IMG/VR virus record: IMGVR_UViG_3300044796_000664
Location: 1-60,293 of that record
Length of the DNA: 60,293 nucleotides
From: a virus
Taxonomy: Duplodnaviria; Caudoviricetes
Strand: one strand, 5' to 3'
Shown here: positions 1 to 60,293 of the stretch, in pieces
Layout of the letters: each line of letters begins with the position of its first letter
How positions within the stretch are numbered: the stretch's first letter is position 1
Program-made: the position numbers and the translations under genes
Notes under the pieces: generated by a model
What the model saw: the letters and a program-made list of their open reading frames with translations, nothing else
What the model was told of the DNA's origin: nothing
Database searches by the model: none

Positions 1-651
1 TCAGGTCGCCGGTTTGCCGGGCGCGGCAGGAGGCGAGCCCGGCGTCAGTTTCGCGCGCAGCGCCTGCAGCTGCCCGATGGCGTCATTGATCAGCTGGAGC
101 TGGTCACGGGCCTTGTCCTGCACCCCCGACTGAGTAAGGCAGAGTCCCGCCGTCTGGTTCACCTGCCGCGCTTCCACAGGCAGGATATTGAGGGCTCTCC
201 CAACGGCCCTCGCGGTGTGAGCCGCGGCGATCCCGCGGTCGGTCGGATACTTCATGCGCCGGGCCACGGCAGCGACATCGTCCACGTCCATCAGCTGATC
301 GGTGACCTGATTGGACGCCTCTCGCAGGGTCTCGATGCAGTCGAGCGTTTGCGGATCGCCGGTGGCGTTCAGTTGCGTGACGCCTCCGCCTTCGGAATCC
401 GTCAAGGCCCGGGTGAGGTCGAACGACCGCTTGTGGAGCGCGTCGAGAGCCTTGACGTCGCGCGCCTGGACCGCGGCCGCCGACGCCGCTCCGCAGCCGA
501 GGCCCAGAATCGCGCAGGCGGCGAGCGCGGCGCCCGCCGCATGTCCCGCCGCGCGTTGGCGCTTGCTCGTCCGGTTATCCACCTTCGCCCCCTGCCTTGG
601 CTTTCCCCGAGGAGTTTCCCGAAACATGGCGCAAATACGCAAGGCGTCCAA
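1..651 (-). CDS. Hypothetical exported protein (true start probably downstream of 651)
   Basis: 216-aa ORF with a hydrophobic signal-like segment (AAGAALAACAILGLGCGAASAAA) followed by a helical domain with two Cys. Confidence 0.55.
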   Translation of the reverse strand: MDALRICAMFRETPRGKPRQGAKVDNRTSKRQRAAGHAAGAALAACAILGLGCGAASAAAVQARDVKALDALHKRSFDLTRALTDSEGGGVTQLNATGDPQTLDCIETLREASNQVTDQLMDVDDVAAVARRMKYPTDRGIAAAHTARAVGRALNILPVEARQVNQTAGLCLTQSGVQDKARDQLQLINDAIGQLQALRAKLTPGSPPAAPGKPAT

Positions 652-1182
652 GTCGATCCGAGGCCTCGAGCTTGAGCCGCCCGAAGAGGGGTGTTGTCAC
701 GCCGATGATGAACACTGCAAGACTTCGGTTCGCTTGTCCCCGTCGAAGGGCCACGGCGTAGACGTGTTGCTTATCTTCCCCTTGGCGCGCCAAGGCCCGC
801 CTGATCTGGGTCAATGCCAGCCGAGTTGGCCAGCGCAATCACAGATCCCGGCGGCTCCGCGCCTTGAGCCGTCGTTGGACTGGAGCGCAAGCGATGAGCC
901 TCCTCGGTTTCGCGACCGACGCCTCGGTCGCGAGGGCGTCCGCGGCGCCTGTCTTGGCGGTCGGCGGCCCGGTGGTCCGCGTGGCGCGGACAGATCCGGT
1001 CGGCGTCACTTCGAGCGGCGCGGCGCGATTCCATGACGCGGACCGCCCGGCGGACCTCCGCCGACGCGCGGGCGCTCGATGCTTTGAAGCACCTTGGCCC
1101 GGGCGAGGGGCGATGGGAGAATGACGATGGGTGAGACACTGTCTCCCGCCGATCCTCAATCCGATGGGGAGGACTCCGCCGC

Positions 1183-2205
1183 ATGAGCCACGTGCTGGTT
1201 TCCTACAAGCGCGAAGACGAGCAGCGCGTGGCGCTCTTGGTGGAGGCCTTGCGCGCGCACGGGCTGGATGTGTGGTGGGACCAGCGCCTGCCCGGCGGCG
1301 AATCCTGGCGCGAGAACATCTCCTCGGCCCTGGAGGAGGCCGGCTGCGTGGTGGTGGTCTGGACGCGCAATTCGGTCGGTCCCGAGGGCGGCTTCGTACG
1401 CGACGAGGCTAGCCGGGCCAAGGCGCGCGGCGTGCTGGTGCCGATCCGGATGGACGATGTGGCGCCGCCGCTGGGCTTCGGCGAACTGCAGGCTATCGAT
1501 CTGCGCCGCTGGAAGGGCGCGGCCAAGGATCCGTTCCTGCTCGACCTCGTCGCCGCCTGCCACGCCAAGCTGGCCGGTCAGCCCGTTCCCCCGGCCAAGG
1601 GCCCCGCCGCTCGGCTGATCCAGCGCGCGCGCAACGGCTCGATCACCGCGGCGCTGCTGGCGGCCATCTGGAGCATGGTCACCAACTACACTGGCGTTCA
1701 GGACAAGGTCTGCACCATTCCCATGCCCCAGCCGGCCCTGTCGGACACCTGCGGCGCCTTGGGTGTCGGCCATAGGCCCAGCCAGGCCGAGCGGCTCGCC
1801 TGGGCGGCGCGCACGCCCGGCAGCTGCGCCGACCTGCGCGCGCACATCGCCCGGTTCCCGAACGGCGCCTACCGCTCCATGGCCGCCGACCTGCTGGCGG
1901 CGGTGACCACGAACCGCGCCGCGCAATATGCGCCCAGTCCGCGGACCGCGCGGGGATATGTCCGCCAGTCCGAGCACGGCTTCGGCTCGGCCGCCGCCGC
2001 CCAAGCCGACGCGCGCACGCGCGCGCAGGTCGACGCGACCAGCCTCTGCGCGCCCCTCGACGCCAACGAGCGGCTGACAGGTGTGCGGGTCGCGCCCCTC
2101 GCCTTTGACTGCCGGAGCGGCGGCGAAGGCGGACGGATCTGCGCGCTCGATTATTCGGCGACCTGCCTCATCGAGAGCCATCCGCTGGTCGAGCGATGCG
2201 GATGA
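1183..2205 (+). CDS. TIR-domain protein with central TM helix and Cys-containing C-terminal domain
   Basis: N-terminal VLVSYKRED...VWWD...CVVVVWTRNS...FVRDEA matches TIR_2 including the catalytic Glu; TM ITAALLAAIWSMV; GGAGG RBS upstream. Confidence 0.85.
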   Translation: MSHVLVSYKREDEQRVALLVEALRAHGLDVWWDQRLPGGESWRENISSALEEAGCVVVVWTRNSVGPEGGFVRDEASRAKARGVLVPIRMDDVAPPLGFGELQAIDLRRWKGAAKDPFLLDLVAACHAKLAGQPVPPAKGPAARLIQRARNGSITAALLAAIWSMVTNYTGVQDKVCTIPMPQPALSDTCGALGVGHRPSQAERLAWAARTPGSCADLRAHIARFPNGAYRSMAADLLAAVTTNRAAQYAPSPRTARGYVRQSEHGFGSAAAAQADARTRAQVDATSLCAPLDANERLTGVRVAPLAFDCRSGGEGGRICALDYSATCLIESHPLVERCG

Positions 2206-2238
2206 CCTTCGCCCGCGGCGTCGCGCCGGCCGACAGCA

Positions 2239-4242
2239 TTGCACGCACCATCCTGCGTTGGCAGGGTGTCGGCGCTGAGCGCTAGGGCGGCCTGGGTGAC
2301 GCTGATCCCGCCCGAGATCGCGCACTGGGCCTTGCCGGCCCTGGCCGCTTGGGCGGGGCTCTGGCTCGCCTGGCTGGCGGTCCGCAATCCGCTGCGGTTG
2401 AGGTGGATAGCGCTGAAGGGCGACCATCTGGTGATCGCCGGCGACGAGGGCCTGGCCGCGCGCGTCGCCGCGAGGGCGCGGGCCGCGAGACAAAGGGTGA
2501 TCCTCTGGACATCGAAGGGGGGCGAGCGCTGGGTGCGCCGCGCCGCCAATCGCGGGGCGCCTCATGCGTCGCAGCGGCGGGCGGGCGGCGGGCTTGCGCG
2601 CCTGGGACTGGCGCGGGCGCGCGGTGTGCTCGTCGCCGGCGGCGACGATTCCGAGAACATCCGCCTCGCGCAGGCGGCGGCGGACGAGGCGAACCGGGTC
2701 CGTCCGCCTGGCGATCCGCTCGAGGTGATCGCCCGGGTGGACGACATCGACCTGCAGGCCTCGCTCAGGGCCCGCCTGGCGGCCGAGGCGCGCCATCAGG
2801 GCGCGCGCCTGCGCTTCGCTTCGGTTCCGGATATCACCGCCCGGGCGCTCTTCGTCAGCCAGTCGCTGGACCGGTTCACCCGTGTCGGCCAGGCCGGGCG
2901 CCTGGTGTTCCTGTTGAATTTCTCGCCCGTGCTGGAGCGGCTGGCGCTGCGCATGATCGTCGGCGCGCATTTTCGCGACGGCGTGCGGCCGGCGTTCGTG
3001 GTTCTCGACCCCGCGGCGGGTCGAAAGCGCGAAGTCTTCCTGGCGCGGAATCCGGGTGCCGAGGGCTTGGCGCGGATGGCTTTCGAGGAAGCGCCGGTCG
3101 ACCGGCCCGCCGAGGTCGGGGGCGCCCTCGCCTCGGCGATCGAGCGACATGGCCGGCCGACGCTGATCCTCGTCGATCCCGCCGACGCCGCCCGCGCTCC
3201 GTGGATCGGCGCCGCCGCGACCGCCTATTTTGGCCAGCGCGACGAGCCCTGCCCACCGGTGCATGCGCACATGCCGGGCGAACCGGACGCGAGCCAAGGC
3301 TGCAGCCTGTTCTCGTTCGGCGGCCTCGACCGGCTGGCGACGCCTGAACTTCTGCTGCAGGAGGAGAGCGATCTGTTGGCCCGTTCGGTGCACGAGTTCT
3401 ACCTCGAAGGGCAGCTGGACAAGGGCGACCAGATCGGCGCGCGATCATCGATGTACGAGTGGAGCGATCTGCCGGAGGTGGTGCGTGACGACAATCGCCT
3501 GGTCGCCGACTGCTATACGCTCAAGCTGCGCGACATCGGCGCGCGGCTGGCCGTCGGCGAGGCGGAGAGCCTGACCTTCGAGGGCGACGAACTCGAACAG
3601 CTGGCGCGCGCCGAGCATGAGCGCTGGATGGCCGCCCGGCGGGCGGAGGGCTGGGTCTACGGCCAGACCCGCGACGACGCGGCCAAGCGCCATCCGATGA
3701 TCGTCGCCTATGACGAGCTGACGGAGGAGGCCAAGGCGCTCGACCGCGAGCAGATCCGCATCATGGCGCGGCTGGTCCGCCAGGTCGGCCAGTGCGCGGT
3801 GCGTGATCTGGTGGTCGCCATCGATGTCGCGGGCGGGGATGGAACGGCGCTCGCCGCGGGGATGGGGGCGGCGGTGGCGGAGCTTGAGCGGCGCTATCCG
3901 GATCGCGCCATCGTCCTGCGGGGCTCCTTCGACAGCCCGGCCGCGCGGGCGGCGATGATGGCCGGCGCGAAGGCCGGCGCCTTCGTCCAGCTGACCCTTT
4001 CCAGCAACGCCGACCGTGTCCTCGACGGCCTCGACCGCGCGGCGCGCGCCGAGGCCCGGCAACTCTACCGAGCCTCCGATCGGTGGTTCGCCTTTTCCGG
4101 CGCGGATGGGGCCGAGGCCCGCCGTCGGGATTTCCTTCTGACCCAGGCGGAGGCGCGGATCGCCGCCGCCGACGCTGGTCCCAGCGGGCTGCCGACCATC
4201 ACCCTGGTCGGCCACGCCGCAAAGTTCGTGGGATCATCATGA
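2239..4242 (+). CDS. TrkA-N-like + RyR-domain protein, possible SLOG-like C-terminus; start uncertain
   Basis: RyR repeat motif LARAEHERWMAARRAEGWVYG...AKRHPMIVAYDELTEEAKALDR; HLVIAG Rossmann-like start; no ATG start. Confidence 0.75.
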   Translation: MHAPSCVGRVSALSARAAWVTLIPPEIAHWALPALAAWAGLWLAWLAVRNPLRLRWIALKGDHLVIAGDEGLAARVAARARAARQRVILWTSKGGERWVRRAANRGAPHASQRRAGGGLARLGLARARGVLVAGGDDSENIRLAQAAADEANRVRPPGDPLEVIARVDDIDLQASLRARLAAEARHQGARLRFASVPDITARALFVSQSLDRFTRVGQAGRLVFLLNFSPVLERLALRMIVGAHFRDGVRPAFVVLDPAAGRKREVFLARNPGAEGLARMAFEEAPVDRPAEVGGALASAIERHGRPTLILVDPADAARAPWIGAAATAYFGQRDEPCPPVHAHMPGEPDASQGCSLFSFGGLDRLATPELLLQEESDLLARSVHEFYLEGQLDKGDQIGARSSMYEWSDLPEVVRDDNRLVADCYTLKLRDIGARLAVGEAESLTFEGDELEQLARAEHERWMAARRAEGWVYGQTRDDAAKRHPMIVAYDELTEEAKALDREQIRIMARLVRQVGQCAVRDLVVAIDVAGGDGTALAAGMGAAVAELERRYPDRAIVLRGSFDSPAARAAMMAGAKAGAFVQLTLSSNADRVLDGLDRAARAEARQLYRASDRWFAFSGADGAEARRRDFLLTQAEARIAAADAGPSGLPTITLVGHAAKFVGSS

Positions 4243-4901
4243 CGGCGGCCCGCTGGGTCCTGACGGTCGTGATGGAAGTCGGCGCGGCCGTCTTGCCGCT
4301 CGTTCGCGGCGCGCGCCGTAAGCCTGGCGTCTTCTCGGGCCTGCTCAAGTGCGGCTGGTGCGGGGCGTCCTACACCGCCTACCAGCGCCAATATCTGATC
4401 CGCGCCGCCTACCGCGAGAAAGGTCCCACCGCGTGCACGAACAGCCGCACCGTTCGCCGGCCGGACGTGGAGGCGCGCGCTGGAGGGCCTGCGCAGCCGC
4501 GTGCTCGCCCCGGGGACGCGGTGGCGGCCTACTTGCGCGCCTATCATGCCGCATGGGCCGAGGAAGACGCGACCGGCGACGCCCTATCGAACGCCGCATC
4601 GCCGAGCTGACCCGCGGCGTTGAGCGCACTGTCGACATGATCCTGGCCGGCGCGCCCGAGCCAGTCACCCTGCACCCGAGGGCGCCAGAGGCCTACAGCG
4701 GCCTGGCGGGGCGCCTGCAGGAGACCCTTGTGGAAGCCTTGTGGAGGACCGCGCCCTGGTCACCAGGATCGCCATCCATCCCAAAGGCGAACGCCGCGAC
4801 CATGGCTTCAACCTGATCGTGCATGGCGATCTCGCCCACTTCATTGAACCTACCCCTGACCCCCGCAAAGTGGGGGGGGGTCAGGTGGTAGCTGGGGGCG
4901 G
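4239..4901 (+). pseudogene. Frameshifted C-terminal remnant of a large serine recombinase from an older element
   Basis: RRKPGVFSGLLKCGWCGASYT, AVAAYLRAYHAA, ERRIAEL, LIVHGDLA and VVAGGG spread over three frames; all align with the intact integrase at 58677-60293. Confidence 0.85.
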
Positions 4902-4906
4902 AATCG
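4884..4906. repeat. Left attachment site (att core; displaced tRNA 3' end)
   Basis: GGTGGTAGCTGGGGGCGGaATCG matches 60248-60270 at 22/23 nt. Confidence 0.9.
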
Positions 4907-5120
4907 TTCGCTGGCAACCCAGCCCTCCGTCAGTCGCCCGCGTGCGGCTCTAGCGGCCGCGGGAATCTAACCCAGCGACATTCAGCTTGGGAAGCGGGAT
5001 GTCTGGCCGAAGGATCAACGGCTTGGCTGTAAACAGGCCGAATCCTGGCCCCAACGAAATCAACAGCTTACGATGGGGATGTAAACGCCTGAGCGGCTCT
5101 AGCTCAAGGCGGCCCCAGTA

Positions 5121-5135
5121 GAACATGGTGTGAAC
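5121..5135 (+). promoter_or_regulatory. Alphaproteobacterial LexA (SOS) box
   Basis: GAAC-ATGGTGT-GAAC = GAAC-N7-GAAC, ~80 bp upstream of the small ORF at 5213. Confidence 0.6.
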
Positions 5136-5212
5136 ATTGCCAGCGGATGATTCGCAGTTCATGTCAGTGGGGTCGACGCTCCTGTCGACACAACAGAAGG
5201 GACCCTGGTCCA

Positions 5213-5341
5213 ATGACTACTGGAAAGAAGCCCGCCTCCGATGCGGGCCGGATCTTGAGCAACCCCCATTCGACGCCCAAGCAGAAAGAGGTTGCCGCCT
5301 CTGATCTGGCTGGGCGCCGCGGGGCCACCAAAAAGAAGTAG
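5213..5341 (+). CDS. Small basic protein (42 aa)
   Basis: MTTGKKPASDAGRILSNPHSTPKQKEVAASDLAGRRGATKKK; AGAAGGGA RBS-like sequence; terminator follows. Confidence 0.6.
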   Translation: MTTGKKPASDAGRILSNPHSTPKQKEVAASDLAGRRGATKKK

Positions 5342-5367
5342 CCGACTAGCTTAGCAGTGCCGACTGG

Positions 5368-5401
5368 CAGCGCCCTGGGGTCAGCCCTCGGGGCGCTGTT
5401 T
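5368..5401 (+). terminator. Intrinsic terminator
   Basis: CAGCGCCC...GGGCGCTG hairpin followed by TTT. Confidence 0.6.
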
Positions 5402-5483
5402 CGTTAGAATCCCATCGCGCCGCCTCGTCAAGTATCCGCTCCAAAGGCGACCGCGGCCTCCTGCCAGCGATCTATCAATGATC

Positions 5484-6014
5484 CTAAGGGTGTCCTGCGA
5501 CAGGCGGAAATGCATCGTCAACAGCGGCGCGGACGGTTTTCGCCAGCGGAGAAGCCAACTGAACCAGGAGGTATCCCAGGACGATCAGCCCCAGTCCCGC
5601 GATCAAGCCGCGCCAGGCTTCTTTGATGATCCACCCGACCGCGCTCAGCACTCGCTCAACCGGCCGGATGGCTCCCGTGAGCGTCTGGACCGCCGCCGCA
5701 AGCGACTGATTGCGCACATAGGTCTTTAGCGCGTCGTGGCTTTCACGTTGTAGGCGGTCCAAGTCCCCCGCCGTGCACTGATCCCAAAGCGCCCATGTCG
5801 CCTGTTCATCCAGGGGTTGGTCCTTTAGTCGGACACGTTCTTCGGCCAACCATCGATCTTCGACGAAGCGGCCGGCCATCACCAACCACTCGGTCCGGTC
5901 CATCTGCTCCGATCTGACCAAGAAACGATCGCGGACTTCCCCGTAGGGCACCGGACGATGGTCCTGCGGCTGCGGCCGAGGATCCTTCTTTGAACGCCTG
6001 GAAGCCCGGCTCAA
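5484..6014 (-). CDS. Hypothetical membrane protein (moron)
   Basis: 176-aa ORF with C-terminal TM (LIAGLGLIVLGYLLVQL); lower GC; overlaps the upstream gene by 4 nt. Confidence 0.6.
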   Translation of the reverse strand: MSRASRRSKKDPRPQPQDHRPVPYGEVRDRFLVRSEQMDRTEWLVMAGRFVEDRWLAEERVRLKDQPLDEQATWALWDQCTAGDLDRLQRESHDALKTYVRNQSLAAAVQTLTGAIRPVERVLSAVGWIIKEAWRGLIAGLGLIVLGYLLVQLASPLAKTVRAAVDDAFPPVAGHP

Positions 6015-6238
6015 GCAGCTTTGGCGCGGCGACGAATCTCGCGTTGCGCATCCAGCTCGGCCTGATAGACGCCGGCCTTAATGAGCCGAAGCCGCGCCTG
6101 CTCAGCCGCTTCCCGGAGCCGGGCTCGATCGCTCGCCGACATGGCATAGGTATCGTCCGGCTGCCGCCATACCAACGAGAAGAAGCCATTGATTAGCTTG
6201 GTCATTCCGGTCCCGGTCTTCATCACTGCCCTGGTCAT
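6011..6238 (-). CDS. Small hypothetical protein (moron)
   Basis: Translationally coupled to 5484-6014; start uncertain. Confidence 0.5.
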   Translation of the reverse strand: MTRAVMKTGTGMTKLINGFFSLVWRQPDDTYAMSASDRARLREAAEQARLRLIKAGVYQAELDAQREIRRRAKAA

Positions 6239-6450
6239 TTGGTCTCGCCAGAGCTGGGTCCACTCAATGCAGCCATGGCGCGAAATTGTCAATCGCTATG
6301 CCAACTCAGTCGTCAATATGGCCCTAACGCCGCCAATTTGCGAGCTTGTCGCATGATGATGTGTCATCCGCTCTCGCGGCGCCTTGTGCAAGATCAAGAG
6401 CGGACAGGCACTGAGGTCGTGTGTCGCGCCTACCATCCTCGCCAAACGCA

Positions 6451-6479
6451 AAAACGGCCCCCGGCGTGAGCCGGAGGCC
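6451..6479 (-). terminator. Terminator at end of late operon
   Basis: Minus strand GGCCTCCGGC-TCAC-GCCGGGGGCC followed by GTTTT. Confidence 0.6.
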
Positions 6480-6511
6480 AGGATCCGCGCAGAGGGAGTG
6501 GGCGCGGGGTT

Positions 6512-7363
6512 CTACAGCAGCAGGGCCGGCGCGGCGGCCGGCGTCAAGTTCACGCCCTTGCCGATCAGCAGCTCGGGGACGGCCGCGCCGCGTTCGGCGT
6601 CGCCGATGGAATAGCGGGTCTCGACGGGCAGGAGGTCCGCCCAGGCGAACGCGGTTCGCGTCTCGGGCACGTCGTTGATCGACAGCAGGAAGCGACCTTG
6701 CAGGCCCTCGAGGGCCTGGGCCAGGCGCTCGAAGTCGGCGCGGGCGAACAGGCCGGAGCCGTAGTCGCCTTCCGAGCCCCAGTATGGCGGATCGAGATAG
6801 AACAGCGTCCCTGGCCGGTCATAGCGCGGCAGGAAGTCCGCCCAGTCCAGGTGCTCGATGATCACGCCACCCAGCCGCTGATGGATCCGCTCGAGCCTCG
6901 GCTCCAGGCGCGCCAGGTCGAAGGCCATCGGCTGGGTTGGGTCGACGCCGAATGTGCGGCCGGCGACCTTGCCGGCGTAGGCCAGGCGCTGCAGGTAGAG
7001 GAAGCGGGCCGCGCGCTCGATGTCGGTCAAGTCCTGGATCCGCGCGCCCTTCAGCCGGTCGAACTCCACCCGCATGGCCGGCCGCCAGCGCAGCTCGCGC
7101 AGCAGCGCCCGATCATGGCGCTGGAGCACGCGGAACAGGTTCACCACGTCGCCCGAGGCGTCGTTGATCACCTCGACGCGCGGACGCTGGGCGCGGCGCA
7201 GGAACACCCCGCCCATGCCCACGAAGGGCTCGGCATAGGCGTCATGGGCCGTGGCGGCCAGGATGGCGCAGATCCGGCGCGCCAGGTGGCGCTTGCCGCC
7301 GATCCAGGGCGCAGGCGGGTCGGCCGGGGTGACCGGAATCAGGTCGGGGATTGGGCTGTCCAT
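6512..7363 (-). CDS. Dam-family (D12 class) N6-adenine DNA methyltransferase
   Basis: WIGGK, YAEPFVGMGGV, EVIND and FYLDPPY motifs. Confidence 0.92.
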   Translation of the reverse strand: MDSPIPDLIPVTPADPPAPWIGGKRHLARRICAILAATAHDAYAEPFVGMGGVFLRRAQRPRVEVINDASGDVVNLFRVLQRHDRALLRELRWRPAMRVEFDRLKGARIQDLTDIERAARFLYLQRLAYAGKVAGRTFGVDPTQPMAFDLARLEPRLERIHQRLGGVIIEHLDWADFLPRYDRPGTLFYLDPPYWGSEGDYGSGLFARADFERLAQALEGLQGRFLLSINDVPETRTAFAWADLLPVETRYSIGDAERGAAVPELLIGKGVNLTPAAAPALLL

Positions 7364-7510
7364 TGCGCAGGGTCTCTCTCGCACGATAGGAAACCGCCGC
7401 GCTCGCGAGCGTGGGGCGGCGACCGGGCCGGACGGCCGACGGTCAGTCGTGCGAGGGGGGACCTCGCGGTTCGGCGCGCGCCAACGCGCCGGACCCGCTC
7501 TCGGGCGGGC

Positions 7511-7933
7511 TTAGCCGACGGGATCTGAGGTCCGTCGCGGCCGGCCGGCGTGGGGCGGCGCCGGCGGGTCGAAGCTGCGCTCCTCCATGCGGCGGAGGGA
7601 GTGCTTGATCTCGTCGAGCTGGGTGGTGACCAGGCGGTCCAGGCCCTTGACCTGTTCCGCCAGGATCTGAATCTCGTTGACGGCCGAGGTGACGCGCTTG
7701 ATCTCCTCTTCCTGGGTCTTCAGCTGCCTGGACTGCTCCGCCAACTGGCTGGACAGGGAGCTGACGGTCTCGATCGAGACGTGGGTCTCGCCATGGCGGG
7801 TGAAGGCCTCATCCAGGGCGTCCAGCCGCGCGCTCTCGGCGCCGCGTATCTTCGCTGCGCCCCAAAGCGCCGTCACCCACCCAATGGCCGCCGCCCCAAT
7901 GGCGCCCGCGCTCAACCACCCCTCTGGACTCAT
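7511..7933 (-). CDS. Membrane-anchored coiled-coil protein (lysis-region)
   Basis: N-terminal TM followed by heptad-rich region. Confidence 0.7.
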   Translation of the reverse strand: MSPEGWLSAGAIGAAAIGWVTALWGAAKIRGAESARLDALDEAFTRHGETHVSIETVSSLSSQLAEQSRQLKTQEEEIKRVTSAVNEIQILAEQVKGLDRLVTTQLDEIKHSLRRMEERSFDPPAPPHAGRPRRTSDPVG

Positions 7934-7953
7934 GCGTCAACCCCTCCCCTTGG

Positions 7954-8808
7954 TCAGTAGACAGATCGGACCGCTCTCACCACGGAGGGCGCGCGGGCTG
8001 TGGCGATGCTCTGCAGGCGGCGCCGGTAGTTCCAGATCATGTGGTCATCGACGGCTGTCAGGCGCTTGCGGAACGGCCACGCCAGCAGCGACCAGAGGTC
8101 GACCAGCACGCGCGGGATCAGCTCGCGGTCGCGGCGCAGCGCCTGGATGGGCGCGTCGCCTTTGAGCAGCCGAGGATCTCCGGTGTGGCGGAAGCCGTGC
8201 AGCGCCGGCGGGACGGCCGGCACCAGGTCCCACTGGTCGACCACGCGGTAGTGCGGACACTTCACCAGCTCGTCGAACCTCGCCGTGGCCACGCGCGGGC
8301 TGCCGAAGGTGTAGCAGGCCGCCAGGGTGTCGCGCTCGAACGCCGCGGCGCCGATCTGGGCCAGCGCGCCGCCCAGGGAATGGCCGGTGATGTAGAGGCC
8401 GAGGTCGGCCGGAATCCTGTCCACCAGAGCGCGCGCGGCGGTCTGGGCGGCGCTGAACGCCCGCCAGAAGCCCTCGTGAACCTCGATCCCGAGCGGGCCC
8501 GGCATCTCGATTGGCCGGGCGTCGAGGTCATAGCCCCAGTCGGCCAGGTCGGCGGTCCCGCGCCAGGCCAGCACCGCCAGCTGCCCCGGCGCGACCGCGA
8601 CGAAGCCGGCCACGCTCGCGGCGTTGAACGCCCCCACCAGCTGGAAGCCGCCGGCCTGGAGCAGCGCCGGAAGCTGACCCTGGTCCTGATAGGCCAGCTC
8701 CGCCAGCTCGGCCATCAGCAGCGCCGTGCGGTCCGAATAGGCCGCGCGCCAGGTCGGAGCCAGCCGGGCGTCATCGGGGCCGAGAGGCGCGGGAGCGGGG
8801 TCGGTCAC
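7954..8808 (-). CDS. Class 3 lipase (alpha/beta hydrolase)
   Basis: VLAWRGT, VHEGF, ITGHSLGGALA, YTFGSPRV, DLVPAVP and late DH give a complete Ser-Asp-His triad. Confidence 0.9.
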   Translation of the reverse strand: MTDPAPAPLGPDDARLAPTWRAAYSDRTALLMAELAELAYQDQGQLPALLQAGGFQLVGAFNAASVAGFVAVAPGQLAVLAWRGTADLADWGYDLDARPIEMPGPLGIEVHEGFWRAFSAAQTAARALVDRIPADLGLYITGHSLGGALAQIGAAAFERDTLAACYTFGSPRVATARFDELVKCPHYRVVDQWDLVPAVPPALHGFRHTGDPRLLKGDAPIQALRRDRELIPRVLVDLWSLLAWPFRKRLTAVDDHMIWNYRRRLQSIATARAPSVVRAVRSVY

Positions 8809-9143
8809 CGTGTCTCGCTTCCAGGGGCGCCCCGAACGTTCGGGCATGTCGCCCAAGTGAAGTCGCCGCCGCACTCGTTGACGCACTCGATAGCGCCACA
8901 ACCTCGCGCCTCCGTTGGCTCCAGCGGAATGGCCGGAAGACCCTCGAGCATATGCCGCACCATCGCCTCGGCCTGGGCGTAGCTGAGGAGGTTGGTCCCG
9001 ACCGGCTCATAGCGGTGGTTCCTCGGGTTCAGCCGCTTCGCCGCGTCGGCGTCGAACTCAATCCCGCAGTCCGGGCGGAAGTCCTCGGGCAGCCGCCAGC
9101 GGAGGAAGCGTTCGACCATGTGTTTGATCTGCTCGTCGGTCAT
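8805..9143 (-). CDS. Phage hypothetical protein
   Basis: MTDEQIKHMVERFLRWRLPEDFRPDCGI; coupled to neighbours. Confidence 0.65.
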   Translation of the reverse strand: MTDEQIKHMVERFLRWRLPEDFRPDCGIEFDADAAKRLNPRNHRYEPVGTNLLSYAQAEAMVRHMLEGLPAIPLEPTEARGCGAIECVNECGGDFTWATCPNVRGAPGSETR

Positions 9144-9145
9144 GA

Positions 9146-9754
9146 TCACCCGGCCTCGCTCAGGACGCCGTTGTGCAGGAAGCCATGCCAGCCGGGGATG
9201 CCGATCGATCCCGCGCCGGCCGCGCAGGTGTGGCCGTTCTTGTCGACGTGGAGCGAGCTGTCCTCTGGGCTGCCGTGGCGGACCCAGCACTTGTGCACGT
9301 TGTCGTCCGGCATCGTGCAATTGCTCGCGCGGCCGTCGATGCACCAGGTATGGCCGCCGGGAAGCTTCACATGCAGCGAGCGACCGTCCGGTCCGCACCA
9401 GGACCGGTCCTCATGCAGCCAATCCGCGTCCCACACCGCCCCGATCGGCGCTTCATCCAGGGTGAACTCCTGGGCGTTGTCGGCGCGGCAGTAGAGATGG
9501 CGGGCGAACAGCTGCCAGGAGTCAGTGTCAACGAACGGCCGCCCGCAACCCTCGCAGGCCTTGGGCCATCGCGGGTCGGCATGGTCCCAGAGATCGCCGG
9601 AGGTTTGAGCTCCGGCGATCACGTCGAGGAAGGCCTGGGCGTTGTGATAGCCGGATGCGCCCGGCATGCCTGGGCATGGACCCGTTGCATGCCGGCGCAG
9701 CCAGCGCTTCGAGCGCCCGGACGGCTCGACGAAGAACACGGGAGCGTGGACCAT
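9146..9754 (-). CDS. Cys/His-rich phage protein (putative metal-binding)
   Basis: CxxC plus HKCW and C-terminal GSI...WHGFLHNGVL. Confidence 0.7.
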   Translation of the reverse strand: MVHAPVFFVEPSGRSKRWLRRHATGPCPGMPGASGYHNAQAFLDVIAGAQTSGDLWDHADPRWPKACEGCGRPFVDTDSWQLFARHLYCRADNAQEFTLDEAPIGAVWDADWLHEDRSWCGPDGRSLHVKLPGGHTWCIDGRASNCTMPDDNVHKCWVRHGSPEDSSLHVDKNGHTCAAGAGSIGIPGWHGFLHNGVLSEAG

Positions 9755-9764
9755 GGGTCGATCC

Positions 9765-10109
9765 TCAGTCTAGCGGCAGTCGCCGCAGCACTTCCTCGCA
9801 GCGGAACAGGGCCAGGGCGTCAGCATCGTCGGGAAGCCCCTCGCCGAGCCCTCCGGATGGCAGCCGCGCACGAAAGCGAGCCACCAGGGAACTGACGCCC
9901 TCATGGATTTGTCGGACCAACAGCGGGTGCGGCTGGTGACGCTGGCCGAAGTGCGCCTTCACGCACTGGCCGCAGTAGAGCCCCTTGCAGTCCCAGCAGC
10001 GGTAGTCGTCGCCATCGTCGATGGCCTTCTTGCAGCCCGCGCAGGTCGGGGCATCGCGTTCGATCGCGGCCCGAGCCTGCTCAAGGTGGTAGATGGCCCT
10101 GTGAACCAT
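9765..10109 (-). CDS. Zinc-finger protein
   Basis: CAGC...CWDC...CGQC...H. Confidence 0.65.
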   Translation of the reverse strand: MVHRAIYHLEQARAAIERDAPTCAGCKKAIDDGDDYRCWDCKGLYCGQCVKAHFGQRHQPHPLLVRQIHEGVSSLVARFRARLPSGGLGEGLPDDADALALFRCEEVLRRLPLD

Positions 10110-10146
10110 GGCGACGACTCCCGAGCCGGCGCGGTTAGTGCGCGGC

Positions 10147-10656
10147 CTACTTCGGCGCTACGCCGTCGCGCACGATGTCGGATGCCGAGGCGGCCGGCAG
10201 GGTCGTGTGGTTGAGCGCGGTCGCCACTACGTCGGCGGGATGGGCGGTGGTCGCCGCCGCCGCGATGATGGCCGCGCAGCCGTTGGCCGACACGTCGCCG
10301 GTGGCCAGCGCGACCGAAGGCGCGGAGATCGTCCCGGCCGGCGCGCCAGCCGCGGCGCCCGCGAGGTTGACGGGCGAGGCGGTCGCGGTCGCGGTCGCCT
10401 TGACGTTCAGGTCGGCATAGGTGTCGGGAGAGTCGATCCCGCCGCAGGCCGTCACGGTGTCTTGCGTCTGGTCCTTGGGGATGAACCGGGGCGCCCGATC
10501 GACGGTGATGCTGAACTGGCCGGCGGTCACCCCGGAGTTGGCGTTCAGGTTGAGGGCGACGCCGTTGACCTTCACGGCGTCGTGGCTGGTCAGCGTGCCG
10601 CAGGCGGAAAGGGCGATGGCAAGGGCGATCGCCCCGAGGAAGGGAATGAGTTTCAT
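10147..10656 (-). CDS. Lipoprotein (spanin/lysis-accessory candidate)
   Basis: Lipobox LSA-C; located in the lysis cluster. Confidence 0.7.
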   Translation of the reverse strand: MKLIPFLGAIALAIALSACGTLTSHDAVKVNGVALNLNANSGVTAGQFSITVDRAPRFIPKDQTQDTVTACGGIDSPDTYADLNVKATATATASPVNLAGAAAGAPAGTISAPSVALATGDVSANGCAAIIAAAATTAHPADVVATALNHTTLPAASASDIVRDGVAPK

Positions 10657-10967
10657 GGCTGGCTCCTTGGCCGGACGGGTTGGACGGTGAGACTTTCGCG
10701 GTTGATGATCGCGACGTTGCCGTGCGCGGGCAGCACCGCGCAGAACGACCTCTGGGCGCCGACGGTGATCTGGCCGCAGCCGGCGACCAGGCCGAGCGTG
10801 GTCGAGCGGACGCCCGTGGCGTCGGCCTGCTTGTCGATGTGAACGACGCCCACGCCGACGTAGACGTACTGGTGACCGCCGATCGGCACACCGGCGCAGC
10901 CGGAGAGGGCCAGGGCGATCCCCGCCTGCGCGAGGATGACGGCCACGGCCGCCAGACGATGGATCAT
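10653..10967 (-). CDS. Lipoprotein
   Basis: MIHRLAAVAVILAQAGIALALSG-C lipobox; ATGA overlaps with neighbours. Confidence 0.65.
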   Translation of the reverse strand: MIHRLAAVAVILAQAGIALALSGCAGVPIGGHQYVYVGVGVVHIDKQADATGVRSTTLGLVAGCGQITVGAQRSFCAVLPAHGNVAIINRESLTVQPVRPRSQP

Positions 10968-11467
10968 TTCGGCAGAGGGCCGACGTAGCGCTGGTAGCCG
11001 ATCAGCCAGTTCGGGCTGAGAGCGGCGCGGGCCTGGTCGAGGGTGAGCGTCCCGGCGCAGACCATGTGGGCGACCTTGGTCTCCAGCACATCCTTGACGC
11101 GGGCGCCGTAGCGGTCGGCGTAGATCATCCACCAGAGGTTCTTGGGGTCCGCCGGCGCGCCGCCGTCCTCGATCGAGATCAGGTGATCCAGCTCGCCATC
11201 GAGCGGCTTGGCGCCCGGCGGGGTGGCGGCGTTGCGCAGCTCATCGGTGTAGCGGGTCGAGGGCCGCACCGTCGCGGTCCAGCCGTGGACGCAGATGGTG
11301 GCCCCGATCGTCGTCGGCGTGACGGCCGGATTGAGCACGCCGGGCGTCCGCGCCGGATCCGGCAGCACATGCGCGGTGATCAGCTGCGCAGCCGTGCGGC
11401 CATCCGGGGCGATGTAGGACGCGGGCGCGGCGGTGGCCAGCGCGGCGGCCAGGAACGGGGCGAGCAT
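10964..11467 (-). CDS. Exported HNH-like protein
   Basis: Signal peptide; ELDHLISIEDGGAPADPKNLW resembles the HNH core. Confidence 0.65.
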   Translation of the reverse strand: MLAPFLAAALATAAPASYIAPDGRTAAQLITAHVLPDPARTPGVLNPAVTPTTIGATICVHGWTATVRPSTRYTDELRNAATPPGAKPLDGELDHLISIEDGGAPADPKNLWWMIYADRYGARVKDVLETKVAHMVCAGTLTLDQARAALSPNWLIGYQRYVGPLPK

Positions 11468-11480
11468 GGCTGGGTTCCCT

Positions 11481-12086
11481 CTATGCCGGCCAGATGGCGC
11501 GGGCAGCCTGGAACGCCGCCTGGCGGCCGTCCAGCCCGGTCAGCCCGCCGTTGATCCGGCGGGTGATGGTCTTGATGTCATCGGCGTCCGCCAGTTCGTT
11601 GCAGCCGCGCTCGGCCCAGTATTGCGCGGCCACCAACGCGCCGAGGGCCGGCTGCAGCAGCGCATCGGGACTGCCCTCCAGGTCGACGCCCTGCACCGGC
11701 GACAGAGCCACGTAGCCCGCGCGCCCGGTGATCTGGATCGGCCCGCGCCCGCGGAAGCGCCAGCCGTCGCCGGAGGCCTCGTCGCCGTTGCCCATGCGGC
11801 CCATATAGGCCCGGTTGGCGATCCGCTCCGGCTGGCGGGCGTACTGGGCGTTGAGCGGCGGAGCGAACCGGCCGGGCCATAGCTTGGCCAGCGCCTCGGC
11901 CGAATAGTTCAGGTTCTCCTCGAACACCGTCAGGCCGGCCGATTCCTGCGACACCTGGGCCAGGAAGTGCGTCAGGCGCAGGTCGCTGTCGATCTCGAAC
12001 CGCGCACACGCCGCCTCGAGCGCCGGCGCCCAGACGGCCGCGTCACAGCGCGGGGCGAAGGCGTGCAGCTGGGCGGCGGAGATCAC
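11481..12086 (-). CDS. Endolysin, glycoside hydrolase family 19
   Basis: HFLAQVSQES, EENLNYS, GDGWRFRGRGPIQITGR, ITRRINGG. Confidence 0.92.
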   Translation of the reverse strand: MISAAQLHAFAPRCDAAVWAPALEAACARFEIDSDLRLTHFLAQVSQESAGLTVFEENLNYSAEALAKLWPGRFAPPLNAQYARQPERIANRAYMGRMGNGDEASGDGWRFRGRGPIQITGRAGYVALSPVQGVDLEGSPDALLQPALGALVAAQYWAERGCNELADADDIKTITRRINGGLTGLDGRQAAFQAARAIWPA

Positions 12087-12385
12087 TGGCCGGCCGGCCC
12101 AGCCGGCGCAGGGACGACTGGCTTGCCCGAGGCGTTCACCAGCGCCACGGGCGCGGCGAGCATGGCGGCGCGCAGTGTCGCCGTGCCTCGCAGGTTCTTG
12201 TAGATCGACCAGCCGATCACGATGACCAGAGCGAGCGCACCAGCGAGCTGCTGGGACTGGTCGGCATTGATCAGGCCGTCCTGGACCAGCACCCCGCCGA
12301 GGGCGGCCAGCAGGGCGCGCACGATGGAAAAGAGATTGAGCGCGCGAGCGGTCGGCGCCGGAACCGTGGGCAGGTTGTCGGTCAT
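12083..12385 (-). CDS. Holin-like 2-TM protein
   Basis: Two TM helices; GGAG-like RBS region; immediately upstream of the endolysin. Confidence 0.7.
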   Translation of the reverse strand: MTDNLPTVPAPTARALNLFSIVRALLAALGGVLVQDGLINADQSQQLAGALALVIVIGWSIYKNLRGTATLRAAMLAAPVALVNASGKPVVPAPAGPAGQ

Positions 12386-12431
12386 GGAGATCTCTGAAGG
12401 TGAGAGGAGGCGAACGCCGTTCGCGAAGGCG

Positions 12432-14108
12432 TCAGTTGGGCACGAGGGCGAGGGAAAAGCCGGTCCCGGTATCCGCCGGGCTGATCGGGGCGGTGGCCTG
12501 GACATTAGCCCCCGAGCTCACCGCATATTTGTCGGCGATCAGGATCTGGGCGGCTGAGCCGTTATAGGGCACGCGAAAGCGCCCGTTGGTCCCGGTCGGT
12601 ACCGTCATGTTCTTGGTGCCAGCGTTCCAGTTGCCGAAAATGCTGACCACGGTCTCGTTGGCCGAGGAGGTGGTCAGGCTGGGGGTCTTGAGCGAGGACT
12701 GCGTGCCGCTGATCGACTGGGCGCACCCCGACTGGCTGGTGGTGTAGGTGTTCAGGCAGCCTGTCGCACCGGTGTCCACCGAGGCGACCGTGGTTCCGTA
12801 GTCAAGGAACACATACTCCAGCGAGCGATAGGTCGAATTGGTCCAGGTGAAGGTGTCGGCGCCCGTCTCGCCCGAGCCGGCGAAGCCATAGCAAAGGACG
12901 ATGCTGTCATCCTCGTAGATGTCGAACGCCGGGCCGACCTGAGTCCAGGTGGTCGCGCCGCCGGTGGGGCATTGGACGTTGTGGTTCACGGTGCCGCTGT
13001 CCACCACCGAGGCGATCAGCACGATGAAGTCGCCCTGCGCGATCGGCATCCCCATCACCGTGGTGGTGAGACTGGTCGAACCGCTGGCCAGGACCCATTG
13101 CGCCTGCGGCAACCATTTGAGCGTCGCCTGGTGCGCGGGCGGCCCCGCCGGCCCGTAGGGCGCGTCATAGACCGCGGCGCCGGTGTAGTAGGCCGTGGTC
13201 GACCAGGCCGTGGTGGCCGATCCGGTGTTGGTCTGCATCCCGGCGGCGCCGCCCACCGCGCAGACTTCGGGCTTGCGGCCGGTAGGCTGCGAGCAGTCCG
13301 AGCCCAGCGCCACCGGCTTGCCGCCGGAGATGAACTTGGCCAGCTTGGAGGGCGGGATGGTGTTGGCGCCGGCGCAGTCGCCAAAGGGCGTTCCCGCGCC
13401 CGTGCAGACGATGCTCTCCTCGGCCATGAACAGGTCCGCCAGCCAGGACCATTTGCCATAGGCGGCCCCGCCAGACGTGTTGCCGAGGGCGAAACCGGAC
13501 GAGTTGTTCAGGTCCGGCGAGGTGTTGGCGAAGTCGGCCATGACGAACGAGCCGTCCGCCTTCCGGTCCACCCCATCGACGTAGATCGCCCAGACCTGGG
13601 CGGCGGCGTCGAAGCTCATCAGGTAATGGTGCCAGCCGCCGGAAGAAAACACGGTGTGACCGGCAACGCCATCGATCTTGATCGCATCGGTGGTGTGATT
13701 GCTGCCGGTCGAATTGTTGAAGTTGAATTGCGCCATCACCCCGCTGCTGTCGAACGACGGGCAGATGCCGGGCGAGGTTCCGGCGATGACTTCGCAATGG
13801 CTGGAAGACGGCCCCGTGCCAGCCCCGGACTGGCCGTTGAGCAGGATGGTGGTATTGCCGCCGGGGTTGGAGCCGCCGTTGTTCGCCCCGGCGATCCAGA
13901 AGCTGTAGGTCAGCGTCTTGGAGTTGGTGACGCCCAGCGCGGTCGTGGTGCCGACCCACACGTCCTGCGGAAACAGCGCCCCGATCGAGGACGAATAGGT
14001 GATGCCAGGCCCAAAGCTGCCCGGCCCGACGCCGAGGGTCAGCATCTGGGCGCTGGCCAGCGCTGGCCACAGCAGCGCGGCCAGCCCGATCAGGAGACGA
14101 CGGATCAT
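12432..14108 (-). CDS. Putative tail fibre/receptor-binding protein with LamG-like domain and N-terminal signal-like sequence
   Basis: TYSFWI...GGWHHYLMSFD...IYVDGV lectin-fold motif; Thr/Gly/Ser-rich. Confidence 0.65.
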   Translation of the reverse strand: MIRRLLIGLAALLWPALASAQMLTLGVGPGSFGPGITYSSSIGALFPQDVWVGTTTALGVTNSKTLTYSFWIAGANNGGSNPGGNTTILLNGQSGAGTGPSSSHCEVIAGTSPGICPSFDSSGVMAQFNFNNSTGSNHTTDAIKIDGVAGHTVFSSGGWHHYLMSFDAAAQVWAIYVDGVDRKADGSFVMADFANTSPDLNNSSGFALGNTSGGAAYGKWSWLADLFMAEESIVCTGAGTPFGDCAGANTIPPSKLAKFISGGKPVALGSDCSQPTGRKPEVCAVGGAAGMQTNTGSATTAWSTTAYYTGAAVYDAPYGPAGPPAHQATLKWLPQAQWVLASGSTSLTTTVMGMPIAQGDFIVLIASVVDSGTVNHNVQCPTGGATTWTQVGPAFDIYEDDSIVLCYGFAGSGETGADTFTWTNSTYRSLEYVFLDYGTTVASVDTGATGCLNTYTTSQSGCAQSISGTQSSLKTPSLTTSSANETVVSIFGNWNAGTKNMTVPTGTNGRFRVPYNGSAAQILIADKYAVSSGANVQATAPISPADTGTGFSLALVPN

Positions 14109-15232
14109 TTGGTGTACAGGCTCACAACGTAGGCGCTGGCGGCCGGAGCCGTGGTGTCGTTGTCGGCGTAGCCGGTGGTGATGCAGACGCTGAGCGCGGT
14201 CGAATAGGCCGCCCCGACGCTGCCGCCGATCTGGATCAGCGCGCCCGCGCCGGAGGTGCTGGCCGGGATCATGAACTCGTCGATGACGGTTCCAGAGCCG
14301 CAGGTCGTGGATTCCTGGGCGGTGTTGTAGGTCTTGACGTAGGCGATGGTCGCCGAGTTGTTCTGGACATAGCCGCCGTAGAGCGTGCAGGCCGCCGTGC
14401 ACACCGCGATCGAGGTGGTGTTGTTGGCCACCTGGATGCGTTTGGTGTTCGCGCCGCCCGTGGTCGAGGCGTTGGTGGTGACGTTGAGCCCGGTGCCGGC
14501 GGTGTTGTTGTAATCCGGCAAGGTGACGCGCAGATCGCCGTCAGGTTCGCAATCGAGCCCGTTCAACTGGGCGGTCGTGTAGGACGGCAGGGCGGTCAAG
14601 GTCTGGCAGCCGACCCAGACGAAGGTGTTGGAGCCCGTCGCCGTGCCGGGCGCGATCGGCAGGCCGACCACGGCCTTGAAGATGCCGGACAGCCAGCCGA
14701 GGACGCCGGAACCGCCGGTCGGCTGGGTGATGCCCGTGCCCCCCGCGCCCTGCGCAGTCGCGATGGCGGCAAGGCTGCCGCCCGCCGTGTCGGGCAGGTT
14801 GCCGCTGATCCCGAACGCCGTGTTGCCGATCGATCCGCCGGCCTGGAAGGGCGAGCCGAGCGTGCTGTTGATGGTCTTCAGCCGGTCGCCGATGGTGTAG
14901 GCGGTCGGGCTGGCGGTGACCGCGCCCAGCTCGCTCGCCGTGGTCCCGGTGTTGGTGGCGGTGCTGGCCAGGTTGCCGCCGGTCTCCAACGCCAGGCCCG
15001 CCGTCGAGATCGTCGCGCCGACGAGGATCTGGCAATTCGCGTCGGAACCGCCGACCAGGCAGACGTGGCCGTCCCCAGAATCGCGGCCAACCAGGTTCAC
15101 TCCATCGGCCGCCTGCGTGCGGCCGACCTGGTCCTGATATGACGTCGGCTTGTCGGTGGTGGTGGTCTGGGCCGCGGCGCCGAACGCCCAGGCGAGCGCC
15201 AGCGCCGCCAGGATGGGCGGGAAGATTTTCAT
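14105..15232 (-). CDS. Putative virion fibre protein with N-terminal signal-like sequence
   Basis: Thr/Gly/Ala-rich; C-terminal beta-sandwich-like segment; position after tail tip. Confidence 0.65.
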   Translation of the reverse strand: MKIFPPILAALALAWAFGAAAQTTTTDKPTSYQDQVGRTQAADGVNLVGRDSGDGHVCLVGGSDANCQILVGATISTAGLALETGGNLASTATNTGTTASELGAVTASPTAYTIGDRLKTINSTLGSPFQAGGSIGNTAFGISGNLPDTAGGSLAAIATAQGAGGTGITQPTGGSGVLGWLSGIFKAVVGLPIAPGTATGSNTFVWVGCQTLTALPSYTTAQLNGLDCEPDGDLRVTLPDYNNTAGTGLNVTTNASTTGGANTKRIQVANNTTSIAVCTAACTLYGGYVQNNSATIAYVKTYNTAQESTTCGSGTVIDEFMIPASTSGAGALIQIGGSVGAAYSTALSVCITTGYADNDTTAPAASAYVVSLYTK

Positions 15233-15296
15233 GGGGCGGATTCCTTGTTGCGCTATCGCCCTGCGGGCTGCTTGAGCGCGTAGCCTTGGGGAGGGT

Positions 15297-15887
15297 TCAG
15301 GCGGGGTCGAAGTCGGGCGCGGCGAAAGCGGCGAGGGCCAGGTCGGCCGGGAACTTGGCGGCCACCTCGGGCTTTTCGAGGAACTTGCGCGGGTTCGGGT
15401 GGCCCTGGTTGAGATAGGCCAGGGCGACATAGGCCGCCGCGGGGCTGGCGAAGCGCATGTCGCGGTGCTTGAGCATCTCGCTGAAAGGCCCGCGCGCCCG
15501 CTCGAACGGGTGATGCTGGATCAGGTTGAGCAGCAAATAGTGCTGCGCCCAGCCGGCGACGAACTCGCCGTGCTCGTGCGTCTGGGCGTTGTTGAACATC
15601 AGGGTCTTGACGATCGACTCGCAAATCGCGGTCGGGCCCCACTCCTCATGGGCGTAGATGTAGGCCTCGACCTCGGTCACATCGTCGTCGAGATGGGCGG
15701 CCAGGTAGTCGCTGACCGGGCAATGGCGGCGACCGATGACGGCGTTGGATTGGCGGTAGTCGTGCAGCAGCTCGGCGACGGTCGTATATTTCAGCCGCAC
15801 GGTCCACGGGTGCGCGCCGCCGTCCATGACGACCTCGGAAGGATGATCGACGCGTCGCATCAGGCCCTCGCGATGATCTGCAGACAC
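15297..15887 (-). CDS. Hypothetical protein
   Basis: 196-aa ORF with typical codon usage between tail tip and fibre genes. Confidence 0.65.
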   Translation of the reverse strand: MSADHREGLMRRVDHPSEVVMDGGAHPWTVRLKYTTVAELLHDYRQSNAVIGRRHCPVSDYLAAHLDDDVTEVEAYIYAHEEWGPTAICESIVKTLMFNNAQTHEHGEFVAGWAQHYLLLNLIQHHPFERARGPFSEMLKHRDMRFASPAAAYVALAYLNQGHPNPRKFLEKPEVAAKFPADLALAAFAAPDFDPA

Positions 15888-18800
15888 GCCCCGGCGCCGG
15901 GCTGGCTGGTGAATGAGCCGCCGGCGCCACCGCCGCCTGGGGACAGGCCGGGCTGGCTGTCGGTCGTCTGATCGACATAGGTCCCGGTGATGTCCGCCGC
16001 GCCGCCGCCATCCCAGGAGTCGACCAGGCCGCCCGCATGACCGGTGTAGGCGTGGGTCGCGCTCGCGCCGGTCGCGGTGGTGATGGTCGCCGACCCGCCT
16101 GGGGTCCCAGGGCCGCCGCTGGGCGCGTTGACCCCGCTGTTGGCGCTGATCGACAGGCCGGTCGCCGTCGCCGTCGCGGCTGAGCCGGTCGACCCCGGCA
16201 GGGTGTAGGTGATGGTCAGGCCAGGGCTGGCCGGGAAGCCCAGCACCACCGCCGCGCCCGCCGCCGAACCGCCATAGTCGGTGTAGGTCCAGCCGTCCTT
16301 CACGTCGCCGGTGACATAGCCCGACCCGGCCCCGCCGATCCCCGTCAAGACGATGTCGACGTGCGTATACGAACCCGCCGGCAGCACGAAGGTCTTGCCC
16401 GATCCGGACACCGAGTCATTGAGCAAGGTCGTCCCGGGACCACTGCCGCCGCTGCCGCCGCTGATGGTCCCCACCGTGATCGCGCTGGCGATGATCTCGC
16501 GGAAGGTGGGGACGCCGTTGACCAGATAGAGCACCGACACGTCGTAGGTCTGGCCGGACTGGACGGAGGTGATCTCCTTGCGGGTCGTGGTCGGGTTGCC
16601 CATTCCGCCGCTGGCCCAGATGCTGGTCCCCGTCACGCGATAGTCGAAGTCGATCGCCGTGGCGCTCGGATTGTCGCTGGCGCCGGTGATGACGATGGCG
16701 GGGATGGACTGGCCGGCGTTGCTCAGCACCGTCCCGACCGCCGTCCAGGCCGCGCTCGAAGGGGCCGCCGAGCCGATCTGGGTGGGGGTGATCGAGTAGA
16801 CCAGGCAGTCCGACAGGTCGACGATGCCCAGGCCCCAGAGATTGAAGCTCTGGAATTTGACGTAGACGACCTGGCCCGCGTTGGTGGCGAAGTAGGGGAA
16901 GTCGAAGATGGCGTCGTCCAACCGCACGAACAGCGCGCCGGCCGAGTGGGCGGCGACGCCGCTGTTGAGATATCCCCGCCGGATGCTGGTCCCCAGGCTA
17001 TAGCGGTTCGGGTTGGTCAGGGTGGCGGCCGTGAAACAGATCAGCTCGTCGTCGATCAGGCACAGTGTCCCGCCCGCGTCGGCGTCCGACGTGGAGCCCG
17101 CCGTCAGCTCGCCGCCAGATGCGCCCAGGTCCACCGCCAGGGTGTTCGTCGTGTCCGGGTCCGCGTGGCTGGCGAAGGAGGCCGTGGCGTAGCCGTAGCG
17201 CGCCGGCGCGTCGATCGTCCCGATCTGCTGATAGTTCGTCCCGTCCGTCGAGACCCAGACGTGAGCGCCGCCCCAGTTGGGGCCGCCCGCCACCGCCGCC
17301 CAGACCTGGCCGCCCGCAGCCAGCACCGATGGCGGGTTGAACAGGTAGGGCCCGGCGATCTCGGCGGCCGTGGCCGCGTGGGGCCGGCCGGGCAGGCCCT
17401 GATAGAGCTGTTGTTGCGAGACGTAGATCGCGTTCGACCCGTCGCCCGTCCAGACAAAATTGCCCGAAGCATCGAGAACGCTGATCGCCACAACCTCCGG
17501 GGCCGCGCTGGGAATGTTGATCGTCAGGCTCAACACCCAGATGCCGGCGACCAGGCTGGCGCTGACGCTCGCGGCAGTGACGGTCGCCGCGCCAATGACG
17601 ATCGGCCCAACGGTGATGATTCCGGCGTTCACATCGGCTTCGAAATAAGCCCCGTTAGCATGGGGGGCATCCATGACGCGAAACTCGACGAGCTTGTGCG
17701 CGCCCTGTTGGACGCAGGCCGTGTAGGTATAGTTGAGACCGGCGAAGGTATTGGTGAAGGTCTGGTAGACGGTGTGTTCGCCATTCACCGCGGTCGGAAC
17801 AATCGTAGCGGCCGTGGTCAATCCGTATTGGTCGGTGTGACTCGCGCCCGTGACGGTGGCATTGACCTTGGCCCATGCCGCGTTGGATGCGTCGCCTGAA
17901 TAGAGCAGCAGGTTCGCTTCCACCCCGCCCGGATCAACGCCCTGGTTGACGGCGTAACCGACGCCGGCCTGCATGGTGTAGAGCGGGGTCGCGGCGATGC
18001 CGATGGGGGCGTCTTCCGCCGTGACCTGAAGGCCGCCGGTCTCGTCCTCGTCGATCTGGATGATCCGCACCGGATAGGCGCTCAGCCCCAGGCCGGCATC
18101 CGTGATCTGCACGATGTCGCCGGGCTCCAGCAGGGCGAACGGCCAGGCCAGGGTGAACTTGTACTGGCCCCGGACGTAGAGCGTCCGCTGCAGGAAGAGC
18201 TGCGCCGAGATCGCCGCGACCGCGGAGGCGCAGATGCAATGCACCGTGTCCGGGTCTTTGCGCCGCATGCCGTACTGAGCGACGTTGGCGGCGTCGGAGG
18301 CCAGGGCGATGGCCATGTTGTACTGGTTGGAGCGGTCCAGATATTCGAGCTGGATCACGTTGTAGGCGTCGGACTGGTCCATGACGTCGACCAGGATCGG
18401 GGGACTGTCCTTCTCCACCACGAAGTGATCGTCCGTGAGCGAATAGACCGGGGTGACGTTGGGCGTGTAGGTCTTGCCGTTCCCCGTCAGGGCGGTGTCG
18501 CCATAGGCGATGAACTTCAGCACCCCTTCTGACCAGACGCAGGTGGAGTTGGTCGCCTTGAGCAGTTCGTTCAGGAAGTCCGAGGCGCTGCGCTGGGAAT
18601 CGATCACCGGCGAGACCAAGAGGCCCGCCGCGAGGCAGTAGTTCTGGTACTGCGTGAGCGAGCCCAGCAGGCCCGTGCCCCACGACGGGACGCCGTAGCG
18701 GGCGTTGGTGAAGAAGTCCGTCACCACCAGCGACGGGTCGGCGTCCGGCGTACCCCCCACCCCGAAACTGGCGGTGCGCACCACCTCGAAGCTGTGGTTT

Positions 18801-19234
18801 GGCGTGCCGGCCCCGGAATCGAGCGGGTAGTTCGAGGCGTAGACGATGGCCAGGCCCGAATAGCCGAGAGCGTGATCGGGATGGCTGCTGGTCAGATAGG
18901 ACCAGACCGACTGCCCCACCGCGCCCGTCGCCAGGGTCAGTCCGGAGCTCGCCAGGCTCTCGGTCTTGCTGTCGACCCAGACCTGCGAGATCGAGTCGAT
19001 CGGCCCCTCGCAGATCGCCAGGACCAGCGTCGCCGAATAGCTGTAGCCGGTGATGGTCGAACCGCCCTTGGCCGCCGCCTTCTGCGCCTTGGAGCCGAAG
19101 TCCAGATAGTCGACCAGGTTGCACTTGCAGCGGAACGTGCCCCAGCCGACCGGGACGTTGACCCCAAGCGAGGACGTCTGGACCTGGATCCCGGCGTAGC
19201 GGGTGATGACGTTCCCGGCCGATCTACCGCCCAT
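15860..19234 (-). CDS. Tail tip/host-specificity protein (Phage-tail_3 / J-like)
   Basis: VPVGWG, AICEGPI, YSGLA, PNHSFEV and LEPGD motifs; 1124 aa. Confidence 0.88.
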   Translation of the reverse strand: MGGRSAGNVITRYAGIQVQTSSLGVNVPVGWGTFRCKCNLVDYLDFGSKAQKAAAKGGSTITGYSYSATLVLAICEGPIDSISQVWVDSKTESLASSGLTLATGAVGQSVWSYLTSSHPDHALGYSGLAIVYASNYPLDSGAGTPNHSFEVVRTASFGVGGTPDADPSLVVTDFFTNARYGVPSWGTGLLGSLTQYQNYCLAAGLLVSPVIDSQRSASDFLNELLKATNSTCVWSEGVLKFIAYGDTALTGNGKTYTPNVTPVYSLTDDHFVVEKDSPPILVDVMDQSDAYNVIQLEYLDRSNQYNMAIALASDAANVAQYGMRRKDPDTVHCICASAVAAISAQLFLQRTLYVRGQYKFTLAWPFALLEPGDIVQITDAGLGLSAYPVRIIQIDEDETGGLQVTAEDAPIGIAATPLYTMQAGVGYAVNQGVDPGGVEANLLLYSGDASNAAWAKVNATVTGASHTDQYGLTTAATIVPTAVNGEHTVYQTFTNTFAGLNYTYTACVQQGAHKLVEFRVMDAPHANGAYFEADVNAGIITVGPIVIGAATVTAASVSASLVAGIWVLSLTINIPSAAPEVVAISVLDASGNFVWTGDGSNAIYVSQQQLYQGLPGRPHAATAAEIAGPYLFNPPSVLAAGGQVWAAVAGGPNWGGAHVWVSTDGTNYQQIGTIDAPARYGYATASFASHADPDTTNTLAVDLGASGGELTAGSTSDADAGGTLCLIDDELICFTAATLTNPNRYSLGTSIRRGYLNSGVAAHSAGALFVRLDDAIFDFPYFATNAGQVVYVKFQSFNLWGLGIVDLSDCLVYSITPTQIGSAAPSSAAWTAVGTVLSNAGQSIPAIVITGASDNPSATAIDFDYRVTGTSIWASGGMGNPTTTRKEITSVQSGQTYDVSVLYLVNGVPTFREIIASAITVGTISGGSGGSGPGTTLLNDSVSGSGKTFVLPAGSYTHVDIVLTGIGGAGSGYVTGDVKDGWTYTDYGGSAAGAAVVLGFPASPGLTITYTLPGSTGSAATATATGLSISANSGVNAPSGGPGTPGGSATITTATGASATHAYTGHAGGLVDSWDGGGAADITGTYVDQTTDSQPGLSPGGGGAGGSFTSQPGAGACLQIIARA

Positions 19235-19676
19235 CGCGCTTCCTCCAGAACGAGAAGAAGCGCCGCGGCCGATCGATCAGCTGGGCGTCACGGTCCAGGT
19301 CGCCGAGGGTCACGCATCCGTCCTGCCGCACCGCATGCACCACCACGCCAGGCTCGACGAGGATGGCGCCGTGAGAGAAGGCCCGGCCGAACTTGAACAG
19401 GATCAGATCGCCTGGCTGGACTTCCTCGGCGGTGATCTCGGCCGCCAGGCGCAGCACGATGCCGGCATAGCGCTCCTCCTCGCGGTGGAGGTGCCAGTCG
19501 GAGGGATAGTCGCCGGTGTCGAACTTCTCAATCAGACCCACCGAAGACCAGACGCCGATCGGCAGCTGCGCGCAGTCGACGCCGACGCCCTTGATGCAGG
19601 CGCGGTGGTGGTAGGGCGTGCCGAGCCAGGCTCGGGCCTCAGCGATCACCAGGGCGCGCTCTTCGGTCTCGCTCAT
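19224..19676 (-). CDS. NlpC/P60 tail-associated peptidase
   Basis: ARAWLGTPYHH...GVDCAQL...PGDLILF...SHGAI. Confidence 0.88.
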   Translation of the reverse strand: MSETEERALVIAEARAWLGTPYHHRACIKGVGVDCAQLPIGVWSSVGLIEKFDTGDYPSDWHLHREEERYAGIVLRLAAEITAEEVQPGDLILFKFGRAFSHGAILVEPGVVVHAVRQDGCVTLGDLDRDAQLIDRPRRFFSFWRKRDGR

Positions 19677-20562
19677 CAGCCGACAGCCCCCGTGATGGCC
19701 GGCGGCGTGAACGGCTGGCCGCGGAAGTGGATCAGGTTCGATTGCGCCAGGCAGTCGGCCATGGTGAGCAGGCACCCCCGCACGGCGTGGAAGCTGTCGC
19801 CGTTGGCCGGCGCGAAGGGCAGCGGGAAGGCCACGGTGATCGCGCCGGAGGCGTTGAGATAGCTCGCCACCGCCCGGCTGAGACCTGAGTTGTTCCCGGA
19901 GGTGAAGGTGATCGTGCCCTTGTCGAAATAGTGGTCGGCGTTGGTCAGGCTGGTGTGGAAGCCCAGCGTGGTCGCGCCGGCCGAGACCGTGCCCGAGACG
20001 TTGCTGGGCGAGAGGCCGCAGGCGCCGTCATAGTGGCTGTTGAGGCAGCCGGCCTGGAACACGTCCGGCCCCATGTTCACGTTCAGCAGCACCGTCCAGG
20101 CGCTCACGGTCATGGTGAAGCCGGAGCGTGACACGTCCTTGAGCGAGGTCACCCGGCCAGAGAAGGCGATCACCGCCCCGACAATGGTGTAGGGCAGCGC
20201 CCAGCTCGCCAGGAAGGCGCGGTAGAGCTTGACGGTGGCCCCATCGAACCCACGCCCCTGAGCGAACGGGATCAGCGCCGCGCCGTTGATCAGATCGGCG
20301 CTGTTCGCCGCGATGCGGACATCGAGCGTCGCGACTTCGACGCCGAGCTTGGTGCTGATCTTGCCGCGCTCGATGCCGGGCCCGGCCAGATAGGTGTTCC
20401 CGTTGAACGTCAGCGGGGCGCTCATGCCCGCGCCGTGCCAGCGCACCACCGTGCCGCCGTTGAGCGTGATCTCCCACAGATCGGCCATCTGGAAGTCCGC
20501 GCCGCCGTTGAGCAGGGCGAGCGTCGCGCCGGGCGTGCCGTTGTCGATCGGCGTCTTGCTCA
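19676..20562 (-). CDS. Baseplate hub protein (DUF2163/BR0599-like)
   Basis: C-terminal CLNSHYDGAC...GCLLTMADC...N...FRGQPF. Confidence 0.85.
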
Positions 20563-21225
20563 TGGACGGATGCTCGTGAACTTGAGCGACTTGCCCGACC
20601 ACAACAGCTGCACGATCTGATCGAAGGTCAGGTCGTCCTGCAGGAAGCGGCAGCCGAAGTAGAAATAGCCGTACCAGGTCAGCGCATGGCCGCTGGTGGG
20701 CGCGGTGGTGAAGGTCAGCAGGCCGTTGGGCGCGATGGTGTATGCCCCGGCCGCCCCGCCGTTGTCCCGGATCGTCGGGCTATAGACGTCGTACACCGGC
20801 TCGGAGAAGCTGTTCATCTGGCGAGCAAGCTGGAAGGTCTTGGTCGAGCCGTCGCCGGTTCCAAAGCTGGCCGGCGCCGAGGAGAGCACCTGGCAGTCGG
20901 ATGGATCGACGAACAGGAAGGGCGCGAACTGGCCCTGCAGGACGTTGAAGAACTCCCACATGGTGGCGAGTTCGGCGGTCGTGGGCTGGTGGCGGATCAC
21001 CGCGTACTTGAGCTCGAACTGCCACAGGGGCGACGGCCAATAGGCGGTGCGCCGCTCGCGGCCCGAGGCCATGCGCTTGACCTCCGTCGACCACAGCGGG
21101 GCCTTGCTGACCTCCGGCGTCTGCCCCGGCAGGAAGGGCAACACCGGCAGGCCTTGCGTGCCGCTCCAGATGCCCGAGGGCAGCGACGAGAGGGCCGCAG
21201 GCGGGACGTAGGGGGTGATCGCCAA
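20560..21225 (-). CDS. Distal tail protein (DUF2460-like)
   Basis: SGRERR, FFNVLQGQ..PFLF.DP, GDGSTKTFQL, CRF..D. Confidence 0.85.
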   Translation of the reverse strand: MAITPYVPPAALSSLPSGIWSGTQGLPVLPFLPGQTPEVSKAPLWSTEVKRMASGRERRTAYWPSPLWQFELKYAVIRHQPTTAELATMWEFFNVLQGQFAPFLFVDPSDCQVLSSAPASFGTGDGSTKTFQLARQMNSFSEPVYDVYSPTIRDNGGAAGAYTIAPNGLLTFTTAPTSGHALTWYGYFYFGCRFLQDDLTFDQIVQLLWSGKSLKFTSIRP

Positions 21226-21290
21226 GGCTCGCTCCCTTCACATTGCCGGGCTGTGGGCGCATCTTCCGTTCTCTCAACCGGAGGATAGCG

Positions 21291-21668
21291 ATGCGGGTAC
21301 TGATCGGATGCGTGTTGGCGCTGGCGATGGCGACGGGGGCGATCGCCAAGACCGTGACCGCCGATGATGTCGCTCAGTTCAAGGTTGGCGTCGCCACGCC
21401 GGATGATGTGATCAGCAAACTCGGCAAACCGATGTCGATGACAACGATGTCAAATGGATATGAATCGGTGGCCTATACTTCAATACACGCGAGGCCCAAG
21501 ATGACGAGCTTCATTCCCGTCGTCGGACTGTTCGCCGGCGGCGCCACCGGCGAGACCAGTGTCGTGGTCTTCGTCTTTGGCCCCGATCATCTGCTCATGA
21601 ACGCCACCACCAACAGCACGAACGTCGACTGTTCGACGCATTTCGTCGCGGTCAGCTGCGGTCACTAG
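21291..21668 (+). CDS. Exported SmpA/BamE-like small protein (moron, possible superinfection exclusion)
   Basis: Signal peptide; FKVGVATPDDVISKLGKP, FIPVVGLFAGG; antisense to the tail operon with its own GGAGGA RBS. Confidence 0.75.
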   Translation: MRVLIGCVLALAMATGAIAKTVTADDVAQFKVGVATPDDVISKLGKPMSMTTMSNGYESVAYTSIHARPKMTSFIPVVGLFAGGATGETSVVVFVFGPDHLLMNATTNSTNVDCSTHFVAVSCGH

Positions 21669-21694
21669 GCGTTGGCGATCGACAAGGCGGCTTC

Positions 21695-24388
21695 TCAGCC
21701 CGCCCTGAACGGGCTGGCTTCATTCGAGCGCCAGCCGCCCCGCGCCGCCGCATGAACGGCGTTCGCCACATGGGTGGCGTGGTCCTTCAACGCCTTCCTG
21801 AACTCGGCGGGCGACATTCCAGAGGGCCCTCCATGGACGTTGAAGTCGCCGAAGTTGAAGACGTGGCCACCGCCGCCGCCGGAGCCGAAGCCACCTCCCC
21901 GAGCAGCGAGAGCCATCAGATCCCGATTATCGCCGGCGGGGATGACCCGCTCGCCCGCGTGGATCTGGGCGATCATGTCATTGGGGACGTAGTTCGTGCC
22001 GACGTCGAGTGAGGCCAAGGCCCCATAGGCCAGCGCCGCCTCCGACATGGCCGCGCCGAAGGCGGGCGCGCCCAGGTCCAACGGGAAAGGCGCGGCTGCC
22101 ATTGATGCTACCCCTCCAGCGCCGGCAAGCCCCGCCATGGTCGATACCTGGGTGATCGCCAGGGCTTTCTGAGTGGCCGCCGCCGTCGCCGAGGCGGTCG
22201 CGTCGCTCGCCACCTTCTGCGTATTGAACAGCGCATGGATGGAAGCCATCACGGTGTGTTCCATCAGCCATTTCGACACCATCCCCGCGACGGTGTTGAC
22301 GAAGCTGCCGAGCATCTTCTGCCCGATTCCCGCCATGACCTGACCGAAGTTCTTGGCTCCCTCGGCCATCTGAAGCAGTCCCTGGCCGAAGTCCTGCACC
22401 AAGGGCGTGATGGTCTTGTCCCACTGCGCCTTGACCTGCTGAGCGGCCTGCTGTTCGGCGCTGAGGATTTTCTTGTCCGCCGCGGCGTTGGCCGCGACCT
22501 TGGCCGCCTCCATCTGGGCGAAGGCGTCTGTTTCGTCCTTAAGGGCGGCGTTGATTTGGGCGGCCGTGGCCTCTCCGGAACTGATGATCTTTCGATCGGC
22601 CAGGGTCCGGTCGGCATAGATCTGGTCCGCCGCCTCGATGGCGGCCTGGCGCTCCTGTTCGTAGAGCGCCTTCTTCTGGACGAACGCCTGCCGGGCGCTG
22701 ATCACCCCTTCCTTTTCCGCCCGATCGACGGCGGCGACCTGTTCCTCGAGCGAGTCCTGCCTAGCCTTGGCCGCGGTTTCGTCCGCCTTCACCGCGGCAT
22801 CGGACGTGCGCTTGTAGCCGGCAAAGAGGTCGTTGAAGAATGCTTGCGCGGCCCTCCGGCCGTCCGCCAGGAACTTGTCGAAGCCGGCGAGGGCCTTGTC
22901 GCTCCCGCCCAGACTCAGGCCGCCGCCGGCGCCGGAACCAGCGCCTTTCTTGCCCGCATCGGCGCCGGTCGTGCCGGTCCCTTCCTTAGGCAGGGGCGCG
23001 CCCTGAGCTTGGCTCCAGAGCTTCTTTTCCCATGCCAGATAGGCGCTGGCGTCACTGTCGGCCGACAGCCATTCATCCTGGCCCTGCTTCCAGGCCGCCG
23101 CCGCGTCCGCGCCCATCCGCTTGGCGGTGTCCACCACATCGGCCGCGACCCGCTGCGCGCCGGACGTGATGTCGCCCTCGATGGCTCCCCAATTCAGCGT
23201 AAGCGCGTCCCTGGTCACGTCGCCGAAGGTCCTGAAGGCGTCTCCCATCGTCTTGCAGCCGCCGACGACGAGATCGATCAGCGGATCCAGTACGGCATTA
23301 ACCCCCCAGATCGCGCCGTCGATCGTCTTGAACACGAAGTCGACGATCAGCCCGAGGAAGGCGAACAAGTCGGCCAGCGCCTTCACGGCCGTGCCGAGGG
23401 CGTCCATCTGATCCTTGGCCGCGCCGCCCTCCTTGTAGGACTGCACGAAGGCCCCGGTCATGTCGTTGAGGCCAGAGGTGACGTCCTTGAAGGCCGGCGC
23501 CAGGGTGTCCGTCAGGACGTTCCCCAGGCCCATCATGGCGACCTTGTTTTCCTTCTGAGCCTCCGCCAGCGCGATCCCTTTGGACGCGGCCTCCTGGTTG
23601 ACCGCGCCGTACTTTTCGATCTCGTCGTTGGCCTCGGCGATCTGCTCCTTGGTCAGGCCCAGCAGCGGGCCGATTTCCTGGATATTGCGGCCGAACATGG
23701 CCATCGCGGCGGCGATCTTGGCGGGCCCGGCCTCCATGTTCGCCAAGCCCGCAAGGGCCGCACTCAGCAGCTGCGTCTGCGTATAGGCGCCATTGACGTC
23801 GATTCCGGCGGCCTTGAAGGCGTTGGCCGCCTGGGCGCTTCCTTGCTTGGCCGCCGCGAAGCTACGGTCGACCCGCATCATGGCGGTCGATAGCGCATCC
23901 CCAGACACGCCGAACAGGGTGGCCTGGGCGTTCATCTTCTGGACTTCGCCGACGGTCAGCCCGAAGGTCTCGGCGGTCTTGAGCGACTTTTCCGCCGTTT
24001 CGCCCAGTTTGGACGCAAACTCGGCCAGTTCCCTGACCGCGAAGGCCGCGGCAATGGCCTGGCCAAGACCGGCGACGCTCTCGCGCAGGGCGCTGATCTG
24101 CTCGACGTCAGCCTTGAGTCCGGCGAACGGCGAGCTGCCCTTGCTGTCCGCCGCCAGCTTCTTCATCTCGACGTCGAGCGCGGCGATCTGGGCGCGAGCC
24201 TTGACCGTCGCCTCGGCGGCCTTCTGCATTTCCGCGCGCAGTTCGTCGGTCATGCCGCTGGTGCGGGCGGTCTTGGCGAAGCTGTTCAGATCCGCCGTGG
24301 CGGCCTTCAACTCCGACGACAGGACGGCGCGCTTCGACACCAGGTCGGCGACGTCGGCGGTGATGCTGACCGAGATCGAGTTCGCCAT
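21695..24388 (-). CDS. Tape measure protein
   Basis: 897-aa Ala-rich helical protein; C-terminal GTNYVPNDMIAQIHAGERVIP; position. Confidence 0.9.
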   Translation of the reverse strand: MANSISVSITADVADLVSKRAVLSSELKAATADLNSFAKTARTSGMTDELRAEMQKAAEATVKARAQIAALDVEMKKLAADSKGSSPFAGLKADVEQISALRESVAGLGQAIAAAFAVRELAEFASKLGETAEKSLKTAETFGLTVGEVQKMNAQATLFGVSGDALSTAMMRVDRSFAAAKQGSAQAANAFKAAGIDVNGAYTQTQLLSAALAGLANMEAGPAKIAAAMAMFGRNIQEIGPLLGLTKEQIAEANDEIEKYGAVNQEAASKGIALAEAQKENKVAMMGLGNVLTDTLAPAFKDVTSGLNDMTGAFVQSYKEGGAAKDQMDALGTAVKALADLFAFLGLIVDFVFKTIDGAIWGVNAVLDPLIDLVVGGCKTMGDAFRTFGDVTRDALTLNWGAIEGDITSGAQRVAADVVDTAKRMGADAAAAWKQGQDEWLSADSDASAYLAWEKKLWSQAQGAPLPKEGTGTTGADAGKKGAGSGAGGGLSLGGSDKALAGFDKFLADGRRAAQAFFNDLFAGYKRTSDAAVKADETAAKARQDSLEEQVAAVDRAEKEGVISARQAFVQKKALYEQERQAAIEAADQIYADRTLADRKIISSGEATAAQINAALKDETDAFAQMEAAKVAANAAADKKILSAEQQAAQQVKAQWDKTITPLVQDFGQGLLQMAEGAKNFGQVMAGIGQKMLGSFVNTVAGMVSKWLMEHTVMASIHALFNTQKVASDATASATAAATQKALAITQVSTMAGLAGAGGVASMAAAPFPLDLGAPAFGAAMSEAALAYGALASLDVGTNYVPNDMIAQIHAGERVIPAGDNRDLMALAARGGGFGSGGGGGHVFNFGDFNVHGGPSGMSPAEFRKALKDHATHVANAVHAAARGGWRSNEASPFRAG

Positions 24389-24406
24389 TCTCGGCTCCTA
24401 AAGTGT

Positions 24407-24432
24407 GAAGGGCGGCCCGAAGACCGCCCTTC
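24407..24432 (-). terminator. Hairpin closing the pentamer array transcript
   Basis: GAAGGGCGG-TCTTCGGG-CCGCCCTTC. Confidence 0.65.
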
Positions 24433-24434
24433 TT

Positions 24435-24572
24435 CAGCCTAGCGCTGCCGCGCCACGCCTCGCCGCGCCGTGCCATGACGAGCCATGGCCTGCCATGCGT
24501 TGCCTTGCCTGCCGCACCTGGCCTGGCCTCGCGCCGCCGTGCCAAGCCATGCCTTGTCTTGCCTCGCCTGCC
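24435..24572 (-). ncRNA. Putative guide-RNA array: two GGCA-initiated runs of 11 and 15 GGC-NN pentamers
   Basis: Strict 5-nt periodicity over 138 nt (4+55+4+75); flanked by hairpins; directly downstream of the RAMP operon. Confidence 0.8.
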
Positions 24573-24602
24573 ATGTTTTTCCCGGTTGAGGACGGGAAGA
24601 GC

Positions 24603-25085
24603 CTAGTCGGCGGCCTCAGGAGGGCCTTGGTCGATCATCGAGAAGACGCGACCGAGCTCGACTAGCTCCGCGTGACGTTGCCGCCACGCCTCCAACTCGG
24701 CCCAGGCCCTGGCGATGACCTGGCGCCGAAGTTCAATGCTGCTCATGGCGGTGGCGACCGAGGCGTATCCCCGCTCGCCGCCGCTCTCAACGCTGACATA
24801 GGCCCGGATCGGCTTGGCCGGCTCGACGTTCGAGCGGCTGATGTCGATGGTCAGGCTGCGGACCAGTTCGCGGGCCTGATCCTTGCGGTACTCGCCGGCG
24901 GCGACGGAATCGTCCCATTCGAAGTGACCGTGCAGCGCCGACGCCGCGTTCTTCGCGGACACCACGATCGTCTCGGGCTCCAGCAGCCCGTTGTGCCGCT
25001 TCTCCAGCCGCGCAAGCGCCTCGCCGGCCTTCTGAGCGTCTAGCTCGACCCGCGAGCCGGGACGCCAGCCATATCTCACCGGCAT
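24603..25085 (-). CDS. RAMP-associated partner protein (160 aa)
   Basis: LHGHFEWDDSVAAGEYRKDQARELVRS; overlaps the RAMP gene end. Confidence 0.8.
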   Translation of the reverse strand: MPVRYGWRPGSRVELDAQKAGEALARLEKRHNGLLEPETIVVSAKNAASALHGHFEWDDSVAAGEYRKDQARELVRSLTIDISRSNVEPAKPIRAYVSVESGGERGYASVATAMSSIELRRQVIARAWAELEAWRQRHAELVELGRVFSMIDQGPPEAAD

Positions 25086-25723
25086 GGCATCGCCTCCCCG
25101 GTGCGGGCGACGTGGAAGCGACCGGAGACACCGTCCTTTTCGGGCCTCCATTCGCCGACGCCGACGCCGAAGCCGCCGGCCTCGAACAGGCTCAGCACCT
25201 GCTCGGCGGAAAGGACGTTGGCGTTGAACTGCACCCGGAGGATCGCGCCCCAGGGCTTGAACTCGCCGCGGTGGCGGATGTCCGCCGTCCCCATGCCAAC
25301 GCGAACCATGTCCTCGCGCATCGCCGGCGGCGGACCGAGGATTTCGACCATCTCGTCGGCGATGTGGAAGCACTGGCGCGCCAGGACCTTAGTCAGGCTG
25401 CCGATGGTGGTGACAGCGGTGATTGCCGAAGCCTTGAACGCCACGGCCGGGAAGCCGAAGCGGCCGTTCTCGACGTCGTCCTCCGTCGGCCTGTCGGGCA
25501 GACCGTCGAGCCAGTAGAGGCTTTCGCAGAAGTCCTGCCACGGGTCCTTGGCGGTCTTACCGGCCGTGGCCTTCTTCATCTGTTTGGCTAGCATCTGCTC
25601 GCGCGCCTTGCGGCTCCAGGCGTGAACGATAAGGGGACCATCGCCGATGATCGGAACCTCGACCGTCTGGATATTCAGCGGCGGAAGCTCAATGGATGTG
25701 GTGGCGGATTTCGCGGCCATCAC
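25076..25723 (-). CDS. Stand-alone Cas7-like RAMP-superfamily protein
   Basis: beta1 VEVPIIGDGPLIVH; FGFPAVAFKASA resembles the Cas7/Csm3 iPgsslKG motif; C-terminal Gly-loop GGFGVGVGEWRPEKDGVSGRF. Confidence 0.75.
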   Translation of the reverse strand: MMAAKSATTSIELPPLNIQTVEVPIIGDGPLIVHAWSRKAREQMLAKQMKKATAGKTAKDPWQDFCESLYWLDGLPDRPTEDDVENGRFGFPAVAFKASAITAVTTIGSLTKVLARQCFHIADEMVEILGPPPAMREDMVRVGMGTADIRHRGEFKPWGAILRVQFNANVLSAEQVLSLFEAGGFGVGVGEWRPEKDGVSGRFHVARTGEAMPCR

Positions 25724-26178
25724 CCCGTCACTCCGAGCCGGCGGCGCGCCTCAGGCCACTCGTCCGGCATGCGTCGCCAGTCGGCGCCGAGTTCGCTTGC
25801 CGGAACGCCGGTGGACTGCTCGAGCAACTCCAGCATCGCGCTGGTTACCCGCGCATAGCGGCGGCGTTGGCGACCGTATTCGGGCTCGTCGGGCTCGAGC
25901 TGGCACAGGTCGTCGGCGATGCCCGAAAGCACGATCACCCCGACCATGATCCCCACCAGGCTCTTCGGCGTCGAGAATGAAATCGTCTCATCGATGGCGC
26001 GCAGACGGTCAACAATCTCGTTTTCCACCCGACGGAGGCGGAGGTACTCGTTGCTATCCTCTCTGAGCGATCGACGGGCCAATTCGATCTCGTTTTGCGC
26101 GCGGTCGACGGCGGAATACTCATGGCCGGCTTTTTCAAACGGACAGTCGGCGCTAGACTGCGGGGCAGCTTCGGCCAT
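25720..26178 (-). CDS. Hypothetical protein, first gene of the RAMP cassette
   Basis: AAGGAG RBS; 152 aa; GTGA overlap with the RAMP gene. Confidence 0.65.
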   Translation of the reverse strand: MAEAAPQSSADCPFEKAGHEYSAVDRAQNEIELARRSLREDSNEYLRLRRVENEIVDRLRAIDETISFSTPKSLVGIMVGVIVLSGIADDLCQLEPDEPEYGRQRRRYARVTSAMLELLEQSTGVPASELGADWRRMPDEWPEARRRLGVTG

Positions 26179-26249
26179 TGCGATCTCCTTGGGATCGTGG
26201 GTCTGAGTTAGGGGCGGTTGAGCGTTCCAGCGCTCTTCCGCCCTGTTTT

Positions 26250-26279
26250 GTCGTACACGAATGCGTTGCTGCCTGTCAA
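26250..26279 (-). promoter_or_regulatory. Putative sigma70 promoter of the RAMP cassette
   Basis: TTGACA-N18-TACGAC on the minus strand, back to back with the RHH gene. Confidence 0.45.
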
Positions 26280-26300
26280 CTCCCGTGTTACAGGAAAGTG

Positions 26301-26471
26301 ATGAAACGCCCCAGACCCGTGAAGCTCGCCCAGTTGGTCCAGCTCCGACTGACCGAAGAGATGGCGTCGGCGATTGACGACTGGCGGCGGACGCAAGCCG
26401 ACCTTCCCACGCGCTCAGAGGCGATCCGGCGTCTTTTGGCAGATGCACTTTCGCAGGCGCTTGGCAATTAG
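26301..26471 (+). CDS. Ribbon-helix-helix (CopG/Arc-like) regulator
   Basis: VQLRLTEEMASAIDDWRR...PTRSEAIRRLL. Confidence 0.8.
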   Translation: MKRPRPVKLAQLVQLRLTEEMASAIDDWRRTQADLPTRSEAIRRLLADALSQALGN

Positions 26472-26513
26472 GCCACCGCCGCCTGGGCGCCATCAACAGG
26501 CGCGCCGGCCTCC

Positions 26514-26807
26514 TCAATCCGTCACGTCGGGCAGCGGGCTTTCCCAGATCCCCTCTTCGGCCCCGGCGGCGCCGCGAACGGCGTTCGCGCTCATGGGCGG
26601 CGACCACCACTCCCGGGCGGCGAAATAGCTCGCCAGGAACCGGTCGGCCGGAGGCTCCTCGATGAGCTGGCGCTCCATTTCCGCGTGGAGCGCCCAGGTG
26701 AGGCTGCTCCACCAGTAATCCCGCGTGTGGCCGAAGTACCGGCAGGCGCGCAGGACAATCCCTTCCCAGTTGGGTTCGGGGCCTAGGCCGCCCCCGCGGC
26801 CTCCCCC
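26514..26807 (-). CDS. Tail assembly chaperone -1 frameshift extension (gpGT-like)
   Basis: Open -1 frame (PNWEGIVLRACRYFGHT...DVTD) after slippery G GGG GAG at 26801-26807. Confidence 0.65.
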   Translation of the reverse strand, partial: GGGRGGGLGPEPNWEGIVLRACRYFGHTRDYWWSSLTWALHAEMERQLIEEPPADRFLASYFAAREWWSPPMSANAVRGAAGAEEGIWESPLPDVTD

Positions 26808-27238
26808 GACGGATCGGCCTCGCCGGCGCCGTCGTTGATGAAGACGAACAAACCGGACTGGCGGCGAACCACCAGCCAGGCCGTCTGGCGTTCAGTCTCC
26901 GTCGTGCGCCAGGACTCGAATTCCTCTCGGCTCAGGGACGGATGAGCCGCCGACAGCGCGACGAACAGCACCTCCATCACCAGCCGATCGCAATCCTCGT
27001 TTGACAGGGCGTTGAAGACCTCGGCCATCGCGCCGAGGTGCCGGGTCCAGCGCGCGACGACGTCTTCGCCCTCGACCACGTCCAGGGCGGCGATGGCCGT
27101 GCTGAGGCGGCCGTTCAACTCGATCAACTGACCGCGGCACTTGCGCAGGTCGCGCCAGACCAGCTCCGGAATCGGCCATTCCTTGCCGGCCAGGACGGCG
27201 CGGGGAACTTCCGGATCGAGAGAGGCGGGTTCAGTCAT
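26783..27238 (-). CDS. Tail assembly chaperone (gpG-like)
   Basis: Between major tail protein and TMP; ends at a slippery site. Confidence 0.75.
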   Translation of the reverse strand: MTEPASLDPEVPRAVLAGKEWPIPELVWRDLRKCRGQLIELNGRLSTAIAALDVVEGEDVVARWTRHLGAMAEVFNALSNEDCDRLVMEVLFVALSAAHPSLSREEFESWRTTETERQTAWLVVRRQSGLFVFINDGAGEADPSGEAAGAA

Positions 27239-27287
27239 TGGATTCTCCCTCTTGCGCTACCGGGCTATCGCCCTTGTTCAGCGCGGG

Positions 27288-27668
27288 TCATCGGTGGGCG
27301 TTCGCCAGGCGGTGGGCGGCCCCTTCGATCATTTCGGGATGGTCTAGGGCCTGGGTGGTGATCTTCAGGATCAGGTCGGTGGACAGGTCCAGATCACCGA
27401 TCCGGCCCAGGACGGCGAGCAGGTCGATTCGGTACAGGCGCATGGTGCGAACATCGTCGCAGGGCACCGGCGGCTGGCGACGCAGCACCAGGTGCTGGGT
27501 GATCTTCTTGGCCACGAAGCGCCGCGCTTGGTCGATCTCCAGCTGCGACAGCTGGAGATCGGCCCCGATCTGCTCGGCGTGCACGCCGTTGGCGAGGTTC
27601 TGGAACACCAGGCGCCGGGTGCGCCCCACGATGCGGCGTTCTTCTTCGGTCATCAGCTGCTCATTCAA
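27288..27668 (-). CDS. Hypothetical protein (possible HTH)
   Basis: LANGVHAEQIGADLQLSQLEI resembles an HTH. Confidence 0.6.
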   Translation of the reverse strand: MNEQLMTEEERRIVGRTRRLVFQNLANGVHAEQIGADLQLSQLEIDQARRFVAKKITQHLVLRRQPPVPCDDVRTMRLYRIDLLAVLGRIGDLDLSTDLILKITTQALDHPEMIEGAAHRLANAHR

Positions 27669-27732
27669 CGATCAACAGCGCTGGCCCCGGAGAGCCGCCT
27701 GGGCGGCTTCCGGGGCGGCGGCTTGGGCGCGC

Positions 27733-28497
27733 TTACGCGGACTCGGCGAAGCTGGCCACGCCCAGGACGTTGCTGCCGTTGACGCCGGCGGTGTAGTCCA
27801 GCGAGGTCGAACCGAAGGCGCTCTGCTTGGCCGAGAGCGCGGCCGAGGAGGCGATGCAGCTGTACAGCACGATCATGTCCTGCTCGCTCGCCCAGGGGAA
27901 CACATGCACGGCCTGGAAGTTGCCGGTGTTGCCCTGCAGCGCGTTGGTCAGGGAGATGGTCTCGCCCGTGGCCGCCACCGTGTAGGCATAGGAGATGGAG
28001 ACCGAGGCGCCCGAGTCGGAGGCGTTGAAGGTGTAGACGCCGGTCGTGGTGTTGAGCGAGTAGGACTTGCCCGCGACCTCCGAGGCGGCGGCGACGCAGG
28101 TCATGAGCTGGCCGGTCGTGGTGTTCTTCACGCCGAGATCGAACAGGAAGGTGCTGTGATTGGCCACGCTGACGGTGAAGGGGCTGCTGGTGGCGACCGT
28201 GCCGGCCTCGTTGTCCGATTCGGCGTAGGAGCCGGACGCGCTGGTGGCGCCGAACAAGATGTCGGCGAACAGGCGCGCGTTGGACTTGGAATATTCGACC
28301 TTGCCGGTCACCTCCATCGAGCCGGCGGCGACCGCCACGGCCAGCTGGTTCTCGCCAAACAGGCTTTCGACCTTCCGCTTGACGTCGATCGCCTGGCTCT
28401 GTGGCACGATGGCCCGGGCCGGGGTCGGATTGGTGTAGTTGCCGGTCATGAAGACGCGGCCAGCGCCGAAGGTCGGCTTGCCGTTGAGGACGGTCAT
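27733..28497 (-). CDS. Major tail (tube) protein
   Basis: TFGAGRVF, ESLFGENQLAVAVAAG; position. Confidence 0.8.
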   Translation of the reverse strand: MTVLNGKPTFGAGRVFMTGNYTNPTPARAIVPQSQAIDVKRKVESLFGENQLAVAVAAGSMEVTGKVEYSKSNARLFADILFGATSASGSYAESDNEAGTVATSSPFTVSVANHSTFLFDLGVKNTTTGQLMTCVAAASEVAGKSYSLNTTTGVYTFNASDSGASVSISYAYTVAATGETISLTNALQGNTGNFQAVHVFPWASEQDMIVLYSCIASSAALSAKQSAFGSTSLDYTAGVNGSNVLGVASFAESA

Positions 28498-28583
28498 GGG
28501 GAGGCTCCTTGTTGCTGGCCGCTAACGCTCCCCCGGCTCGCGCCAAGGTCGCCGCTAGAGCGCGGGCCGGTTTGTGGTGGGGA

Positions 28584-28787
28584 CTAGGCGGGCTGATCGG
28601 GCTCGGGCGCGCCCTTCGCCGGTCTGGCGGAGGGCTGGCGAACGGCGTTCGCGGCGGACGGATCGAGTCGGGCGATCAGCTCGGGCAGGGCCGCGATGAC
28701 CTGGTTGTAGGCCTCGGTGGCGCGCGCCAGCGGGCCGCCGGCCAGCCGCTCGCGATGCCAGGTGTTGACGATGTCGGCGATGGACAT
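28584..28787 (-). CDS. Small hypothetical protein
   Basis: GGAG RBS; 67 aa. Confidence 0.6.
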   Translation of the reverse strand: MSIADIVNTWHRERLAGGPLARATEAYNQVIAALPELIARLDPSAANAVRQPSARPAKGAPEPDQPA

Positions 28788-28837
28788 GGTTTGGACTCCT
28801 TCGTTGCGCTACCGCGCTTCGCGCTGCTTGAGCGCGC

Positions 28838-29470
28838 TCAGGGCAGCGTGATCCTGACCGGGATGCGGGCCAGGGCCTGGCCGCCCTGGTCGCCCGGCGA
28901 ATAGTCCGAGCGACCCTCTATCCGGCACCAGTAGGCCAGGCCGCCGAGCGTGAAGCGCGGATCTCCGTAGTCGGTGTCGGGCGCGAACGCGCCCCGGACC
29001 ATTTGGTCCAGACAGGCCAGGGCGGTGTCCGGCGTGGCGTTCGGGTCCTTGCCGGCGTTGGCGTAGATCCAGATCTCGCATTCCAGCGTGCTGCGGATGT
29101 AGAGGCCGTCCGCATCGTCCGAGGTGCCGATGTGGCGCAGGAACATGGCCGGCTGGGCCGCGACCTGAGTCCAGTGCTGGACGCGCCGGCCCGTGGTCTG
29201 AAACCCCGTCGAGAAGGCCGCGCCCGTCGCCGAAGCGGAGAGCGGATCGCTCAGGGTCACGGTCCCGGCGACCGGGTCGAGCGAGGCGATGGTCGCGCCG
29301 CGCGGCACGCCAGGACCGAACGTCGGCAAGCCGGCGAACAGGCCGGCGAAGGCGCTGACGCTGGACAGGATCGCCGAGCCAGACGTCTCGTCGGCGGTGA
29401 AGGTGAGGGTGGCCGCGGCCTCCAGGCGGGCAAAGAGGGCCGCCAGGGCCGGTTCGAAGGCGGTGTTCAT
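28838..29470 (-). CDS. Tail terminator/completion protein
   Basis: QPAMFL...TLGGLAYWCRIEG...IPVRITLP; position. Confidence 0.7.
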   Translation of the reverse strand: MNTAFEPALAALFARLEAAATLTFTADETSGSAILSSVSAFAGLFAGLPTFGPGVPRGATIASLDPVAGTVTLSDPLSASATGAAFSTGFQTTGRRVQHWTQVAAQPAMFLRHIGTSDDADGLYIRSTLECEIWIYANAGKDPNATPDTALACLDQMVRGAFAPDTDYGDPRFTLGGLAYWCRIEGRSDYSPGDQGGQALARIPVRITLP

Positions 29471-29511
29471 CGGCTTCCCCGCGCGCTACCGCGCTTCGCG
29501 CTGCTTGAGCG

Positions 29512-30015
29512 CTAGGCGTTGGCTTCCTTGACGGCCTTGTCGACCACCGCCTTGAGGCGCGAGACGATCTCGGGGGCCATGGCGGCGAGCGGGCCGCGCT
29601 CGAAGGCGTGCTCGGCGATGTCGGGCGTGCGCGAATAGGCGGACACCAGCACGGTCTCGGGCGCGGCCAGGCGTTGCGACCAGACGTGGTCGAGCCGCAT
29701 CGAGTGGGCGCTGACCTTGGTCGGCCGGTGGGCGCCGTACTCCAGGGCGCCGGCCTTGGCGAAGGCGCTCGAGCCCTTGGGGGCGGCGATGTCGACATAG
29801 CCGGTGATCCGGGTCGGATCGGTGAACAGACGCAACCGCTCCTGGCTCCGCAGCCGTCCGGTCTTCACCGGCGTCGCCGCCTCGATCTGGGCGAACAGCT
29901 CGGCCGAGAGCGCATCGACCTCCACGCGGAGTTCCGCATACAGGGCGTCGGGAAATTCCTCGAAGCGCAGCCCGACCTGGCGCGCGCCGGTGACATCGAT
30001 ATGGATCGAATCCAT
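29512..30015 (-). CDS. HK97 gp10-like neck/tail protein
   Basis: TPVKTGRLR, ALEYGA motifs. Confidence 0.75.
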   Translation of the reverse strand: MDSIHIDVTGARQVGLRFEEFPDALYAELRVEVDALSAELFAQIEAATPVKTGRLRSQERLRLFTDPTRITGYVDIAAPKGSSAFAKAGALEYGAHRPTKVSAHSMRLDHVWSQRLAAPETVLVSAYSRTPDIAEHAFERGPLAAMAPEIVSRLKAVVDKAVKEANA

Positions 30016-30123
30016 TTTTCTTGCCCACCGCGCTCCGCGCTGCTTGAGGGCGCCAGGGCTCAAGCAGCGAGCGCCAGCGCGAGCGATAGCGCGAGCGATA
30101 GCCCCAGGAAAACCTGCGCTCGC

Positions 30124-31026
30124 CTAAGCGAGCGTCGGTGTGCGGTAGGCGTCAAGCATGCCCTGGATATCGGGCGGAAACGGCCCCTTCTGGCCAGGGG
30201 CGCCCCCGAACCAGAAGCGCTGCGTGCCGACGCCCGGCGTGTCCTGCTGCACCAGCGCCGGATCCCGGCCCTTGGCCATGTAGCGGGCGGTGATCAGCCG
30301 CAGGCAGGCGTCGACCAGGTCGTCGGGGATATCGACCGAGGCATAGACGAAGGTCAGGATCTGCCCCGCGTCCGCGGCGGCGAACTGGTATTGTCCCACC
30401 GTGGCCGTCAGCGCGTATTGCCCCTGCGTGGGGTTGGCCGCGACCAGGGTCAGTGGCGTTCCGTTGGCGTAGCTCACGCTTTGTGGACAGGAGAAGCTCG
30501 CGGCTCCGGTGACCGTCACCCGGTAGGGCGTGGCGGGCACGGCGTGGCTCTCGGTGACCAGCGCGCCATAGCCGGCGGTGTAGAGCACGGTGACCGGGAT
30601 GGCCTCCCAGGCCGTGCCGACGCCGGTGAACGGGTTGAGCCGCGAGAGCCGGCCGGTAGCCTGGTCGGTGCGGAAGTCGACCCCTTCCACCAGCGTCTGG
30701 GTCGAGCCCACGGCCAGGGTTTGCGTCACGGACACGATGGCCAGCACCGGCCAGCGGCTCAGCTCCAGCTGGGCGAAGCCGCCCGGAGTCTGGTAGGGGA
30801 AGGGGTCCTGCTGGACATCGAAGTCGTCCCGCACGAGTTCCGGCGGAAAGACCCGCTTGGTGTGGTTCGCGATGGCGCTGGAGACCTGGCCGATGGCGCG
30901 GGTGAGCCAGGTGTCGTCGGCGGTCTCCCCGGCGTCGATCGACAGCTCGTCCTTGACGGTCGCCAGGTCGGTCAGGTTGGCGCTGGCGGCGGCCGAGACG
31001 ACCGTGGTGACGACGGCGTAGCCCAT
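30124..31026 (-). CDS. Head-tail connector (gp6-like) with inserted beta domain
   Basis: LTDLATVKDEL...IPDDLVDACLRLI...LDAYR. Confidence 0.8.
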   Translation of the reverse strand: MGYAVVTTVVSAAASANLTDLATVKDELSIDAGETADDTWLTRAIGQVSSAIANHTKRVFPPELVRDDFDVQQDPFPYQTPGGFAQLELSRWPVLAIVSVTQTLAVGSTQTLVEGVDFRTDQATGRLSRLNPFTGVGTAWEAIPVTVLYTAGYGALVTESHAVPATPYRVTVTGAASFSCPQSVSYANGTPLTLVAANPTQGQYALTATVGQYQFAAADAGQILTFVYASVDIPDDLVDACLRLITARYMAKGRDPALVQQDTPGVGTQRFWFGGAPGQKGPFPPDIQGMLDAYRTPTLA

Positions 31027-31115
31027 GAGCACTCTTCCCTTGCGCTAACGCTCGCGCGCGCTCGCTGCTTGAGCGCAGTCGCTATCGGGCTGACGCCCGG
31101 CTTGAGCGCGGGTCG

Positions 31116-31340
31116 CTAGCGAGCGATGCGCTGATCGAACAGGGCGGCTGAGCCTGGGCGGGCGGGTTTCGGGGTCGGCCGCTTCGGCAGCACAGCGCCG
31201 GGCGCGGAGACGGTCGGCCAGGTCTCGCTGGCGGAGATCGCACCGTCCTTGGAGAGGCGGGCCGCGACGTCGTCGGACACCAGGCGCGTGTCGCCAATGC
31301 CGTGCGGCGCCATCGCGCGGGCGAAGGTGACGAGTCTCAT
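31116..31340 (-). CDS. Small head-module protein
   Basis: Coupled ORF, 74 aa. Confidence 0.6.
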   Translation of the reverse strand: MRLVTFARAMAPHGIGDTRLVSDDVAARLSKDGAISASETWPTVSAPGAVLPKRPTPKPARPGSAALFDQRIAR

Positions 31341-31630
31341 GACTTCCGCGCCCGGGCTTTGGAGGACTTGGCCTTGGCCGGCGCGGCCGTGGCCTCGGCG
31401 GCCGGCGCTTCCGCCGGGGCCGCCGCGCCTTCCGACTGAACCTGGTCCGCAACGGCGGCGGCCGGCGCCGGCGGCGCGTGGATCAGGTGATCGCGCGCGC
31501 TCAGCAGTTCGGCCTGCAGCTGGTTGGCCGCGCCGTGCAGGTGGACGGCGCCGACAGGGACGCCATCCTGCGTCGCCATCGCGCCCGCGCGCTCGAGCAG
31601 CAGTGTCTTGATCGTGGTCATCTCAATCAT
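31337..31630 (-). CDS. Small Ala-rich protein
   Basis: GGAGG RBS; 97 aa. Confidence 0.55.
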   Translation of the reverse strand: MIEMTTIKTLLLERAGAMATQDGVPVGAVHLHGAANQLQAELLSARDHLIHAPPAPAAAVADQVQSEGAAAPAEAPAAEATAAPAKAKSSKARARKS

Positions 31631-31688
31631 CCTCCGCGCTCAAGCAGGGCGTCAGCCCGGTAGCGCATGCAAAAATGGAAACGAGCCG

Positions 31689-32492
31689 TCAGGCGAGCGT
31701 CGGGATCAGCGTTTCATCGACCGAGCCGGTGTAGTTGAACGCGCCGACATGGCCGAGGCGGATGGTGGGGTCGGCCCAGACGCGCTCGCCGAGCTGCCGC
31801 CAGCGATGGCAGAAGCCATAGTCCTCGCTGAGTTCGCCGAACTCATCGCCCTCGGTCTGGGTGAAGAACTCGAAATAGCCCGCGCGCACCTCGGGCGGCC
31901 AGTCGGCGTTTCCGGCACGCTTCCACTCCGGATGGGCCTCGGCCAGACGCAAGAACACCTGGCGGCTGATCAGCATGAAGGCCGCGCCGAACCCGCGCAC
32001 TTCGACCGCACCCATCTCATCGCGGATCGGGGCGCCGGCAGCGTCGCGCAACGGGCGCCAGCACCACACGGACGGATCGGTGTTCGGCTTCGAATTGCGC
32101 TGGCGGCCGACGCCGCCGATCAGCGGCTTGTCGGAGCCCAGCAGCCGCATGACGGACAACGGGCTGAACTGCATATCGTCGTCGATGAACAGCAGGTCGG
32201 TGAAGCTGGACGCCAGAAAGTGCGCCACCAGCTCGTTGCGGGCCCGGTGCACGATCGCGGAGCCGACCACGAAATGGAAACTCACCCCGATGCCCTGCTC
32301 GTTCAGGAAGAGCAGGGTCGCGGCGAGGCTGGCGGTGTATTCCCATGCCGGATTGCGGGCGATGGGCGTGCAGATCATCACCGAGCGCCGGCGCGCGCGC
32401 GCCAGGCGCTGGTTGACGGCCGGATCGGCGGACGCCTGAATTCTCGACGCGAGTTGGCCCGGACGGCCGCCGCGCCGGTGGCGAGATTTCAT
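31689..32492 (-). CDS. GT-A fold glycosyltransferase-like protein
   Basis: VMICTP, RARNELV, LLFIDDDM (DxD), GAAFMLISR, SEDYGFC, LGHVG. Confidence 0.8.
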   Translation of the reverse strand: MKSRHRRGGRPGQLASRIQASADPAVNQRLARARRRSVMICTPIARNPAWEYTASLAATLLFLNEQGIGVSFHFVVGSAIVHRARNELVAHFLASSFTDLLFIDDDMQFSPLSVMRLLGSDKPLIGGVGRQRNSKPNTDPSVWCWRPLRDAAGAPIRDEMGAVEVRGFGAAFMLISRQVFLRLAEAHPEWKRAGNADWPPEVRAGYFEFFTQTEGDEFGELSEDYGFCHRWRQLGERVWADPTIRLGHVGAFNYTGSVDETLIPTLA

Positions 32493-32500
32493 GGTTCTTC

Positions 32501-33280
32501 CTACAGGGCGGGCAGAACGCCGCCGCGGTTGAAGTGCTCGACGTATTCCAGCATCGCCCGGGCTTCGCCTTCCGCGCCGTCGAGCGTGTTGAGGCGGCCG
32601 ATGGCGGCGTTGAGCTGGTCCTGGGCCTTCCTGCGCTCGGCCGCGTAGTGGGCGAGGCGCTTGCGCAGCACCTCGGGGGTCAGGCCGACGGCGCGCTGCA
32701 GGCCTCCATCGCCGGGCGCCAGGCCATAGACGAAGTTGGCGCGGCAGAGGGTCGACTGCTCGGGGATCTCGACGATGAGGCCCCGGCCGCGGGCGAGCCC
32801 GATCAGGTATTCGCAGGCGGGCCGCTGGTAGGCGTATTCATCCTCCAGCGCCATATCGACGCCGTAGATGGCCACCACGTCACCCGGCTGCAGCTCGACG
32901 ATGGCGAGCGCCAGCATGTAGGCGATCGAGGAGGTCCAGAAGTCCGCCGAACCGCCGCGCGCGAGATCCTCGCGCACCAGATCGGCCGGATAGACGAGCG
33001 CGGTTGGAATGTCGGGGTGAGGCGCCCGCAGATAGACGGAAACGCCGCTGGCCGCGAGGCCGGAATAGTAATCGTCGTCGTGCTGCTGGGCCCAATGCGT
33101 CGCATCGTGGATGTCGAACAGCCGGTCGGCGCGTGGATAGCGCCGCCAGGCCAGGCCCCAGATCTCCCAGGACGGATCATCGAACGGGGCGAGGTCGCGC
33201 GTCGACTCGGCGCTGCCGACCAAAGCAACCCGCCGCTCGCCCTGGGATGCGGCGAGCGGCTTTGCAGCGTCTGACGACAC
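32501..33280 (-). CDS. Putative glycosyltransferase/nucleotide-sugar-binding protein
   Basis: VALVGSA...WEIWGL...FWTSSIAYMLALA...IYGVDM. Confidence 0.55.
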   Translation of the reverse strand: MSSDAAKPLAASQGERRVALVGSAESTRDLAPFDDPSWEIWGLAWRRYPRADRLFDIHDATHWAQQHDDDYYSGLAASGVSVYLRAPHPDIPTALVYPADLVREDLARGGSADFWTSSIAYMLALAIVELQPGDVVAIYGVDMALEDEYAYQRPACEYLIGLARGRGLIVEIPEQSTLCRANFVYGLAPGDGGLQRAVGLTPEVLRKRLAHYAAERRKAQDQLNAAIGRLNTLDGAEGEARAMLEYVEHFNRGGVLPAL

Positions 33281-33285
33281 TGGGC

Positions 33286-33756
33286 TTAGCTGTTCCGGTC
33301 GGAGCCGGAGAGCGCGGCCACACCGGCGACGGCCAGGGTGTCGGTCGCGGTGGCCGAGAGGATCGGCTGCAGGTCGAAGCGCACATAGCCTCGCGCGTCG
33401 GCCAGGTCGACGGCGAGCGCCAGAGCGCCGCGCAGGGTCTGGGCGGCGGTGGCGCCGGTCGAGCCGATCACCGTCGAGACCTCAGACGGGCCATAGGCCG
33501 CCCAGCTCGAGCTGTCGGCGCTGTCCTCGACCTTCATCTTGATGGTCGCCTTCTTGTGGGCGGCCAGCGTGGCCTTGTAGGGCACGATGAAGTCGGCCGA
33601 GAGGTAGTTCGCCGGCAGCAAGGACGAGCGGGTGATCGTGTTGCCGGTCTTGTAGGCGTAGTTCGAAGTGGCGCCGGCGGTGACCACGACCGGATCGACC
33701 GCGTCGATCGCCTTGATGTAGCTCGCGGCGTTGTGCTGCAGAACGATGTCAGCCAT
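33286..33756 (-). CDS. Capsid decoration-like protein
   Basis: beta-rich, directly after the major capsid gene. Confidence 0.65.
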   Translation of the reverse strand: MADIVLQHNAASYIKAIDAVDPVVVTAGATSNYAYKTGNTITRSSLLPANYLSADFIVPYKATLAAHKKATIKMKVEDSADSSSWAAYGPSEVSTVIGSTGATAAQTLRGALALAVDLADARGYVRFDLQPILSATATDTLAVAGVAALSGSDRNS

Positions 33757-33875
33757 CGCTTTTCCTTTCATTTTCGCGTGCGCCAACGCCCTAAGGGCTG
33801 CTTGAGCACAGGCAGAAGAGGGGTGGAAGGCGCGGCGGAGCGCTTGGCCCCGCCGCGTTCAGACGCAGATCCCGG

Positions 33876-35270
33876 TTAGGAGATCGCCGGCGCCCAGCGC
33901 ACGTACTGGATCGCCGCGACGGCCGCATCGTGGCGAAGCTGGTGGTCGTGCTCGGCGATGGCCCGGATGATGGTCTGGTCGTTCTGGAACGCCGAGACCG
34001 TCGCGCCAGTGGAATCGACGTAGCTGCCCTCGCGGGAGACCGCCAGCTCCAGGCTCATGGAGTCGAGGATCATGTCCTCGGACATCTCGACCAGGAACAC
34101 GAACGAGCAGTCCTTGTTCGTGCCGTTGGCGTCATAGTAGTTGGCGCCGATCTGGGTGGTCTTCTTGAAGGGGTAGCCGAGCAGCGTGCCCTTGTTCAGC
34201 TCATCGCGGTAGACGTAGACGCCCAGCGAGTTCTGCACGTTGTAGAGGTAGTTGTAGGAGCGCGGGTGCATGAACCAGCAGCGCTTGATGTCCGGCACGT
34301 TGGCGGTGTCGAGCTTGTTCACCGCGCCGCCCAGTTCGGCCGCAGCCGTCGCCAGAGTGTAACTCTCGGTCGAGGTGATGAAGTTGCCCCCGGAGGCCGC
34401 GGTCGAGTTGGCCCCGGTGTTCCAGATGCCCGCCGTGCCGCCGCCGGAGACGGCGTAGCCGTTGGCGAAGGACAGGAAGCCGCGGGGAGTGTCCTGGGTG
34501 CCGTCGCCGAGGATGAAGGCGAGATCCTCGCGCAGCGCGATCACCTTGACCAGGTCGTCGCGGACGAAGGCGTCCACGGCCGGATCGGCATAGCGCATCA
34601 TGTCGTTGGACACCGGCACCAGGGCGGTCAGCTTCTTGAAGCTGGCGACGATCTGGTTCAGCGTCTGGCCCGTCTGGGTGATGGCCTTGGTCTCGCCGCC
34701 GTAGCTGGCGGTCGCGGCCGAGGCCTGGCCGGGCAGGGTCATGGTGCCGCGCGGCATCGGGATCACCCGGGGACCGGCGCCGCGGACGACGGCCAGCGGG
34801 CGCAACAGTTCGATGATCTCGGCCATGTAGTCGGGCGGCACGATGAAGCCGCCGGCGGCGCCGGTCGAGGTGATCAGGGCGCGGGTGACGGGGTGGTTCT
34901 CGCCGTAGAGCACGGCCGATTCCTCGCGCGCGAGCCGCACGTTGCCGCTGCCTCGGCCGAGCATCTTCATCGCCGCGCCGACCACCAGGCCCTTCTCGTA
35001 GACGGCGCTGGCCCGGTCGTAGGGATCGGACTTCACCGTGGGCTCGACCCGCGGCTCCTGACCGGCGACCGGCTGGGCGGAGGCGGCCGAGAGGGCCCGG
35101 GCTTCGTGCGCGCGGGTGATCTGGCTGTCCAGATCCTCGAGGGCGCGCTTCTGGGCGGCGTAGTCGGTCTGCTCTTCGGGGGTGAGGGTCGGCTTCTCGG
35201 CGAGCGCCTTGAACGTGTCAAAGGCGGCCGCCCGCTTCTTCACCAATTCGGTGATCATAGTGGGCTCCAT
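33876..35270 (-). CDS. Major capsid protein (HK97 fold)
   Basis: GGFIVP, KKLTALVPVSN, EDLAFILGDG, AFQNDQTIIRAI. Confidence 0.93.
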   Translation of the reverse strand: MEPTMITELVKKRAAAFDTFKALAEKPTLTPEEQTDYAAQKRALEDLDSQITRAHEARALSAASAQPVAGQEPRVEPTVKSDPYDRASAVYEKGLVVGAAMKMLGRGSGNVRLAREESAVLYGENHPVTRALITSTGAAGGFIVPPDYMAEIIELLRPLAVVRGAGPRVIPMPRGTMTLPGQASAATASYGGETKAITQTGQTLNQIVASFKKLTALVPVSNDMMRYADPAVDAFVRDDLVKVIALREDLAFILGDGTQDTPRGFLSFANGYAVSGGGTAGIWNTGANSTAASGGNFITSTESYTLATAAAELGGAVNKLDTANVPDIKRCWFMHPRSYNYLYNVQNSLGVYVYRDELNKGTLLGYPFKKTTQIGANYYDANGTNKDCSFVFLVEMSEDMILDSMSLELAVSREGSYVDSTGATVSAFQNDQTIIRAIAEHDHQLRHDAAVAAIQYVRWAPAIS

Positions 35271-35393
35271 CTGAGGGAGGGGCGCGCCTCGCGGCGGGCC
35301 GGCAGCCGTTGCCCAGGCGGCGGTTCGGGCGATTCGCCATCCCCGCCTTCGCGGGGACGAGCGGATGGGGTGATTAGGTGGACCGCGCGGTCG

Positions 35394-36578
35394 CTAGTTC
35401 AGGCCGGGGCTGGTGAGGGCCAGGGCGTCGATCTGACGCTGACGCCACTCCTGGCTCATGCGGCCATTGGTCGAGCCTGCACTGACATCGGTCCCGTCCG
35501 AGGTCTGGACGGTCTGGTCGGCGGCGTCCTCGGCATCGGCGACGCCGGCGCGGTCCATCAGGTCGGTAACCGCGGCGACGCCCTCGCGGTGCTTGCGCAT
35601 GGCCGAGCGGTACAGGACCAGTGCGTCCTCATGGGCCGTCAGGGCGTCGCGCAGGCAGCGGACGGTCTCGTCCGACAGGGTCTTGCCGGCGCGCAGCTTG
35701 GCGTGCGCCAGGCCGCGGCGGAAGGCGCGGACGCCGTGCGTCGTGGCGGCGCTGATGTGGGCCCGCTCCTCGACCACCAGGATGTCATCGGCCGGATCCT
35801 CGTCCGGCTCCACGTCGCGGCCGGCCAGGGCTTCGGCGATCTCCTCGGCGGTCATGGCCAGCAGGGCGTCGCCGAGATCGGTCAGCGCCGCCGCCAGCAT
35901 GGCCGGGACCGTGCTCGCATCGCCCTCGATGGCGGCTTCCCACTTGGCCATGTCGACGTGGTAGCCGAGCTCCTCGAAGAGATAGCAGAGCTGGGCGACC
36001 TGATAGAGGCCGCGCTGGAAGGTGACCTTGCCGGCGCGAACGGCGTTCGCGACGGGCGCGGACGCCAAGGCGCGGGTTTGCGGGGCCGCAGTCATATCCG
36101 TCATCGCTTCATCTCCATTGGCTCGGGCCGTCACCACGGCGCCGGGATCGGCCGGCACGCTGACGAACGAAAGCTCCAGCAGCTCCCAGCTGCTGATCCG
36201 CTGGCCGCCGCGCGGCTTCTTGGGATCCAGCGGCTCCATCTCGATCGGATCGAAGCCGACCGACACGGCCCGGATCACGCCGGCCTTGGTCAGCCCGCGG
36301 ATCTCGTCGGCCTTGTGCGAGATGCCCGTCGGGGCGAAGCGCACGCGGGCGGTGATCTGATCAGCCGCGACGGACGTGTTCTCGGCGTTGCCGACCGGGT
36401 GATCGGGGTCATGCGACCACAGGACGATCGGGTTGGCGCGATAGTTGTCGAGCCGGCAGCCTTGCGGCAGCAGCACATGGCCGTCGCGCGCCAGGGCGGC
36501 CGTCGACATCACCACCTCGACCTCATCGTCGCCGAGCGCGGTGATCTGGGCGCGGATCAGCTTGCGGAGCATGGTCAT
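35394..36578 (-). CDS. HK97-family prohead protease with C-terminal extension
   Basis: NPIVLWSH, AVSVGF, LLELSFVSVPADPGA. Confidence 0.9.
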   Translation of the reverse strand: MTMLRKLIRAQITALGDDEVEVVMSTAALARDGHVLLPQGCRLDNYRANPIVLWSHDPDHPVGNAENTSVAADQITARVRFAPTGISHKADEIRGLTKAGVIRAVSVGFDPIEMEPLDPKKPRGGQRISSWELLELSFVSVPADPGAVVTARANGDEAMTDMTAAPQTRALASAPVANAVRAGKVTFQRGLYQVAQLCYLFEELGYHVDMAKWEAAIEGDASTVPAMLAAALTDLGDALLAMTAEEIAEALAGRDVEPDEDPADDILVVEERAHISAATTHGVRAFRRGLAHAKLRAGKTLSDETVRCLRDALTAHEDALVLYRSAMRKHREGVAAVTDLMDRAGVADAEDAADQTVQTSDGTDVSAGSTNGRMSQEWRQRQIDALALTSPGLN

Positions 36579-36588
36579 CGGCGAGGCC

Positions 36589-36825
36589 TCAGGCGTTCAG
36601 CCGGGCCGCGACGATGTCGAGGTCCATCGGCTCGTTGACGATCAGGAAGCGATCACGCACCGCGACCGGCAGGGATGACGCGAGACGATCGCGCAGGCCC
36701 TCGCAGGCCTGCAGACTCCATTCGCCTTGCTTGGGGCGCACGATCAGCACCTCGCCCGGCTTCAGCTCGAGGCGCGTGATCTCGGCGCAGATCGCGGAGG
36801 CTTGGGCGGCGGTCATGGTTGCCAA
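36589..36825 (-). CDS. Small hypothetical protein
   Basis: 78-aa ORF in the late operon. Confidence 0.55.
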   Translation of the reverse strand: MATMTAAQASAICAEITRLELKPGEVLIVRPKQGEWSLQACEGLRDRLASSLPVAVRDRFLIVNEPMDLDIVAARLNA

Positions 36826-36829
36826 TCCC

Positions 36830-37093
36830 TCAGCCGCGACGCGCTAAGTTTCGCACCCAATCGGCGTCTGGTTCGAAGGTCATCGTCTGGAAGCGCTGGC
36901 CGGCTCTATTGCTCTGCACCGTGACGACGGCATGAACTTCCACCGGCATGACAGGCACGTCCTGACCACGAATCTCGAACACGATCTCCCGCCGGGCCCA
37001 GTCAGTGCGCGCGCCGACAATGTGAACTGGATTGGGCGCAAACCCGAAGACGAGGTCTTCGACGATCTCTATGGACATGCGGACATCGGCCAT
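36830..37093 (-). CDS. Small hypothetical protein
   Basis: MADVRMSIEIVEDL...; GGGAG RBS. Confidence 0.55.
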   Translation of the reverse strand: MADVRMSIEIVEDLVFGFAPNPVHIVGARTDWARREIVFEIRGQDVPVMPVEVHAVVTVQSNRAGQRFQTMTFEPDADWVRNLARRG

Positions 37094-37104
37094 TCTCGGC
37101 TCCC

Positions 37105-38451
37105 TCAGTTCTGCGGCGGCGCGTCGGCTTCGGCGGCGACCTGGTCGGTCCCCTGCGTGCCGCCCGTGCCCGCGCCCCCGCTGCCCACCGTCCCGCCAGC
37201 CGGCCGGCCGGCGCCGTCCGGCGCCTGCCCCGACACATTCGAGCCCTCGGCGGCCATGTTGGTCGGCATCATCAGGCGGTCGCCGCCGGGCAGCGGCGCC
37301 AGGCCATCGGCGCGGCGCTCCTCGTTCTGGGTCGTCTTGCCGGACAGGATGTTGAGCCGCGAGACGTTGGCCCGCGTCATCACGTCGGCGCGCAGCAGCT
37401 GGCTGAGGTCGCGCTTGAGGAAGAGGTCCTCGGCATCGAGGCCGAAGGTCCAGGCGAAGCGCTGCTCGAAGGCGACGGCGCGCTGGGTGATGGCGGAATT
37501 GACGTAATCCTGGTCCTGGGCCGCCAGGTTCTGGGTCGAGCCGCGCGTGTCGGACCCGAGGCCGATCTTGTGCGGCGGCACGCCGAAGAAGCGGCAGACC
37601 TCTTCCGGCTGCATCTTGCGCTGCTCGATGAACTGCAGGTCGACCGAGGTCAGTTGCAGGGCGACGGGCTCGACGCCATCCTCGAGCACCACGGTCTTGC
37701 CGGTGTTCTGATAGCCGGAATGCAGGTCGTCGAACTGGCTCTTCAGCCGCTTGGCGGCGACGTCGGTGAGCTGCTTGGCGGTCTTCAGCCAGGTCGACGG
37801 GCGGGCGCCGTTGGCGATCCACCGCGAGGCCTGCTGGCTCAGCGCCATGTCGAGGCCGATGGTGTCCCGCGCCAGGCCGATGTTGGAGACGCCGACCAGC
37901 GAGTTGAAGGTCAGGTCGCGCAGGTGGAACATATCCTCGGAGGCGATCGCCGTCGGGAAGTCCCGCAGCACGGCGATCTGCCAGAGACCGATCCGGTTGA
38001 CGTTGTAGAAGATCGAGCCGTCCCCGGCCTCGAGCACCATCACGGCGTCGGGATTGATCGGGATCAGCTCGATCGGGTTCCCGCGGTTGTCGCGACGGAT
38101 GGCGGCGTAGGCGTTGCCGCGCAGCAGGTAGCCGATCCACATCTGGCGGTCGAATTCGAACCAGGTCTGCTGGCGGTTCGGCCGCTTGAACAGGTCGTTG
38201 AGCGGATGGTTCCCGTCCCGCTCTTCGCTGCCGTCATCCGCCACGGCGTAAAGGTATGGCGAGCAGCGGGCCAGGTCCGTCGCCAGCCGGTTGACGCAGG
38301 CGTAGACGGCCGCGACCGACATCGCGGTGGCCTGGCTGATCAGCGCGCCGGACGCCGAGGCGATCGAGCCCAGCGGCGGGATCATGCCATAGGAGGGCGC
38401 GCCCGCGCTGGCGCGCTGCGCCGGGGCGGCGATGCGGCTGAGCAGGCCCAT
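37105..38451 (-). CDS. HK97-family portal protein
   Basis: AVYACV, LLRGNAY, MFHLR, EEVCRFFGVPPHKIG, TQNEERR. Confidence 0.93.
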   Translation of the reverse strand: MGLLSRIAAPAQRASAGAPSYGMIPPLGSIASASGALISQATAMSVAAVYACVNRLATDLARCSPYLYAVADDGSEERDGNHPLNDLFKRPNRQQTWFEFDRQMWIGYLLRGNAYAAIRRDNRGNPIELIPINPDAVMVLEAGDGSIFYNVNRIGLWQIAVLRDFPTAIASEDMFHLRDLTFNSLVGVSNIGLARDTIGLDMALSQQASRWIANGARPSTWLKTAKQLTDVAAKRLKSQFDDLHSGYQNTGKTVVLEDGVEPVALQLTSVDLQFIEQRKMQPEEVCRFFGVPPHKIGLGSDTRGSTQNLAAQDQDYVNSAITQRAVAFEQRFAWTFGLDAEDLFLKRDLSQLLRADVMTRANVSRLNILSGKTTQNEERRADGLAPLPGGDRLMMPTNMAAEGSNVSGQAPDGAGRPAGGTVGSGGAGTGGTQGTDQVAAEADAPPQN

Positions 38452-38609
38452 CAGTCGGCCTTCCGCGCGGCCAGCCAGGCGCCGGCAAGCAGGAATCCGC
38501 CGGCGACGATGAAGGCCGCCGGCCGGTTGATCAGCCAGACGCCGTAGGTGATCAGCCCCGCGCCGACGAGCGCCGCGGCGTCAGTGACGAGTTCGCCGAG
38601 CCTTCCCAT
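38451..38609 (-). CDS. Small 2-TM protein
   Basis: Typical small membrane gene between TerL and portal. Confidence 0.65.
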   Translation of the reverse strand: MGRLGELVTDAAALVGAGLITYGVWLINRPAAFIVAGGFLLAGAWLAARKAD

Positions 38610-38619
38610 GCGGCCTCCG

Positions 38620-40386
38620 TCACAGAACCAGCAGGCCGCGCTCCTCATAAACGGAGCGGCGCGCCTCGGGATTGGTGGCCATCACGGTCACCGCGTTGAG
38701 CAGCGCCATGGCGGGGTCGATCTTGGCGTCGCCGGCGTTCTGCTTGGTCGCGCGGATCGCCGTGGCGGTGGCCTCGATGCGCAGGTTGCCGACGCACCAG
38801 TCCATCATCCCCTGGTCGGCATGATGCAGGGTGCCGTTGGCGAGCTTCCGCTCGGCGGTCTTCAGGGCGTTCATCATCGCGAAGCCCTGGGGCGCGCCGA
38901 TGACGTAGTTGCGGCCGTTTTCGCGGTTGTCCTGCGTGATCCCGACGGCATCCAGCGCGTCGATCAGCTCGCCGAGGCCGGCTGGGTCGACGGCGACGCA
39001 GACGAGCAGGCCGGCGTCGCGGATCTGGACGATGATGTCGACGATCTGGGCGATGTCGGCGGGCCAGCCGCCTTCCATGGCGCCGTCCTCGAGGATGACC
39101 AGGTCGCCGGCGGCCTCGAAGTCCAGCAGCTTGCTCTCGATCGTCTGGCGGCGATCCAGGATGATGCGGTGGCCCCAGGCGCGGCCCCAGGACAGCCAGC
39201 GCTTGATGCGCTTGACGCCGTTGGCCGGCTCCTGGATCTCCTCGGGTGCGGCTTCCGCGGGGACCTCGATCGCCTGCGTTTCGCGCCCCAGGACATTCAT
39301 GCCGTAGAGGTCGTCGAGGCCGCCGCCGTCCAGGCCGACCACGATCGCCTCGCAGCGGGCGATGATGTTGGCGAGGGTGATGCGGCGCTCGGCGCGGGCC
39401 TTCCAGAACTCGGCGCCGGCCCAGCCGTCGGAGCGGGACGCCATGCCGGGCTCGACGTTGAGGTGCTTGGCGAGGAAGGACTGCCGCCCGCCGGGCGAGC
39501 GCAGCGACTTGCTCAGCTCCTCCTTGAGCCACTCGAAGTCGACCGAACGGCCGATGTTGGGGTTGGTGACGTAGAAATATTCCGGCCGCAGGAACTCCTG
39601 GGCCCGGACCATTTCCGGCGGGAACTCATAGATCACCGGCAGGCTGCGCGGGTCGTCGACCTTGCCGTCGCGGACGTCCCGGAAGTATTCCAGCTTGGCC
39701 TTGAACACGCCCGCCGGCGGCTCGTCCGACTGGGTGGTCAGGTAGATGATGAAGCCTTCCGGCCGCGAGACCAGGCCGCCGGTCGCCTCCCGCAGCATCG
39801 AGTCGGCGCCGGCGCGCTTACCGAACATCCACAGCTCGTCGATCAGGACGAAGGCGGCCTTCTTGCCGGCGACCACGTCCGAGTCGGCCGCGACCACCTT
39901 GAGCACCGCGTTGGTGATCCGGTGGGTGATGGTGCGGGTGTGCTCCTGGACGCGGAGAAGGTCGGACAGCTCGGCGTCCTCGGCGACCATGTCCTTGGCC
40001 GGTCCGAACGAATTGTTGGCGACCTCGATGGTGGGCGCGAGGATCAGCAGCTCGGCCGAGTGGCGCCAGTTGCGGATCAGCGCCGTGACCATGATGCCGG
40101 CGGCGATGGTGGACTTGGAGTTCTTCTTGCTGATCAGCAGGAAGAACTCGCGGATCAGGCGCCGGGCGTTCGCGGCGTCATAGGAGCCGAAGATCGCCGC
40201 GACGAACTCGAAGACGAACGGCTCGCAGGCTTCCCCGAAGGTCGGCTTGCCGGGCGCGTCGACGATGCGCAGCGACTTGAAGACGTTGAGCGCCGCCTCG
40301 GCCTCGTCGGCGAAAAGCGGGCTCGGGATCAGCGATCGGCGCTCGACGATCCGCTCGCGCCAGTCGAGGCAGGCGGTCGAGTGCAT
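38620..40386 (-). CDS. terL: Terminase large subunit
   Basis: ISKKNSKST Walker A, LIDELW Walker B, GLDGGGLDDL, KIDP. Confidence 0.95.
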   Translation of the reverse strand: MHSTACLDWRERIVERRSLIPSPLFADEAEAALNVFKSLRIVDAPGKPTFGEACEPFVFEFVAAIFGSYDAANARRLIREFFLLISKKNSKSTIAAGIMVTALIRNWRHSAELLILAPTIEVANNSFGPAKDMVAEDAELSDLLRVQEHTRTITHRITNAVLKVVAADSDVVAGKKAAFVLIDELWMFGKRAGADSMLREATGGLVSRPEGFIIYLTTQSDEPPAGVFKAKLEYFRDVRDGKVDDPRSLPVIYEFPPEMVRAQEFLRPEYFYVTNPNIGRSVDFEWLKEELSKSLRSPGGRQSFLAKHLNVEPGMASRSDGWAGAEFWKARAERRITLANIIARCEAIVVGLDGGGLDDLYGMNVLGRETQAIEVPAEAAPEEIQEPANGVKRIKRWLSWGRAWGHRIILDRRQTIESKLLDFEAAGDLVILEDGAMEGGWPADIAQIVDIIVQIRDAGLLVCVAVDPAGLGELIDALDAVGITQDNRENGRNYVIGAPQGFAMMNALKTAERKLANGTLHHADQGMMDWCVGNLRIEATATAIRATKQNAGDAKIDPAMALLNAVTVMATNPEARRSVYEERGLLVL

Positions 40387-40859
40387 CAGTTGAACAGCTT
40401 AGGCGCCGCCGGCGGGGCGTATTTGCCGCCAGCCGAGGCCACCGAAGCGGCGGCGTCCTGGCGCTCTTCCTTCTTGCCCTTGCGCACGGCGGTCGGACGC
40501 GGAGACGGGCGCTCGCGCTGTTTCAGCGCGTCTGCGGCGCCGTGCTTGTCGATCTCGGCGAGGTAGGCCTTCGCCGCCGAGACGTTGCCCTTCTGCGCCT
40601 GGGTCGCCAGGGCGCCGAGGACCATCGCCCTTTGCCGGGCGGGCCCCTTGCCCAACTCCGGCCGAAAATATTTGCGGAGCGTGGGAGCGCTGATGCCCAC
40701 CGCATCGGCGATGTCGTCCTGATGCATGCCGCCAGCGGCTAGAACCTCAACCTTTTCATAGACTTCAGCATGGAAACGCAGCTTGCGACGCCCCCGCTTG
40801 TCCGGCAACGGCCGCAGCGGCTCCCCCAGCAGGTCAGTCGGCTCAGGATCTTCGGCCAT
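40386..40859 (-). CDS. terS: Terminase small subunit
   Basis: HTH QDDIADAVGISAPTLRKYF; GNVSA; directly upstream of terL. Confidence 0.8.
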   Translation of the reverse strand: MAEDPEPTDLLGEPLRPLPDKRGRRKLRFHAEVYEKVEVLAAGGMHQDDIADAVGISAPTLRKYFRPELGKGPARQRAMVLGALATQAQKGNVSAAKAYLAEIDKHGAADALKQRERPSPRPTAVRKGKKEERQDAAASVASAGGKYAPPAAPKLFN

Positions 40860-40965
40860 CGAAAAAAACTCTCCGCGTGCGGTCCAACGCGGTTGCTGGT
40901 GCCTGGCGCGGCCCGAGCGAAACCCCCTGGGGGTCCATCGGCCTATGCCATCCGCTGGAGCCGGG

Positions 40966-41301
40966 TCAGGCGGTGCGACGGTCGGCGCGCGCCGCCGCGG
41001 TCTTGGCTGAGTGGTGGGCGCCGCACAGGCATTCGCCGTTGGCGGGATCGAAGAGCGCGCCGCCGTCGCGGATCTCGACCTTGTGGTCGGCGAACATGCG
41101 GTTGCGCGGCTGGGCCTTCCAACAGCGCTTGCCATTGTCCACCGCCTCGCAGCGGCCACCGGCGCGGGCGATCACCGCCTCGCGCCAGATCCGATACTCG
41201 GCGGTCTGGTAGACTGGCAGCACGGTCTTGGGCGGAGCCTTGACCCGGCGCACGTCGAGCATGCCGATCAAAGGCTGAACGATCGCTAGCCTCTGGCCCA
41301 T
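40966..41301 (-). CDS. HNH endonuclease (cos-packaging accessory)
   Basis: ADHKVEIRDGG...NGECLCGAHHSAKT. Confidence 0.85.
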   Translation of the reverse strand: MGQRLAIVQPLIGMLDVRRVKAPPKTVLPVYQTAEYRIWREAVIARAGGRCEAVDNGKRCWKAQPRNRMFADHKVEIRDGGALFDPANGECLCGAHHSAKTAAARADRRTA

Positions 41302-41323
41302 CGGATACTCACCTAGCGGGCAT

Positions 41324-41355
41324 GAAAAAGCCGCCACGCACGTCCGGGCGGCTTC
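41324..41355 (-). terminator. Terminator-like hairpin at the head of the late operon
   Basis: Minus strand AAGCCGCC...GGCGGCTTTTTC. Confidence 0.55.
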
Positions 41356-41406
41356 AGGCGCTGTTCTAACAGCTTGGCGTTTGATCGGCTGATTTGGGGA
41401 CCGGCG

Positions 41407-42177
41407 TCAAGATACTTTTTTTGGCCGCCTGGGCGGGTTGATCGCGGCGTCCAGCGCGATGATCAGGGCCGCCAGGTCAAGGCGCATCGACTTCCCACCT
41501 CCGCCCAGGGAACTGAGCAACGCCCCCTCGGCCGCGATCGCCCGCAACGCCCGCAGTCCCCTCGCGCCAGCGCCCGGCCTCGCCATCACGGCGTGCTCGA
41601 CGTCATCGCGCCGTTCGGCCGCCTTGATCCTCAGCCCCAGCGCCGCCTCCGCCCCGCCGGAACCGACCCGTTCGCCCAACTGCGAGCGCAGCCCGGCGGA
41701 CAGATATTCGCACATCTCCCGGTAGGCCAACCCAGCATCCAGCCTGGCGCGCGCCGCCGCCCACGCGGCCAGGGTCGCGGTCGGATCGGCCGCGCGTTCG
41801 CTCGCGCTCATGCCGGTCAACCGCCCATCGTCGAACAGCGCCGCCAGACCGTCCCGGCCGTGACAACGCAGGCGTCCATCCAGGCGCTCGACCTTGGACC
41901 CGCGCGCCTGTTCCAGCGCCACGGTCTCCGCGATCGCCGATCCCAGTTCGAGCAGGACTTCGCGGGCGATCTGCTGGGCTCGCGCCTTCTCCCGCTTGGT
42001 CCCCCGTTGCAGCGCATAGGCGTGCCGCAGCTTGCTCAACTGATCGCGGCCCAGCGCCAGCGAGGCGGCGTCCTTCAGCAGCCGACCGACCAGGGTCTCG
42101 CCCGCGCCGACTTCCATCGCCACCGGCCAAGGCCTGGAAGTCGCCACCCTGTTCTTCCTCACCGCTGCGCTCTTCAT
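41407..42177 (-). CDS. Putative late-gene regulator
   Basis: Position between replication and packaging modules; function inferred only from synteny. Confidence 0.5.
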   Translation of the reverse strand: MKSAAVRKNRVATSRPWPVAMEVGAGETLVGRLLKDAASLALGRDQLSKLRHAYALQRGTKREKARAQQIAREVLLELGSAIAETVALEQARGSKVERLDGRLRCHGRDGLAALFDDGRLTGMSASERAADPTATLAAWAAARARLDAGLAYREMCEYLSAGLRSQLGERVGSGGAEAALGLRIKAAERRDDVEHAVMARPGAGARGLRALRAIAAEGALLSSLGGGGKSMRLDLAALIIALDAAINPPRRPKKVS

Positions 42178-42320
42178 TTTTTAGATCTCCACCCCTGACC
42201 TAGACCTACCCAAACACACCGCACCGACCCGCACTCACCCACCCACAGACACACAGACGGACACACGCCCGTCCGCATGTGAGCCGCGCGCGACGCGCGC
42301 CTGTCAGCACGAACCCGGGA

Positions 42321-42477
42321 AACTGTCCTGACTGTCTGTAACTGTCTGTTTGCTCATGATTTCAACCGCTTAGAGCACAGACAGTTTTCCGCCGCACAGA
42401 CAGTCAACCGTCTGTGCTTGCGAGCGGCTCTTAGAAAGCCAGCCATCAACTGTCTGTACTGTCTGTAACTGTCTGTG
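42321..42477. repeat. Iteron cluster, putative replication origin
   Basis: Seven ACTGTCTGT copies in both orientations (42331, 42341, 42377rc, 42396rc, 42449, 42458, 42468) plus variants, just downstream of the helicase gene. Confidence 0.8.
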
Positions 42478-42496
42478 GTCTGGGCGCGCCGGGCCA

Positions 42497-44062
42497 TCAC
42501 CAGTGCTCCCGATCCGCGATGTCGGGATCGATCGGCGCCGAAAAGCCGCCGGAGCTCGGAGGCGGATTGAACGGGTCCTCGGCCAGCTCGCGCGCGTCGC
42601 CGCTCGCCCGTAGCCGCCCGCCCTTGCGCATCAGCTTGCCGTGGCTGTTCTTGCCGTCGCGCAGGATCTGCAGGTCGCCCAGCGCCCGGCCGAAGGTGGT
42701 CTGGGTCATCGGCCGCTCATGGCCGTTGTTCTCGCACCAGGTCTTGTAGTCGTCGTACAGCTCGCCCGCCGGCGTGCGCGCCGTCGGATCAATGATCAGC
42801 CGCTCGGCCTGCCACTCGGCGAACGGATTGGCCCCGCGCCGGTAATCCTCGATCGCCTGGGTCACCAGCGCCGGCGTGGTCAACCCATCGCGCATCCAGT
42901 CCAGCACACCGGCCACGATCCAGTTGAGGATGCCGCTGGCCTCGCCGCGCAGCTTTTCGGGCAGATCGAGGTCCATGTTCTCGGGCGCGAGCTGGTGCTC
43001 GAACAGCACAATGCGGATCCGCCGCCAGATGCCGTCGTCGGTGTCGTTGATCACCGGCCGACGATTGCACTCCAGCACCACCTTGCAGATCGGCTGGAAC
43101 TCGAAGATGCCCTGGCGCAGCTCGCGCGCGGCGACATTGCCGCCGCCGGTGAACGACTTGATGGCCGCGCTGGCCAGCTTCGCCCCGCCCGGCGGCTCGG
43201 CGGTGCAGACCATGCGCGTATCGCCGGCCAGGCGCGCGATGTCGGGACTGGCCTCGCCGCTCTTCTTCAGCCCCGTGTCGAGGAAGGTCTCCACCGCCGA
43301 GCTGCAGGCGTAGCTGCCCAGCACGGCGCGGATCGCATTGACGAAGGTGGATTTGCCGTCGCCGCCCTTGCCCTGCAGGATCACGAACAGCTGCTCCTTG
43401 ACCGACCCAGTCGCGGCGTAGCCGAACAGGCCGCGCAGATAGGCGCGCATCTCCTCCCGCGGCTGGCAGAAACTAATCAGCCCATCGAACTGGGGCGCCT
43501 TGGCCGCCGCATCATAGGGCGCGGCGCACATCCGGGTGAGCCGATCAGCCGGGTCATGCGCCTTGGCGAACTTCACCGTGACCTGGCCCTTGGCGTCACG
43601 CCGGAACTTCAGCGTCCCGTTAGCCACGTTCAGCGTCAGCGGCTGCTGGTCGAAGGCGTCGAGCGCCACGGTCAGATAGCTGGCCGCCTGGGCGAGCATG
43701 GCCGCCGACGATCCGCTGGAGCCCGACCGCTGCACGAAGTCCCACCAAGCCTTCGACGAATTGCCGGCCTTGATCGCCTCCGTGGTTTGCCCGATCAGCC
43801 CGCGCGCCACCTTGTGCGCCCAGCGCCTGGCCAGGTCTTCGCCGGCCTCCAGATCCCAGAACCGCCCGTTGAAGGCGATCCAGCCCCGGTTGCGCAGATA
43901 GAGCAGCTGGGCCGATTGGTGATTGACCATGCCCTCGTCGTCGAACATCCCGCCGACCAGCCGGATCAGCCGCATGGCGTTGCCGAGGTCGTTCAGCGGA
44001 AAACCGGCCAGCTCCTCGGGCGAGGGCGCGCCGGAAAAGGCGAAGGAGCCATCGGCGCTCAT
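42497..44062 (-). CDS. P4/D5-family SF3 helicase
   Basis: NDLGNA, GKGGDGKST, CNRRP, DDGIWRRI. Confidence 0.92.
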   Translation of the reverse strand: MSADGSFAFSGAPSPEELAGFPLNDLGNAMRLIRLVGGMFDDEGMVNHQSAQLLYLRNRGWIAFNGRFWDLEAGEDLARRWAHKVARGLIGQTTEAIKAGNSSKAWWDFVQRSGSSGSSAAMLAQAASYLTVALDAFDQQPLTLNVANGTLKFRRDAKGQVTVKFAKAHDPADRLTRMCAAPYDAAAKAPQFDGLISFCQPREEMRAYLRGLFGYAATGSVKEQLFVILQGKGGDGKSTFVNAIRAVLGSYACSSAVETFLDTGLKKSGEASPDIARLAGDTRMVCTAEPPGGAKLASAAIKSFTGGGNVAARELRQGIFEFQPICKVVLECNRRPVINDTDDGIWRRIRIVLFEHQLAPENMDLDLPEKLRGEASGILNWIVAGVLDWMRDGLTTPALVTQAIEDYRRGANPFAEWQAERLIIDPTARTPAGELYDDYKTWCENNGHERPMTQTTFGRALGDLQILRDGKNSHGKLMRKGGRLRASGDARELAEDPFNPPPSSGGFSAPIDPDIADREHW

Positions 44063-45219
44063 GCCATCCCCCGCGCCAGCAGCTCGTCGTTGAAGTCACG
44101 CCCCAGTCCCGGCGCGATCGTGCGAACGGCGTTCGCCGGCAGGCCCGGACAGGCGCGGCGCCAGGCCTGCGTCGCCAAGCCGGCGCAGATCCGCGCCCGC
44201 TCCTCCGCGTCGATCTCGCGCTGATAGCTGCCGCCGCTGGCGCGCCGGGCCTTGACCTTGATCGGGCTCATGTCGCGGTCGACGGCGACGATCACCTCGC
44301 CCCAGGGCCACTTCTCATCCGCCGGCCAGGTGAAGACCGGCCGCTCGGGATCCAGCGTGATGCACTCCGGATCGATCCGCCCCCATTGGTCGGGCAGCCA
44401 TACCCCCTGCAATCGGCCCAGCGACAGCGTCGCCACCAGCCGGCAAGGCCAGCCGGTCAGCATCCCCGCTGACAGGGTCGATTCGATGCCCTCGCCGACG
44501 ATCAGCGGCGCGCGCGACCCGCCCGGCCCCGCCAGCCAGGCCGCGCCCGGCGCTCCAGCCAGACTCTGCGGCCCCAGCATCCGCTTGGCCGGCGTGCGCC
44601 CGCTCTTGCGGCCATCGCGGGCCAGATAGGTCAGATGCACCCCGCCGGTCAGCCCGCCGGGCGCGCGCAGCTGGGCGACCATGGCCGGCAGCCAGATTCG
44701 CGTCCCGCCCTCGTCTTCGCCCCAATAGGCGTTCGGATGGAACCGCAGCCGCGTCAGGGCCGCCCTGGCGACCGGGCCGACGATCCCGCGCCCGGCCAGA
44801 TAGGCCTCCGCCAGCGTCCCGCTCGCCGGGACCGCCTCGCGCCAGATGCGCACCGCCGCGTGTGCTGTCGCTCCAGTCGGCGAAATGGCCGCCGGCGCTG
44901 AGCGAACCGGAATCGGCCGCGTGACCCCCGCCGGCGCCGCGCCCACCAGGCGTTCGGCCGCCTCGCGGGGCGTTCCGCCGCGCAGCCGCTGCTCCAGATC
45001 GATCACGTCCCCGCCCAGGCCGCAGGCGAAGCACTTGAACACCCGCGCCTCCGGATCGACCGAGAACGCGCCGTCCGACCGCTTGCCCTTGGACGCCCCG
45101 CACAACGGGCATTCCCCGCGCATCCGCCGCCCGGCGCGGAACAACGTCCCACCGGCGACGGCCTCGATGCTGGCCTCGCGCGCGCGATCGAACAGTTCGG
45201 AAAGGTCGGGAACCGTCAT
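44059..45219 (-). CDS. Primase (CHC2 zinc finger + Toprim)
   Basis: CPLC...FKCFAC, GVHLTYL, VGEGIES, DRD, DFND. Confidence 0.88.
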   Translation of the reverse strand: MTVPDLSELFDRAREASIEAVAGGTLFRAGRRMRGECPLCGASKGKRSDGAFSVDPEARVFKCFACGLGGDVIDLEQRLRGGTPREAAERLVGAAPAGVTRPIPVRSAPAAISPTGATAHAAVRIWREAVPASGTLAEAYLAGRGIVGPVARAALTRLRFHPNAYWGEDEGGTRIWLPAMVAQLRAPGGLTGGVHLTYLARDGRKSGRTPAKRMLGPQSLAGAPGAAWLAGPGGSRAPLIVGEGIESTLSAGMLTGWPCRLVATLSLGRLQGVWLPDQWGRIDPECITLDPERPVFTWPADEKWPWGEVIVAVDRDMSPIKVKARRASGGSYQREIDAEERARICAGLATQAWRRACPGLPANAVRTIAPGLGRDFNDELLARGMA

Positions 45220-45234
45220 CTGGCCCCCATATTT

Positions 45235-45284
45235 TCGGACAAAAACGCCCGATTTATCTTGACCGTCGGACAATTATGCCCGAT
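45235..45284. promoter_or_regulatory. hicAB promoter with two palindromic operators
   Basis: TCGGAC-N6-GCCCGA twice (45235, 45267) flanking TTGACC. Confidence 0.6.
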
Positions 45285-45292
45285 AGTCTCCT

Positions 45293-45500
45293 CATGAAAC
45301 GCGAAGCCTTCCTCCGAGCCCTCAAAGCCTACGCCAAGGTGAACGGCCTGGTCTTCGATTGGGACGCCACCCGCGGCAAAGGCGGCCATGGCATCGTTAC
45401 GGTCGGCGAGCATTTCACAACGGTCCCCAGCGGCGAGCTGAAGACCGGCCTCAAGTTCGGCATCCTCAAGCAGCTTCATCTGCCCAGGGATGCGGTCTGA
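45293..45500 (+). CDS. hicA: HicA family toxin (ATG at 45293-45295 region)
   Basis: 68 aa; RGKGGH motif; ELKTGLKFGILKQL. Confidence 0.85.
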
Positions 45501-45557
45501 TGGCCCGCCGCGAGACCAGGCCCCAGTCAGGGGGCCAAGCAGAAACGGAGTCCAAGC

Positions 45558-45974
45558 ATGTTTGCCCTGACCTATCCCGTGGAGGTCGAAGAAGCCGGCC
45601 CGGCTGATTTCGTCGCCACCTTCCCCGATGTGCCCGAGGCCATCACCGGCGCGGAAACGCGCGAACAGGCCCTGGTCCTGGCCTCCGAGGCCCTGGCTGT
45701 GGCCATCGAGCACTATCTCGAACTCGGCCGCGCCGTTCCGCCGCCGGCGGAGCGACCCGACCTGCCGCAGGTTCCGCTGGAGCCGGCGATCGCCGCGCGG
45801 CTGCTGCTGATCCAGGCCATGGCGCATCAGGGCCTCAGCAAGGTCGCCTTGGCGGCCCGCATGGGCGTGGACGAGAAGGCCGCGCGCCGCATCGTGGCCG
45901 GCCGCAACGTCACTCTGGACCGCACCCTCGACGCCTTGCGCGCCGTCGGTGTGCATCCCGCCCTGGCGGTCTGA
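45558..45974 (+). CDS. hicB: HicB family antitoxin with C-terminal HTH
   Basis: FVATFPDVPEAITGAETREQAL...EAL. Confidence 0.9.
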   Translation: MFALTYPVEVEEAGPADFVATFPDVPEAITGAETREQALVLASEALAVAIEHYLELGRAVPPPAERPDLPQVPLEPAIAARLLLIQAMAHQGLSKVALAARMGVDEKAARRIVAGRNVTLDRTLDALRAVGVHPALAV

Positions 45975-45979
45975 GCGGC

Positions 45980-46672
45980 TCATTCGCCGCCCCCGAACAG
46001 CGGCGCATCCTCGCCGCGCGCGAACCGCTGGTCGCTCGGCCGCGTCAGGCGCGCCTTGGCGCCCGGCGCGATGCCCATCAGTTCGGGCGGCATCGACGCC
46101 CGGCCCTTCCTCCAGATGAACCAGGCGTAGGCCGTGGCGCTCGACGCGCTCGGGTCATAGCGGCCCTTGACCATCGGCACCCGCTCGGCGAAGGGCGCGC
46201 AGACCGCCAGGGGCGTGTCGCCATAGAACAACGGCCACCGCCCCCCGCCCTCCAGGAACACCAGCCGCAGCAGCATCGCCACCCCGCGCCGCGCCCTGGG
46301 CAGGGCCGCGCGGACGAAGGCCTCGCCATCGCGGAACGGTGGGTTGGTGACGATCCAGTCCCAGCGACCGCCGGGCAGGTCGCCATTGATCGGCGCGTCG
46401 CCGATGAAGTCGAACACCGCGCCAGCCCCATAGGGGTGGATGTCCGAGCCGGCGACCTGGCCGAAGTAGTCCTTCAGCCCGTGCATCATGTGCCCCTCGC
46501 CGCACGCCGGCTCCCAGCAGGTCCACGGGCCGCCCGGATCGAGCCGGCTGATCAGCTCGCCCCCAGCCCGCGCCGCCCACGGCGGGGTTGGGAAGAAATC
46601 CAGATCCTCCGCCCGCGTCTGCAGGCGCTGGGCCATGACCGAGGTGAAGCCCGCGGGCCGATCGCTGCTCAT
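45980..46672 (-). CDS. Phage amino (N6A/N4C) DNA methyltransferase
   Basis: DFFPTPPW, WEPACGEG, IVTNPPF. Confidence 0.85.
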   Translation of the reverse strand: MSSDRPAGFTSVMAQRLQTRAEDLDFFPTPPWAARAGGELISRLDPGGPWTCWEPACGEGHMMHGLKDYFGQVAGSDIHPYGAGAVFDFIGDAPINGDLPGGRWDWIVTNPPFRDGEAFVRAALPRARRGVAMLLRLVFLEGGGRWPLFYGDTPLAVCAPFAERVPMVKGRYDPSASSATAYAWFIWRKGRASMPPELMGIAPGAKARLTRPSDQRFARGEDAPLFGGGE

Positions 46673-47349
46673 TGGGCGACCTCGCCGGGTTGGCGCAGGG
46701 CGACGGGCGGCCAGGGTAGGCCGTGTTGTTTGGCCAGGGCGGACGCCGGACCATAGGAGGCGAAGTCGCTGGCCCAGCCGAGAAACCGGGAGACCCTCGC
46801 CGGTTTCAGCGACAGGTCGGTCAAGGCCAGATAGGCCAGGATGGCGCGCGCCCGCTTGCGCTCATTGAGCCGCTGCCGCCCGGTGCCAGGGGGAATGACG
46901 ATCTCCGCCGCCGGCATCCCGGTCACCTCGGCCACAGCCGCGCAGAGCCGGTCGAGCGGCGCGGGTGGTTTGGGTTTCCGCTTCCCCCGTCCGTCATCCC
47001 GGCCGGAGCGCAGCGGAGTGCCGGGACCCATTCCGTGGGCTTTCGGCGGGTCGCTCTGCTTGGGCGAGATCTCGGAATGGGCCACCGGGACAAGCCCGGT
47101 GGTGACGGTCGAGGTTTGGCCGGGGATGACGGCCTTGGGCGCCGGCAGCGCCAGCACCCGCGCCGTCCTCGGCCGCTCCATCACCGCCTCCCCGATCATC
47201 GCCGAGGGCGTCGTGCTCCTTGCGAACGGCGGCGGGGCCGCCCTCCGCGCTCGTTCCGGCAAGCTCGCCGAGCGGAAGCCGCCCTGGGCCATGATCGCGG
47301 CGACGTGGCGCGCGTCCTTGGCCGGGTCGATCAGGCCTTCCTCGCTCAT
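46669..47349 (-). CDS. Protein with DnaA C-terminal-like HTH
   Basis: LCAAVAEVTGM...RARAILAYLA...SLKPARVSRFLG. Confidence 0.6.
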   Translation of the reverse strand: MSEEGLIDPAKDARHVAAIMAQGGFRSASLPERARRAAPPPFARSTTPSAMIGEAVMERPRTARVLALPAPKAVIPGQTSTVTTGLVPVAHSEISPKQSDPPKAHGMGPGTPLRSGRDDGRGKRKPKPPAPLDRLCAAVAEVTGMPAAEIVIPPGTGRQRLNERKRARAILAYLALTDLSLKPARVSRFLGWASDFASYGPASALAKQHGLPWPPVALRQPGEVAQ

Positions 47350-47969
47350 GCCGCCGCCCTTTCGACCAGGCGCCAGGGCAGGCCTTCGCCCGCCCGCGCG
47401 ATCACCCCGGCGCGGCGCAGTTTGGACAGCGGGCCGCTGAGATGGCCGGGTGGCACGCCGACCCGCCGGCCCAACTCACTGGGCGCCAGGCCGTCCGCGC
47501 CGGCGCGGGTCAGCGCCTCCAGCACCTTCGCCTCGAGCCGCACGTAGCCTTCAGCCAGCCGGGCGTTGGTCCCCAGCCGCCCCCAGGCGTTGATCCCGCC
47601 GCGCTCGATATGCTCGATCAGCCCGTCCGCCTTCATGGCCACCAGGATCGGCCCCAGCTCGATCGGCCCCACCCCCAGCGCCTGGGCCAGGGTCAGCGGC
47701 GTGCGCATGTCGGCTTCGAGCAGGCCGAGGATCCGCGCCTCGACCTCCTGGCGGCTGACCGCCCGGCGTTCGGCCGCCGCCGCCCGCGCTGCGTGATGGC
47801 TCGGTCCGGGATCGCCGGCGGCGAAGTTCGCCAGCCGCGTGAACGGCGGGCCGCCCACCCGCTCCGGCCGCGGGGCCAGCCGCGGCGAGCGGAATCCGCC
47901 CAGCGCGCGCACGGCCGCGACATGGCGCGCGTCCTTGTCCGGGCAGATCATCGCCTCGCTCGTCCCCAT
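47346..47969 (-). CDS. Tandem winged-helix protein
   Basis: Two wHTH-like repeats (LAQALGV..., ELGRRVGV...LSKLRRAGVI). Confidence 0.65.
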   Translation of the reverse strand: MGTSEAMICPDKDARHVAAVRALGGFRSPRLAPRPERVGGPPFTRLANFAAGDPGPSHHAARAAAAERRAVSRQEVEARILGLLEADMRTPLTLAQALGVGPIELGPILVAMKADGLIEHIERGGINAWGRLGTNARLAEGYVRLEAKVLEALTRAGADGLAPSELGRRVGVPPGHLSGPLSKLRRAGVIARAGEGLPWRLVERAAA

Positions 47970-48026
47970 GTCCCCGCCTCTTTCCCCGTCACCACCGGGC
48001 TTGTCCCGGTGGCCCAATCCGAATCC

Positions 48027-48377
48027 TCAGTCGTCGATGTCCGCCCGATGCCGCCGCTCCGGCTCGGCCGGCTCGCTGGCGTTGAGCACGCCTTCCGCCC
48101 ATTCGGCCATCCACAGCACCGAAGCGGCCAGCTCGCGCCGCTCCTGCATGGTCGGCTGATGCGCCATGGCGTCGGCCAGCCCGGCGAAGGCGCCGAAGGC
48201 GTAGATCTGCCCCGGCCGATCGGTCGGCGGCAGCCAGGCCGTGCGCACCGCGTCGCGCGCATGCTCCTTCAGCTCGCCAGGCAGTGCATCCGGATCGATC
48301 GCGGCCAGCTTGGCCGCCCGCACCAGCCGCCTCCAGCGGGCGCGGAAGTGATCGCGTTCCCACTGGACGACACTCAT
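48027..48377 (-). CDS. Hypothetical protein
   Basis: Coupled ORF in the early-left operon. Confidence 0.6.
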   Translation of the reverse strand: MSVVQWERDHFRARWRRLVRAAKLAAIDPDALPGELKEHARDAVRTAWLPPTDRPGQIYAFGAFAGLADAMAHQPTMQERRELAASVLWMAEWAEGVLNASEPAEPERRHRADIDD

Positions 48378-48784
48378 GCCGCGTCCTCCGGCCAGCCGCG
48401 GCCATGGGGCACGCCGGCGCGGTCCATCAGCTGGTCCAGCGCCTCGGCCGAGGCCCGCAGCAGCGGCGCGAACATCGCCCGGCGCCCATCGTCGCCGGCC
48501 TCGCAGAACGCCCGCACCGCGCGGATGAAGATCTCGATGGTCAGGCCGGCGCCCAGATCGCCCCGGTCCAGCGGGCAGGGCGGCGCATGCGCCACCTCGC
48601 GCCCGAACTCCATCAGCGCCCAGCGCTCCTGGCCGCCCCGGTCCAACCGGGCGCCATAAGTCTCCCCGCTCGCCCGCCGCGCCTGGTTCAGCGCCGCGCC
48701 CACCAGCCAGCGCCAGATGTCCGACGGGTTGCGCGAGCGGTCCCGCCGCGCCAGCTCGACGGTGAAGGCGCGATGGCGGCTCAC
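48374..48784 (-). CDS. Hypothetical protein
   Basis: GTG start with GGAGG RBS; coupled at both ends. Confidence 0.55.
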   Translation of the reverse strand: MSRHRAFTVELARRDRSRNPSDIWRWLVGAALNQARRASGETYGARLDRGGQERWALMEFGREVAHAPPCPLDRGDLGAGLTIEIFIRAVRAFCEAGDDGRRAMFAPLLRASAEALDQLMDRAGVPHGRGWPEDAA

Positions 48785-49108
48785 TGACCGGCCTCCGCTA
48801 GAAGAGCGCGCAGCGGCGCGCTCGGCTTCAACCGAACCACCACGCGCGCCAATCCGAATGACGGCGCGACCTCCGCCTCGAACAGGCTCTGGGGAACAGC
48901 GAGCATCGCAGCCAACCGGTAGCCGTGGGCCTCGGATAGTCGGGCCAGGTCGAGGCCATTCAGTTCGTCCAGCAGCGGCCGGGCGTTGAGGCTCAGGTTT
49001 AGCCACCGGGAGACGGCCTCGCCGCCGGAGCGATCACCACCCTCGGTGACCGCCCCGGCGACTCGCTCTCCAATGGCGTCGTCAACGCAACCAGCGGAGA
49101 GATCGGAA

Positions 49109-49369
49109 ATGGGCGAGGGTTTCGAAACCGACGCGACGGGGATTGTCCCTCTTTCCCCCGTCTCCGGTTGGACGGTCGCGGTCATAGCCGAGACCGCCGT
49201 GGGCTTGAGGATCGAGTTCGTGCGATCGGAGGCCGATCTGGTGGCGGGTCGGAGCGCGGCGGAACAGCTTGTGCTGACGGCGCCTCAGGCATTGGAACTG
49301 GCCGAAGATCTACGCCGAAGGGCAATGATCGCGCTTCAGCCACCGAACGCCGGCACACGAGCGAACTGA
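49109..49369 (+). CDS. Small antisense-oriented hypothetical protein
   Basis: MGEGFETDATG...; GGAGA RBS. Confidence 0.5.
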   Translation: MGEGFETDATGIVPLSPVSGWTVAVIAETAVGLRIEFVRSEADLVAGRSAAEQLVLTAPQALELAEDLRRRAMIALQPPNAGTRAN

Positions 49370-49399
49370 TCTCCGAGAGCCGAACGGTGAAGGGGGCGC

Positions 49400-49675
49400 T
49401 CATGACTGCACCTCGGCGGCCAGTGCGGCCCGTTCATATGGCCCCGGCTCCGCTGGCCGGTCGGCGCGCGGATAGGTCAGCAGCTCGCCGGCGAAATTGT
49501 GCTCCATCAGCCCCTGCTGGTCGGACCACCAGATCACCCACGCCCACTGGCGAGGCGGCGGTGGACAACCCGGCGGCCCATCGGCCGGGGGCCCAAATCC
49601 TTGAACCACCATCTTCGGCGAGCCCGACACCAGCCGCACGACCGATCCGATCGACAGTTCCGCCAGGTCGATCAT
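49400..49675 (-). CDS. YodC/DUF2158-like small protein
   Basis: IGSVVRLVSGSPKMVV...WW...F..ELL. Confidence 0.7.
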   Translation of the reverse strand: MIDLAELSIGSVVRLVSGSPKMVVQGFGPPADGPPGCPPPPRQWAWVIWWSDQQGLMEHNFAGELLTYPRADRPAEPGPYERAALAAEVQS

Positions 49676-49950
49676 GGATGGGCCTCGGCCGGGGTCTTCT
49701 CGACGCCATTGAGGTGCGGCGGATAGAAGTCCGCCGGCGTGATCTCGCCGCCAGTCCAGGCGACGATGCGGGCCATCAGCTCCGCGCCGGGGACGCGCCG
49801 GCGCGGGTTGTCGAACGGCAGGGTCATCAGGCGGACCTGCTCATGCGAGCAGCCGATCGCCTCAGCGACCGCCTTCAGCTTCATCTGGCGGACCCAGATG
49901 AAGCAGGCCAGCTTGGGCTGGGGCACGGGTTTAGGGGGGCGTTTCGTCAT
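49672..49950 (-). CDS. Cro-like HTH regulator
   Basis: AVAEAIGCSHEQVR...RRVPGAELMARI...TGGEITPADFY; divergent from the repressor. Confidence 0.8.
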   Translation of the reverse strand: MTKRPPKPVPQPKLACFIWVRQMKLKAVAEAIGCSHEQVRLMTLPFDNPRRRVPGAELMARIVAWTGGEITPADFYPPHLNGVEKTPAEAHP

Positions 49951-50081
49951 TCCAGCGGACCCTGATTCGGTTCGCTGTTGATTTCGTGGTTGCTTCGTTG
50001 TTTATGTCAACCCGCTGATGGCGGGAAAATTTCGCATTGAACGCTCTTACGATCAACGCGCCCTGGGCGTCTCATCGACCC

Positions 50082-50750
50082 ATGTCGTTGACCGAATCCC
50101 CAGAACGCGCCGAACAGAAGCTGATGGGCTCCGCCCTCCGCAATCTGCGCGAGCGCGCCGGCCTGCGCCAGGCCGACATCGCCGAGGCCCTCAACCTCAC
50201 GACCCAGGCCTGGCAGAAATACGAGGCCGGGGAACGGAAATTCAAGCATGAGAAGCTGGTCCCAATTCTCGCCGCGCTCAAGGCCACAGAGGACGATCTC
50301 AACGCCGAGCGCGCCCGAATCCTCGGGCGCCCTTACCCATCCAGGGTTGACACCAACCACGCCCCCGACCGAGGTTTAGTCTTTGATGTCTATGGCCGCG
50401 CGCGAGCGGGCGCCCAGGGCGTCCAGGTGTACGATGTGGGGGAGCCGGTGCGTACGATCGATTTGAGACAGATTCTGGGGCGGTCGACGGATGCGCTGGA
50501 AGTAGCGGGCGACAGCATGGTGCCCTGGGCCGAACCAGGCGAGATCGTGCTGTTCGACCGCGACCGTTACCCCAAGCGCGGCAGCGGGTGCGTGATCGAG
50601 ACCAAGGCCGGCGAGTACTACGTCAAGATCTACGAGAAGTCCGACGGTTCGACCCTGTTCGCCAAGGAGCTGAACCCGGAAGAGCGCATCGTCGCCTTCC
50701 CGATCAAGGATCTGAAGGGCGTCTACGCCATCCGGCTCCGGGGCGACTAA
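50082..50750 (+). CDS. CI-like repressor (XRE HTH + S24 peptidase)
   Basis: LRERAGLRQADIA HTH; Ala-Gly site (RAG); GDSM and VK catalytic residues. Confidence 0.92.
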   Translation: MSLTESPERAEQKLMGSALRNLRERAGLRQADIAEALNLTTQAWQKYEAGERKFKHEKLVPILAALKATEDDLNAERARILGRPYPSRVDTNHAPDRGLVFDVYGRARAGAQGVQVYDVGEPVRTIDLRQILGRSTDALEVAGDSMVPWAEPGEIVLFDRDRYPKRGSGCVIETKAGEYYVKIYEKSDGSTLFAKELNPEERIVAFPIKDLKGVYAIRLRGD

Positions 50751-50776
50751 GGCGCCACTCGCGCACGGCCCGCTGA

Positions 50777-51568
50777 CTACTCGCAACGAGCGACGACGGC
50801 GTTCGCCGGATCCGAGTGATCGATGAGCGTCACCGTCTTGGGCCGCCGATCATATTCGAACTGACCCAGGATAGGCATGCTTCCGGTCCAGATGATCTTG
50901 GTGGGCGTGACTGAGGAAATCGGCCACGACTTGCCGTCTGGCCCATCGGCCGCCGGGGATGACCTTGCGGAGCGACCCCTTACGTCGATCAGATATTCGG
51001 CCGCGATCTCGGTTGTCTTCATGCGGATGACGCAGGTCAGGAACTCCCCACCCGGCGGTGTCGGGCCGTAGCCGGCGAACACGGAGGGCGCGACGGGGTA
51101 GACGCCGATGGTGCTGGTGGCCCGTTGGTCACAGAATTCGCCAACCGATTTGGGGTCCGCGTTCCAGATGTAGTTCGGAGCGTCCGACGAGCCCAACGGG
51201 AAGACAGTGAACCTCCGCCAGCTCGAGCGAGGCGTTCGAACGGCTCCGCAGAGCACTGGGCGTTTGGCGGTGCTCTCGATTTCGATCTTCAGATCGCGGA
51301 AGCGGGCGGTGTGTGCACCGAGCCGATCGGGAGCATTGTCATGGGTCCAGCTCAGGATAGCCCGCGAGCGCCAGCGCTCGGTCTCATCACGACCTGGATA
51401 TTCTGGCCAAAGGACCGCCGGCGCCGCGGCGGCCGGCGCCCCAGAGCCGGCTAATGCGCTGCTCCGGATGGTCTGCCCCGGAGCGCTTCCCGGATCGGGT
51501 GAACAACCGGCCGCGCTTGCGAAGGCAACCGCCAACGCGCCAAGTCGCCATGCAAATGGGTGTTTCAT
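50777..51568 (-). CDS. Lipoprotein moron next to the repressor
   Basis: Lipobox AAG-C; atypical codon usage. Confidence 0.6.
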   Translation of the reverse strand: MKHPFAWRLGALAVAFASAAGCSPDPGSAPGQTIRSSALAGSGAPAAAAPAVLWPEYPGRDETERWRSRAILSWTHDNAPDRLGAHTARFRDLKIEIESTAKRPVLCGAVRTPRSSWRRFTVFPLGSSDAPNYIWNADPKSVGEFCDQRATSTIGVYPVAPSVFAGYGPTPPGGEFLTCVIRMKTTEIAAEYLIDVRGRSARSSPAADGPDGKSWPISSVTPTKIIWTGSMPILGQFEYDRRPKTVTLIDHSDPANAVVARCE

Positions 51569-51668
51569 CGTCATCCCCCAGACCGGGAAAGACTAATCCG
51601 CTCAATCACTTGCCGCAAGCGCGCGCGAACGGCGTTCGCTAAACCGCGCGAAAGTGGTTGAGCGGGGG

Positions 51669-51699
51669 TTGACCGATTCAACACAACGCGGCGTATTCC
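51669..51699 (+). promoter_or_regulatory. Putative early promoter
   Basis: TTGACC-N16-GCGTATTC upstream of the rightward operon. Confidence 0.45.
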
Positions 51700-51792
51700 A
51701 CCCCAACCCGCGTCGGGATTGGCGACTGACCGCCCCGACCCCCTCCCCTCGAAGGGGCGGTTTCCCGGCGCGGGCGCTCTGGGAGGGGCCAT

Positions 51793-52194
51793 ATGTCATC
51801 GATCCACACATCCACCGCCGACTCACGCCCGCGGGCCGTCTTCGACCCGGATCTCGGCTGTTACCGCATCGGCCATTGGCCACAGCTGGCCCCGGCCATG
51901 GACCCGGTCCAGCAGCTGCGCGCCGCGCTCGAGGCCGAAGGGCTGCCGGCGCCGACGATCTCCGGCGATGCCCCGGTCATGGTCAGCCGCCAGGATGATC
52001 CGGCCGAGCTGGCCGAACTCGACGACCCGCGCATCGGCCTGCCGCGTTCGCACTACCGCCGCACCACGCCGCTTCGCCGGCCTCGGCCGATCCGCACCCC
52101 GCTGACGCCGCGCGGCTGGGCGGCGGCGGTGCTGGCTGGCGTGATCGTCTGGACCATCGCGTCGACCATCGTCATCCACCTCTGGGGCCGCTGA
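51793..52194 (+). CDS. Hypothetical protein with C-terminal TM
   Basis: GGAGG RBS. Confidence 0.6.
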   Translation: MSSIHTSTADSRPRAVFDPDLGCYRIGHWPQLAPAMDPVQQLRAALEAEGLPAPTISGDAPVMVSRQDDPAELAELDDPRIGLPRSHYRRTTPLRRPRPIRTPLTPRGWAAAVLAGVIVWTIASTIVIHLWGR

Positions 52195-52196
52195 CC

Positions 52197-52535
52197 ATGG
52201 GCGAGCACTGGTTCAGCGCCAACCTGACCGAATATGCCCCCGGCTGCGAAGGCCGGCCGACCGACCAGCGCTGGCTGCGCCGCTACGGCCCCGAGGCCTC
52301 GGCCACAGGCTTGGCCGCATTGCTCGAGCGCCTCGGCCGCCGCCAGGGCGAGGTCGACGTCCGCCTGACGGCGATGGGCGATGTCGTCGTCCTCTCCGCC
52401 CGCCAGGGCGAACCCCGCGTCCCCCTGGCCTTCATCGTTGACGGCCACCCGCTGATCGACGGCGCGCAGGGCGACCCCTCATCCGCTCATCCCCGCGCAG
52501 GCGGGGACCCAGGCTTTTTGGAGGCCCACGCATGA
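52197..52535 (+). CDS. Hypothetical protein
   Basis: Coupled ORF. Confidence 0.6.
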   Translation: MGEHWFSANLTEYAPGCEGRPTDQRWLRRYGPEASATGLAALLERLGRRQGEVDVRLTAMGDVVVLSARQGEPRVPLAFIVDGHPLIDGAQGDPSSAHPRAGGDPGFLEAHA

Positions 52536-52900
52536 GCGACTTCTACAGCGAGCACGAGCGCCGAGCCGCCAAGACCTATCGATGCGACGAGTGCCGCACC
52601 GAGATCCTGCCGGGGACCCGCTACGTCTCATGGTTCCAGATCTTCGACGGTGACGCCTTCGGCGGCCACCTCTGCACCTTCTGCCGCGACCTCCGGGCGG
52701 AGGCGTGGATCGCCTTCGATTGGTACGGGCCGGAAGAGGCTCCCGACATGGGCGAGCTGCGGAGCTACCTGCGCGACGAGCACGGCGTCACCAACGCCGC
52801 GGCTTGGTACGGCAAGCGCGTGGCCGCCCGCGAAGCCGCCCGCAACGAGAAGTTCCGCGTCGATCGCGCCTTCGCCACCTATCAAGGAGCCGCCGAATGA
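52532..52900 (+). CDS. Zinc-ribbon phage protein
   Basis: RAAKTYRCDEC...I.PG..Y...CTFC. Confidence 0.7.
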   Translation: MSDFYSEHERRAAKTYRCDECRTEILPGTRYVSWFQIFDGDAFGGHLCTFCRDLRAEAWIAFDWYGPEEAPDMGELRSYLRDEHGVTNAAAWYGKRVAAREAARNEKFRVDRAFATYQGAAE

Positions 52901-54501
52901 CCGCCGCCATCACCCCCCAGGCCCTGCGCGCCAACGCCGAGCTGCTGCGCTGCCTGAACACCGGCGAGGGCGCCCACACGCTCAAGACCCTGGCCGAGGC
53001 ACTCGGCCGAGACCTGTCCAACCTGCGCAAGACCGTCGCCACGCTGGAAAAGCAAGGCCTGCTCGGCGGGCTCCCCGGCGGCCTGATCATCCTCACCCCG
53101 GCTGGCCGAACGGCGGCGGTCTCGCTGCCCGCTCCCGCGCCCAAAGCGAACGGCGTTCGCGATGAACGCTTCGACGAGCCGATGACCTGGCTGCGCCACG
53201 ACCAGCTCGTCCCCCATCCCAAGAACCCGCGCCGTGAGTTCGATCCGGTCGCGCTCGACGAGCTGCGCCAATCGATCCTGCTGGCCGACGGTCTGCTGCA
53301 GAACCTGGTGGTGACGCCCAAGCCCGACGATCCGGAGCATTTCTGGATCCTTGCCGGCCATCGTCGCTGGCGCGCCATCGGGCAGGCGATCGACGAGGGT
53401 GACTGGCCGCCGCACCGTCCGCTGCCCTGCCAGGTCCGCGCCGACCAGGCCCCGCGCGAGCGGCTATCCCTGGCGCTGATGGAAAACATCCAGCGCACCG
53501 ACCTGACCCCGCTGGAGGAGGCCCAGGCCTATCACACCCTGGCCAGCTCCGGCGCGCGCGGCGAGCCCGGCCTGACCAACGTGGAGATCGCCGACATGGT
53601 GGGCCGCACCCCGCGCCACGTCCAGATGCGCCGCCAGCTGCTCGACCTTCCCGACGAGGCCAAGGCCGACCTCGCCGCCGGCAAACTCAACGTCACCCAG
53701 GCCCGCGCCAAGGTGCAGACGCCGAAGGCGCTTCCGCCCTTGGCGGCCCTGGCTCTCGCGGAACTGGCCGACAAGATCGCCCGCGATCCGGACCCTGACG
53801 GACGCGCCTCGACCCGGGTCAACGCTTTCGAATCGGCCGAAGCGCGCCAGCTCGTGCGCGCCGGCATGTGCGGTTTCTTCGTCTCCGGTACAGGCGCCGA
53901 AATGCGCGACTGCGCCGTTCTGACAAGCTCCGGCCGAGAGTGGGCCGACGCCCAGGTGCGGGCGGCGAAGACGATCGCCCAGCTTATCGGCCGCCTCCGC
54001 GCCGCCGCCGGCAAGCCGGTCAACCTCGCAGAGGGTCAATACAGCACGCCCTGGCTGAACGTCCCACTCGCCGCCGCGCCCGTCATCCCGGCCAAAGCGT
54101 CCCCTTCCGTCACCACCGGGCCTGTCCCGGTGGCCCATGCCGAGAACCCGCTCAGGTCACCGCCGAAGCCCGCCGATCCCTTCATGGACCAGATCCGCGA
54201 AGCCGCCAGGGAGCCCGAGGACGCCGCCGCCTTCGCCGATGACCTCCAGGCCGTCGCCCAGATGACCGACACCGTGCGCGACATCCTCGCCTTCAATCGG
54301 GGCCGCGAGACCGCGGCCTGGGCGCACACGCCTGACAACGCCGCCCTCGCCAGCCTGACGATCACGGCGCTGCGCAAGGGCGACGCCTCTTGGGCCATGG
54401 CCTGCCTGGCCCACCTTCGCCGGCGCGCCGGCGCCATGGGGTACGGTGACGAGATCGCCAAGGCCATGGTCCGCGCCGGCCTGGAGCCGGTCGAGCCATG
54501 A
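52897..54501 (+). CDS. ParB/Spo0J-like protein with N-terminal wHTH
   Basis: NPRREF, GLLQNLVV, ILAGHRRWRA, LMENIQRTDLTPLEEA, HTH. Confidence 0.88.
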   Translation: MTAAITPQALRANAELLRCLNTGEGAHTLKTLAEALGRDLSNLRKTVATLEKQGLLGGLPGGLIILTPAGRTAAVSLPAPAPKANGVRDERFDEPMTWLRHDQLVPHPKNPRREFDPVALDELRQSILLADGLLQNLVVTPKPDDPEHFWILAGHRRWRAIGQAIDEGDWPPHRPLPCQVRADQAPRERLSLALMENIQRTDLTPLEEAQAYHTLASSGARGEPGLTNVEIADMVGRTPRHVQMRRQLLDLPDEAKADLAAGKLNVTQARAKVQTPKALPPLAALALAELADKIARDPDPDGRASTRVNAFESAEARQLVRAGMCGFFVSGTGAEMRDCAVLTSSGREWADAQVRAAKTIAQLIGRLRAAAGKPVNLAEGQYSTPWLNVPLAAAPVIPAKASPSVTTGPVPVAHAENPLRSPPKPADPFMDQIREAAREPEDAAAFADDLQAVAQMTDTVRDILAFNRGRETAAWAHTPDNAALASLTITALRKGDASWAMACLAHLRRRAGAMGYGDEIAKAMVRAGLEPVEP

Positions 54502-56471
54502 CCCCGGACATCATCATCGACCTGTTCGCCGGCGGCGGCGGGACCTCGACCGGGATCGAAGCCGCGACCGGCCGCTCCCCGGACATCGCCGTCAACCACG
54601 ACGCCGAGGCCCTGGCCCTGCATGCGGCCAATCATCCGGACACGCTGCATCTGTGCGACGACATCCGCCAGATCGACGTGGTCGCCTTGCTCAGCCGGCC
54701 GGAATTCCTCGGCCGGCGCGTGGGCCTGTTGTGGGCCTCGCCGGACTGCAAGGATCACTCCAAGGCCAAGGGCGGCGTGCCCAAGGACAAGAACATCCGC
54801 GGCCTGGCCTGGGAGGTGCTGCGCTGGACCGCGGCGATCCGCCGGGCCACCGGCAAGCCGCCCCGGACCATCGCCCTGGAGAACGTCGAGGAGTTCGCCG
54901 ACTGGGGTCCGATCCACCGCTATGGCAAGAACGCCGGCCGGGTGATGAAGCGCCGGCGCAAGGAGACCTTCCGTCTCTGGAAGGCCAACCTGGAGAGCCT
55001 CGGCGGTCGCCTCGAGGAACGCGAACTGGTCGCGGCGAACTACGGCGCGCCGACCACCCGCAAGCGGCTCTATGTGGTCTGCCGGTTCGACGGCGATCCG
55101 ATCGTCTGGCCGGAGCCCACCCATGCGCCGCGCCACGCCAAGGGCCGTCAGGGCGAGCTGTTCGATGCCGGGCAGGGGCTGATACCCTACCGCGCCGCAT
55201 CCGACATCATCGACTGGACGCAGCCGATTCCCTCGATCTTCGGCCGCCGGAAATCCCTGGCGCCCAAGACCGAGCGCCGCATCGCCCGCGGCATCGACCG
55301 GTTCGTGATCCGAGCCCAGCGGCCGTTCATCATCCCGGTGACCCACAGCACCGGCGGCGACCGGGCCTACGACGCCGGCGATCCGCTGCGAACGGCCACC
55401 GCAGCCAAGGGCGGCGACTTCCAGCTGGTCGCGCCCACCTTCCTGCCGGTGACCCACGCCGGCGACGATCGGGCGCACGGTCCGGAGGATCAGCTGCGCA
55501 CGGTGACGGGCGCGCATCGTGGCGAACTGGCGGTCGGCGCCGCCTTTCTCAACCGCACCGACATGCAGAGCGCGGCCGAACGGAACGGCATCCACTCGCC
55601 GGGCGAGCCGCTGCGGACCTTCACCAGTGCGGGCGGTTTCGCAGCGACCACCGCCTACCTTGGCCGCCAGTTCGGCTCGACAGTCAGCGGGCGCGACCTG
55701 ACCGAGCCGCATCCTGCGGTGATGACGGACGGCGCGGGCGGCAAGAGCCAGGTGGTGGCGGCCCACATCGCGCGCCAGTTCGGCGGGTCGGTCGGTTCTG
55801 ACCTCGCCGAGCCGGTCGGGACCGTCATGCCAGGCGGCAGCGGCAAGACCCAGCTCGTCGCCCCGGTGATCGACAAATACTACGCCACCGGCGTCGCCCA
55901 GGAGGCGGCCCGGCCGCTCGATGCGGTGACCGCCAAGGCCCGCTTCGGCCTGACCGGGGCCTTCGTGGAGCAGGCCAACACCGGCGTGATCGGGCATGCG
56001 GCCGACAAGCCAGTGTCGACCATCCTGGCCGCCGGATCGCACCAGCGCCTGGTCGGCGCCGACCTGGAGCCATGGGACGCGGCCCTGGCCGCCATCGGCG
56101 CGCCGCCCGGATCGAAGCGGCGCGAGGTGCTGGCCTTCCTCTGGTCGCATTTCGGCGCGCCCACCGAGGCCGAGTGGGCCGATCCGGCGGCGACGATCCA
56201 GGGGCGGCTGCGGTTCGGCCTGGTGATCCTCGACGGCGCCACTTGGCAGATCGTCGACATCGGCATGCGCATGCTGACCCCGCGCGAGCTCTACAGCGCC
56301 CAGGGATTCCCGCCGGGCTACGTCATCGAACTGACCCTGGCGGACGGCCGCACGCTGACCAAGACCGCACAGACCCGGATGGCCGGGAACTCGGTCTCGC
56401 CACCGGTGGCGGCGGCGATCATCGGGGCCAACTGCGCATGGCTGCGCGAGCAGCGACAGGTGGCCGCATGA
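54498..56471 (+). CDS. C5-cytosine DNA methyltransferase with repeat-expanded variable region
   Basis: DLFAGGGG, SPDC, ENV, RKRL, RML, GNSV. Confidence 0.92.
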   Translation: MTPDIIIDLFAGGGGTSTGIEAATGRSPDIAVNHDAEALALHAANHPDTLHLCDDIRQIDVVALLSRPEFLGRRVGLLWASPDCKDHSKAKGGVPKDKNIRGLAWEVLRWTAAIRRATGKPPRTIALENVEEFADWGPIHRYGKNAGRVMKRRRKETFRLWKANLESLGGRLEERELVAANYGAPTTRKRLYVVCRFDGDPIVWPEPTHAPRHAKGRQGELFDAGQGLIPYRAASDIIDWTQPIPSIFGRRKSLAPKTERRIARGIDRFVIRAQRPFIIPVTHSTGGDRAYDAGDPLRTATAAKGGDFQLVAPTFLPVTHAGDDRAHGPEDQLRTVTGAHRGELAVGAAFLNRTDMQSAAERNGIHSPGEPLRTFTSAGGFAATTAYLGRQFGSTVSGRDLTEPHPAVMTDGAGGKSQVVAAHIARQFGGSVGSDLAEPVGTVMPGGSGKTQLVAPVIDKYYATGVAQEAARPLDAVTAKARFGLTGAFVEQANTGVIGHAADKPVSTILAAGSHQRLVGADLEPWDAALAAIGAPPGSKRREVLAFLWSHFGAPTEAEWADPAATIQGRLRFGLVILDGATWQIVDIGMRMLTPRELYSAQGFPPGYVIELTLADGRTLTKTAQTRMAGNSVSPPVAAAIIGANCAWLREQRQVAA

Positions 56472-56791
56472 CCCGCTCCCACCTCCTCACCGACGCCGTC
56501 GCCTTCCACCTCGACACCGCTGACGGCCACCTGGCGCGCGCCACCGAATGGCTGGCGGCCTCCGCGAAGGCCACCGATCCCGACTGGCGCGCCTGGACCC
56601 TCGGCCACGCCATCCGCGCCCACGCCGAGGCCGAGCGCCACGCCGAATTCGCTTCCCTGCTGCTGGAGACCTCCGCATGCCCCGACCCCGCTTCCACCTC
56701 GCCCGCGCCGCCGGCGCGCCGGACGAGCGCTTCCGCACCCTTGACCGGCTGGCTGCCCGACTGGCTGAGCTTCGTCAGGATCGCCCGCTGA
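56468..56791 (+). CDS. Hypothetical protein
   Basis: ATGA-coupled to the methyltransferase gene. Confidence 0.5.
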   Translation: MTRSHLLTDAVAFHLDTADGHLARATEWLAASAKATDPDWRAWTLGHAIRAHAEAERHAEFASLLLETSACPDPASTSPAPPARRTSASAPLTGWLPDWLSFVRIAR

Positions 56792-56985
56792 GCCTCGCCG
56801 AGGCCTTCCTGCCCCGAGTCGCAGGGCCCAACGGCCCATGCACGGCGGTCCGCACCGAGGACGGCGACCTCCTCGGCCACGCCTTCGTCCCCCAGGAGCT
56901 GCTGCAGGCCGCCCTGCGCCGCCTCGGCGAACCGCCCAGACCCCGCCAGTGGACCGGCCGGGCGCAGCGGGAGGCGCGGGTCTGA
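56677..56985 (+). CDS. Hypothetical protein
   Basis: GGAG RBS; TGATG-coupled to the next gene; overlaps the previous ORF. Confidence 0.5.
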   Translation: MPRPRFHLARAAGAPDERFRTLDRLAARLAELRQDRPLSLAEAFLPRVAGPNGPCTAVRTEDGDLLGHAFVPQELLQAALRRLGEPPRPRQWTGRAQREARV

Positions 56986-57266
56986 TGGACGAGCAACCCC
57001 GGATGCAGCTGCTGCCGCCCGCGGCTCACCTTTGCCAGGAATGCGCCACCGGCCACCTGGCGGCCGAGCCGCACAACGCCCAGAGCCTGTTCTACCAGAT
57101 GCGGTTCAAGATGGAGACTGGCAACGATCCGTCCTGGCTGACCGCCATGGCGCATTGCGCACCGGAGGTTCAGGCCGCCTGGAAAGCGGGCCTGGAGGGC
57201 ATGGGGATCGATGTCGACGCCGGCCAGATCAATCCGCCGGCCCAGCGCAAAAAGGGGCGGTCCTGA
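56985..57266 (+). CDS. Cys/His metal-binding phage protein
   Basis: CQECA..H....PH...AMAHC. Confidence 0.7.
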   Translation: MDEQPRMQLLPPAAHLCQECATGHLAAEPHNAQSLFYQMRFKMETGNDPSWLTAMAHCAPEVQAAWKAGLEGMGIDVDAGQINPPAQRKKGRS

Positions 57267-57484
57267 TGCCCCGCGGATTCCTCTCCGAAGACCACGACGC
57301 GAACGCCGTTCGCCGCTCCGACCTGGTGGACATCGCCGCCGAGGTCCGCGCCGAAACCGCCAAGGCCTGGCTGGTCTTCGACGGCGCCCGCGAGGCCTGG
57401 ATCGCCAAGGCCTGGGCCGAACGCAACCCCGACGGGACCTTCACCATGCCCGGGCACTGGGCCGTTGAGAAGGGCCTGATCTGA
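57266..57484 (+). CDS. Small phage protein
   Basis: AETAKAWLV.DG...WIAK...TMP..WA.EKGLI. Confidence 0.7.
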   Translation: MPRGFLSEDHDANAVRRSDLVDIAAEVRAETAKAWLVFDGAREAWIAKAWAERNPDGTFTMPGHWAVEKGLI

Positions 57485-57549
57485 CCTCCCAAACCCATCC
57501 TGGCGCATCCCGCGCCCGGTTCCACCGCTCGCAATATGGAGACGAGCCG

Positions 57550-57879
57550 ATGAACACCACAACGACCGCCAAAGCCGCCGACACGGCCGAGGCCAACACC
57601 CCAGCCGGCAAGCCGGTGATCGTGCGGACCTACTCCGCCGGCGCCCACTTCGGCTACCTGGTGCGCCGGGACGGCAAGGAAGTCGAGCTCGAGCGTTCGC
57701 GGCGCTTGTGGCGCTGGTTCGGGGCCTGGACCCTGAGCGAGATCGCCACGGATGGCCTGGACGCCAAGAAGTCTAAGATCGCCGCGCCGGTCAGCATCAC
57801 CCTGACCGAAGCCATCGAGATCATCGACTGCACGCCCGAGGCGGTCGCCAGCATCGAGTCCGCCAAATGGGCAGCCTAA
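57550..57879 (+). CDS. DUF6948-like phage protein
   Basis: VIVRTYSAGAHFG...RRLWRW...LSEIA..G...EII. Confidence 0.75.
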   Translation: MNTTTTAKAADTAEANTPAGKPVIVRTYSAGAHFGYLVRRDGKEVELERSRRLWRWFGAWTLSEIATDGLDAKKSKIAAPVSITLTEAIEIIDCTPEAVASIESAKWAA

Positions 57880-57953
57880 CCGAGAAGCCAGCCGGACCCG
57901 GGTCCGGGGACGGGTCCGGGGACGGGTCCGGGTCCGGGGACGGGTCCGGCTGA
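57867..57953 (+). CDS. 28-aa Gly-Ser-Asp repeat peptide
   Basis: MGSLTEKPAGPGSGDGSGDGSGSGDGSG, built from GGGTCC/GGGGAC hexamers. Confidence 0.4.
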   Translation: MGSLTEKPAGPGSGDGSGDGSGSGDGSG

Positions 57954-58045
57954 TCCCATGGGCTGCTCAGCGGACTCGTAGCCTGCGGTCTCGCACGCTG
58001 AGCAGCCCATCACACCTTAGCTTCAATCGATCTTCGGAGACGGAC

Positions 58046-58540
58046 GTGAGCGATCTTTTCGGACACCAGACTACCATCAAGGCCCTGTCGCTCTGGCAGC
58101 CATGGGCCTCGCTGATCTCTGCCGGCGTCAAGCGACACGAGACCCGCCACTGGTCGACGACCTATCGCGGACCGATCGCCATCCACGCGTCGAAGACCCT
58201 GGACCTTGCTGGCGCGCCTGAAGAGCTCTGCATCGCCGTCCTCGGCAAATTCTGGTCGACCCGGCTCCCGCTCGGCGCGGTGGTGGCCATCGGCGAGCTG
58301 ACGCGCTGCGCCGACGCCTGCCGCGTCAAGCCCGGCCTGACGGCCGCCGACCTTGAGAGCGGCAATTTCGCCACTGGCCGCTTCGCCTGGGCGATCGACC
58401 GGGTAAGGCCCCTCAAGGAGGCGATCCCCACAGTCGGCCGCCAGGGCCTGTTCAACTGGACGCTTCCCCAGGACCTCGACGAGCGCCTGATGCCCGCGCT
58501 GAACCACGCCGAGGCGGCTCGGATGGTAGGCTGGGCCTGA
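58046..58540 (+). CDS. ASCH-domain protein
   Basis: KALSLWQPWASLI..G.K..ETR.W...YRGPIAIHAS; GRQGLFNW. Confidence 0.9.
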   Translation: MSDLFGHQTTIKALSLWQPWASLISAGVKRHETRHWSTTYRGPIAIHASKTLDLAGAPEELCIAVLGKFWSTRLPLGAVVAIGELTRCADACRVKPGLTAADLESGNFATGRFAWAIDRVRPLKEAIPTVGRQGLFNWTLPQDLDERLMPALNHAEAARMVGWA

Positions 58541-58542
58541 CC

Positions 58543-58677
58543 ATGGCCGCGCCTCGCCCCATCCCTGCCGCGCCCCTACCGCCGGAGATCCTCCGGCTGG
58601 CCGAGGCGCTTGCGCGGGTGGTGGAGGAGGCGCAGTTTCGCCGCGAACCCAGGAAAGCCGCCGCCAAGGAGCGTTGA
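58543..58677 (+). CDS. Small protein upstream of the integrase (RDF candidate)
   Basis: 44 aa, TGATG-coupled to the integrase. Confidence 0.5.
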   Translation: MAAPRPIPAAPLPPEILRLAEALARVVEEAQFRREPRKAAAKER

Positions 58678-60293
58678 TGCGCGCCGCCCTCTACGCCCGC
58701 TTTTCCTCCGATCGCCAGAACGAGCGCTCCATCGCCGACCAGATCGCGGTGCTAAGCCGGCACGCCGCCGGCCGCGGCTGGACGGTCAGCGCGGTGTTCT
58801 CCGACGCGGCGATCTCCGGCGCGGCCATGGCCAACCGGCCTGGCCTGATCGCAGCGGTCGAAGCCGGAGAGCGCGGCGAGTTCGAGATCCTGCTGTGCGA
58901 GGACGAGGACCGGCTGGCGCGCAACCTGGAGACCACGGCCCACGTCTTCAACCGCCTGCGCCACGCCGGCGTGGCCATCGCCACCCTGTCGAGCGACGCC
59001 ATCGGGGTGATGGAAGTGGGCTTCAAGGGCGTGATGGCCGAGATGTTCCTGGCCAACCTCAGCCAGAAGACCAAGCGCGGCATGCACTCCAACGCCGAGA
59101 AGGGCCTGGCCACCGGCTCGCGCCTGTACGGCTACCGCAGCGAGCCCGGCGGGGCGATGGCCATCGTCGAGGCCGAGGCGGCCGTGATCCGCCGCATCTG
59201 CGCCGACTACGCCGCCGGCGACACCGCCCGCCAGATCGCCGCGGCGCTGAACGTCGAGGGAATCCCCGGACCGCGCGGGGGGCGCTGGAACGCCTCGTCC
59301 ATCAACGGCAGCCGCCAGCGCGCCAACGGCGTGCTGCGCACCGACCTCTATGGTGGGGTGAAGGTGTGGAATCGACTCGAGGTGCGCAAGGATCCGCGCA
59401 CGGGCAAGCGCCGGCCGGTGATCCGCCCCGAGGCAGAGTGGCGCCGCGTCGAGGTCCCGGCCCTGCGCATCGTCGACGAGGCCGTCTGGGCGGCCGTCCA
59501 GGCCCGCCACGCCCGCGAGGCGCACCAGGCGCCGGCGAACCTGCTGCGCCGACCGGGCGTGTTCTCCGGCCTGCTGAAGTGCGGGGTCTGCGGCGGGTCG
59601 TACACGGTCTACACGACCGACAAGCTGATCTGCGCCACCCATCGCGAGCAGGGCGACAGCGCCTGCGCCAACCGCCGCACGCCCAGCCGCTCGGCGATCG
59701 AGACCCGCGCCCTGCAGGCCATCCGCGAGCAGCTGCTGTCACCCGAGGCGGTGGCCGCCTATGTGCGCGCCTTCCATGCGGCCCACCACGCCCGCCAGAA
59801 GGCCCTGGCGTCGCGCCGTCAGCCGCTGGAGCGCCGCCTGGGCGAGATCCACCGCGCGATCGAACGGGTGGTCGACCGCATCTGCGACGGCACGGCGAAC
59901 CAGGCCATGGAGGCCCGGATGATGGCCATGGACGCCGAGCGTCAGGCCATCGAGGCCGAGCTGGCCGAAGCCGACGCCCAGGCCCCGCCCGTCCAGCTGC
60001 ACCCCCAGGCCGGCCGCGAATTCGCCGGTATCGTCGCCGAGCTGCAGACCTGGCTGGCGCAGGCCGCCACCGGCGAGACCCGCGCCCAGCGCGAGCTGAT
60101 GGACGCCGTGCGCGGCCTCATCGAGAAGATCGAGATTATCCCCCTGACCCAGGACCGCGGCGGCCCCATCGACCTGGTCCTGCACGGCCGCCTCGCCGCC
60201 CTGCTCACCGGCGGGGAAGAACAGGCCTGGAACGCTGGGTTGGGAGCGGTGGTAGCTGGGGGCGGGATCGAACCGCCGACCTGTGGGTTATGA
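58677..60293 (+). CDS. Large serine recombinase (integrase)
   Basis: YARFSS catalytic motif, DRLAR, recombinase domain, zinc ribbon CGVCG, coiled coil. Confidence 0.95.
   Translation: MRAALYARFSSDRQNERSIADQIAVLSRHAAGRGWTVSAVFSDAAISGAAMANRPGLIAAVEAGERGEFEILLCEDEDRLARNLETTAHVFNRLRHAGVAIATLSSDAIGVMEVGFKGVMAEMFLANLSQKTKRGMHSNAEKGLATGSRLYGYRSEPGGAMAIVEAEAAVIRRICADYAAGDTARQIAAALNVEGIPGPRGGRWNASSINGSRQRANGVLRTDLYGGVKVWNRLEVRKDPRTGKRRPVIRPEAEWRRVEVPALRIVDEAVWAAVQARHAREAHQAPANLLRRPGVFSGLLKCGVCGGSYTVYTTDKLICATHREQGDSACANRRTPSRSAIETRALQAIREQLLSPEAVAAYVRAFHAAHHARQKALASRRQPLERRLGEIHRAIERVVDRICDGTANQAMEARMMAMDAERQAIEAELAEADAQAPPVQLHPQAGREFAGIVAELQTWLAQAATGETRAQRELMDAVRGLIEKIEIIPLTQDRGGPIDLVLHGRLAALLTGGEEQAWNAGLGAVVAGGGIEPPTCGL
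60248..60270. repeat. Right attachment site (att core)
   Basis: Direct repeat of 4884-4906. Confidence 0.9.
60250..60293 (-). tRNA. 3' half of tRNA with CAT anticodon (probably elongator Met), cut by the window edge
   Basis: Minus strand TCATAA-CCCAC-AGGTC-GGCGG-TTCGATC-CCGCC-CCCAGCT-ACCA: anticodon loop, T-arm and CCA end. Confidence 0.88.

Follow-up and report, generated by a model that had tools for sequence, protein, structure and literature searches.

VIPR (Viral Interference Programmable Repeat) systems, described in 2026 preprints (bioRxiv 10.64898/2026.04.26.720920, 10.64898/2026.04.26.720927 and 10.64898/2026.10.15.759431), associate a lone Cas7-like protein with guides built of five-base repeats and were studied experimentally mainly in one E. 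coli phage clade, other VIPR types having been expressed in a heterologous host. A guide comprises 9-16 units, and an array holds at least four YNNGG/GGYNN repeats. According to section 5 of 10.64898/2026.04.26.720927, each protomer sequesters GGY and displays NN, the GGY contacts in the Vipr protein of Escherichia phage SUSP1 being H17, R138, D177, W178 and R179. Staggered arrays, in which the end of one guide is the start of the next, are outlined in the legend of fig. S18 of 10.64898/2026.04.26.720920.

The locus examined here spans positions 24407-26471 of a 60,293-bp stretch of viral DNA, hereafter the window, where it forms a tail-module insert upstream of the tape-measure gene (TMP). 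It is an additional VIPR, with guides apparently directed at TMP genes; it leaves the VIPR concept unaltered. As in the staggered-array VIPR of the fig. S18 legend, a Vipr protein and an accessory gene of viral origin accompany head-to-tail GGYNN guides with neither spacer nor tail between them, and the 4-nt junction GGYA/GGY fits the 1-nt overlap of such arrays. Unlike the systems described there, it has two guides and lies in a tail module upstream of the apparent target family, a comparison that does not establish clade or type identity. With the Type II VIPR of SUSP1 (PDB 36pp), the locus shares a homologous protein, the G-loop and thumb contacts, the GGY/NN code, guides of 9-16 units and coding targets wobble-aligned with a 1-nt skip. 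It differs from SUSP1 in that the protein is a distant relative, the conserved pseudoknot 3' tail is missing, the accessory protein is another one (phrog_15946), and the predicted targets are TMP genes of sibling phages instead of a satellite recombinase.

The fold is that of type III Csm3/Cmr4 and type VII Cas7 (Z 10-10.9, rmsd 3.6-4.6 Å over about 150 residues), proteins that, like Vipr, form polymers along guide RNA at a set period. In contrast to these, the protein has 6-15% identity with them, stands without other cas genes, CRISPR array or adaptation module, and follows a period of 5 nt with two read bases rather than 6 nt with five, the target being DNA, in a triplex according to the VIPR preprint. 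Membership of type III CRISPR-Cas was rejected, since the window has no CRISPR array or Cas10/Cas5/Cas6 and only the fold is shared. Finally, the predicted sequence-specific silencing of related incoming phages without cleavage recalls prophage superinfection immunity and CRISPRi-type transcriptional roadblocks; the difference is that specificity would come from an RNA code read on a structural gene and not from a repressor and its operator in the immunity region.

The locus and its phage context

The window carries terminase, portal, capsid and tail genes as well as a CI-like repressor, i.e., phage structural and lysogeny genes, in a genome of 69% G+C. The phage is temperate and siphovirus-like, and the VIPR cassette is a self-contained insert in its tail module (Table 1). 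All the elements listed in a preliminary description made from the sequence alone (RHH regulator, TTGACA, three genes, hairpins and array) were found in place. That description had put the cassette between a tail chaperone and the TMP gene: the latter assignment is borne out by PHROG, while the chaperone label of the genes at 26783-27238 and 27288-27668 reflects position only, homologues preceding the TMP in relatives and neither gene having a family annotation in Pfam or PHROG. The reported lack of cas genes and of a CRISPR array holds true, with 0 Cas matches among 62 ORFs (PADLOC) and no CRISPR-like direct repeats in the window, and an Rfam search of the locus gave no relevant match.

Table 1. 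Features of the VIPR locus and of the adjacent tape-measure gene (positions in the window).
Feature	Position	Strand	Remarks
Tape-measure gene, 897 aa	21695-24388	-	Directly downstream of array; phrog_8125 and phrog_2854 'tail length tape measure protein'
vrRNA 1 near-self match in TMP	22446-22478	-	19/22 NN; skipped bases at codon position 3
Own TMP codons 3-14	24347-24382	-	Homologous to the predicted vrRNA 2 target site of rivals; 17/24 NN match
Degenerate closing units, spacer and terminal hairpin	24408-24449	-	Units 24435-24449; GC-rich hairpin 24408-24431; abuts TMP ribosome-binding site
vrRNA 2 (predicted guide 2)	24450-24513	-	Junction GGCA (24510-24513) and 12 GGYNN units
vrRNA 1 (predicted guide 1)	24514-24572	-	Junction GGCA (24569-24572) and 11 GGYNN units
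5' hairpin of array	24579-24598	-	UUCCCG-loop-CGGGAA
vap-like accessory gene, 160 aa	24603-25085	-	Start overlaps vipr stop; phrog_15946
vipr, minimal Cas7-like RAMP	25076-25720	-	214 aa from ATG; 215 aa from GTG at 25723
152-aa protein, first operon gene	25720-26178	-	No Pfam/PHROG match; Atlas 'hypothetical protein'
Putative divergent control region, RHH gene/operon	26179-26300	.	TTGACA hexamer 26274-26279 (minus)
Divergent RHH-like regulator, 56 aa	26301-26471	+	Pfam RHH_1, phrog_4738

The identification of the divergent gene as an RHH regulator is supported by phrog_4738 'transcriptional repressor' (E=4.2e-6), the match to Pfam RHH_1 (E=0.0023, 18.3 bits) lying under the 20.5-bit cut-off; homologues occupy the same divergent position in five of the related loci surveyed below (L009, L010, L011, L026 and L034) and in 10/80 viral loci. 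As for the TTGACA promoter proposed upstream of the operon, the hexamer is indeed present, but a consensus scan of 24300-26800 returned 0 complete sigma-70-type promoters and the call amounts to a single hexamer, so that the intergenic region may act as a promoter. The three minus-strand genes overlap at their stop and start codons, in agreement with the coupling suggested initially, and their ORFs are intact with a coding-type GC3 of 0.76-0.86. The first of them does not belong to the conserved part of the system: its product has a homologue (28% identity, E=2e-6) only in the 176-aa ORF at the equivalent position in L034 and is missing from the other 108 related loci. In one metatranscriptome run, error-free contigs cover 25828-26469 and parts of the TMP gene and none covers the array; as contigs from RNA libraries cannot demonstrate transcription, presence or absence of array coverage counts neither way.

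The Vipr protein and its accessory partner

The preliminary description had proposed a solo Cas7-like RAMP protein resembling VIPR systems, and both the fold and the link prove right. The AlphaFold (AF2) model has a pLDDT of 95.5, and Foldseek retrieved 39 PDB matches at E<=0.001, those listed being RAMPs of the Csm3/Cmr/Cas7 type with Csm3/Cmr6/Cas7 at the top; superposition on Csm3 (9g9g_D, VIA) gave a Z of 10.9 and an rmsd of 3.6 over 153 residues, so that a Cas7/Csm3 fold is predicted. At the sequence level, a single-sequence search (phmmer) against the SUSP1 Vipr protein (36pp_D) yielded E=0.0017 over the C-terminal 60-80 residues only, while a 60-sequence Vipr profile reached E=4.5e-13 over profile positions 131-208, a region spanning the G-loop GvGeWRP...fGrF. 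The protein also matches phrog_4652 (E=5e-25); its family comprises 3144 clusters (50% identity, E<=0.001), the closest relatives being 83-91% identical.

A minimal RAMP of the Vipr kind combines a single RRM core with a glycine-rich loop and a thumb; in the present protein the loop reads G183-x3-G187-x-G189-E-W-R-P. In the profile alignment, the SUSP1 GGY contacts R138, D177, W178 and R179 align with R151, E190, W191 and R192, of which both Arg are invariant (60/60) in the 60-sequence alignment, an acidic residue (Glu or Asp) is found at position 190 in 59 sequences and Trp at position 191 in 44. H33 (53/60) may correspond to H17 of SUSP1, to which it is linked by a common P-x-L-x-H motif only. 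The conservation of these residues suggests that each subunit would bind GGC and display NN, as surmised at the outset and in line with the mechanism published for SUSP1.

The 160-aa protein encoded next to vipr belongs to phrog_15946 (E=7e-22), has no Pfam family and no PDB sequence match, and is labelled 'hypothetical' in the Atlas. A survey of 109 related loci (29 genome and 80 viral) revealed a homologue adjoining vipr in 26/29 and 72/80 of them, respectively, i.e., 98/109, and from this neighbourhood the gene is judged to be a conserved accessory partner of vipr. Its AF2 model (pLDDT 90) gave weak fold matches, mostly to winged-helix DNA-binding domains (Foldseek E>=0.33, VIA Z<=6.2), too weak for that family name to be retained.

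Two predicted guides delimited by a junction

The array occupies 138 nt on the minus strand (24435-24572), and its letters are identical to those transcribed earlier. A hand count gives 28 units, of which 22 are GGY and 28/28 have a triplet ending in C or T; two of the units, 'GGCA', are 4 nt long. With a test demanding at least 7 of 10 in-phase GGY, the array is the only region to pass on either strand of the window (120 kb); over 140-nt windows, the maximum of 11 lies at the array, the background averaging 3.4-3.5 (sd 1.1-1.2), and TRF reports period 5 there. Homologous loci were likewise checked for downstream periodic arrays, and in-phase GGY arrays were present on the vipr strand in 22/29 genome and 70/80 viral loci (92/109 altogether) and on the opposite strand in 0/109.

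The array had been taken for a single guide, whereas the GGYAGGY junctions split it into two. Indeed, the related loci hold 782 such junctions on the vipr strand versus 194 on the other, and their spacing is 4 mod 5 in 276/381 cases; with this rule, the spacing being 5k+4, guides can be parsed from the sequence alone. In the present locus, the first guide meets the next GGYAGGY junction after 59 nt (5x11+4), and the second meets a degenerate junction, GGCAGCG, after 64 nt (5x12+4); the 12 units so delimited match codons 3-14 of rival TMP genes, and the next three units do not. The boundaries after 11 and 12 units are predictions from the sequence, and both lengths lie within the 9-16 units of a VIPR guide. 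No sequence separates the two guides and one hairpin closes the array. The array of L010 ends in the same way (junction, about 10 nt, GGCGG..CCGCC hairpin). A terminator scan returned 0 sites, the terminal hairpin failing the T-run rule. The conserved structured 3' tail that follows each repeat tract in the SUSP1 clade is absent here; as tail-less staggered arrays are a described VIPR architecture, the missing tail argues against the SUSP1 clade and not against VIPR.

Matches of the guides to tape-measure genes

Guides were matched with the published 1-nt-skip rule, two bases being read and one skipped. Guide 2 scores 19-23 of 24 against TMP codons 3-14 of six related phage contigs, values whose baseline is raised by the common ancestry of these TMP starts and that of the phage itself, and 17/24 against the phage's own copy, all six relatives scoring higher. 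Its NN match is at least 83% in 5/6 relatives, and the best foreign match (23/24) is to one contig, at the L034 TMP start. The own TMP scores lower because three of the codons specified by the guide are different in it (4, 6 and 8, the last two encoding serine); at one of these, it uses a serine codon of another family than the five relatives that also have serine there. Five of the six relatives show neither Vipr nor array, and the chaperone/TMP junction of L034 holds a SUSP1-like Vipr and an HNH gene; reciprocal targeting was discarded, the L034 guide matching the window at a non-significant 16/24.

Guide 1 has a match of 19/22 (86% NN) in the phage's own TMP, with mismatches in three consecutive central units. 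Both this hit and the 23/24 hit of guide 2 in L034 are specific to skip 1, skips of 0, 2 and 3 giving at most 15-16; 0/1000 permutations of unit order reach 19/22 or 23/24, and for both guides the base left unread is the third of the codon. Exact 1-nt-skip patterns of the two guides gave 0 hits in viral_contigs and 0 in metagenome_contigs, and when one base of guide 2 was allowed to vary, the L034 contig alone was retrieved. When guide 1 was searched with no more than 3 mismatches, 2 of 401 G001-family genomes matched, both with 3 mismatches and in an uninformative context, which we attribute to chance. In the protein database, the internal TMP region has 1 other homologue (44% identity), which does not carry the guide-1 allele. 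Near-self matching does not hold as a general rule and amounts to a weak trend at best: of the 163 guides that junctions delimit in 64 loci, 4 attain 0.8 inside the locus of about 7 kb from which they come, and 6 exceed all 100 permutations.

Discussion

We consider it highly probable that the locus is a complete VIPR system, inserted as a self-contained unit into the tail module of a temperate phage, that probably silences tail genes of sibling phages and spares its own. By analogy with SUSP1, one Vipr protomer per pentamer would sequester GGY and present NN, and the resulting filament would pair with double-stranded DNA, two bases being read for each one skipped, and block transcription. The guides appear wobble-aligned to TMP genes, guide 2 fitting codons 3-14 of the relatives better than those of the own copy, and their role is most likely to silence tail-gene expression of superinfecting or co-resident siblings while sparing self. 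The locus had been introduced as an RNA-guided anti-phage system; its VIPR nature stands, but not a role in host defence, because the likely (computed) targets are TMP genes of rival phages, which points to competition between phages.

The match of guide 1 can also be taken to mean that the guides work on the TMP of the phage itself, guide 1 binding inside the gene so that VIPR, driven by a promoter of its own in the lysogen, would silence or time the tail genes. Indeed, the array lies directly upstream of that gene, no better match of guide 1 was encountered anywhere searched, it is wobble-aligned and unmatched by permutation, and it exceeds the 80% natural-target criterion of the VIPR preprint, in which no self-hits of that strength were reported. 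However, its three mismatches fall together in the centre of the guide, guide 2 fits every relative better than self, and silencing an essential tail gene of its own would be costly at induction; furthermore, the VIPR preprints place self-matches below non-self scores and state that silencing is lost when the NN bases no longer pair. Such self-regulation seems unlikely to us.

Very improbable is a decayed or orphan relic, in which Vipr and array would be passengers with no living targets and the TMP matches a trace of old shared ancestry. Four collection scans did not find exact targets, 6/28 units are not GGY and the final junction is degenerate, but internal unit degeneracy is common according to the preprint, the three ORFs are intact with coding-type GC3, the contact residues are kept and five of six relatives agree with guide 2 at no less than 83% of NN. 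GGC is frequent in DNA of high G+C and several spurious ORFs overlap the array, from which it could be argued that there is no guide array and that the period-5 GGC results from base composition or coding, or is a repeat bound by some protein and has nothing to do with the RAMP gene. Coding sequence is nevertheless incompatible with a period of 5, no other such region occurs on the two strands of the window, the same arrays stand beside homologous genes and always on the strand of the gene, and it is at skip 1 alone that the NN code yields matches to genes in wobble alignment; we regard the chance of such an artefact as negligible.

Returning to a VIPR system aimed at siblings, a more specific proposal, which we put forward tentatively and with somewhat less than even confidence, is a warfare of kin against kin in which guides would be aimed at sibling TMP genes, the chaperone/TMP junction would serve as a swap site for VIPR clades, and guide 1 would possibly be residual self-binding. 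A change of serine codon family is among the few synonymous ways to escape a code in which the wobble base is not read.

The present locus brings forward a second, well-populated VIPR clade, with a conserved accessory protein of its own and guide junctions that follow a simple rule. If the reading of the guides holds, it would offer a natural conflict in which a prophage silences the TMP of close relatives and in which the distinction between self and non-self comes down to three codons.

Vipr homology and fold

The 214-aa product of the middle gene of the cassette is a homolog of Vipr, the lone Cas7-like RAMP protein of VIPR systems, which operate with GGYNN pentamer guide RNAs (vrRNAs). The protein matches phrog_4652, no Pfam family being found for it, and its sole match among all PDB chain sequences is 36pp_D, the "SUSP1 Vipr protein" of an Escherichia phage (E=0.0017). 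This match improves to E=4.5e-13 with a profile of the query and 59 diverse homologs, and covers the thumb-to-G-loop part (...yRgeF..W...GvGeWRP...fGrF), which bears out the kinship with VIPR that the preliminary description had suggested. Its proposal of a Cas7-like RAMP, for which a fold comparison had been advised, also holds: the AlphaFold model (pLDDT 95.5, pTM 0.89) has Csm3, Cmr6, type VII Cas7 and Cas7-11 as top Foldseek PDB matches (E from 6e-5; 39 matches at E<=0.001), and VIA-align places it on Csm3 with a Z of 10.9 and an rmsd of 3.6 Å over 153 residues.

According to the structure preprint (10.64898/2026.04.26.720927), residues H17, R138, D177, W178, and R179 of SUSP1 Vipr contact the GGY. 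In the profile alignment, the counterparts of the last four are R151, E190, W191, and R192, conserved in 60/60, 59/60 (E/D), 44/60, and 60/60 family members, respectively, while H33 (kept in 53/60) shares a P-x-L-x-H motif with H17. The family comprises 3144 clusters at 50% identity (E<=0.001), with unannotated homologs in phage records of Mycobacterium (27), Gordonia (5), and Pseudomonas (1). Cultured, sequenced phages encode homologs annotated as hypothetical, for example Gordonia phage ODay (10358-10933), Mycobacterium phage Donkeykong (37391-37960), and Pseudomonas phage vB_Pae_LESphi2 (4906-5478); such phages could be tractable models for this Vipr clade.

Cassette organization and genomic context

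The order and coordinates of the elements, as well as the array sequence, agree base for base with the preliminary description.

Features of the VIPR cassette and its surroundings
Feature	Position	Strand	Remarks
RHH-like gene, 56 aa	26301-26471		divergent; RHH_1 and phrog_4738 matches
Intergenic region with TTGACA hexamer	hexamer 26274-26279	minus	
152-aa ORF	25720-26178	minus	
214/215-aa ORF (vipr)	25076-25720/25723	minus	
160-aa ORF	24603-25085	minus	accessory
Hairpin 5' of array	24579-24598	minus	
138-nt array	24435-24572	minus	
GC-rich hairpin	24408-24431	minus	
Ribosome-binding site and start of 897-aa tape-measure gene	gene 21695-24388	minus	

The three minus-strand ORFs all overlap stop to start. 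The RHH-like protein matches phrog_4738 with E=4.2e-6 and RHH_1 with E=0.0023, under the Pfam cut-off. Since a consensus scan around the cassette found neither a complete promoter nor a terminator, the "TTGACA promoter" proposed earlier is reduced to its hexamer. Error-free contigs from a metatranscriptome library, which are no proof of transcription, span 25828-26469 (RHH gene, intergenic region, and 5' part of the 152-aa gene) at a depth of 6.5-8.5, the highest of the stretch examined.

Among 109 related loci (29 from genomes and 80 from viral contigs), a homolog of the 160-aa protein (phrog_15946) adjoins vipr in 26/29 genome and 72/80 viral loci, which is why we regard its gene as the accessory (vap-like) gene of the clade. 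Its model (pLDDT 90) yields weak matches only, mostly to winged-helix DNA-binding domains (Foldseek E>=0.33; VIA Z<=6.2); this would loosely fit the prediction that vap proteins are DNA binders (10.64898/2026.04.26.720920), as a lead rather than a finding. The divergent RHH gene recurs in L009, L010, L011, L026, and L034 and in 10/80 viral loci, and the 152-aa gene has a homolog in the related phage contig L034 only (28% identity, E=2e-6).

The window represents a temperate, siphovirus-like phage and encodes terminase, portal, protease, major capsid, tail, and tape-measure proteins as well as a CI-like repressor. None of its 62 ORFs encodes a Cas protein and no CRISPR-type repeats were found in it, in line with the claim of a system devoid of CRISPR. 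Outside the tail module, close to the edge of the window, an ORF of 340 aa (1183-2205, plus strand) has an N-terminal TIR-like PADLOC match (SAVED_TIR, Aga_TIR, and related models; E down to 4.7e-9), which makes it a possible gene for defence or counter-defence. Three DNA methyltransferase genes (PHROG and PADLOC; 6512-7384, minus; 45980-46672, minus; 54498-56471, plus) suggest broad anti-restriction protection. A perfect 18-nt tandem repeat, CGGGTCCGGGGACGGGTC, lies at 57893-57949 (2.2 copies) inside a period-6 tract.

A staggered array of two guides

Nowhere else in the 60,293-bp window, both strands considered, do 10 successive pentamers include at least 7 with GGY in phase; counted in windows of 140 nt, the array peaks at 11, compared with a background average of 3.4-3.5. 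The search for 5-nt arrays among homologs, called for by the preliminary description, revealed them on the vipr strand in 22/29 genome and 70/80 viral loci, and in none of the 109 on the opposite strand; several array-less loci end early at contig ends, such as L001, which stops 535 nt after vipr. The arrays of this clade are divided at GGYAGGY, where a pentamer is shortened to 4 nt; across the 109 loci, this junction occurs 782 times on the vipr strand versus 194 times on the other. Of 381 junction spacings of 30-100 nt, 276 equal 4 mod 5, the commonest being 49, 54, 59, and 44. These are the staggered arrays of the preprint, in which adjacent vrRNAs overlap by 1 nt, the end of one being the start of the next (10.64898/2026.04.26.720920, fig. 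S18 legend). In the window, junctions at 24569-24572 and 24510-24513 lie 59 nt apart and a degenerate GGCAGCG follows 64 nt further on, so guide 1 has 11 units and guide 2 has 12, both inside the published 9-16 units per vrRNA (10.64898/2026.04.26.720920). A tail of the SUSP1 type is absent between the two guides.

Guides and tape-measure genes

Targets were scanned on both strands with one wildcard substituted for each GGY, as in the preprint (10.64898/2026.04.26.720920). Guide 2 aligns to codons 3-14 of the tape-measure protein gene (TMP), its skipped bases being wobble-aligned like those of guide 1. Against five related TMP loci it reaches 23/24 at best, versus 15 under other skip rules, and 0/1000 unit-order permutations attain 23. 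By locus, matches are 23/24 in L034, 21/24 in L032 and L038, 20/24 in L033 and L036, and 19/24 in L043, compared with 17/24 in the phage's own gene. The latter differs from its relatives at codons read by guide 2: codon 4 is TCG versus AAY in 6/6 relatives, codon 6 is TCG versus AGC or GCC, and codon 8 is AGC versus TCN in 5/6; at codons 6 and 8, the window and L034 both encode serine with opposite codon families. No Vipr gene or array was seen in L032, L033, L036, L038, and L043, the type of rival that guide 2 would silence.

Guide 1 matches the phage's own TMP gene at 22446-22478 in 19/22 informative bases, compared with 14-15 for the runner-up matches in the window, 15 under skips of 0, 2, or 3, and 0/1000 unit-order permutations reaching 19. 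Here, too, the bases passed over fall on the third position of codons. Self-regulation of this gene through guide 1, whose 86% self-match exceeds the 80% criterion of the preprint (10.64898/2026.04.26.720920), is the main rival to silencing of sibling phages. The three mismatches fall in three consecutive central units, where the phage encodes DKKILSAEQQA and the guide spells DKKI-(F/L)-T-G-EQQA; the one further homolog of this internal region in the protein database lacks the guide-1 allele. Neither guide had a perfect target when viral and metagenome collections were scanned for exact matches. Elsewhere, an 11-unit guide at L015:3765 (a Clostridia MAG locus) matches Vipr-bearing L019:6154 in 19/22 bases under the 1-nt-skip rule; judging by this alignment, they may be a cross-targeting pair.

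L034, the contig with the best guide-2 target (TMP identity 69% at the N terminus, 62% at the C terminus), has a cassette of its own (690-2532) at this chaperone/TMP junction, ahead of its TMP gene, whereas in the other relatives the chaperone genes directly precede the TMP gene. The L034 cassette comprises a divergent RHH gene, a 176-aa homolog of the 152-aa gene, an HNH endonuclease gene (Pfam E=2.6e-5), Vipr, and a single array of ~12 units with a hairpin. Its Vipr is closely related to SUSP1 Vipr over the full length (36pp_D, E=2.7e-32). The junction, a putative swap site, holds different VIPRs, SUSP1-like with HNH in L034 and one of the present clade in the window. At 16/24, the score of the L034 guide in the window falls short of significance.

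Discussion

In the 2026 preprints, one Vipr binds each pentamer, sequestering GGY and displaying NN, and acts by triplex-type dsDNA binding and transcriptional silencing. These preprints already describe VIPR itself, its staggered arrays, the alignment to wobble positions, and the targeting of one phage by another. Our computations show the homology and fold of the protein, the conservation of its contact residues, an array that is unique in the window and recurs beside vipr in relatives, its division into guides, and near-matches that are wobble-aligned and specific to the 1-nt skip. Most likely, the cassette silences sibling phages: it would be driven by its own RHH-controlled promoter, and its two guides would bind sibling TMP genes, one at the 5' end and one internally, and stop tail-gene expression, while the phage's own TMP gene would escape through three codons per site. 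The window locus adds to VIPR a tidy, testable case of self versus non-self.

What the first reader, a model, noticed from the sequence alone, without database searches (positions are those of the whole stretch)
24514..24572. Array segment 1 decodes to a gapped match in the tape-measure gene (NN = codon positions 1-2)
The NN series GA AA AA AT TT AC GG GA CA CA GC, read as NN-x triplets, aligns to TMP 22477-22445 (minus strand) GAC AAG AAA ATC CTC AGC GCC GAA CAG CAG GCC (DKKILSAEQQA). Eight of 11 dinucleotides are exact and 19/22 nt match, with three single mismatches clustered centrally. The decoded version is a plausible homologue (D/E-K-K-I-L-T-G-E-Q-Q-A). The guide has the same sense as the mRNA, so it would pair with the DNA template strand. 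This points to dsDNA recognition that skips every third (wobble) base.
Basis: partly seen in the sequence, partly recalled or inferred. Interest (0 to 1): 0.95.

Follow-up and report, generated by a model that had tools for sequence, protein, structure and literature searches.

The report
VIPR guide-RNA array aimed at tape-measure genes

Summary
The 11 variable dinucleotides of segment 1 (24514-24572, minus strand), read as NNx, match the window's own tape-measure gene at 22477-22445 in frame, at 19 of 22 bases. Only 11 of 60,000 permutations of the series reach that score in the window.

The decoding also holds elsewhere. 36 related loci carry such arrays. In a pool of these loci, 4 of 94 segments find a target with at most 1 mismatch, against 0.07 expected. 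Only the one-base-skip rule gives such hits.

The gene two places upstream (25076-25723) folds as a Cas7/Csm3-like RAMP. The next gene (24603-25085) looks like a winged-helix protein. The array follows it directly.

This is the anatomy and code of VIPR systems, described in three bioRxiv preprints of 2026: a Vipr RAMP filament on GGY/NN vrRNAs that binds dsDNA with a one-nucleotide skip and silences competing phages. The window matches their "staggered array" form.

Segment 2 matches the tape-measure start of another phage at 22 of 24 bases, but the window's own at only 17 of 24. Another phage's guide matches the window's tape-measure start at 17 of 18.

The 86% self match of segment 1 is most likely a diverged self copy of a rival's target. 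True self-regulation is not excluded.

Verdict: a new member of a known kind.

The parts
25076..25723 (-). vipr candidate: 215-aa RAMP (Cas7/Csm3-like) protein, phrog_4652
   Evidence: ORF; phrog_4652 with no Pfam family. AlphaFold2 on 33 sequences gave pLDDT 86.5 and pTM 0.81. Top Foldseek hits are Csm3/Cas7 of type III and VII CRISPR complexes (E 7e-5, prob 1.00; 21 hits at E<=0.001). VIA-align best is Csm3 at Z 9.5, rmsd 3.9, 148 aligned, and the list is almost entirely CRISPR RAMPs. A homolog lies directly upstream of the P0001 homolog in 34 of 35 other loci. A glycine-rich stretch has invariant G184 F185 G188 W192 R193.
24603..25085 (-). vap candidate (P0001): 160-aa protein with a winged-helix-like domain and a long C-terminal helix, phrog_15946
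   Evidence: AlphaFold2 gave pLDDT 77.6. Foldseek found nothing at E<=0.001. VIA-align gave only Z 5-6.2, to winged-helix nucleic-acid binders such as Z-alpha, SelB, FoxP and MarR/BlaI types, so the fold call is weak. In all 36 loci analysed the array follows this gene's stop codon.
24579..24598 (-). leader hairpin (TTCCCG ... CGGGAA) just before the array, followed by AAAAACAT (24573-24580)
   Evidence: Sequence. In 30 loci RNAalifold predicts 5 pairs at this place, and every pair has sequences where both sides changed and pairing is kept; for example, pair 19-38 has 14 such sequences. The motif GAAAC(A/G)N then GGCAGGC is conserved.
24435..24572 (-). whole GG(C/T)NN array: 28 units forming two staggered vrRNA guides plus a conserved 3' end
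   Evidence: It is the only such array in the window; the next best chain scores 9.2 against 43.9.
24514..24572 (-). vrRNA segment 1 (the finding): GGCA (24569-24572) plus 11 units (24514-24568)
   Evidence: It matches the window's own TMP at 19 of 22 bases.
24450..24513 (-). vrRNA segment 2: GGCA (24510-24513) plus 12 guide units, NN = AA AA AT AG AT TC AT AC GC GA GT GC
   Evidence: It matches codons 3-14 (NNVSVSITADVA) of the tape-measure gene of IMG/VR locus L034 at 22 of 24 bases. The window's own counterpart matches at 17 of 24.
24435..24449 (-). last three units (GGCAG CGCTA GGCTG): conserved array end, not part of the guide
   Evidence: The match of segment 2 stops after unit 12. Many arrays end in ..CGC(A/T)A GGC...
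24410..24429 (-). GC-rich hairpin GGGCGG-tcttcggg-CCGCCC closing the array; possible 3' cap or terminator
   Evidence: A like hairpin follows the array in most loci. The consensus terminator scan did not call it, because it lacks a T-run.
21695..24388 (-). tape-measure protein gene (897 aa)
   Evidence: PHROG tape-measure families phrog_8125 and phrog_2854. It sits in a GTA/phiJL001-like tail module.
22445..22477 (-). self site matched by segment 1 (DKKILSAEQQA), 19 of 22 bases
24347..24382 (-). tape-measure codons 3-14: the window's counterpart of segment 2's foreign target, and the target of another phage's guide
   Evidence: Segment 2 scores 17 of 24 here. Segment 1 of the array in locus L029 matches 24350-24376 at 17 of 18.

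Best explanation
The region 24410-25723 (minus strand) is a VIPR locus (Viral Interference Programmable Repeat). It comprises a small RAMP protein (Vipr, 25076-25723), an accessory nucleic-acid-binding protein (Vap candidate, 24603-25085), and a "staggered" array of two vrRNA guides (24435-24572) that sits between a leader hairpin and a closing hairpin.

The mechanism, taken from the published structures and inferred for this locus, is as follows. Vipr protomers polymerise along the RNA, one per five-base repeat. Each buries the GGY bases and presents the two N bases. These pair with two bases of one DNA strand while every third target base is flipped out. The result is an R-loop that blocks transcription. 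Because the skipped base falls on the codon wobble position, synonymous changes do not let a target escape.

Segment 1 is one such guide, and it is directed at a tape-measure-gene sequence. Segment 2 is directed at the first codons of the tape-measure gene of related phages. My reading (about 0.6) is that segment 1's real prey is the tape-measure gene of a rival phage not yet in the databases. On that reading, the window's own copy is spared by three central mismatches.

Shown here: the anatomy, the RAMP fold, the code, and the foreign targets. Inferred: expression, filament formation and silencing.
For: Array and linkage
- All 36 non-redundant loci with a P0001 homolog carry a GG(C/T)NN array right after its stop codon, whatever gene follows.
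- 1,143 units were parsed: 1,036 of 5 nt, 98 GGCA, 8 other four-base units and one of 6 nt. The consensus is G 93%, G 87%, C 77% / T 20%, N, N.
- 53 of 70 internal segments have 9-11 units. 39 of 52 GGCAGGC spacings are 49, 54 or 59 nt.

Code
- Window segment 1 has p about 1.8e-4.
- In the own-locus test, 11 of 94 segments have p<0.01.
- In the pool, 4 of 94 segments have at most 1 mismatch, against 0.07 expected (maximum 1 in 60 permutation rounds). 21 have at most 3 mismatches, against 10.1 expected.
- With a local score, 7 segments reach 15 or more against 0.2 expected, and 17 reach 13 or more against 3.8 expected.
- Only the 1-nt skip works.
- The L023 guide hits DYEACFYRT in the vipr genes of 6 other loci at 17 of 18 bases, with differing wobble bases. 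Its own copy scores 14 of 18.
- L047 and L050 target each other, at 23 of 24 and 19 of 20.

Window-specific
- Segment 2 matches the L034 tape-measure start at 22 of 24 and the window's own at 17 of 24.
- An L029 guide matches the window's tape-measure start at 17 of 18.

Proteins
- The Vipr candidate is a RAMP.
- The Vap candidate is winged-helix-like, on weak evidence.

Literature
- VIPR is defined by a Vipr RAMP, vap genes, vrRNAs of 9-16 YNNGG repeats, the 1-nt skip at wobble positions, targets on both strands, no PAM, repression of competing phages, staggered arrays with a 1-nt overlap, and WH-like Vaps (10.64898/2026.04.26.720920: Results, Discussion and two methods sections read).
- The filament and R-loop triplex are described in 10.64898/2026.04.26.720927 (abstract and first part of Results read).
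- Self scores lower than non-self scores are reported in 10.64898/2026.10.15.759431 (abstract and passages read).
Against: - There is no evidence that the array is transcribed or processed. The one RNA library that holds parts of this region gave no contig over the array, and the consensus scans found 0 promoters and 0 terminators in 24250-26000.
- Segment 1's best match is a self match of 86%. The first VIPR preprint reports no self hit at 80% or more in its sets.
- No better non-self target was found. The exact pattern and a relaxed 19-base pattern each gave 0 hits in IMG/VR. The only tape-measure homolog of that region, P0123, reads DKKILAQEASA, which fits worse.
- The Vap fold assignment rests on Z of only 5-6.
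- Sequence homology to the published SUSP1 Vipr was not tested. tblastn against isolated phages found only 27 Mycobacterium and 5 Gordonia phages.
- The VIPR type could not be assigned, because figures and supplements were not visible.
- Internal vrRNAs here have no separate 3' tail, unlike the type II vrRNAs that were characterised.
Confidence: 0.9

Rival explanations
1. Segment 1 is a true self-directed guide. The phage uses VIPR to damp or time transcription of its own tape-measure and late tail genes, or to keep them silent in lysogeny, through a tolerated 19 of 22 match.
For: - The self match is 86%, above the 80% threshold the VIPR authors use to call natural targets.
- It is the only self hit among the 17 best pooled hits.
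- No better non-self target exists in IMG/VR.
- The VIPR module sits directly upstream of the tape-measure gene.
Against: - In the L047 case a self match of 83% coexists with a 96% match in a rival. For L023, self scores 14 of 18 against 17 of 18 in rivals.
- Segment 2 clearly prefers a foreign tape-measure gene over the window's own.
- The preprints report that perturbing NN pairing abolishes silencing, and that self scores are kept below non-self scores to avoid autoimmunity.
- The three mismatches are adjacent and central.
Confidence: 0.15
2. The array is a VIPR array, but the particular 19 of 22 match of segment 1 to the tape-measure gene is a chance hit. The real target lies elsewhere and is unsampled.
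For: - The hypothesis was framed after looking at the data.
- 11 of 60,000 permutations reach 19.
- Among 94 segments tested, some low p values are expected by chance.
- The tape-measure region is Ala/Gln/Lys-rich.
Against: - p is about 1.8e-4 before correction and about 1e-3 after. The permutations keep composition.
- The next best site in the window scores below 16.
- Both guides of this array, and a rival's guide, point at tape-measure genes.
Confidence: 0.1
3. The array is not a guide at all. It could be the 46-aa ORF 24434-24574, a slippage-prone simple repeat, or a DNA site array for the winged-helix protein.
For: - All six frames are open across the array, and an ATG-started 46-aa ORF exists.
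- P0001 looks like a nucleic-acid binder.
Against: - Related arrays contain stop codons in varying frames and differ by whole 5-nt units, so no reading frame is conserved.
- TA units are frequent (72 of 1,036).
- NN varies while GGY is fixed.
- The NN series decode to foreign genes far beyond chance.
Confidence: 0.02

Closest known systems
VIPR systems with staggered vrRNA arrays (bioRxiv 10.64898/2026.04.26.720920, fig. S18 legend read; figure not visible)
   Same: - The repeats alternate GGY and NN.
- Guides of about 9-12 units follow one another, with the end of one marking the start of the next. Here that is the GGCA four-base unit, which amounts to a one-base overlap of two five-base registers.
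- A small RAMP gene and an accessory gene sit beside the array.
- The element is encoded by a phage.
- Targets lie in coding sequence with the wobble base skipped.
   Different: - I could not see which of the seven types has staggered arrays, or whether this clade (peat and soil phages, a cyanophage, actinophages) is among the 667 classified systems.
- Here the array has a covarying leader hairpin and one closing hairpin.
- One guide has an 86% self match, whereas the authors report no self hits at 80% or more in their sets.
Type II VIPR of Escherichia phage SUSP1 and a Pseudomonas fulva prophage (the same preprint, plus 10.64898/2026.04.26.720927 and 10.64898/2026.10.15.759431)
   Same: - The code is the same (NNx, either strand, no PAM); no flanking motif was found here either.
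- The vipr-vap-array order is the same.
- Some guides target rivals' vipr genes.
- Self scores are lower than non-self scores.
- W192-R193 in a glycine-rich loop resembles the published G-loop residues D177-W178-R179. This is an inference: the two sequences were not aligned.
   Different: - SUSP1 vrRNAs are separate transcripts of about 100 nt, each with its own pseudoknot tail. Here the guides abut without tails.
- Targets there are a satellite's recombinase and prophage regulators. Here they are tape-measure genes, vipr/vap genes and other structural genes of related phages.
- tblastn detected no sequence similarity to SUSP1.
Class 1 CRISPR effector backbones (Cas7/Csm3/Cmr4 filaments on crRNA)
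   Same: - The RAMP fold.
- One protomer per RNA repeat length, with periodic base flipping by a thumb, as stated in the preprints.
   Different: - There is no CRISPR repeat-spacer array and no cas gene set. Tandem Repeats Finder shows only this 5-nt array and short chance repeats.
- The period is 5 nt of guide to 3 nt of target, with 2 bases paired, instead of 6 with 5 paired.
- No adaptation genes are present.
Homing endonucleases that tolerate wobble-position variation in their target (recalled; no call)
   Same: A selfish or competitive element recognises a conserved coding sequence in phase with its codons.
   Different: Recognition there is by protein alone and ends in cleavage and homing. 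Here the specificity is written in RNA, and the published outcome is repression.

Membership tests
VIPR system | A small Vipr protein of the RAMP fold (RRM core, glycine-rich loop, thumb) encoded at the locus | tested here: met
   The product of 25076-25723 has pLDDT 86.5. Foldseek's best hits are Csm3/Cas7 at E 7e-5 and prob 1.00. VIA-align gives Z 9.5 to Csm3, and nearly all of the 50 rows are CRISPR RAMPs. The glycine-rich stretch is invariant.
VIPR system | vrRNA region of tandem pentanucleotide repeats with conserved GGY and hypervariable NN, 9-16 repeats per guide | tested here: met
   The window has 11 and 12(+3) units. Across 36 arrays the consensus is G 93%, G 87%, C/T 97%, with N4 and N5 variable. 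53 of 70 internal segments have 9-11 units.
VIPR system | NN dinucleotides specify targets by the 1-nt skip rule, with the skip base at codon wobble positions | tested here: met
   Top hits lie in frame 0 of long ORFs, and wobble bases differ among targets.
VIPR system | Targets on either DNA strand, with no PAM-like flank | tested here: met
   6 of the 17 best hits are on the minus strand. The upstream codon starts with GC in only 4 of 13 hits, against 21% GCN codons in the tape-measure gene.
VIPR system | An accessory vap gene predicted to interact with DNA | tested here: inconclusive
   A conserved gene lies between vipr and the array. Its winged-helix likeness rests on Z 5-6.2 only, and Foldseek found nothing at E<=0.001.
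VIPR system | vrRNAs expressed as small RNAs that co-purify with Vipr | not testable with these tools
   Only contigs of public runs were available.
VIPR system | A conserved structured 3' tail capping the repeat tract | tested here: inconclusive
   A conserved end motif and a GC hairpin follow the last guide. The first guide has no tail of its own, which fits the staggered form described only in a figure legend.
VIPR system | Sequence or phylogenetic placement among published Vipr proteins (type I-VII) | not tested
   Published Vipr sequences and supplements were not in hand. tblastn against the isolated phages found 32 actinophage records and no Escherichia phage.
CRISPR-Cas (class 1) | A CRISPR array of direct repeats of about 25-40 nt separated by unique spacers, with cas genes | tested here: not met
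   None of the 60 Tandem Repeats Finder rows is such an array. The neighbours are tail genes.

The most novel reading that the evidence does not exclude
Segment 1 is a working self-directed guide. This phage would then use its VIPR machine not only against rivals but also to throttle or time its own tape-measure and late tail operon through a tolerated 19 of 22 match. That would be an autoregulatory use of VIPR not reported so far.
Probability: 0.12. Interest if true: 0.6.

Novelty: new member of a known kind. Interest (0 to 1): 0.35.

Why it matters
That code was first reported in preprints of April-October 2026. This window adds a member from an environmental phage with the staggered array form.

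The work here also gives an independent computational replication of the one-base-skip rule, in a clade far from the E. coli and Pseudomonas systems that were tested. It shows rival phages aiming guides at each other's tape-measure and vipr genes while their own copies carry mismatches.

It also suggests that many annotated "hypothetical proteins" in actinophages are Vipr/Vap genes, and that at least one annotated small ORF is really a guide array.

The one open point of wider interest is whether an 86% self match is tolerated, avoided or used.

Tried and rejected
**Readings considered and dropped**
- Tail-assembly-chaperone frameshift. I first read the ORF upstream of the tape-measure gene as a G/GT-type chaperone and the array as its frameshift extension. 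The -1 frame is open only from 24615 and no slippery site fits. Homologs of the ORF sit in non-structural regions of actinophages.
- Coding small ORF, TRAP-like RNA site array, G-quadruplex, rut site and centromere-like DNA repeats. All were dropped once the NN series decoded to foreign genes.
- PAM-like GCN codon 5' of targets. It looked promising in 4 of 5 first cases, but held in only 4 of 13 cases against a 21% background.

**Searches that found nothing**
- Rfam had no family for the region. The best row was E 0.36, far under its gathering score.
- Exact IMG/VR scans with the decoded pattern of segment 1, a relaxed 19-base version, and the 12-unit pattern of segment 2 each gave 0 hits. The window's own record may be left out of that collection.
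- Tape-measure homologs of residues 540-760: none in IMG/VR by peptide patterns and one at 44% identity in the protein collection.

**Expression**
- One metatranscriptome run holds a 91-base piece inside the vap gene (24677-24767) and 24300-24335. It gave no contig over the array. Contigs cannot show absence, and DNA can be present in RNA libraries. The consensus promoter and terminator scans found nothing.

- Supplements of the papers are closed. Their data S3/S4 and tables S2/S3 may list this clade, its type and its targets.
- Figures were not visible.

**Rows left out of the counts**
- L001-L004 are the same contigs as L033-L036.
- L005 has an array but was not parsed.
- L006 and L007 have the array upstream, not downstream.
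- L012 is cut by the contig end after 6 units.
- L015, L027, L032, L036, L038, L043-L046, L048 and L052 have downstream sequence identical to a kept locus.
- Segments of fewer than 8 units were not tested (fewer than 9).

Full report
**What is there.** On the minus strand, between the stop codon of a 160-aa ORF (24603-25085) and the start of the 897-aa tape-measure gene (21695-24388), lies a run of 28 short units (24435-24572). It reads GGCA, then 11 units of GG(C/T)NN, then GGCA, then 15 further units. A GC-rich hairpin (24410-24429) and the tape-measure ribosome-binding site follow. Tandem Repeats Finder sees the run as period-5 arrays. The finding's coordinates (24514-24572) cover the first GGCA and its 11 units.

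**The observation.** The 11 NN dinucleotides, read as NNx, align in frame to 22477-22445 of the tape-measure gene (DKKILSAEQQA). 19 of 22 bases match and 8 of 11 dinucleotides are exact. The three single mismatches fall in units 5-7. No other site in the window scores 16 or more. Of 60,000 permutations of the series, 11 reach 19. The match is therefore real and unlikely by chance, at about 1e-3 after allowing for two segments and a few possible gap rules.

**The array belongs to the upstream genes, not to the tape-measure gene.**
- The 160-aa protein (P0001, phrog_15946, no Pfam family) has 168 relatives in the protein collection. Nearly all are called hypothetical.
- I fetched loci encoding relatives from IMG/VR, JGI metagenomes and GTDB genomes.
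- In all 36 non-redundant loci analysed, a GG(C/T)NN array starts 18-83 bases after the stop codon, whatever gene follows. Only three loci have a tape-measure gene there.
- A cyanophage (Cy-LDV1 g33, 35% identity) has the same arrangement.
- 1,143 units were parsed: 1,036 of five bases, 98 GGCA, 8 other four-base units and one of six bases. Composition is G 93%, G 87%, C 77% / T 20%, then two variable bases.
- GGCA units divide the arrays into segments, and 53 of 70 internal segments have 9-11 units.
- A hairpin with compensatory changes precedes the array. A conserved end motif and a GC hairpin follow it.

**The decoding generalises.**
- I decoded every segment of 8 units or more (94 in all) as NNx and searched its own locus. 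11 segments had a permutation p<0.01, where about 1 is expected.
- Searching the pool of all 36 loci (587 kb), 4 segments had a site with at most 1 mismatch, against 0.07 expected. 21 had at most 3 mismatches, against 10.1 expected. With a local score, 7 reach 15 or more against 0.2 expected.
- The hits are telling. One guide of L023 matches DYEACFYRT in the gene two places upstream of the array in six other phages at 17 of 18 bases. The wobble bases differ from phage to phage, and its own copy (DYEQSFYRT) matches at only 14 of 18. L047 and L050 target each other, at 23 of 24 and 19 of 20. One guide matches the antisense strand, again with the gap on the wobble base.
- As a control, gap rules of 0, 2 and 3 bases gave 0, 1 and 1 guides at 85% identity or more, against 14 of 87 for the one-base gap. 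Reversing the unit order gave 4.
- No flanking motif stood out.

**The window's second guide.** Its first 12 units match codons 3-14 of the tape-measure gene of IMG/VR locus L034 at 22 of 24 bases (92%). The window's own tape-measure start matches at 17 of 24. The last three units belong to the conserved array end. Conversely, a guide of locus L029 matches the window's tape-measure start at 17 of 18. Both guides of this phage thus point at tape-measure genes, and rivals point back.

**The proteins.**
- The gene upstream of P0001 (25076-25723, 215 aa, phrog_4652) is present directly upstream in 34 of 35 other loci.
- Its model (pLDDT 86.5) matches CRISPR RAMPs. Foldseek's best hits are Csm3/Cas7 of type III and VII complexes (E 7e-5, prob 1.00). 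VIA-align gives Z 9.5 to Csm3, and the list consists almost wholly of Cas7, Cas5 and Cas6 proteins.
- P0001 models as a winged-helix-like domain followed by a 40-residue helix. The structural matches are weak, at Z 5-6.2, and Foldseek found nothing significant.

**What it is.**
- A literature search found that this system was described in 2026 as VIPR, Viral Interference Programmable Repeat.
- From bioRxiv 10.64898/2026.04.26.720920 (also PMC13142463) I read the Results, the Discussion and two methods sections. It reports phage-encoded loci with a small RAMP protein (Vipr, about 20 kD), accessory vap genes (some winged-helix-like), and vrRNAs of 9-16 YNNGG repeats. The NN bases specify dsDNA targets by a one-nucleotide skip that falls on the wobble position. 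Targets lie on either strand and need no PAM. The outcome is transcriptional repression of competing phages and satellites. The preprint describes seven types, among them staggered arrays whose vrRNAs overlap by one base.
- From 10.64898/2026.04.26.720927 I read the abstract and the first part of the Results. It shows one Vipr protomer per repeat in a helical filament. The GGY bases are buried, NN pairs with two target bases, and the third target base is flipped out, inside an R-loop "triplex".
- From 10.64898/2026.10.15.759431 I read the abstract and passages. It shows guides aimed at rivals' vipr genes, and self scores kept below non-self scores.
- The window meets the defining features I could test: RAMP gene, GGY/NN array, one-base-skip targets in frame, both strands, no PAM. 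Its GGCA junctions fit the staggered form. Expression and RNP formation could not be tested, and the type could not be assigned.

**The self match.**
- By the authors' threshold of 80% or more NN match, segment 1's 86% hit on its own tape-measure gene counts as a target. They found no such self hits in their sets.
- In my pool it is the only self hit among the 17 best. Three other segments have self matches of 82-85% within 10 kb. For one of these (L047) a rival carries a 96% site.
- No better non-self site for segment 1 exists in IMG/VR. The only homolog of that tape-measure region fits worse.
- I therefore read the self site as a diverged copy of a rival's target, spared by three adjacent mismatches (about 0.6). 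Self-regulation is about 0.15 and chance about 0.1.

**Verdict.** The kind of system is already in print, so this is a new member of a known kind. It comes with a useful independent replication of the code in a distant clade and one open question, the self match.

Noticed in passing
L007:1024-1274 (Mycobacterium phage Gorge, NC_051664.1 about 36764-37014): A 51-unit GGCNN array lies upstream of the vipr homolog and covers the annotated 54-aa 'gene 53' (L007:1062-1226), which is therefore probably a guide array and not a protein gene. Annotated gp54 (405 aa) joins the vipr-like and vap-like parts through a stretch that looks out of frame; tblastn aligns the vipr part in 2 pieces. 27 Mycobacterium and 5 Gordonia phage records carry vipr homologs annotated as hypothetical.
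   Followed up: partly
L006:2558-3168 (IMG/VR contig): A distant vap homolog (36% identity) has a 125-unit array upstream of it rather than downstream.
   Followed up: no
L008:2531-2691 (Cyanophage Cy-LDV1, BK059895.1): A 33-unit array follows the vap homolog g33 and precedes a putative excisionase. No vipr homolog was detected at E<=1e-5 by tblastn, so g34 upstream may be a divergent one.
   Followed up: no
window 24573-24598 and the same place in 29 other loci: A hairpin with compensatory base changes lies just before the array, and the vap stop codon often sits in or beside its loop. It is followed by the conserved GAAAC(A/G)N and then GGCAGGC. It could be a processing or assembly start signal.
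   Followed up: partly
L023, L020, L009, L011 guides against the vipr/vap genes of other loci: Several guides target the vipr or vap genes of related phages, for example DYEACFYRT in vipr. The carrier's own vipr differs at exactly two codons inside the site.
   Followed up: partly
L047 and L050: Two related phages carry guides against each other, at 23 of 24 and 19 of 20. The target genes were not identified.
   Followed up: no
window 22479-22507: A 12-base tandem repeat (2.4 copies) in the tape-measure gene directly abuts the self site of segment 1.
   Followed up: no
window 15860-21225: The tail module is of the gene-transfer-agent / phiJL001 type (DUF2460, Gp84_N, BR0599, Phage-tail_3, Rcc01698_C). 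The VIPR module is inserted between upstream structural genes and the tape-measure gene, where a tail assembly chaperone would be expected.
   Followed up: no
window 24300-24335 and 24677-24767: Read-sized contigs of one peat metatranscriptome run match these two pieces (tape-measure 5' part and vap) without differences. This is weak evidence, and DNA carry-over is not excluded.
   Followed up: partly

What the first reader, a model, noticed from the sequence alone, without database searches (positions are those of the whole stretch)
24435..24513. Array segment 2 decodes to the TMP N-terminus, and the host prophage differs by Ser codon-family swaps
The NN series AA AA AT AG AT TC AT AC GC GA GT GC (AG TA TG) translates as N/K-N/K-I-S-I-S-I-T-A-D-V-A. 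The adjacent TMP begins M-A-N-S-I-S-V-S-I-T-A-D-V-A (AAC TCG ATC TCG GTC AGC ATC ACC GCC GAC GTC GCC, 24382-24347). Eight of the first 12 dinucleotides match, the last six consecutively (17/24 nt). Two mismatches are synonymous Ser swaps (guide AG vs own TCG; guide TC vs own AGC), one of the few silent changes able to evade a guide that reads codon positions 1-2. Inference: the array targets TMP genes of related competing phages while the carrier has recoded itself for self/non-self discrimination. Both guides point to the gene flanking the cassette, which may hint at how guides are acquired or at homing-like spread.
Basis: partly seen in the sequence, partly recalled or inferred. Interest (0 to 1): 0.95.

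Follow-up and report, generated by a model that had tools for sequence, protein, structure and literature searches.

The report
VIPR guide array aimed at tape-measure genes
The five-base repeat array is the guide-RNA array of a VIPR system, a recently described phage weapon that reads the first two bases of each codon, and its second guide fits the start of the tape-measure gene of related phages better than that of its own prophage.

Summary
Read on the minus strand, 24509-24450 is twelve GGC-NN units. Their NN series matches codons 3-14 of the adjacent tape-measure gene (TMP) at 8/12, the best hit in the whole window. A shuffled guide reached 8 or more anywhere in 4 of 1000 trials, and in the first 20 TMP codons in 0 of 2000.

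The element is a VIPR locus (Viral Interference Programmable Repeat, three 2026 bioRxiv preprints). It comprises vipr (25076-25723, a minimal RAMP with a profile hit to PDB 36pp 'SUSP1 Vipr protein'), an accessory vap gene (24603-25085), and a 'staggered' array of two vrRNAs. The published rule is NN pairs, with every third, wobble, base skipped.

Related phages carry TMP alleles that fit the guide at 11/12 (one contig) and 10/12 (five contigs), above the published 80% criterion. The carrier's own allele scores 67%, and two of its four mismatches are Ser codon-family differences.

Self-avoidance through six-fold codons recurs in other carriers: 8 of 11 conserved Leu/Arg/Ser positions are swapped (P about 0.003, small sample). 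'The carrier recoded itself' and 'guide acquisition or homing' are not shown. This is a new member of a known kind.

The parts
25076..25723 (-). vipr gene (215 aa), the RAMP-fold guide-binding protein
   Evidence: phrog_4652. A profile of 6 homologues hits PDB 36pp_D 'SUSP1 Vipr protein' at E 1.3e-5, aligning GVGEWRPE with GVGDWRPR and PLIVHAW with PFLSHAD. The AF2 model has pLDDT 88.8. Foldseek top PDB hits are Cas7-type RAMPs (type VII Cas7, Csm3, Cmr6), E from 9e-5.
24603..25085 (-). vap (vipr-accessory protein) gene, 160 aa; its start overlaps the vipr stop
   Evidence: phrog_15946. A homologue is present in 124 of 133 vipr loci (tblastn). The AF2 model has pLDDT 90.7 but no significant PDB fold match. 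Which of vap1-6 it is could not be determined.
24568..24572 (-). leading GGCAG unit, whose last G is shared with the first unit of vrRNA1
   Evidence: Sequence read. The same GGCAGGC junction starts every segment in relatives. It fits the legend of fig. S18 of 10.64898/2026.04.26.720920, 'staggered arrays, 1 nt overlapping'.
24514..24568 (-). vrRNA1 guide region, 11 GGY-NN units (NN = GA AA AA AT TT AC GG GA CA CA GC), followed by terminal GGCAG at 24513-24509
   Evidence: Parsed. Its best window-wide match is in-frame TMP codons 638-648, 8/11.
24450..24509 (-). vrRNA2 guide region, 12 units (NN = AA AA AT AG AT TC AT AC GC GA GT GC): the finding
   Evidence: Hits TMP starts of relatives at 10-11/12.
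24410..24449 (-). terminal GGCAG unit (24449-24445), conserved 3' motif CGCTAGGCTGAAGAA, and GC-rich hairpin GGGCGG-TCTTCGGG-CCGCCC (24429-24410)
   Evidence: The same hairpin sequence occurs in L012 and L014, and a hairpin with a clear T-run in L015. The terminator scan did not call it because the T-run is weak. A role as terminator or vrRNA 3' tail is inferred.
21695..24388 (-). tape-measure protein gene (897 aa), immediately downstream of the VIPR cassette
   Evidence: PHROG tape-measure families phrog_8125, phrog_2854 and phrog_2276. Downstream genes are DUF2460 and the phiJL001 Gp84-like hub.
24347..24382 (-). own TMP codons 3-14 (NSISVSITADVA): sub-threshold self site of vrRNA2, 8/12
22445..22477 (-). 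own TMP codons 638-648 (DKKILSAEQQA): sub-threshold self site of vrRNA1, 8/11
24252..24290 (+). site matched 10/13 by the single vrRNA of the rival contig L168 (antisense to TMP codons 33-45; the skipped base is not at the wobble position)
   Evidence: the only site in the window with 8 or more of 13; 0 of 1000 shuffled guides reached 10.
25292..25315 (-). vipr codons 137-144 (EDMVRVGM), matched 8/8 by the first vrRNA of locus L120

Best explanation
The array at 24445-24572 (minus strand) is the 'staggered' vrRNA array of a VIPR system carried by this provirus, and it is probably read as follows.

Inferred from gene order and a conserved hairpin: it is transcribed with vipr and vap.

Known from the SUSP1 and P. 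fulva systems, not tested here:
- Vipr protomers coat the RNA, one per five-base unit.
- Each protomer hides the GGY triplet and exposes the NN pair.
- The NN pairs bind double-stranded DNA while every third target base is skipped.
- The resulting R-loop triplex blocks transcription.

Shown here by sequence: vrRNA2 spells positions 1-2 of N-N-I-S-I-S-I-T-A-D-V-A. Its predicted targets are the first codons of the tape-measure gene of related, competing phages, where it fits at 83-92%.

Inferred: silencing the TMP and the tail genes behind it would stop a rival from making tails.

Shown: the carrier's own TMP fits only 67% (vrRNA2) and 73% (vrRNA1), below the 80% criterion used in the literature. 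Part of that shortfall comes from Ser codons of the other codon family.

Inferred: these mismatches keep the carrier safe from its own guides.
For: (1) Identity of the system.
- vipr gives a profile hit to the solved SUSP1 Vipr protein that includes the G-loop [DE]-W-R.
- Its AF2 model has the RAMP/Cas7 fold.
- The vipr-vap-array architecture recurs widely. 114 of 134 sequences (the window plus 133 loci found with vipr) have a same-strand GGC period-5 chain scoring 12 or more in my parser. vap is present in 124 of 133 loci.
- The array pattern is unique in the window: 12 pattern matches against 0.26 expected.

(2) The code.
- In an all-against-all search of 545 array segments against the collected loci with a 3-nt step, there were 110 hits of score 8 or more, against 2.4 per shuffled set.
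- 25 of the 545 guides have a hit with at least 8 matches and at least 80% identity.
- Hits include conserved motifs inside other loci's vap (GLIR[AS]VVAIY, 10/10) and vipr (EDMVRVGM, 8/8). The preprints also report guides against other VIPR systems.

(3) This guide.
- The own TMP site is the single best hit in the window.
- Natural TMP alleles fit at 11/12 (L152=L168=L172) and 10/12 (L027, L155, L157, L161, L166).

(4) Reciprocity. L168, which has its own VIPR directly upstream of its TMP, carries a guide that fits the window's TMP 10/13.

(5) Mechanism, taken from the preprints: the 1-nt skip rule, wobble alignment, repression, action on either strand, and no self hits at 80% or more.
Against: - One metatranscriptome run held only two short identical contigs, in the TMP and in vap, and none over the array.
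- No natural allele with a perfect 12/12 match was found in metagenome contigs.
- No relative with a better site for vrRNA1 was found.
- The 80% threshold is a bioinformatic convention of the authors, not a measured binding limit for this clade.
- In SUSP1 the R-loop appears to grow from the 3' end of the vrRNA. The six 3'-most units of vrRNA2 match the carrier's own TMP perfectly, so some self-binding cannot be excluded.
- Whether the phages with matching alleles share a host with this provirus is unknown.
Confidence: 0.8

Rival explanations
1. Autoregulation. The partial matches of both vrRNAs to the carrier's own TMP are functional. The VIPR complex binds its own TMP gene weakly and damps or times expression of the late tail operon, rather than, or in addition to, attacking rivals.
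For: Both guides have their best window-wide match in the gene next to the cassette. L027's second guide likewise fits its own TMP at 8 of 9 locally and 8/12 overall. The six 3'-proximal units of vrRNA2 match the own gene perfectly, and in SUSP1 R-loop formation starts near the 3' end.
Against: The guide fits foreign alleles better than its own (11/12 and 10/12 against 8/12). In the two clades and two types where the authors searched each guide against its own contig, they found no self hit at 80% or more. Across 545 segments, own-locus matches are only weakly enriched: 16 scored 6 or more, against 4 in the reversed control. In other carriers the own gene avoids the guide through synonymous codon-family swaps, which suggests self-binding is selected against.
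Confidence: 0.1
2. Relic. The guides were inherited or transferred with the cassette and reflect past rivals. Their resemblance to the own TMP is only shared ancestry of TMP genes, and they have no present target or self-avoidance role.
For: No 12/12 allele was found and no good target for vrRNA1. The AGC Ser allele at position 6 also occurs in relatives with little or no GGY periodicity upstream of the site. Minor codon families are not enriched at targeted columns of vipr and vap in the population.
Against: Six sampled contigs carry alleles at or above 80% identity. One of them aims a guide back at this TMP. Swapped six-fold codons in carriers exceed expectation (8 of 11 against 3.9 expected, P 0.003).
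Confidence: 0.08
3. Chance or coding artefact. The five-base periodicity is a degenerate microsatellite or a small ORF (ATG 24574 to TGA 24434, 46 codons), and the resemblance to the TMP is coincidence.
For: The region is open in one minus-strand frame (my reading).
Against: That frame is interrupted by stops in L012 and L015 (my reading of the arrays printed). Shuffle controls reject chance. The array always accompanies vipr.
Confidence: 0.02

Closest known systems
VIPR systems (Viral Interference Programmable Repeat): SUSP1 and Pseudomonas fulva prophage, 'type II' (bioRxiv 10.64898/2026.04.26.720920, 10.64898/2026.04.26.720927, 10.64898/2026.10.15.759431)
   Same: - A small RAMP-fold Vipr protein with the G-loop [DE]-W-R.
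- An adjacent vap gene.
- Guide RNAs made of GGY-NN pentamers, 9-16 per guide.
- Targets read with one base skipped, aligned on the wobble position.
- Targets in rival mobile elements, including other VIPR loci.
- No self hit at 80% or more.
- A phage or prophage carrier.
   Different: - Sequence identity to SUSP1 Vipr is low. Only the C-terminal 66 residues align significantly, and tblastn did not reach SUSP1.
- The array is of the 'staggered' kind, with a shared G at GGCAG|GC junctions and no pseudoknot tail per guide. The preprint mentions this kind only in a figure legend.
- The predicted target here is a structural gene (the TMP start) of related phages, not a satellite recombinase or lysis-lysogeny regulators.
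- The cassette sits directly upstream of the carrier's own homologue of the target.
- The VIPR type (I-VII) could not be assigned, because the figures and supplements were not available.
Class 1 CRISPR backbone proteins (Cas7 family: Csm3, Cmr4/6, type VII Cas7)
   Same: The RRM/RAMP fold is shared: these are the top Foldseek matches, E 9e-5 to 1e-3. Both are protein filaments on a guide RNA with periodic base flipping.
   Different: There are no CRISPR repeats, and no Cas1/Cas2 or other cas genes in the window region. The period is 5 nt on the guide and 3 nt on the target, instead of 6 and 6. TM-scores are only about 0.4-0.47.

Membership tests
VIPR system | Vipr protein: a minimal RAMP (RRM core, glycine-rich loop, thumb) of about 20 kDa | tested here: met
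   215 aa. The profile hits PDB 36pp_D 'SUSP1 Vipr protein' at E 1.3e-5, with the G-loop GVG[DE]WRP aligned. The AF2 model (pLDDT 88.8) matches Cas7-type RAMPs best.
VIPR system | vrRNA: tandem pentamers with a conserved GGY and hypervariable NN, 9-16 units per guide, next to vipr | tested here: met
   27 units in the parser chain, read as 11 and 12 guide units plus terminal and 3' units. The pattern occurs only here in the window. NN varies between relatives while GGC is kept.
VIPR system | Targets follow the 1-nt skip rule, mostly wobble-aligned in coding sequence, at 80% or more NN identity, and not in the carrier itself | tested here: met
   vrRNA2 fits in-frame TMP codons 3-14 of six other contigs at 83-92%. 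Own sites are at 67% and 73%. The rule holds family-wide against shuffles.
VIPR system | An accessory vap gene beside vipr | tested here: inconclusive
   A conserved 160-aa gene follows vipr here and a homologue is present in 124 of 133 loci. It has no Pfam, NCBIfam or PADLOC hit and no significant fold match. I could not compare it with vap1-6 because the supplements were closed.
VIPR system | The vrRNA is expressed, processed and bound by Vipr, and the complex represses the target | not testable with these tools
   Only contigs of one metatranscriptome were available, with none over the array.
VIPR system | A conserved structured 3' tail capping the guide (a pseudoknot in the SUSP1 clade) | tested here: inconclusive
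   Each guide ends in a GGCAG unit. The array ends in a conserved CGCTAGGCT motif plus a GC-rich hairpin shared with relatives. I did no pseudoknot analysis. The 'staggered' class may lack per-guide tails.
CRISPR-Cas | A repeat-spacer array with contiguous spacers and cas adaptation genes | tested here: not met
   The array has a 5-nt period with 2 variable bases per unit. No cas families were found among the 10 ORFs scanned around it, nor among the four scanned against NCBIfam and PADLOC.

The most novel reading that the evidence does not exclude
The wobble-skipping VIPR code has one synonymous loophole, the six-fold-degenerate amino acids (Ser TCN/AGY, Leu CTN/TTR, Arg CGN/AGR), and phages use it.

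- Carriers keep their own TMP, vipr and vap genes out of reach of their own guides by using the other codon family at conserved Ser, Leu or Arg positions. The window's TMP does this at two Ser positions. L147's vap does it at Leu, Arg and Ser at once.
- Guides of both families circulate for the same residue. At vipr Arg141, L120's guide reads CG and L130's reads AG. That would be the trace of an arms race.
- The preprints say that escape needs amino-acid changes. This would be an exception.

A bolder extension is that VIPR cassettes sit beside the gene family they target (three contigs carry one directly upstream of the TMP). This might reflect how guides arise or spread.
Probability: 0.35. 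Interest if true: 0.65.

Novelty: new member of a known kind. Interest (0 to 1): 0.4.

Why it matters
It places a Caulobacterales-like provirus in the newly described VIPR family (host inferred from the closest vipr relatives). It also gives a concrete natural target pair: a guide against the first codons of a rival's tape-measure gene, with a guide pointing back. Structural-gene targeting, the 'staggered' array form and self-avoidance are only touched on in the parts of the preprints I read. The six-fold-codon loophole is testable. If real, it qualifies the claim that VIPR cannot be escaped synonymously, and it would matter for using VIPR as a programmable repressor. The same cassette occurs in cultured Mycobacterium, Gordonia and cyanobacterial phages, where such tests are feasible.

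Tried and rejected
Database searches that gave nothing.
- Rfam found no family in the window.
- Pfam, NCBIfam and PADLOC gave nothing for vipr, vap or the two ORFs upstream of vipr.
- The terminator and promoter scan called nothing at the array.

Ideas held before the system was identified, then dropped once the PDB hit and the preprints explained it.
- A small ORF across the array. The frame is not conserved in relatives (my reading).
- A TRAP-like triplet-binding RNA, G-quadruplex loops, or quintuplet decoding. These came from memory and were never tested.

Tests that were weak or negative.
- General own-locus targeting: 16 of 545 segments scored 6 or more, against 4 in a reversed-sequence control.
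- Population-level enrichment of minor codon families at targeted columns of vipr and vap: not seen. The targeted columns are at 12-14%, inside the background range of 0-28%.
- A perfect 12/12 TMP allele: 0 in metagenome contigs. With R at the two Ile/Val positions, only L172 was found, which is the same contig as L152.
- Targets for vrRNA1: 0 in viral contigs with a relaxed pattern.
- A single-sequence search for TMP relatives found only 3 loci.
- The fold search for vap had a best E of 0.5, with only weak winged-helix-like rows.

RNA evidence.
- Four runs were listed. The one RNA run held identical short contigs at 24300-24335 and 24677-24767, and none over the array.
- DNA can be present in such libraries, so this says nothing about vrRNA expression.

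Tools not used or unavailable.
- Supplements of the preprints were not opened. Their tables of loci, types and targets may already list this clade or its targets, and may treat codon families.
- My statement that six-fold codons are not discussed rests only on these term searches:
  - October preprint: serine, leucine, arginine, six-fold, sixfold, 'codon famil', recod.
  - Discovery preprint: serine; leucine, arginine, six-fold, sixfold, degenera, codon.
  - The structural preprint was not searched for these terms.
- Three later literature searches failed by time-out. No search beyond one search checked for further VIPR papers.

Full report
WHAT IS THERE

All genes around the finding lie on the minus strand.
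- A 897-aa ORF (21695-24388) matches PHROG tape-measure families. It is followed by DUF2460 and a phiJL001-Gp84-like hub. This is the tail module of a provirus, and the window is a whole IMG/VR provirus record.
- Upstream of the tape-measure gene (TMP) lie, in order: a GC-rich hairpin (24429-24410), a run of five-base units (24572-24435), a 160-aa gene (24603-25085, phrog_15946) and a 215-aa gene (25076-25723, phrog_4652).

THE OBSERVATION

The TMP starts M-A-N-S-I-S-V-S-I-T-A-D-V-A. From codon 3, 8 of 12 dinucleotides equal codon positions 1-2, the last six in a row, and 17 of 24 bases agree.
- Scanned over both strands of the window with a 3-nt step, this is the single best site. The next best is one 7/12.
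- Shuffling the order of the NN pairs gave 8 or more anywhere in the window in 4 of 1000 trials, and in the first 20 TMP codons in 0 of 2000.
- The first segment behaves alike. Its best hit in the window is in-frame TMP codon 638, at 8/11. Shuffles reached 8 or more anywhere in the window in 1 of 1000.

WHAT IT IS

Relatives of the 160-aa gene in viral contigs carry the same kind of array right after the gene in 5 of 6 loci, whatever gene follows.

A profile of the 215-aa protein found 316 relatives in viral contigs, of which the best 80 were kept, and 53 in species genomes. By the record titles these come from Alphaproteobacteria, Planctomycetota, Firmicutes, Actinobacteria, Acidobacteria, spirochaetes and others.
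- In 114 of 134 sequences (the window plus 133 loci), my parser found a same-strand GGC period-5 chain scoring 12 or more. Chain lengths ran from 11 to more than 220 units.
- These chains are built of segments of about 8-13 units, joined by a four-base unit (GGCA|GGC).
- The 160-aa gene is present in 124 of 133 loci.

The profile of the 215-aa protein hits one solved structure, PDB 36pp 'SUSP1 Vipr protein', at E 1.3e-5. The alignment pairs GVGEWRPE with GVGDWRPR and PLIVHAW with PFLSHAD. Its AF2 model (pLDDT 88.8) matches Cas7-type RAMPs best.

The name led to three 2026 bioRxiv preprints.
- From 10.64898/2026.04.26.720920 I read Results, Discussion and one Methods section, and ran term searches.
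- From 10.64898/2026.04.26.720927 I read Results.
- From 10.64898/2026.10.15.759431 I read two sections and ran term searches.

They describe VIPR systems as follows.
- A small RAMP protein, Vipr, coats a guide RNA made of GGY-NN pentamers.
- It hides the GGY and pairs the NN with DNA, while every third target base, usually the wobble base, is skipped.
- The complex represses transcription on either strand.
- Natural targets are rival phages, satellites and other VIPR loci.
- The authors kept hits at 80% or more NN identity as targets. In the two clades and two types where they searched each guide against its own contig, they found no self hit at that level.
- A figure legend describes 'staggered' arrays, in which neighbouring vrRNAs overlap by one base.

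That legend fits the GGCAG|GC junctions here. In the window the layout is:
- leader unit at 24572-24568;
- vrRNA1 guide at 24568-24514 (11 units);
- terminal unit at 24513-24509;
- vrRNA2 guide at 24509-24450 (12 units);
- terminal unit at 24449-24445;
- then CGCTAGGCT and the hairpin.

INDEPENDENT CHECK OF THE CODE

Before finding the preprints, I searched 545 array segments against all collected loci, seeding on five consecutive dinucleotide matches at a 3-nt step.
- Hits of score 8 or more numbered 110, against 2.4 per shuffled set.
- 25 of 545 guides have a hit with at least 8 matches at 80% or more.
- The strongest spell GLIR[AS]VVAIY, a motif inside other loci's vap genes (guides of L068 and L147), and EDMVRVGM, a motif of vipr (guide of L120, 56 loci).
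- The L120 guide also matches the window's own vipr, at 25315-25292.

THE TARGET OF vrRNA2

A pattern for I-T-A-D-V-A-D-L found 19 distinct alleles in the collected contigs. The pattern fixes the last six guide units, so every allele scores at least 6.

| Fit to guide | Alleles |
|---|---|
| 11/12 | L152=L168=L172 (NNISVS, with AGC and TCG at the two Ser) |
| 10/12 | L027=L012 (NNVSVS, AGC and TCC); L155, L157, L161, L166 (NNIAVS) |
| 9/12 | seven alleles |
| 8/12 | the window and L154 |
| 7/12 | two alleles |
| 6/12 | two alleles, not at a gene start |

L150 and L151 (a Q variant of the motif) reach 8/12. The carrier is thus near the bottom among its TMP homologues. Six contigs exceed the 80% criterion.

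L168 has its own, different VIPR directly upstream of its TMP. Its single guide fits the window's TMP at 24252-24290 (plus strand) with 10/13, and 0 of 1000 shuffles reached 10. The skipped base there is not the wobble base.

SELF AGAINST NON-SELF

Of the carrier's four mismatches to vrRNA2:
- two are Ser codons of the other family (TCG against AG, and AGC against TC);
- one is Asn to Ser;
- one is Ile against Val.

Whether the carrier changed to escape cannot be told. AGC at position 6 also occurs in L154, L159 and L169, which show little or no GGY periodicity in the 400 nt upstream of the site. The common residue at position 4 is Ala (GCN), one substitution from TCG.

The pattern does recur in other carriers.
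- L147's own vap reads GGG TTA ATC AGG AGC where its own guide reads GG CT AT CG TC. All three six-fold residues are swapped.
- L068's vap has TTG against guide CT.
- L120's vipr has AGG against guide CG.
- L130's guide reads AG at that same Arg, and its own vipr has CGC.

The other family is in the minority in the population. In the vap motif it is TTR 5 of 36, AGR 7 of 34 and AGY 5 of 14. At the vipr Arg it is AGR 12 of 78.

I counted all positions where the guide and the own protein agree on Ser, Leu or Arg. The count includes L086, whose own homologue fell below the 50% identity cut used for the tally.
- 8 of 11 are swapped: L147 x3, L068, L120, L130, and the window x2.
- 3 are not swapped: L027 x2 and L086.
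- 3.9 swaps are expected from those frequencies, giving a Poisson-binomial P of 0.003.

Caveats apply. The sample is small. The guides of L068 and L147 are homologous, so they are not independent. I set the background probabilities by hand. Minor families are not enriched at the targeted columns across the population.

I found no mention of six-fold codons by term search in two of the preprints. The October preprint states that escape requires changing amino-acid-determining positions.

HOW IT MOST LIKELY WORKS

- Shown here: the gene order, the array, the code, the better fit to foreign TMP alleles, and the sub-threshold fit to self.
- Taken from the preprints for other VIPR clades: the Vipr filament, the R-loop triplex, and transcriptional silencing.
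- Inferred: the prophage expresses vipr, vap and the two vrRNAs. A related phage that enters or is induced in the same cell has its TMP start bound, and its tail operon is silenced. The carrier's own TMP escapes because four of the twelve units do not pair.

In SUSP1 the R-loop seems to grow from the 3' end, and the six 3'-most units match self. A weak self-effect therefore remains possible, and I keep it as a rival at 0.1.

WHAT IS NOT SHOWN

- Expression of the array. One search gives nothing over it.
- The VIPR type.
- The role of vap. Its confident model has no significant fold match.
- Host overlap with the phages that carry matching alleles.
- Any link between the cassette's position and guide origin.

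VERDICT

Its central reading, a guide that reads codon positions 1-2 and is aimed at rivals' tape-measure genes with self spared, is supported and coincides with a mechanism published in 2026. The locus is a new member of a known kind. The six-fold-codon loophole is the only part that may go beyond what I could find in print.

Noticed in passing
L009 2008-2274 (Mycobacterium phage Gorge, NC_051664.1) and L010 2689-2929 (Cyanophage Cy-LDV1, BK059895.1): Cultured or named phages carry the same vipr-vap pair with a staggered GGC-NN array, here upstream of the genes. In Gorge the array overlaps the annotated CDS gp53, and vipr plus vap lie under one annotated CDS, gp54. In the phage collection, vipr and vap each hit 33 records: 27 Mycobacterium and 5 Gordonia phages for both, plus the cyanophage (vap search) or Pseudomonas phage LESphi2 (vipr search).
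   Followed up: partly
window 25292-25315 (-): The first vrRNA of L120 (a Sphingomonas soli contig) has 8 units spelling EDMVRVGM. It matches the window's own vipr gene 8/8, and 56 loci in all. L120's own vipr differs there (Arg AGG, Ile, Leu).
   Followed up: partly
window 24252-24290 (+): The single vrRNA of contig L168 fits the antisense strand of the window's TMP 10/13, so the two phages appear to aim at each other's TMP. The skipped base is not at the wobble position. L168 itself carries the best target of the window's vrRNA2 and has a different VIPR directly upstream of its TMP.
   Followed up: partly
L034 1816-2899; L041 7058-8010; L129 11080-11669: Some arrays are very long: 221, 196 and 120 units, that is up to about 1.1 kb and about twenty guides.
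   Followed up: no
L068 11190-11320 and L147 11175-11300: In this subgroup the first guide (against vap) is separated from the rest of the array by a conserved non-repeat stretch containing a hairpin (GCCGGATGcccATCCGGC in L147). It may be a processing or tail element.
   Followed up: no
L130 10643-11049, L123 10656-10875, L143: Gene order varies. In some Firmicutes and Actinobacteria loci the array lies between vipr and vap, and in L143 vap precedes vipr.
   Followed up: no
window 25720-26712 (-) and 26783-27238 (-): Two ORFs upstream of vipr (330 and 151 aa) have no hit in Pfam, PHROGs, NCBIfam or PADLOC. The genes upstream of vipr differ between relatives, so the mobile unit appears to be vipr, vap and the array only.
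   Followed up: partly
window 24300-25800: Near-identical DNA (0.98 of sampled words) is held by one peat-metagenome run that may be the source. Three other peat runs hold only small parts.
   Followed up: partly
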